Positions 1 through 17,195 of a DNA stretch of 17,195 nucleotides are shown piece by piece. The DNA is taken from contig CBDUQR010000052.1 in assembly GCA_965369655.1 (NCBI GenBank), positions 1-17,195 of the forward strand, written 5' to 3'. Each line of letters begins with the position of its first letter. The stretch's first letter is position 1. Made by a program: the position numbers and the translations under genes. The notes beneath the pieces were generated by a model that was given only the letters and a program-made list of their open reading frames with translations, was not told the origin of the DNA and did not search any database. The stretch is from an uncultured bacterium (lineage in GTDB: Bacteria; Zixibacteria; MSB-5A5; JAABVY01; JAHJOQ01).

Positions 1-360
1 TGGCCGTCTATGGTCAAGATGATCGTGGCAGTTGCAGCGATTGTCATCTTGATTTATGTTTTCGCGATCCTGGCGAAGCGATTCTCACTTGGCAGATCGG
101 GCAAATTTGGCGGTGCTGGATCACTTCACATAATAGAGCGCAGCTATTTCTCTCCGAAGAAATTCATCTGTCTTGCGCGTGTGGGAGAGAAGGTTCTGCT
201 GCTCGGAGTCTCCGAATCGAGTATCAATCTCGTGGCGGATGTGAGCGACCAGGATTTCTCCATCGAAGACAAGAAGAAAGAGAAGAATCAGAGAACGTCA
301 TTCAAGACATATTTCCAGCAGGCCAAATCCGGCTTGTCGACACTGGTATCGAAAGTCTAA
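1..360 (+). CDS. fliO: Flagellar biosynthesis protein FliO/FliZ-like, probably 5'-truncated by the window edge (frame open from base 1; first ATG at 10)
   Basis: One TM segment followed by the FliO-type motif IIERSYFSPKKFICLARVGEKVLLLGVSESSINL; directly upstream of fliP. Confidence 0.85.
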   Translation, partial: WPSMVKMIVAVAAIVILIYVFAILAKRFSLGRSGKFGGAGSLHIIERSYFSPKKFICLARVGEKVLLLGVSESSINLVADVSDQDFSIEDKKKEKNQRTSFKTYFQQAKSGLSTLVSKV

Positions 361-373
361 TGACAATCGGCGC

Positions 374-1150
374 TTGGTTATGAAGCTGAGATTCTGCACA
401 AGCTCGTTGCTTGCATTGATTGCGATTTATGCTATTACGATGGCGGTTGTTCCGTCAGATCTCTCCGCTCAGGGCTTGCCGAAGATCTCTGTCGAGGTGA
501 CGGAATCGGATAATCCCCAGGACCTGTCGGTTACACTTCAGATAGTGCTTTTGATGACAATCCTGACGCTTGCGCCGTCGATCATAATGATGCTGACATC
601 GTTCACGCGAATCGTTGTCATCCTCTCGTTTGTGCGCAGAGCGATCGGCACAGCCCAGATGCCGCCTGCGCAACTTATCGTCGGATTGTCGCTCGTGCTC
701 ACGATTTTTATCATGACGCCTGTGGTCGAGAAGGTCTACAAGGACGGAGTCAAGCCGTATATGGATGGTCAAATTTCGCAGGACGAAGCCTACGAACAGA
801 GCGTGAAGCCGATCAAGCAGTTTATGCTTAAGCAGGCGCGTGAGAAGGACATTGCTCTGTTTGTCAAATTCTCAGGCATAGAGAGGCCGAGCAATACAGA
901 TGAGATACCGCTGCACGTCCTGATCCCCGGATTTGTCATATCAGAATTGCGGATCGCATTTCAGGTAGCATTCGTCATATTCATACCATTCTTGATAATA
1001 GACATGGTTGTTGCATCGGTACTGATGTCGATGGGTATGATGATGCTTCCACCAGTCATGGTTGCGCTGCCGTTCAAGATACTTCTGTTCGTGCTTATCG
1101 ACGGGTGGTATTTGCTCGTCAGTTCCGTTGTTGCGAGTTTCTACACGTAG
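374..1150 (+). CDS. fliP: Flagellar type III export gate protein FliP (start TTG 374 or ATG 380)
   Basis: Motifs LTLAPSIIMMLTSFTRIVVILSFVRRAIGTAQMPP, ISELRIAFQ and MSMGMMMLPP..ALPFKILLFVLIDGW; N-terminal signal-like segment. Confidence 0.98.
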   Translation: MVMKLRFCTSSLLALIAIYAITMAVVPSDLSAQGLPKISVEVTESDNPQDLSVTLQIVLLMTILTLAPSIIMMLTSFTRIVVILSFVRRAIGTAQMPPAQLIVGLSLVLTIFIMTPVVEKVYKDGVKPYMDGQISQDEAYEQSVKPIKQFMLKQAREKDIALFVKFSGIERPSNTDEIPLHVLIPGFVISELRIAFQVAFVIFIPFLIIDMVVASVLMSMGMMMLPPVMVALPFKILLFVLIDGWYLLVSSVVASFYT

Positions 1151-1159
1151 GAGTAAAGG

Positions 1160-1429
1160 ATGACTACAGAATTCGTACTCGGACTCGGCCGTGAGGCGAT
1201 CACACTTGTGCTGCTCGTAGCAGCTCCAATGCTTGGTTTCGGGCTGGTAGTCGGTCTCGCAGTATCGATATTTCAGGCTGTCACGCAAGTCCACGAGATG
1301 ACGCTCACATTCATTCCGAAAATCGTAGCTGTATGTTTTGCTCTCATGGTGTTCCTTCCGTGGATGATAAGGATTGTCGTCGATTTCACGACCAGACTGT
1401 TCCAGGCGATACCACAAATAGCTTCGTAG
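1160..1429 (+). CDS. fliQ: Flagellar export gate protein FliQ
   Basis: 89 aa; VGLAVSIFQAVTQVHEMTLTFIPKI motif. Confidence 0.98.
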   Translation: MTTEFVLGLGREAITLVLLVAAPMLGFGLVVGLAVSIFQAVTQVHEMTLTFIPKIVAVCFALMVFLPWMIRIVVDFTTRLFQAIPQIAS

Positions 1430-1461
1430 TCAGTAGCGTTCCGATCATTTCTCCACATTGC

Positions 1462-1476
1462 AGGAAAAATATTCCT
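1462..1476. promoter_or_regulatory. Candidate upstream activator site for a sigma-54 enhancer-binding protein
   Basis: Dyad AGGAA-AAATA-TTCCT about 100 bp upstream of the -24/-12 motif. Short, so it could be chance. Confidence 0.3.
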
Positions 1477-1560
1477 CGTAGATTACGTTTTTCTCGATAA
1501 GGCCGCAGTTGAGATAACCTAACGTGTTGTCCCGCAGCGCGATTGCATGGGTGTGGCATC

Positions 1561-1576
1561 GGGCATAAGGTTTGCA
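1561..1576 (+). promoter_or_regulatory. Sigma-54 (RpoN) -24/-12 promoter upstream of fliR
   Basis: GGGCATAAGGTTTGCA gives GG(1562-63)-N10-GC(1574-75) in GGCA...TTGCA context, within the ~200-bp fliQ-fliR gap. Confidence 0.65.
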
Positions 1577-1627
1577 GAAGCTTTGTGGCAAGGAGATAGT
1601 GTATCCGCTATTGGCGGATTAATAATT

Positions 1628-2413
1628 ATGGAATCATTTCTTGATATTTCGCAGGAGCAACTCGAAGTGTTCCTGCTCAGCATGTTTCGTTCGGCTGGGT
1701 TGATGGCGACCGCGCCTATTTTCAGTCATTCCGCTCTGCCGCTTCAGTGGCGCTTTGGGTTCTCGATGATCCTGGCTCTGGTGACATTCCGCTTCATAGG
1801 TTTCGGTGATGCCGCCATGCCGTCGGGTCTGGTCGAGCTTCTCGGGGTCGGAGTGACCGAGTTCCTGCTTGGGGCGATGATCGGGTTCGTGTTCTACCTG
1901 CTTTTCATCGGTGTCCAGTTTGCGGGCGGCATTGTCGGGTTCCAGATTGGATTCGCTATCGTCAATGTGATCGATCCGGTGACATCGCAGAATGTATCGA
2001 TCATCGGACACTTCCAGTTTCTGATTGCGACATTGATTTTTCTCGTGATGGACGGACACCACATGATCATCTCGGCGGTCATCGACAGCTTCAAGCTCGT
2101 CCCGATAGCGACAGTCCGATTTCAATTGGCGAATGCCGATCAGATGATTCGCCTGAGCGCGGGAGTGTTAGTCATCGCTGTCAAGATAGCCAGTCCGGTT
2201 ATGCTCACGATAATACTCATTGACACTGCGCTCGGAATCCTGTCGAGGACTGTGCCGCAGATGAATATTTTCATAGTCGGTTTCCCCATAAAAATCATGG
2301 CGGGTCTGTTTATGGTCGGGGTTTCGCTCCCGATCATGGCATACGTCTTCAAGGGGAGCTTGCTCAAACTCCAGGACAGCCTTAGTGGCATCATCGTAAG
2401 CCTGGCGAGGTAA
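1628..2413 (+). CDS. fliR: Flagellar export gate protein FliR (start revised from 1547 to ATG 1628)
   Basis: Multi-TM protein with AGGIVGFQIGFAIVNVIDP, MDGHH and ALGILSRTVPQMNIFIVGFPIK motifs; about 261 aa from MESFLD fits FliR size. Confidence 0.97.
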   Translation: MESFLDISQEQLEVFLLSMFRSAGLMATAPIFSHSALPLQWRFGFSMILALVTFRFIGFGDAAMPSGLVELLGVGVTEFLLGAMIGFVFYLLFIGVQFAGGIVGFQIGFAIVNVIDPVTSQNVSIIGHFQFLIATLIFLVMDGHHMIISAVIDSFKLVPIATVRFQLANADQMIRLSAGVLVIAVKIASPVMLTIILIDTALGILSRTVPQMNIFIVGFPIKIMAGLFMVGVSLPIMAYVFKGSLLKLQDSLSGIIVSLAR

Positions 2414-2417
2414 CAGA

Positions 2418-3482
2418 GTGCCGGATAAACCAGCACAGGAGAAAACAGAGCCCGCAACTCCTCGAAAGCGACAGGAGGCCCGCAAAGAGGGTAAGGTTGC
2501 GAAATCGCAGGAACTCTCGTCTGTGATAATCCTGCTCGCCAGCATCGGCGCCATGTATTTCGTGATGCCGAGCAGCATCGAGTATATCAGCGAATTCGCG
2601 AGATGGCTGATAGCTAACGCGCCGGACCATGTCGTTACGCACGCGAATTTCTCGCTCTATTTCAAACATGCCATGATGACGTTTGTCATGGCTGCCGGGC
2701 CGATTGTCCTGGTTCTGGTCGTAGTCGGGATGGTCGCGAACCTTCTTCAGGTGGGCATAGTCTTCTCAGCGAAGCCGCTCGAACCGAAACTCGAAAAGAT
2801 CGATCCTATCAAAGGAGCCGCCAAACTGATCTCGGCACAGGCACTGTTCAGTCTGATAAAGGACATCGTCAAGATTGCTCTCATTTTCGTGGTTGGATAT
2901 TACGCCATCGCTTCAGAAGTGGCACAGGGCACGCTACTTCCGGAGTTGAGTGCACCTCAGATGCTCGGATTCATCGGCGCGGCGATGTTTCGTGTGGCGA
3001 TCAAGTGCAGCCTCGTGCTGATTATCATTGGAGCAATCGACTACGCATTCCAGAGATACCAGTATGAGAAACAGCTCAGAATGACAAAGCAGGAAATCAA
3101 AGATGAAATGAAGAACACGGAAGGCAATCCTCAGATAAAGGGACGCATCCGGCAGTTGCAGCGCGAACATGCTCAAAGTCGGATGATGGCCGATGTGCCG
3201 AAGGCCGACGTTGTGGTGACAAACCCGACGCATATCGCTGTGGCGATGTCATACGATGTTGAGAAGATGGATGCCCCGACGGTCGTTGCTATGGGGCAGA
3301 GGCTCATTGCGGAGCGGATCAAGGAGATTGCCTTGCAGCACGACATACCGATCGTCGAGAACAAGCCGCTCGCGAGATCTCTTTTCAAAGCCTGCGAAGT
3401 TGGCATGCAGATACCAGCAAGTCTGTTCAGGGCTGTGGCCGAAGTGCTCGCCTATGTCTATAAGCTGAAAGGCCAGGTGTAA
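2418..3482 (+). CDS. flhB: Flagellar export substrate-specificity switch FlhB
   Basis: EKTEPATPRKRQEARKEGKVAKS N-terminus, EGNPQIKGRIRQ, intact NPTH autocleavage motif, VPIVENKPLAR-like segment (IPIVENKPLAR). GTG start. Confidence 0.98.
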   Translation: MPDKPAQEKTEPATPRKRQEARKEGKVAKSQELSSVIILLASIGAMYFVMPSSIEYISEFARWLIANAPDHVVTHANFSLYFKHAMMTFVMAAGPIVLVLVVVGMVANLLQVGIVFSAKPLEPKLEKIDPIKGAAKLISAQALFSLIKDIVKIALIFVVGYYAIASEVAQGTLLPELSAPQMLGFIGAAMFRVAIKCSLVLIIIGAIDYAFQRYQYEKQLRMTKQEIKDEMKNTEGNPQIKGRIRQLQREHAQSRMMADVPKADVVVTNPTHIAVAMSYDVEKMDAPTVVAMGQRLIAERIKEIALQHDIPIVENKPLARSLFKACEVGMQIPASLFRAVAEVLAYVYKLKGQV

Positions 3483-5581
3483 TGCCAGAGACTTCGAAAG
3501 CATTGGGTCGAATCGGCAAGCAGTCCGACATATTCATGGCCCTGGCCGTAATCGGTATCCTGGTCGTGCTTGTGGTTCCGATACCACCGCAGTTTCTCGA
3601 TGTGCTGCTCGCCTTCAATATAGCGTTTGCGATTCTTATTCTGTTTACCACGCTATACATCACGAGGCCGCTCGAGTTCTCGGTGTTTCCGGGAATGCTG
3701 CTTGTTGTCACGCTAATGAGACTGTCTCTCAATGTGGCTTCTACACGACTCATTCTCGGCGAAGCGTACGCCGGTGAGATGATCAACGCATTCGGTAACT
3801 TCGTGGTAAAGGGCAACTATGTCGTAGGATTCATAATCTTCCTGATCCTGGTCGTCATCCAGTTCGTCGTCATCACCAAAGGCGCCGGACGAATCTCAGA
3901 AGTAGCAGCAAGATTTACACTCGACGCTATGCCCGGCAAACAGATGGCGATCGACGCGGATCTGAACGCCGGTCTGATATCCGAGGTCGATGCGAGATCC
4001 CGGCGCGATAGCATCTCGAAAGAGGCGGATTTCTACGGAGCAATGGACGGTGCCTCGAAATTTGTACGAGGCGATGCAATAGCCGGAATCCTGATAACGA
4101 TCATCAACGTCATCGGCGGATTCATTATTGGAGTCCTTCAGAAGGGTATGTCGCTGAGTGAAGCCCTGGCGACCTATACATTGCTGTCGGTCGGTGACGG
4201 TCTCGTATCACAGGTTCCGGCGCTGATCATAGCGACCTCGGCAGGTCTCCTTGTCACGCGCGCCGCTTCGTCATCGAATCTCGGCTCCGACATGACAGCT
4301 CAGTTGACGAACAAGCCGCGGGCAGTCCTGCTTGCATCGGCGATCCTGTTGGTATTTGCGTTCATGCCGGGCTTACCGTCGCTTCCATTCGGAATTCTCG
4401 GGATACTCGTCGGAGTGGCGGGAATAACTCTGGTTCGCACTCAGCGCGCGAGGGAAGAGAAAGCGCGCGGAGAGGCCGATGTCCAGCGCCCCGAGGGCGA
4501 AGAGACGCCGGAAGCGCAGGTGGAGGAATTCCTGAGACTCGACACGCTTGAACTGGAGATCGGATACGGGTTGATACCGCTGGTCGACGTCGAACAGGGT
4601 GGCGATCTGCTGTCGCGTGTCAGCATGATCCGCAAACAGCTCGCGCAGGAGATGGGTATCATCGTCCCGCCGATAAGGATACGCGATAACGTACAGTTGA
4701 AGCCGAATCAGTATGAGATAAAGCTCAAAGGCACAAAAATTGCTGAATATGAACTGATGGTCGATCACTTCCTCGCGATCAATCCGGGTAGTATCGATGA
4801 TGATCTCGATGGATTCAATACGGTCGATCCGGCATTCGGACTCAAGGCAAAGTGGATCATTTCGAACCTGAAGGAACTGGCCGAGATGAAGGGATTCACA
4901 GTTGTCGAGCCTGCCGCTGTGATCGCAACGCATCTTGCGGAAGTAGTCAAGACTCATTCTGCGGAGATTCTCACAAGGCAGGATGTGCAGAACCTGGTCG
5001 AGACTGTCAAGAAGGACTCGCCCGCGGCGGTAGAGGGAATCATACCTGACATCATCTCGCTGAGTATCATCCACAAGGTGCTTCAGAATCTGCTTTCGGA
5101 GAGAGTCCCGATCAGAGACTTGCAGTCGATCCTCGAAACGATGGCCGATTATGGAGAAGCTACGAAGGATCCTGATGTCCTGAGTGAATACTCGCGTCTC
5201 GCCCTGCGTCGCACGATTTCGAACATGCACATGAACAGCGACGGTAAGATCAATGTCTTTACGCTCGATCCCAGACTTGAGAGAATCCTGTCGGATTCGG
5301 TACAGGCACAGAAGACCGGATTGACATTTGTGTTGCCTCCTGAGATTTCGGAAGCGCTGCTCAAGAGAGTGACGGTTGAGGCTGAGAAACTCGCTGTCGG
5401 TGGGGAGACCCCGGTTGCGTTGGTGCCGGCCAATATCAGGCTGGCGTTGAGACGGCTGCTGAACTCAGTTCGTCCGCAAGTCTCGGTGCTATCATACAAC
5501 GAAATTATCCCTGACATAGAAGTTTATTCAGTTGCAATAATAGGATTAGGTGAAAATGCGGATCAGGAACTTTCAGGCTAA
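3482..5581 (+). CDS. flhA: Flagellar export apparatus protein FlhA
   Basis: FHIPEP motifs ISEVAARFTLDAMPGKQMAIDADL and DFYGAMDGASKFVRGD; 699 aa; ATG overlaps the flhB stop (TAATG). Confidence 0.99.
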   Translation: MPETSKALGRIGKQSDIFMALAVIGILVVLVVPIPPQFLDVLLAFNIAFAILILFTTLYITRPLEFSVFPGMLLVVTLMRLSLNVASTRLILGEAYAGEMINAFGNFVVKGNYVVGFIIFLILVVIQFVVITKGAGRISEVAARFTLDAMPGKQMAIDADLNAGLISEVDARSRRDSISKEADFYGAMDGASKFVRGDAIAGILITIINVIGGFIIGVLQKGMSLSEALATYTLLSVGDGLVSQVPALIIATSAGLLVTRAASSSNLGSDMTAQLTNKPRAVLLASAILLVFAFMPGLPSLPFGILGILVGVAGITLVRTQRAREEKARGEADVQRPEGEETPEAQVEEFLRLDTLELEIGYGLIPLVDVEQGGDLLSRVSMIRKQLAQEMGIIVPPIRIRDNVQLKPNQYEIKLKGTKIAEYELMVDHFLAINPGSIDDDLDGFNTVDPAFGLKAKWIISNLKELAEMKGFTVVEPAAVIATHLAEVVKTHSAEILTRQDVQNLVETVKKDSPAAVEGIIPDIISLSIIHKVLQNLLSERVPIRDLQSILETMADYGEATKDPDVLSEYSRLALRRTISNMHMNSDGKINVFTLDPRLERILSDSVQAQKTGLTFVLPPEISEALLKRVTVEAEKLAVGGETPVALVPANIRLALRRLLNSVRPQVSVLSYNEIIPDIEVYSVAIIGLGENADQELSG

Positions 5582-6638
5582 ATCAGTTTCGGAGGCCCTC
5601 AGGATGGTCAGGAAGGAACTCGGACCGGATGCGGTCATCCTCAAGACCACGCCGATGGATTCGAAGGGCAGCAGAATCGGCAAAAAGCTGTTTCAGGTGA
5701 CCGCCTGCATCGATGACGGTAGTCTCCATGCGAAGCGCGGGAGTGAACATCACACAGAAAAAGCGCGAGGCGTATCCTATTCGGATCTCGATGGAATCAA
5801 GGACGTGCTTCGGATTCTGCAGAAAGATGTCAGGTACCTCACGATGCTGAGCATGCCGTCGGGCAGAGATACTGGTCTCGACGACAAGCTCACATCCTGT
5901 TTCCACGATTTGACCGGCAGTGGAATCGATCCGGCGGAAATCGTGAGGATATTGAGAGAGGTTCAGGAGAGCGGAGTCGATGTCGCCGATGACGACATCG
6001 TCAGAAACGCGATTGCCGAGAACATGATCTCCAGCCTGACCGAACCGTTCGAGATCAAACAATATGCCGGAGGACCGAACAGTGTCGCGTTCGTGGGACC
6101 GCCCGGCGCTGGAAAGAGCTCTATGGCGGCGAAACTCGCATCTCACTTCGTAGTCGAGAAGAAGACTGCGGTGAAGCTCGTCAGTCTCGATGATTTCAGG
6201 CCTACCGCAGGAGATGAGTTGAAGAGATTCGCTGACGCCCTCGATGTGCCGTTCGCAGCGGAGGACTATGATCCAATCGGTGAAACGAAAGCGAGCGTGG
6301 TCCTGATAGACACGGCTGGAGTTCCCGTCGGAGCTGATTCTGAGCGGGACGAATTAAGATCGAAGCTCGACAAGTCAGGCGTTTCAGAAGTGCACCTGGT
6401 GCTTCCTGCATATTGTAGCGCGAATGACATGATCGACTGGTACGATTTCTATGTGCCGATCGGCTTGACTGCGGTGTCGATCGCATTTCTCGATCAGACG
6501 GCGAATTACGGTGCGGTCGTAAACCTGTCACTGGTTCGAGAAGCAAAGTTCTCGTACTTCTCGTTCGGACGTACATCATCGAAGAACCTTGAGAGCGCCG
6601 ATCCGGCGAAACTCGTCCGGCGAATGCTCGCGGTCTAA
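5556..6638 (+). CDS. flhF: FlhF-like SRP-family GTPase with degenerate motifs (start ATG 5556 or GTG 5550)
   Basis: N-terminus MRIRNFQAKSVSEALRMVRKELGPDAVILKT is typical of FlhF; G1 GPPGAGKS, G3 DTAG; sits between flhA and flhG. G4 reads AFLD rather than TKLD. Confidence 0.9.
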   Translation: MRIRNFQAKSVSEALRMVRKELGPDAVILKTTPMDSKGSRIGKKLFQVTACIDDGSLHAKRGSEHHTEKARGVSYSDLDGIKDVLRILQKDVRYLTMLSMPSGRDTGLDDKLTSCFHDLTGSGIDPAEIVRILREVQESGVDVADDDIVRNAIAENMISSLTEPFEIKQYAGGPNSVAFVGPPGAGKSSMAAKLASHFVVEKKTAVKLVSLDDFRPTAGDELKRFADALDVPFAAEDYDPIGETKASVVLIDTAGVPVGADSERDELRSKLDKSGVSEVHLVLPAYCSANDMIDWYDFYVPIGLTAVSIAFLDQTANYGAVVNLSLVREAKFSYFSFGRTSSKNLESADPAKLVRRMLAV

Positions 6639-6648
6639 GAGGATCACA

Positions 6649-7527
6649 ATGAGCAAGTTTGCAGAATTGAAAGATAAGCTGTCGAAACTCGAAAGGCCTT
6701 TCACGGTCGCTCTGACGTCCGGCAAGGGTGGGTCGGGCACGAGTTGGCTCTCTGCTTCACTCGCCGCCGATCTCGCATCACAGGGCGTCAGAACACTGCT
6801 CCTGGATGCGGACCTGGGGTTGGGCAATCAACATATTCTGGCTGGGCTGTCACCTGTGTTCAGTGTCGAGGATGTGCTTGACGGCGCGTGTGCGATTGAG
6901 GAGGCGACAATCGAACTCTCATCCAATCTGAGTCTTTTTCCAGCGCGATCCGGTCTCTCGGATGTCGAATTCATTCCGAGTCTGGAGATGAAGCAACTGG
7001 TCGGATCGCTCGCCTGGATAAGAAAGAATTTTGATATTGTAATCGTCGACGGCGGCGCGGGGATGTCGCAAAGGATCGCGACGGTGGCTGAGCTCACTGA
7101 CACTGTCCTGATAGTGACGACGCCGGATATTGCTGCCATAGCAGATTCATATGCCGTTGCGAAGTATCTCCTGCAGGGGAAATCAGTGTCGGAACTCGGG
7201 TTCGTCGTCAATCGTGCCGAGTCCGATGATGAGGGAAAGCGCACAGCGGAGAATCTTATCCAGATGACGACAAGATTCCTCGATTACGATGCGAAACTCA
7301 GCGTATACGTTCTGGAATCAGATGACTTCGTGATCGGCAAGACACTCCATGGAATACCCGATCCGGAATCCTGGAGCGAATCCTTGAGATCGGGGATACG
7401 GGCGGTCGCCGATGCAGTCGGTCAGACCATACCAGACGATCCAAGCCATTGGTCCGGAGCGCATTGGACTCCCACCCGGGCGATTTCGAAATTAAACAAT
7501 CAAATTAAACAATCAGATGATAGATGA
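6649..7527 (+). CDS. flhG: FlhG/FleN MinD-family protein with a degenerate Walker A (start revised to ATG 6649)
   Basis: VALTSGKGGSGTS, LLLDADLGLGN, IVTTPDIAAIADSYA and VVNRA motifs; GAGGA RBS before 6649; lies between flhF and fliA. Confidence 0.88.
   Translation: MSKFAELKDKLSKLERPFTVALTSGKGGSGTSWLSASLAADLASQGVRTLLLDADLGLGNQHILAGLSPVFSVEDVLDGACAIEEATIELSSNLSLFPARSGLSDVEFIPSLEMKQLVGSLAWIRKNFDIVIVDGGAGMSQRIATVAELTDTVLIVTTPDIAAIADSYAVAKYLLQGKSVSELGFVVNRAESDDEGKRTAENLIQMTTRFLDYDAKLSVYVLESDDFVIGKTLHGIPDPESWSESLRSGIRAVADAVGQTIPDDPSHWSGAHWTPTRAISKLNNQIKQSDDR
7489..7514 (+). repeat. Perfect 13-bp tandem duplication (AAATTAAACAATC)x2 in the 3' end of flhG
   Basis: Copies read directly at 7489-7501 and 7502-7514. 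Confidence 0.95.
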
Positions 7528-7533
7528 CGATAA
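7506..7533 (+). promoter_or_regulatory. Candidate sigma-28 promoter upstream of fliA (possible autoregulation)
   Basis: TAAA(7506-09)-N16-GACGATAA(7526-33) versus consensus TAAA-N15-GCCGATAA. Confidence 0.5.
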
Positions 7534-7611
7534 GATTAAGAGGGATTCGGGCACGCGGGACAAGTATGTCCATGCCGGGCCTGAACTTGAATCACCAAGG
7601 AAGGACTCTCT

Positions 7612-8373
7612 ATGAACGCGAAGGAGGAAATCTGGCAGGCGTATCGCCAGACGGGTGATCCGGTTGTCAGAGAAGAGCTTCTTACCAAGTATCTGCCTCT
7701 TGTGAAGAACGTCGCCGGACGTATGGCGATGGGCTTTCCCAAGTCGGTCGAGCTCTCGGACCTTGTCAACACCGGCGTTATTGGCCTGATAGAGGCCTTC
7801 GGCAATTTCGATCCAGAGAGAGGCGTGAAGTTTGAAACCTACGCGGTTCCTCGAATTCGCGGCGCGATTCTTGACGAACTCAGAGCGCTCGACTGGGTGC
7901 CGAGATCTACCCGTGCCAAGTCTCGCGAGATCGAACGCGCGCTGGTTTCCCTCGAAAACGATCTGGGTCGAACACCCAACAACGATGAGCTTGCGAAACA
8001 GCTCGACATGACGCTCGCCGAGTTGCATCGCGCGCTCAGCGATGTATCGAGTACGACGATCCTCTCGCTCGACGAGATGATCTACGGCGAGGAAGATAAT
8101 CGTCAGATCCCTCGGATAGAGACGATTGAAAACCACTCAAACGGCAGCATTATCGGCAGCATCGAGAAAGATGAACTCAGAGCCTATCTTGTTGTCGCGA
8201 TCGCAAACCTGACAGAGCAGGAGAAGCTTGTTATCGCGCTCTACTACTATGAGGAGTTGACTCTCAAGGAGATCGGCGAGGTTATGAGTATCTCGGAATC
8301 TCGCGTATCGCAGATTCATACGAAATCGATAATGAAGCTTCGAGGAATGGTGAGGGAGAAGTTCGGCCTTTAG
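7612..8373 (+). CDS. fliA: Flagellar sigma factor sigma-28 (FliA/WhiG/SigD family)
   Basis: GLIEAFGNFDPERGVKFETYAVPRIRGAILDELRALDWVPRS and the region-4 HTH LTLKEIGEVMSISESRVSQIH; AAGGA RBS. Confidence 0.98.
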   Translation: MNAKEEIWQAYRQTGDPVVREELLTKYLPLVKNVAGRMAMGFPKSVELSDLVNTGVIGLIEAFGNFDPERGVKFETYAVPRIRGAILDELRALDWVPRSTRAKSREIERALVSLENDLGRTPNNDELAKQLDMTLAELHRALSDVSSTTILSLDEMIYGEEDNRQIPRIETIENHSNGSIIGSIEKDELRAYLVVAIANLTEQEKLVIALYYYEELTLKEIGEVMSISESRVSQIHTKSIMKLRGMVREKFGL

Positions 8374-8389
8374 AGGATGATCGTGTGAG

Positions 8390-8665
8390 ATGGTCAGACC
8401 GATTGACATTGCGGATAACGTGGCGAAAACACCCATAGCGGAGAAGGTCACCAAGATCGACAAAGCCGCTCCGGAGTTGGATCAGCGTCAGTTTGCGGCT
8501 CAACTCGAAAAACAGCAGGTCAGCAAGCAGCAGCAGGCGACTCCGACGCCCAAGACCGATGAAGTGATCATTCACCGTGAGAAACCGAAGCAGGAAGAAA
8601 AGAGCAAGAAGAAGAAACAGGACAAGAAGAAGAAATCGGATGTTCACCTCGACCTGAAAGCATGA
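8390..8665 (+). CDS. Small K/Q-rich hypothetical protein, probably flagellar-associated
   Basis: GAGGA upstream, operon spacing; RPID N-terminus and HLDLKA C-terminus flank a low-complexity middle. Confidence 0.75.
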   Translation: MVRPIDIADNVAKTPIAEKVTKIDKAAPELDQRQFAAQLEKQQVSKQQQATPTPKTDEVIIHREKPKQEEKSKKKKQDKKKKSDVHLDLKA

Positions 8666-8675
8666 GAGGGCATGG

Positions 8676-9014
8676 ATGAGCAATTATCAGATATTGGAAA
8701 TCGCGCTCGACGTCGCTTTTTTCGCGACTGTCACATCGGTTATGGTCATCTTCGCGATAGTGCGTGAAAGATATATCAGGAAGAGCCTGACCGAGCAGTC
8801 CGGAATGGTGAAGTTTCCCGAAGCGCTTGCCGAAGCCGGATCGCCGATCCCGTCGGCAGATGATATTTCGAGCGGACACAGAAAGAAGGACAGCGGCAGG
8901 AATATCCCGAGTCGCGTCGGGGCGGATAAAGTTACTGCTGCGGGACGCAGGAGACTGTCGAGATCGGAGATGGAACTCATGAGCAGTCTGTCTTCGAGTA
9001 CTGGAAGAAGTTAG
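8676..9014 (+). CDS. Single-pass membrane hypothetical protein, weakly SwrB/DUF2802-like
   Basis: N-terminal TM (ALDVAFFATVTSVMVIFAIV) and C-terminal LSRSEMELM helix; GAGGG RBS; two genes after fliA. Confidence 0.65.
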   Translation: MSNYQILEIALDVAFFATVTSVMVIFAIVRERYIRKSLTEQSGMVKFPEALAEAGSPIPSADDISSGHRKKDSGRNIPSRVGADKVTAAGRRRLSRSEMELMSSLSSSTGRS

Positions 9015-9028
9015 TTGAAAGGGTTGTT

Positions 9029-10219
9029 ATGAAGAATGATACACCGTTTTATCTGCAGAAGGTCGAGTGCCCTGTGTGCAAGGCGATCAATGAGTTCGAG
9101 GCGATCAAGGTCGGAGCTTACGAGGAAGAAGGAAGGGATACTGACTTCAGGCCGATCGACGTGAAATGGAAGAACCCAAAGTACCAGAAGTTCAGTCCGA
9201 TCCTTTTCTTTATGGCCACCTGTTCGAACTGCTATTTCACGAGAGAATACACGGCTAAGTATAAGGATTGGAAGAACGATACAGCGTTCAAGAACTACAG
9301 GCTCAAGACCCAGAAGCGGAGACACACGGTCCATGTGACACAGGACGGCTCGGTGATAAAAGAGATTGGGAGTCGTCTCGATCCGCAGTCGTATCCACTC
9401 CAGACGGCAATCAGCAAGCTGCTCATTGGAATCTACGATGAATTGCTTCTCGACAGGCCGTCGAATCTCGATATTGCAAGGTATTTCATTCGCGTGGCAT
9501 GGCTCTTCAGAGAGGCGGGAAACTCAGAGAATGTGGAACAGAATGTCTTTCTCGGATATGTGTCGGCGCTTGACGATCAGGTGAAGAGTCTGAAGCAGCT
9601 TCACCAGCGATTTCGAGATGTGCAGGCCGGAGTCAAAACCGCAGTCGCGAATCATCTGGAGGACACGAGTTTTACCACTGACGAGATTAGCGAAGAGTTG
9701 AAAAAAGGCTACAATCAGGCGCTTACATTTCTGGCTGGCGCCGATGAACGGATCGAGTCTGCTGTAATGCGATTCGCAACGACATGCCAGCTCAGCAACG
9801 ACAGTTTTGTCACTACGGGTGGGGATGATGTGTTGTCGATGCCGTTTGCAGGGCAGTCATCGTACAGAGGATTTCTCAGGAGCCTGAAAGACAACTGGGA
9901 ATATGCTCCGGCATCCGAGCACGATGCGCTCAAGTTCTCTTTTGAGTTTTACAAGAATGCGTACGAAAACGGTCACGAAGTGAGCGAGGGCAACCAGCAG
10001 ATACAGGTGGAGTACCTGCTCGGAGAGGTGAGCCGACGGCTTGGCAGGCATGAGGAAGCCAAAGGGTATTTCAACAATGCCGTCAGAAGCGCACAGCAGT
10101 TTATCTACCAGCACAAGGGCGAAAGTGCGAGAACCGCTTTGGCGAGGAAGATATATGAAATGGCGCTGGCGCAGGGGAAGCAGAATTTGAAGGAAGCGCA
10201 GAGTGCCGCAACGCAGTAG
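9029..10219 (+). CDS. DUF2225-like zinc-finger/TPR protein with a central helical insertion
   Basis: CPVC ... DTDFRP ... CSNC (two CxxC), RVAWLFRE, and C-terminal TPR-like YLLGEVSRRLGRHEEAKGYF. Confidence 0.75.
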   Translation: MKNDTPFYLQKVECPVCKAINEFEAIKVGAYEEEGRDTDFRPIDVKWKNPKYQKFSPILFFMATCSNCYFTREYTAKYKDWKNDTAFKNYRLKTQKRRHTVHVTQDGSVIKEIGSRLDPQSYPLQTAISKLLIGIYDELLLDRPSNLDIARYFIRVAWLFREAGNSENVEQNVFLGYVSALDDQVKSLKQLHQRFRDVQAGVKTAVANHLEDTSFTTDEISEELKKGYNQALTFLAGADERIESAVMRFATTCQLSNDSFVTTGGDDVLSMPFAGQSSYRGFLRSLKDNWEYAPASEHDALKFSFEFYKNAYENGHEVSEGNQQIQVEYLLGEVSRRLGRHEEAKGYFNNAVRSAQQFIYQHKGESARTALARKIYEMALAQGKQNLKEAQSAATQ

Positions 10220-10264
10220 AGAATCGGAATCCGTCCGCAGTTGATGCGGCAGGGAGGACAGATG

Positions 10265-10777
10265 ATGTCAGTCAATACGAAGACGGAAACGCAGGACACG
10301 ATTTGGTCCGTGCAGACAGAGGAGCAGCACTCTGAGGGGGCGGTGCAGAGACGCAGATATGTTCGCCTCGATATCACATCGCAGATAGACCTTAAGCTGA
10401 TCGTATCGGAACCTGAGCAGGGGGGATTCATCCCGTTTTGTGGCGAAGTCCTTAACGTTTCCGCAGGTGGTGTCCTGATCGAGTCGGAGGAAGCGATGCC
10501 GGAGGACGCCTACGTGATGATGGAATTCGAGTTGAACGGGAGCGACAGAATATCTGGAGTCGTGGGCAGAATCAGACGGTGTGAAACCGAGAGCGACAGC
10601 AGTCATCTTATTGGCGTCGAGTTTTGCACTTCAGAAGACATCGCGCAGAAGTGTCCTCTTGAGTGCAAGAAGCTTCTGGACGAGGAATATTGCAGCTTCG
10701 ATGACAAGGTCAGACAGTTGATAAACCGTTATGTCTTCAACCGCAAGGTTCAGGAAAAGGCCGAGGAGGCTGAGTGA
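10265..10777 (+). CDS. PilZ-domain (c-di-GMP receptor) protein (start ATG 10265 or 10262)
   Basis: QRRRYVR (RxxxR) and NVSAGG (D/NxSxxG) motifs, IGVEF; GGAGG RBS at 10253-10257. Confidence 0.9.
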   Translation: MSVNTKTETQDTIWSVQTEEQHSEGAVQRRRYVRLDITSQIDLKLIVSEPEQGGFIPFCGEVLNVSAGGVLIESEEAMPEDAYVMMEFELNGSDRISGVVGRIRRCETESDSSHLIGVEFCTSEDIAQKCPLECKKLLDEEYCSFDDKVRQLINRYVFNRKVQEKAEEAE

Positions 10778-11394
10778 TGACCGCGCGACGCCTGATCGTA
10801 ATTCCTGTAATCCTGCTGCTTCTCGGTGTAGCATTGCTTTATGGCGGAAGGGAAAGATCATTCGCTATTGTCTATAACGGAGCGCAGACAGGATTCCAGG
10901 AACTTCAACTGACCGAAAAAATATATCATCAGATGGCCGGTCATCCCGCCGTAGAACTGATCAATCCTGAAGTCTGCGACAGCATCAGGAATGAATACCC
11001 CGAATTCACCGGCAGGTATTTCGACAAGGACCTGATGGTCGAGATGGCGGAACTGGCGGGAGCGAGATACCTCGTGTGGATAAATGTCGAGGAATCGGAC
11101 GTCAGGAAATCGGCGCGCACATGGATACCGTACGTCTTCAAGAGTCATCATCGGAAGTGCGTGCTGAGCATTCGGATGTTCGTGGTGGATGCGTTCAACG
11201 GCAAGATCGTGCTGGCGCGATACTACAGCAAGAACAAACGCGGGCCAGCCGTCATGTCCTGTCTCGATTATGATCCAGATGATCCAGGCCTGATCCAGTC
11301 GTACTCAGAGGTCCGAGAAAAGTTCAATGAACTGGAGGAAGAGATCTCTGAGGAGTTGGTCGAGGAACTGGTTCAGATTATCTACCGAAGGTAG
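10774..11394 (+). CDS. Exported or membrane-anchored hypothetical protein, possible CsgG/TolB-N/FlgO-like fold
   Basis: N-terminal basic plus hydrophobic segment (RRLIVIPVILLLLGVALLYGG); pattern LAGARYLVW...IRMFVVDAFNGKIV; GTGA overlap with the PilZ gene stop. Confidence 0.7.
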   Translation: MMTARRLIVIPVILLLLGVALLYGGRERSFAIVYNGAQTGFQELQLTEKIYHQMAGHPAVELINPEVCDSIRNEYPEFTGRYFDKDLMVEMAELAGARYLVWINVEESDVRKSARTWIPYVFKSHHRKCVLSIRMFVVDAFNGKIVLARYYSKNKRGPAVMSCLDYDPDDPGLIQSYSEVREKFNELEEEISEELVEELVQIIYRR

Positions 11395-11402
11395 CCATTG
11401 CA

Positions 11403-13193
11403 ATGTCCGACTCCGCCGTCAGACAGGCAGCAGTATCTCTCGCGGTCAAGTTCGATATTCATCGATTTGAGCTCCCGGCATTTGTTGTTGCGAACGATGG
11501 ACATACGGTAACTGTCAACCGCAGACTCGCCGAATACCTCGGATCAGACTCAGACAACGCCGAAATCGAGTTGTCATTCAAAAAATTGCAGGAATACCTC
11601 GGTACGGTCCTCCAGAGAAAGGTCGAGAGAGTTATTGGAAGCGGAGTTTCCTGCAGGATGCCGGATGTCGTATTCACACATTTCTCCGGAGGCTGCAGGC
11701 GCGCCGACATTATGCTTTCTCATTGCACCGACGTCGATCGTGCGCCGGGCTGTCTCGGTCTGCTCATAGACTCTACGGAGTCATGGATTCTCGAAAAGAA
11801 ACGGAGCGCAATAGAGAACGAACTCTCAATCGTCTCACAAGTCAGCGCCCAACTCGGCTCCACAATGGAGACCGATGAGATAGTTAAGATTATTCTCATT
11901 GCCGTGACAGCGAGGGAAGGTCTCGGGTTCAACAGGGCGTTCCTGATGCTGATCGACGATGCTCATCGGGAGCTTCACGGGCACCACGCAATAGGTCCTG
12001 TCGATTCCGAGGAGGCTGGACGGATATGGGGCTCGATTCCGGATGAGGGAAAGGATCTTAAGAGCGTCATCGGCAGCTACATTCGCGATATTCGCTTCGA
12101 TGAGACAGCCTGTGACCGCGCAATAAGGCACCTCGTACTGCCGCTGAGTAAGGCCGGGAATCCAATATCGAGAGTGGCTTTCGGTCGAACGCCTGCGCTG
12201 GTAGACGAAAGTGAAGCGCTGCAGTCCGTGCGCGCCATCAGCGGCGGTCTCTTCGGTGATTCCGAGATTGCCGTAGCGCCGTTGAACGCCAAAGAGAGCG
12301 TTTTGGGTCTGATTATGGCAGACAACAAGATAACAGGTCGTGGAATCCGAGAGAGCGATATCGACCAACTGCAGATGTTTGCCAATCAGGCCGGGCTTGC
12401 GCTCGAAAGATCGCGCCTCTATGAGAGCTTACAGACAAACATCGAGGAACTCGAAAATGTCAACCTGGAGCTGGAGAGAAGCCATCGGGAGATCGTACAG
12501 ATCGAAAGACTGTCGCTGATGGGTGAGATGACGCATCGGATCACTCACGAACTGCGCAATCCTCTTACGATCATAGGTGGATTTGCGAGTCTTCTTCTAA
12601 GGTCAAAGGAAATCCCCGACTCGGAGCGGGAACGGGCGGAGATCATCTGGACGGAGTGCAGGAGAGTCGAGCAGCATCTCGACGCGCTGCTCGATTTCTC
12701 GAAGTCGTATTCTGAGGGCGAAAACGATGTTGATTTTTCCATGCTTCTGAGCGATGTCGTCTCGATGGTGCAGTCGAAATTTGCGCAGGCGAAGAACAGT
12801 CTCCGCTACAGGAGCTCAGGAACAGGAGTACTTCTGCGGGTGCGCAGAGATCTTCTGATGCACGGAATATTCCGCCTTCTGGAACTGCTCTCTGAGATCG
12901 TCGGTCCGGGCGTCGAATGGGAGGTGACATGCATCAATGCACCGAATGAGATCAGGGCGGAGATCTATGTCACGAGCAGCCAAATGTCTCATGATGAGTC
13001 GACCGATCTTCTCAGGAGATTCGTGGAACATGGGGCGAGTACGTCCGACCTGCGATTGTCGCTTGCCAACGAGGCTATCGCCTACGACGGCGGCGAACTC
13101 GGGTTCGAGATACGTGAGAATCGGCCGATAATATATGTAGCTTTTCCCATGCAGGAGAATACAGATGGACAAGCGAATTCTGATCGTCGATGA
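11403..13193 (+). CDS. Cytoplasmic PAS/GAF histidine-kinase-like protein with an intact H-box and a degenerate ATP-binding domain
   Basis: PAS-like N-terminus, GAF (GLGFNRAFLML...LGLIMADN...FANQAGLALE), coiled coil, HELRNPLTIIGGFA; no recognisable N, G1 or G2 boxes. Confidence 0.85.
   Translation: MSDSAVRQAAVSLAVKFDIHRFELPAFVVANDGHTVTVNRRLAEYLGSDSDNAEIELSFKKLQEYLGTVLQRKVERVIGSGVSCRMPDVVFTHFSGGCRRADIMLSHCTDVDRAPGCLGLLIDSTESWILEKKRSAIENELSIVSQVSAQLGSTMETDEIVKIILIAVTAREGLGFNRAFLMLIDDAHRELHGHHAIGPVDSEEAGRIWGSIPDEGKDLKSVIGSYIRDIRFDETACDRAIRHLVLPLSKAGNPISRVAFGRTPALVDESEALQSVRAISGGLFGDSEIAVAPLNAKESVLGLIMADNKITGRGIRESDIDQLQMFANQAGLALERSRLYESLQTNIEELENVNLELERSHREIVQIERLSLMGEMTHRITHELRNPLTIIGGFASLLLRSKEIPDSERERAEIIWTECRRVEQHLDALLDFSKSYSEGENDVDFSMLLSDVVSMVQSKFAQAKNSLRYRSSGTGVLLRVRRDLLMHGIFRLLELLSEIVGPGVEWEVTCINAPNEIRAEIYVTSSQMSHDESTDLLRRFVEHGASTSDLRLSLANEAIAYDGGELGFEIRENRPIIYVAFPMQENTDGQANSDRR
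13105..13131 (+). promoter_or_regulatory. Candidate internal sigma-28 promoter upstream of the first response regulator
   Basis: TCGAG(13105-09)-N14-GCCGATAA(13124-31); perfect -10, 33 nt before ATG 13165. Confidence 0.55.
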
Positions 13194-13521
13194 CGAGGAA
13201 AACATCAGGAAGCTCTACTCGGCTGAGTTCTCTGCCGATGGGTTTCAGGTTATGACAGCCGACTCGGGGGAGGCGGCGATACGAACCATAGAAGAGGACG
13301 AACCCGACCTGGTAGTGCTCGATATCAAGATGACCGGGCGCGATGGACTCGATATCCTCGGGTCGCTGAAGAAGCGAAACGGGAAGCTGCCGGTGGTCCT
13401 GAATTCGGCCTACACTACCTACAAAGATGATTTCAATTCCTGGCTCGCGGATGCCTATGTTGTCAAATCATCCGATCTGGTCGAACTGAAAACGAAGATC
13501 AGGGAGTTGCTCAAGGCATGA
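13165..13521 (+). CDS. Single-domain response regulator (CheY-like REC)
   Basis: ILIVDDE, VVLDIKM (phospho-Asp), LNSAY and YVVKS motifs; CAGGAG RBS. Confidence 0.95.
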   Translation: MDKRILIVDDEENIRKLYSAEFSADGFQVMTADSGEAAIRTIEEDEPDLVVLDIKMTGRDGLDILGSLKKRNGKLPVVLNSAYTTYKDDFNSWLADAYVVKSSDLVELKTKIRELLKA

Positions 13522-13880
13522 CGGAGAGATCCGAACTGAGGGCGAGCCTCAGCGCTGAAGTTGAGCCATCCGATCTCGAAACGATCGTCGAAGAAATAAG
13601 GCTGTCGGCTCTCAATATGGCGATCAATGCAGCCAGGCTGAAGTTGAGCGGCGAGTCGAGATCAGTGATTCGCAAGAAAATCAGCGATCTCATCAATATA
13701 TCGCTCGATACTGTTACCCATCTGGCTCAGGTTTTCGACGCCATGCGCAGCGGGTCCCATGAGGAAGCCGATGATCCGTCGGTGTTCATTGATGAACTTC
13801 AGACAATCGAGACTACAATCCGGGATCGGTCAGCCGAAGTGATGGATATGTTGAAACGTGCAGGCCTTGGCGAACAGTAA
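13518..13880 (+). CDS. Small soluble protein resembling a chemoreceptor (MCP) signalling-hairpin tip
   Basis: IRLSALNMAINAARLKLSGESRSVI aligns without gaps to the MCP tip TNLLALNAAIEAARAGExGRGFAVV; ATGA-coupled to the upstream receiver; GGGAG RBS. Confidence 0.7.
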   Translation: MTERSELRASLSAEVEPSDLETIVEEIRLSALNMAINAARLKLSGESRSVIRKKISDLINISLDTVTHLAQVFDAMRSGSHEEADDPSVFIDELQTIETTIRDRSAEVMDMLKRAGLGEQ

Positions 13881-13893
13881 CAGCCTCGAATAC

Positions 13894-13939
13894 TGCTCCG
13901 GCAGCCCTGAGGTGCCATCGAGCATTGTTTTTCTTCTTT
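13894..13939 (+). terminator. Putative intrinsic terminator
   Basis: Imperfect GC-rich hairpin TGCTC-c-GGCA-g-CC/CTGA/GG-TGCC-atc-GAGCA followed by TTGTTTTTCTTCTTT, just after the stop at 13880. Confidence 0.5.
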
Positions 13940-13974
13940 GAAGCCGATTTCACCAACGTTTTTACTGGCGCCAC

Positions 13975-14001
13975 TTCAGAACGGAGCAATTGCTCCGATA
14001 T
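13975..14001 (+). promoter_or_regulatory. Candidate sigma-28 promoter overlapped by a perfect 16-bp palindrome
   Basis: TTCAG(13975-79)-N14-TCCGATAT(13994-14001); palindrome CGGAGCAATTGCTCCG at 13982-13997. Confidence 0.6.
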
Positions 14002-14032
14002 AGTGAACAGACCAAATGGAGAGGGTTTGACA

Positions 14033-14647
14033 TTGGTGAGAAGCAATGGACGGCTGCTGTTGATTGTCACATCCGAGGGCGGACCGCCTGTCGTGCATTC
14101 CCTGCTTTCGCAGCTTCCGCAGGACTTTCCAGTTCCGATCGTGTTGTACGCAGGATTTGCGGCCGGAGCGCCTGGGCCAATTTGCAACGCCTGGAACAAG
14201 ACGACATTTCTTACCGTCGAGGCCGTATCTGAGACGATCATGCTCGATGGGGGTAAAGTCTTTGTCCTGCCACGGAATATGCGCGCTCGTATAGGGCGTT
14301 CGGGAAATGGTCTCAAACTTGCCGTCGATACGAAAGCGGCTGACCGTCAGACCTCCGTGCTGGTCTCACTCATTCGTTCGGCTGTTGATTGTCTGGGTGA
14401 GGGGCTTTTCATCGTATTGAGCGGAGGATTAAAGCGAGACTCCCAATCGGTAATCGAGGGAGTGAAGCTGGCTGCGGAGGGTAACGCGGGAATCTGCTTT
14501 GCGGCAGATCCGGCGCTCAGTTCGGCTGAGATTGCTACGGAGATACCATTGGGTCAACTCGGAATACCCTCCACATCCGCCGACGAGCTTGCGAGAAGGC
14601 TCTTGCTTGAATATGAACGTACGAATACTGTTAAAAGCACGAATTAG
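14033..14647 (+). CDS. Stand-alone CheB methylesterase-like domain, degenerate, no receiver domain (start TTG 14033 or GTG 14036)
   Basis: IVTSEGGPPVVHSLLSQLPQDFPVPIVL matches CheB IGASTGGPxAL..LP.DFP.PIVI; GKVFVLP matches GxVYxAP; YAGF stands where CheB has VQHM; GGAGAGGG RBS at 14018-14025. Confidence 0.8.
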   Translation: MVRSNGRLLLIVTSEGGPPVVHSLLSQLPQDFPVPIVLYAGFAAGAPGPICNAWNKTTFLTVEAVSETIMLDGGKVFVLPRNMRARIGRSGNGLKLAVDTKAADRQTSVLVSLIRSAVDCLGEGLFIVLSGGLKRDSQSVIEGVKLAAEGNAGICFAADPALSSAEIATEIPLGQLGIPSTSADELARRLLLEYERTNTVKSTN

Positions 14648-14651
14648 AATG

Positions 14652-14678
14652 TTCAGCGGCTGCACAATCTGCCGATAA
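14652..14678 (+). promoter_or_regulatory. Candidate sigma-28 promoter upstream of the second response regulator and the fapA-like gene
   Basis: TTCAG(14652-56)-N14-GCCGATAA(14671-78) in an intergenic gap; perfect -10. Confidence 0.7.
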
Positions 14679-14722
14679 TTATGTGAGAAGAGCGGTACAA
14701 AATTTTGCGGACGGGGGAACAT

Positions 14723-15133
14723 GTGGAAAAGGCTTTACGCGTTCTGGTTGTAGATGACGAGGCGATTCTTCGGACTCTCCTCGAAGGAATTCTCAAGAAG
14801 GAAGGATACGAGGTGTCCTCTGTGGAGTCTGTTCAGGCGGCTCTCGATAAGCTTGAGAACACTCAGATTGAGATAGTTGTATCAGATATTAACATGCCCG
14901 GCACCGATGGTTTCGAGCTTCTGCGCAGGGTCAAGAAGGATTATCCCGACATTTGCGTGATCATGATGACCGGATATTCCGACGCTTTCTCCGTCAAAGA
15001 CGTATTGATGCTCGGTGCTGATGACTATATAACGAAGCCGTTCAAGAGTCTGGAGATCAGTATGATAATCGAGCGTGCTTACTGGAGATCGCTCTCAGGG
15101 AAAGAAAGCCCGGTCGGCGCATCGCCGGAGTAG
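14723..15133 (+). CDS. Single-domain response regulator (NtrC-type REC; start revised to GTG 14723)
   Basis: VLVVDDE, VVSDINMPG, MMTGY and YITKPF motifs intact; GGGGGA RBS. Confidence 0.95.
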   Translation: MEKALRVLVVDDEAILRTLLEGILKKEGYEVSSVESVQAALDKLENTQIEIVVSDINMPGTDGFELLRRVKKDYPDICVIMMTGYSDAFSVKDVLMLGADDYITKPFKSLEISMIIERAYWRSLSGKESPVGASPE

Positions 15134-15139
15134 TATCCT

Positions 15140-16567
15140 ATGGCCGTCGTAGCGACAGCATCACGGCAACTCAAGAGCAGATCGGGATTCTGTATTACGG
15201 TTTCCAACGATGAGTTCAATGCCTTTCTCACGCTGACATCATCAGAAGAGAATGCCCAGGGAATATCAGAAACTGAACTCGTCGAGGAACTGAAGCAGGC
15301 TGGAGTTGTCTTCGGCCTTCTCGATGAAGATCTGCGCAATCTCGCTGAGAATCAAGTCTTTGATAAGAAGATTCTCGTTGCGCGCGGTAAACCGCCGCAT
15401 ATGGGGAAAGATGCTCAGATAGAATACTCATTCGGAATCAGTGAGAAAAAAGCTCCGACAGAGGGTAGCGACGGTCGAATCGATTATAAGAACCTCGAGT
15501 ATATACAGAATGCTTCCGCAGGGGAAATACTCGCGAAGAAGACTCCGCTCACCGAGGGTTCTCCAGGAAAAACAGTATTCGGCTCAGACATTCCGTCGCA
15601 GCCGGGTCGCGACAAATCCATCGGAAAAGGCGCCAACACCTCTCTCTCCGAAGATGGCCTTGAGCTCAAGGCCGACATAGACGGTTCGATTGTATTCACC
15701 AGTGGTATCACCAATGTTCTCGCTGTTCAGACGATTTCAGGTAGTGTTGATGCATCCACCGGCAATATCGAGTGCAATGGATCGTTGAAAATCACGAAGG
15801 ATGTCAAGAGCGGTTTCAAGGTCAGGGTGAAAGGTGATCTGGAGATCAGCGGCCATGTGGAAGACGCGGAGATCGAATGTGAAGGAAATGTCATCGTAAA
15901 ATGTGGTTTCTTCGGTAGCAGCAGCGGCAGCGTCAAGGCTAAGGGCGATGTCACAATCAAATGGGTCAACGGGCAACAGGTCCACTCAGACGGGATGCTG
16001 ACAATAGGTGGAGAGGCTATCAATTGCAGGCTCTATGGCAAGGAAGGAATCGTTATTCTGGGATCCAAGGGCAAGATCTCCGGCGGTGAGGCTGCTTCTC
16101 GAAATATGATACGCGCGCCGGAACTCGGCTCTGAGGGTGGAGCGACAACGCATCTGAAAGTAGCGTTCGATGCCAAGATTCTGCAGCAGTTGAAACAGGT
16201 AGAGGCCGAACTGGAGCGCATCAACGAAGATCATAAGCGTGTCAAGGAAGGCCTGACCGCGCTGTACAGGCTGCAGATGGACGGGAAGCTATCGCCAGAG
16301 AAAGAGGCGGTGCTCATGAAACTGGAAGTGTTTTTGAAGAGCGTTCCCGAGAAGAAAGCAGAATATGAGGTGAATCGCGATGCACTCCTCGGAAAACTCA
16401 AGGAGATCGCAAACGCCGAGATAATCGCCGAACGGAAAGTGTATCCTGGCGCAATAGTGCATTTTGGCGTTGTCTATAAAGAGATAGTCGATGCGAGAGG
16501 AGCTACGAGGTTCCACATCGACTACGACAGTATTGTAGCCTCGGAATACTCTCCATCATCTGATTAA
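15140..16567 (+). CDS. fapA: FapA/DUF342 family flagellar-associated protein
   Basis: LKQAGVVFGL, VARGKPP..GKDA, GRIDYK, PGKTVFG, VDASTGNI, beta-helix-type repeats, C-terminal coiled coil and VYPG. Confidence 0.85.
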   Translation: MAVVATASRQLKSRSGFCITVSNDEFNAFLTLTSSEENAQGISETELVEELKQAGVVFGLLDEDLRNLAENQVFDKKILVARGKPPHMGKDAQIEYSFGISEKKAPTEGSDGRIDYKNLEYIQNASAGEILAKKTPLTEGSPGKTVFGSDIPSQPGRDKSIGKGANTSLSEDGLELKADIDGSIVFTSGITNVLAVQTISGSVDASTGNIECNGSLKITKDVKSGFKVRVKGDLEISGHVEDAEIECEGNVIVKCGFFGSSSGSVKAKGDVTIKWVNGQQVHSDGMLTIGGEAINCRLYGKEGIVILGSKGKISGGEAASRNMIRAPELGSEGGATTHLKVAFDAKILQQLKQVEAELERINEDHKRVKEGLTALYRLQMDGKLSPEKEAVLMKLEVFLKSVPEKKAEYEVNRDALLGKLKEIANAEIIAERKVYPGAIVHFGVVYKEIVDARGATRFHIDYDSIVASEYSPSSD

Positions 16568-16590
16568 CGAGACAGGTGGTTCTTTCAAAA

Positions 16591-16637
16591 CGTGTGTTCA
16601 GCGTTGTCTTGAGAGACGCCTGCGACCTGAACATGTG
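16591..16637 (+). terminator. Stem-loop downstream of the fapA-like gene, possible terminator or 3' structure
   Basis: CGTGTGTTCAG (16591-16601) pairs with CTGAACATGTG (16627-16637) using three G-U pairs; inner GTCT-TGAG-AGAC hairpin; only a weak T tract. Confidence 0.35.
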
Positions 16638-16664
16638 GTTTGTATATCATGTCATCCCGACGAA

Positions 16665-16769
16665 GGGGCTTGTTGAAAAAGTCTTTTAGATCAGCGTTGA
16701 ATAGTGTTGATTGTGGTTATGCAAACAAAACGAGAGCAATTTCAACAAGAGATGACGCTCCTCCCGCCG
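16665..16769 (+). mobile_element. Putative left end of an IS5/IS1182-type insertion sequence with the first 17 transposase codons
   Basis: GGGGCTTGTTGAAAAAGTC resembles IS5/IS1182/IS903-type termini; ATG 16719 opens MQTKREQFQQEMTLLPP (Q..LLPP as in IS1182/DUF772 N-termini), cut exactly at the IS256 end. Confidence 0.45.
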
Positions 16770-17115
16770 GAGATATTGTCAATAGTTGTGGATTGAATTT
16801 AGATTGTATCCCCGAGTTTTGCATTTAAGCAGCTTCCTTTATTTCTCCGTCAACGAACTTAACGCCTTCAATGACTTTTGTTATGAGTTTATATGCATTG
16901 ATTCTCCGCCAGTGTTTTTCAGCCTGCCGAGCGAGTTTAAAGACCATCATCAGGGTCGCCAGTCGCGATCCGCAGCCCTTCGTCTGGCGAGTCCGATGCC
17001 GTACTGTGGCGAAGGTTGATTCAATCGGATTAGTGGTACGTATGTGAATCCAGTGCTCAGCCGGGAAATCATAAAAGGTGAAAAGGACGTCCTCGTCCCT
17101 GGAAAGGCATTTTAC
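16770..17115 (-). mobile_element. IS256-family insertion sequence, right end
   Basis: Terminal-repeat-like GAGATATTGTCAATAGTTGTGGAT starting at 16770, about 55 bp beyond the transposase stop; AT-rich relative to the cluster. Confidence 0.85.
16825..17115 (-). pseudogene. C-terminal ~96 aa of an IS256-family (Mutator-like) transposase, apparently interrupted upstream; absent from the ORF track
   Basis: Manual minus-strand translation: VKCLSRDEDVLFTFYDFPAEHWIHIRTTNPIESTFATVRHRTRQTKGCGSRLATLMMVFKLARQAEKHWRRINAYKLITKVIEGVKFVDGEIKEAA*; the RTTNxIES motif carries the catalytic Glu. Confidence 0.92.
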
Positions 17116-17195
17116 TGTTCCGGCTGGTCTTGCGCCGAAGGCGTGTCCCTCAGGATCCCCTCTCCCACGGGATCCCGGAGGGAGAAGATCGGGGT
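17116..17195. mobile_element. Possible terminus of a further element inserted in the IS256 transposase
   Basis: Transposase similarity stops at 17115. The sequence then starts TGTTCCGG, is GC-rich and contains the inverted repeat TCCCTC-A-GGATCCC...GGGATCC-CG-GAGGGA (17146-17183). Confidence 0.4.

Follow-up and report, generated by a model that had tools for sequence, protein, structure and literature searches.

A candidate Zixibacterial signalling cassette of two-component and chemotaxis parts with lost catalytic residues at the end of a flagellar gene cluster

In ChpT of Caulobacter and Spo0B of Bacillus a DHp helix pair with its phospho-accepting His is joined to a kinase-like CA domain that has lost ATP binding, and both proteins act between receiver domains. 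DivL has lost its His, and FapA of Vibrio is linked to EIIA-Glc. These systems are the closest known counterparts of the locus described here, together with the chemotaxis methylesterase CheB, the signalling tip of the chemoreceptors (MCPs), the DivL-DivK pair and the FapA/DUF342 proteins. DivL of Caulobacter is described as a pseudo-histidine kinase reading the single-domain receiver DivK (PMC4211667, PMC5361649), and FapA as a flagellar assembly protein of V. vulnificus, with a homologue named in H. pylori (PMC13277936; bioRxiv 10.64898/2026.10.23.761471). Literature searches found no publication on the six-gene cassette reported below, which a first-pass annotation of the DNA had already called a candidate undescribed module.

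The window, that is, the whole stretch of 17,195 nt that was analysed, comes from an uncultured sediment bacterium of the Zixibacteria. The cassette lies at the end of its fliOPQR-flhBAFG-fliA cluster and comprises, all on the + strand and in the order first claimed, a kinase homologue (psHK), a receiver (REC1), a small helical protein (mini), a CheB homologue (psCheB), a second receiver (REC2) and FapA. The preceding region (7612..11394, + strand; Pfam and NCBIfam assignments), which is kept in synteny with the cassette, contains fliA, two small ORFs (91 and 112 aa) and genes for DUF2225/TPR, PilZ and FlgT_M-like exported proteins. Directly downstream of the cassette there is a fragment of an IS256 transposase. 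All six ORFs are uninterrupted by stops or frameshifts, and the overlaps between psHK and REC1 (29 nt) and between REC1 and mini (4 nt), with a gap of 6 nt between REC2 and FapA, agree with the translational coupling proposed for several of them. No cheA, cheW or cheR was found within the window in the Pfam scan, as previously stated, and the canonical set is present in the rest of the genome as a cheR/cheA/cheB cluster, CheW and one full-length MCP.

The first gene, psHK (11403..13193, + strand), encodes PAS-like, GAF and HisKA regions followed by a degenerate ATPase (CA) domain, as seen with Pfam and in alignments. Pfam recognized HisKA (1.3e-11) and GAF but no HATPase_c at E<=0.01, and a PAS_4 match covers residues 21–129 of one orthologue (L037). 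In the crown-group orthologues (8/8) other residues stand in place of the N, G1, F and G2 boxes. The four ATP-binding boxes are intact in the kinase of one early Zixibacterium (L039; HATPase_c 4.2e-23) and in four outgroup histidine kinases. These alignments demonstrate that psHK arose from an ordinary HisKA kinase, of which that early lineage still has an intact orthologue. The H-box, HELRNP, is invariant (10/10 orthologues), the crown-group proteins retaining the His that accepts phosphate together with the E..N residues beside it; the earlier label pseudo-kinase thus applies to the ATPase domain only. A DHp His next to a CA domain devoid of ATP boxes, in an operon with two single-domain receivers, resembles the architecture of ChpT and Spo0B. 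However, psHK carries PAS and GAF sensor domains and belongs to no phosphotransferase family, Pfam giving HisKA and GAF only and NCBIfam only sub-threshold kinase models. With DivL it would share the repurposing of a kinase-derived protein to work with a single-domain receiver, but here the His is invariant and it is the ATPase domain that has been lost instead.

The invariant His and DHp would also be expected if psHK still took part in an active kinase, with a second histidine kinase supplying the CA domain of a heterodimer that phosphorylates its His in trans, or with a non-canonical nucleotide site doing so, so that psHK and REC1 would form an ordinary two-component pair. The CA-like domain has its full length and retains conserved sites, among them the YNGGxxG stretch, and some Zixibacteria (L037) encode an extra GAF-HisKA protein beside psHK. 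We nevertheless consider this unlikely, given that all four ATP-binding boxes have gone in every crown-group orthologue aligned and that a partner kinase is absent from the window and from the conserved neighbourhood.

REC1 (13165..13521, + strand; Response_reg 5.5e-22) is a single-domain receiver whose gene overlaps the 3' end of psHK; paired with the kinase both within and outside Zixibacteria, it is the kinase's ancestral partner. Its acidic pair, phospho-Asp, Ser/Thr and Lys are invariant (13/13 sequences), and the same holds for REC2 (10/10), which bears out the earlier view that both receivers are intact. Among relatives REC1 shows 52–90% identity and bears an invariant YK..F.SWLA face. 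The DVU0259/DivK-type model of NCBIfam scores 51 bits on it, below the threshold (cut-off 160).

The third gene, mini (13518..13880, + strand), encodes a helical protein of 120 aa that falls below every threshold for MCPsignal or any other Pfam family, and a gene of 116–131 aa is placed directly behind REC1 in every Zixibacterial variant examined. Its relationship to chemoreceptors could be seen through intermediate sequences. A profile built from L036 and L037 matches both the only MCP of the genome (3.4e-6) and the mini of the window (1.6e-4), and the L037 protein reaches PF00015 at 3.2e-4. A 20-sequence profile gave 11,029 matches at E<=1e-3, and the long matches scanned were all MCPs (19/19); in the broad alignment the rows L039, L042, L048 and L054 were entered on position and motif, not on score. 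The best PDB match of a 12-sequence profile was Aer (E 0.0084). Against the MCP of the genome itself, a 14-sequence crown-group profile gave E 0.81 and a 12-sequence crown-group profile nothing at E<=10. A lead from the ESM Atlas points towards an MCP cluster (0.92), and the AF2 model shows 3 helices at moderate confidence (pLDDT 68). With the genome's MCP, mini aligns over a stretch of roughly 110–115 residues that surrounds the tip, the core motif around its invariant Asn aligning with this MCP and with Aer. Unlike an MCP, it measures only about 120 aa and lacks the long four-helix bundle, the methylation region, the sensor, the HAMP domain and any membrane region, with no second domain in their place. 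On these profile links mini is probably a divergent remnant of an MCP signalling tip, connected through intermediate sequences only; the name mini-MCP tip given to it at first finds support in transitive matches but not in a direct MCPsignal match.

Alternatively, mini could act on REC1 as an effector or a CheZ-like auxiliary phosphatase, a function in which its descent from an MCP would play no part, with psCheB acting separately. This would account for its constant position directly after REC1, also in lineages without psCheB, for the 4-nt overlap of the two genes, for the strongly conserved surface motif on REC1 and for the conserved residues of the helical protein, Asn33 being invariant and Glu25 nearly so in a 12-sequence alignment of close relatives. 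However, because MCP tips have a conserved Asn at the same aligned place, the Asn of mini may be structural, and neither a phosphatase motif nor a phosphatase family was matched in Pfam or NCBIfam, so this role seems to us quite unlikely.

A closer view of psCheB (13925..14647, + strand; CheB_methylest 3.5e-12) shows a stand-alone homologue of the CheB catalytic domain without a working triad. The protein scores 46.9 bits against PF01339 (cut-off 24), and its AF2 model is well predicted (pLDDT 83.8); in Foldseek the top 9 PDB matches are all CheB (TM 0.61–0.75, normalised to the model; E 1.4e-12 to 1e-5), and the fold is that of 3SFT, 1CHD, 1A2O and 6YMZ. The start is uncertain, either TTG 13925 or GTG 14036, the latter preceded by a GGAGAGG Shine-Dalgarno; the ORF has 203–240 aa and its match is to the catalytic domain only. 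Unlike CheB, it thus has no N-terminal receiver (the true CheB of the genome sits in a 369-aa frame), and its gene adjoins a receptor remnant without an adaptation region. The Ser-His-Asp triad of CheB was located by alignment to the true CheB of the genome and to PDB CheB chains. The His is missing in 11/12 orthologues, the Asp column is not conserved among the 12, and the Ser is replaced in 3, by Tyr in the same-genus relative and by Asp in two others. The copy in the window has lost the His but keeps the Ser and possibly the Asp, so that the label pseudo-CheB is correct as to the His and to a triad that is not conserved, and goes too far for the remaining residues of this copy. Short matches of this type occur in 23/201 genomes of the phylum and are confined to families f1 (5/5), f2 (3/3) and f5 (15/17); the other CheB matches in the 201 genomes are longer (about 305–431-aa frames) and lower-scoring, and were taken as true CheB.

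The Ser, kept in 9/12 orthologues including that of the window, and the invariant GGPP loop around it raise the question of whether psCheB is still enzymatic through an altered active site, perhaps as a Ser-based hydrolase whose substrate is mini or a different protein, for which a well-predicted fold would be in place. We judge this very improbable: the putative nucleophile is Tyr or Asp in the orthologues named above, the other two triad positions are missing or variable, and a mini of 120 aa is too short to hold an MCP adaptation region.

The last two genes encode REC2 (14705..15133, + strand; Response_reg 1.1e-30), a single-domain receiver whose C-terminus carries a conserved ERAxWR extension, and a FapA/DUF342 protein (15140..16567, + strand). 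Both Pfam domains of the latter score far above their cut-offs, FapA_N with 151.5 bits (2.1e-44; cut-off 27) and FapA with 186.4 bits (1.1e-54; cut-off 31), which confirms the FapA-like assignment. Like the known FapA/DUF342 proteins, this one has the two domains and a flagellar gene context; unlike them, it has a receiver gene 6 nt upstream, and no link to EIIA-Glc of the Vibrio kind is evident. A FapA-REC fusion was seen in 1/113 FapA homologues. In the one relative checked (L018), housekeeping genes come after FapA, which is there the last gene of the cluster.

The consensus for sigma-28 (FliA) consists of the -10 element GCCGATAA and a TAAA -35 about 15 nt upstream, and may not be that of this phylum. 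Three -10-like elements lie on the + strand of the cassette: an exact GCCGATAA within the 3' end of psHK (13124..13131), 34 nt upstream of the REC1 start; the near match TCCGATAT (13994..14001), upstream of the GTG 14036 start of psCheB; and a further exact GCCGATAA in the spacer between psCheB and REC2 (14671..14678). None of the three has a TAAA -35 at 14–16 nt, and a scan of the window with the full consensus gave one site, upstream of fliA, where shuffles expect 1.6. Of the three sigma-28-type promoters first proposed, the sequence shows two exact -10 elements and one near match. In 9/12 relatives' loci, too, psCheB or REC2 is preceded by a sigma-28 -10 element; an exact GCCGATAA is found 19–44 nt upstream of psCheB in six family f2 relatives, and also upstream of REC2 in L013, L021 and L022. 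The description of the upstream FlhF and FlhG as degenerate holds in part: FlhF lacks the G4 Lys in all 12 Zixibacterial sequences aligned but keeps G1–G3, and in FlhG the loss of the Walker A Lys is confined to the window and the same-genus relative.

The order psHK-REC1-mini-psCheB is present in 12/12 relatives' loci, followed by REC2 in 10 and FapA in 9; REC2 and FapA are missing downstream in L020 and L023, and in L014 FapA was not found in about 2 kb after REC2. All six genes stand together in 15/80 loci kept from public genomes, and the order holds across three families of Zixibacteria at 16–45% identity. Relative to the same-genus relative, dN/dS is 0.015–0.20 over the six genes, values that are rough because dS is above 1 (saturated). 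Could the cassette, under relaxed selection, be decaying and functionless, left over from a second chemotaxis or two-component system? Two of its proteins have lost catalytic motifs, the genome has a complete che set at another place, and the transposase fragment lies just downstream. However, stops and frameshifts are absent from the relatives' aligned orthologues as from the window, neither the H-box nor the receiver residues vary, and the identical catalytic losses are common to orthologues and therefore old and retained. The order kept at such low identity, together with the low dN/dS, thus indicates selection and not decay; relaxed selection, extremely improbable to us, is already contradicted, and the parts appear to have been repurposed, as the first-pass annotation had it.

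A histidine kinase with a REC1-like receiver (44–62% identity) is found in records labelled Latescibacterota, Acidobacteriota and others, without mini, psCheB or FapA; in Zixibacteria, where the pair lies behind fliA, HK-REC1-mini is present in every variant seen. From this distribution, an old PAS-GAF histidine kinase and the single-domain receiver REC1 form the core, to which psCheB and FapA are, by the same comparison, later additions in a subclade. In the three families with the added psCheB, REC2 and FapA follow, often with a sigma-28 -10 element before psCheB or REC2. The HK-REC1-mini core is older than the addition of psCheB, and therefore mini cannot exist only to serve it.

With catalytic parts lost in two of them and the third apparently a chemoreceptor reduced to its tip, psHK, psCheB and mini probably act as relay or binding proteins. 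psHK would be unable to autophosphorylate but would still dock REC1 and exchange phosphoryl groups with it. It would then be a phosphatase under signal control, or a His phosphotransferase of the ChpT/Spo0B kind through which phosphate may move between the two receivers, with the PAS and GAF domains setting the rate. Without enzymatic action, mini and psCheB would bind each other, REC1 or the CheA/CheW array. The reading we favour, with some reserve, is that of a Zixibacteria-specific signalling cassette in which two-component and chemotaxis parts have been kept by selection after catalytic loss, psHK serving as phosphatase or phosphotransferase with output via REC2 and FapA; phosphorylated REC2 would then have FapA as its target and in this way influence flagellar assembly or motor behaviour.

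The window is a single plus-strand gene array of 17.2 kb (ORF calls, Pfam and NCBIfam), with fliO, fliP, fliQ, fliR, flhB, flhA, flhF, flhG and fliA (7612-8373) in that order in its upstream part. Five plus-strand genes (8390-11394) separate fliA from the cassette: two small ORFs of 91 aa (8390-8665) and 112 aa (8676-9014) that match no family, a DUF2225/TPR protein (9029-10219), a PilZ protein (10241-10777) and a FlgT_M-like exported protein (10774-11394). Across Zixibacteria the DUF2225 and PilZ genes keep their order, as for the most part do the FlgT_M-like gene and the 91-aa ORF; the 112-aa ORF is found in family f1 only, and some relatives carry two PilZ genes. The cassette comprises, all on the plus strand, a PAS-GAF-HisKA pseudo-kinase (psHK, 11403-13193), a single-domain receiver (REC1, 13165-13521), a 120-aa protein (mini, 13518-13880), a stand-alone CheB-like protein (psCheB, 13925-14647), a second receiver (REC2, 14705-15133) and FapA (15140-16567). 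The six ORFs are, as first described, uninterrupted and tightly packed, with overlaps of 29 nt (psHK/REC1) and 4 nt (REC1/mini), a gap of 6 nt between REC2 and FapA, and spacers of 44-155 nt ahead of psCheB and 57 nt ahead of REC2. The start of psCheB is ambiguous, being either TTG 13925 or GTG 14036 with a strong Shine-Dalgarno sequence, where a protein entry in the database begins. Directly past FapA, at the contig end, lies an IS256-family transposase fragment on the minus strand (16825-17193, NCBIfam 2.1e-15); in one relative (L018) the genes that come next after FapA are housekeeping ones (radical SAM/DUF512, Der GTPase, RlmN, TonB receptor). A recent horizontal island was rejected, since GC content along the window is even (0.49-0.55) and synteny of the cassette extends over the phylum. 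The genome holding the window (as contig C52) has 2.99 Mb in 100 contigs and an estimated completeness of 99.5%, and the closest named relatives carry the label Candidatus Zixiibacteriota.

The proposal that these genes form a module is supported by their synteny. A tblastn search with the window proteins, run on one locus from each of 12 related genomes, found psHK, REC1 and psCheB in 12/12, a separate REC2 in 10/12 and FapA in 9/12 (absent in L020 and L023, not found in L014); all 12 loci also have a mini ORF, of which tblastn detected six and position identified the other six, and the 12 were then aligned. In a wider set, built from a psHK-alignment search of one-genome-per-species contigs, the best 80 of 229 tblastn-confirmed relatives included 23 with a mini match, 19 with a psCheB match and 15 with all six genes, nine of these 80 loci being the same contigs as among the first 12. 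Decay under relaxed selection, the alternative offered in the first-pass annotation, is an unlikely reading of the catalytic losses described below; dN/dS against the same-genus relative was 0.087 for psHK, 0.015 for REC1, 0.20 for mini, 0.15 for psCheB, 0.07 for REC2 and 0.11 for FapA, ratios that are rough because dS in these pairs (1.1-4.1) is saturated. No description of the cassette was found in the literature searched.

Pfam matched HisKA and GAF in psHK and did not match HATPase_c. Its 10 orthologues align over the full length with 30-74% identity to the window protein, and share as invariants the H-box HELRNP, the IGGFA after it and one GAF-domain motif. The C-terminal 160-170 residues were aligned with those of five HATPase_c-scoring homologues, one from an early Zixibacterium (L039, 4.2e-23 in Pfam) and four from records labelled as other phyla (L083, L062, L045 and L092), which revealed a domain positionally homologous to intact CA domains. 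The N-box Asn, the G1 DxGxG, the F box and the G2 GxGxG are replaced in 8/8 crown-group sequences and present in 5/5 intact ones. Thus the pseudo-kinase of the first-pass annotation stands for all four ATP-binding boxes, but not for the phospho-accepting His, the Glu at H+1 and the Asn at H+4, which are kept, so that "pseudo" refers to ATP binding only. Glu at H+1 and Asn at H+4 are needed for the phosphatase activity of HisKA proteins. By the criteria for an active HisKA kinase psHK was not classed as one, and it would carry out no autophosphorylation. A kinase phosphorylated in trans was named as a rival reading of a protein that has lost its ATP boxes and kept its His. Because the His and the surface by which the ancestral kinase engaged REC1 are retained in psHK, this protein would most likely be a phosphatase under PAS/GAF control or, like ChpT and Spo0B, a His phosphotransferase linking REC1 with REC2. 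The phosphate donor could be another kinase, CheA or acetyl phosphate. In its working the cassette would resemble the DivL-DivK, ChpT and Spo0B pseudo-kinase and phosphotransferase systems. In some Zixibacteria an extra short protein is encoded immediately 5' of psHK; that of L037 (6635-7522) is a GAF-HisKA protein lacking any ATPase domain, and that of L048 (5785-6600) has GAF only.

The outgroup records contain a histidine kinase paired with a REC1-like receiver (44-62% identity to REC1); mini, psCheB and FapA are absent there. In L045 and L092 this pair lies beside glycogen-type genes (glgC-like NTP_transferase, GalT, GH57), and in L062 and L100 it comes after a gene with a tRNA-editing domain, neighbours that suggest a metabolic and not a flagellar role for the ancestral pair. 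Within the phylum, the L039 locus reads intact kinase, REC1, mini-like ORF, FlgN and FliW, and L042 resembles it by BLAST (the kinase was scanned with Pfam in L039). In L048 and L054 the order is extra GAF protein, psHK, REC1, mini-like ORF and REC2, followed in L048 by flgF/G, flgA, flgH and flgI (Pfam), and in L036-L038 it is psHK, REC1, mini and two receivers, psCheB and FapA matches not being found. A psCheB profile run on 201 genomes of the phylum gave short, high-scoring matches of psCheB type in 23 (f1 5/5, f2 3/3, f5 15/17); the remaining matches, longer and lower-scoring frames, were taken as true CheB. The likely order of events is entry of the kinase-REC1 pair and mini into the flagellar locus, then decay of the ATPase domain, and then gain of psCheB, FapA being likewise limited to a subclade.

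The assignment of psCheB to the CheB family is supported by a CheB_methylest score of 46.9 bits (Pfam cut-off 24), by CheB chains as the best matches among PDB sequences (3SFT, E 2.4e-5) and by an AF2 model (pLDDT 83.8, pTM 0.84) whose nine best PDB matches in Foldseek are all CheB (E 1.4e-12 to 1e-5, TM 0.61-0.75). The receiver domain is absent. A closer inspection of the catalytic columns, read from 12 orthologues aligned with the true CheB of this genome, showed that the His is lost in 11/12 (Ala in the window) and that the Asp column is not conserved, but that the nucleophile column keeps Ser in 9/12, with Asp in two and Tyr in the same-genus relative; the pseudo-CheB assignment is thereby upheld for the His and qualified for the Ser. 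Little or no variation is seen in the GGPP loop and the first beta-alpha units. Judged by the criteria for an active CheB, psCheB falls outside; an altered enzyme is the rival reading here, and psCheB is instead proposed as a binding part. A split canonical CheB was rejected because REC2 lies downstream, not upstream, of the CheB-like gene, and also because, with the psCheB profile, score and frame length set these proteins clearly apart from true CheB.

Behind REC1, every Zixibacterial variant examined encodes an ORF of 116-131 aa with an invariant Asn33 and a core motif similar to a receptor tip; for the window mini Pfam gave no match. The earlier identification of mini as an MCP tip is supported through intermediates, but the direct evidence is weak: the PDB sequence ranked highest by a 12-sequence profile was the Aer tip (E 0.0084), and a 14-sequence crown profile gave the genome's own MCP rank two among 21,519 frames, at E 0.81. 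Neither the 12-sequence profile nor the single sequence recovered anything other than mini from its own genome at E<=10. The link comes from proteins sharing mini's genomic position. Those of L036-L038 are matched by the crown profile at 4e-8 to 2.5e-7, a profile of L036 and L037 only matches both the window mini (1.6e-4) and the own MCP (3.4e-6), and the L037 protein matches PF00015 at 3.2e-4. A 20-sequence profile, in which the rows from L039, L042, L048 and L054 were included on position and motif only, gave 11,029 matches at E<=1e-3 among 1.84 billion representatives; these four rows alone reach the MCP at 1.9e-7 and the window mini at only 0.046. Among the 150 matches listed, 34 were scanned: the 19 long ones were all MCPs, with the best profile stretch within PF00015 for most, and six of the 15 small ones had sub-threshold PF00015 matches and one 152-aa protein a clear one. 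An ESM Atlas look-up, a lead only, returned Zixibacterial hypothetical clusters first and an MCP cluster next at 0.92. The AF2 model (pLDDT 68) has three helices (17-40, 46-77 and 87-114); it found no PDB match at E<=0.001 in Foldseek and resembled unrelated helical bundles. Mini is read as a diverged MCP-tip remnant, too short for the adaptation region and outside the criteria for a full MCP, and would serve with psCheB as a binding part; mini as a phosphatase was the rival named. An Hpt domain was rejected for want of a conserved His.

In accordance with the first-pass annotation, Pfam found no cheA, cheW or cheR in the window, and the check for a che cluster elsewhere was positive, contig C32 carrying CheR, a CheA-type frame with a CheW domain and the true CheB. 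One more CheW-domain frame lies on contig C83. On contig C1 a CheW adjoins the genome's only PF00015 match, its sole full-length MCP (60628-62709, minus strand). Given its flagella and complete cheA/B/R set, the bacterium has very few receptors.

Both receivers matched Response_reg (Pfam) and are intact as described, the DD, D, S/T and K residues being kept in 13/13 REC1 and 10/10 REC2 sequences; REC1 has an invariant YK..F.SWLA stretch and REC2 an invariant ERAxWR tail. FapA is a clear family member (FapA_N and FapA, Pfam). One of its 113 homologues at E<=1e-10, P0238, is a Pfam-confirmed FapA_N-FapA-REC fusion, a 592-aa metagenome protein with the receiver C-terminal to the FapA solenoid, and gives a single Rosetta-stone hint that receivers may act on FapA. 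In the proposed mechanism REC2~P would act on FapA. A FapA homologue of H. pylori is tied to the flagellar cage and stator in a 2026 preprint (bioRxiv 10.64898/2026.10.23.761471).

The three sigma-28-type promoters proposed earlier correspond to -10-like elements that lack their TAAA partner. The octamer GCCGATAA has two exact copies, at 13124 (34 nt 5' of REC1) and 14671 (between psCheB and REC2), and a near match, TCCGATAT, lies at 13994, upstream of the psCheB GTG start; TAAA at 14-16 nt was found at none of these sites. The exact octamer also occurs 19-44 nt 5' of psCheB in six family-f2 loci and upstream of REC2 in L013, L021 and L022. With up to one mismatch the window has 24 matches against 13.3 expected (1/200 shuffles as high), a modest enrichment, and a scan for the full sigma-28 consensus gave one window site, outside the cassette, with 1.6 expected. 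These octamers are compatible with FliA-dependent internal promoters and are not proof of them. The runs listed as containing the stretch were DNA only, with no RNA run among them.

The upstream FlhF and FlhG, also called degenerate at first, are so in part. FlhF (5550-6638) keeps G1 (GPPGAGKS), the G2 Arg (Lys in 2/12 relatives) and G3 (DTAG), but its G4 reads AFLD, with T[FQ][VL]D in 12/12 other Zixibacteria; the usual Lys is absent, and on this alignment the whole clade deviates from the standard GTPase specificity motif. In FlhG (6589-7527; also L105:1501-1800) the Walker A Lys is replaced by Thr in the window (KGGSGTS), but 12 other Zixibacterial FlhG read KGGVGKS. The same-genus relative reads KGGVGTS, so the change belongs to the genus and does not stem from a sequencing error, and without the P-loop Lys normal ATP hydrolysis may be lost.

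As a whole, and with low confidence, the cassette can be pictured as a chemosensory-derived developmental switch without an ATP-using kinase or methylation enzyme, made of a scaffold, a REC1 to His to REC2 relay and a FapA output. The dead CheB and the tip-only receptor would together make up a small scaffold that may be joined to the single-receptor CheA/CheW array and would offer REC1 to the His-only PAS-GAF sensor. The sensor would move phosphate from REC1 to its His and on to REC2, and REC2~P would act on FapA, switching whether, where or when the flagellum is built. If true, chemotaxis proteins would have a purely architectural part here, and the phosphorelay would belong to a new class.

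To our knowledge, conserved pseudoenzymes in bacterial signalling are few (DivL, ChpT, Spo0B), and here a histidine kinase, a CheB and a receptor would all be reduced to binding or relay cores in one operon. The order of events is datable, from the intact kinase in one early Zixibacterium and other phyla, through crown ATPase loss, to the later CheB-like gene and FapA. The hypotheses on the His-only sensor (phosphatase or phosphotransfer), the tip-only receptor and the receiver-FapA output are testable with purified proteins, in a phylum that, as far as we know, has no cultured members. FapA/DUF342 would acquire a candidate upstream regulator, and the cassette would offer a natural experiment in which two-component and chemotaxis parts have been rewired for flagellar control.
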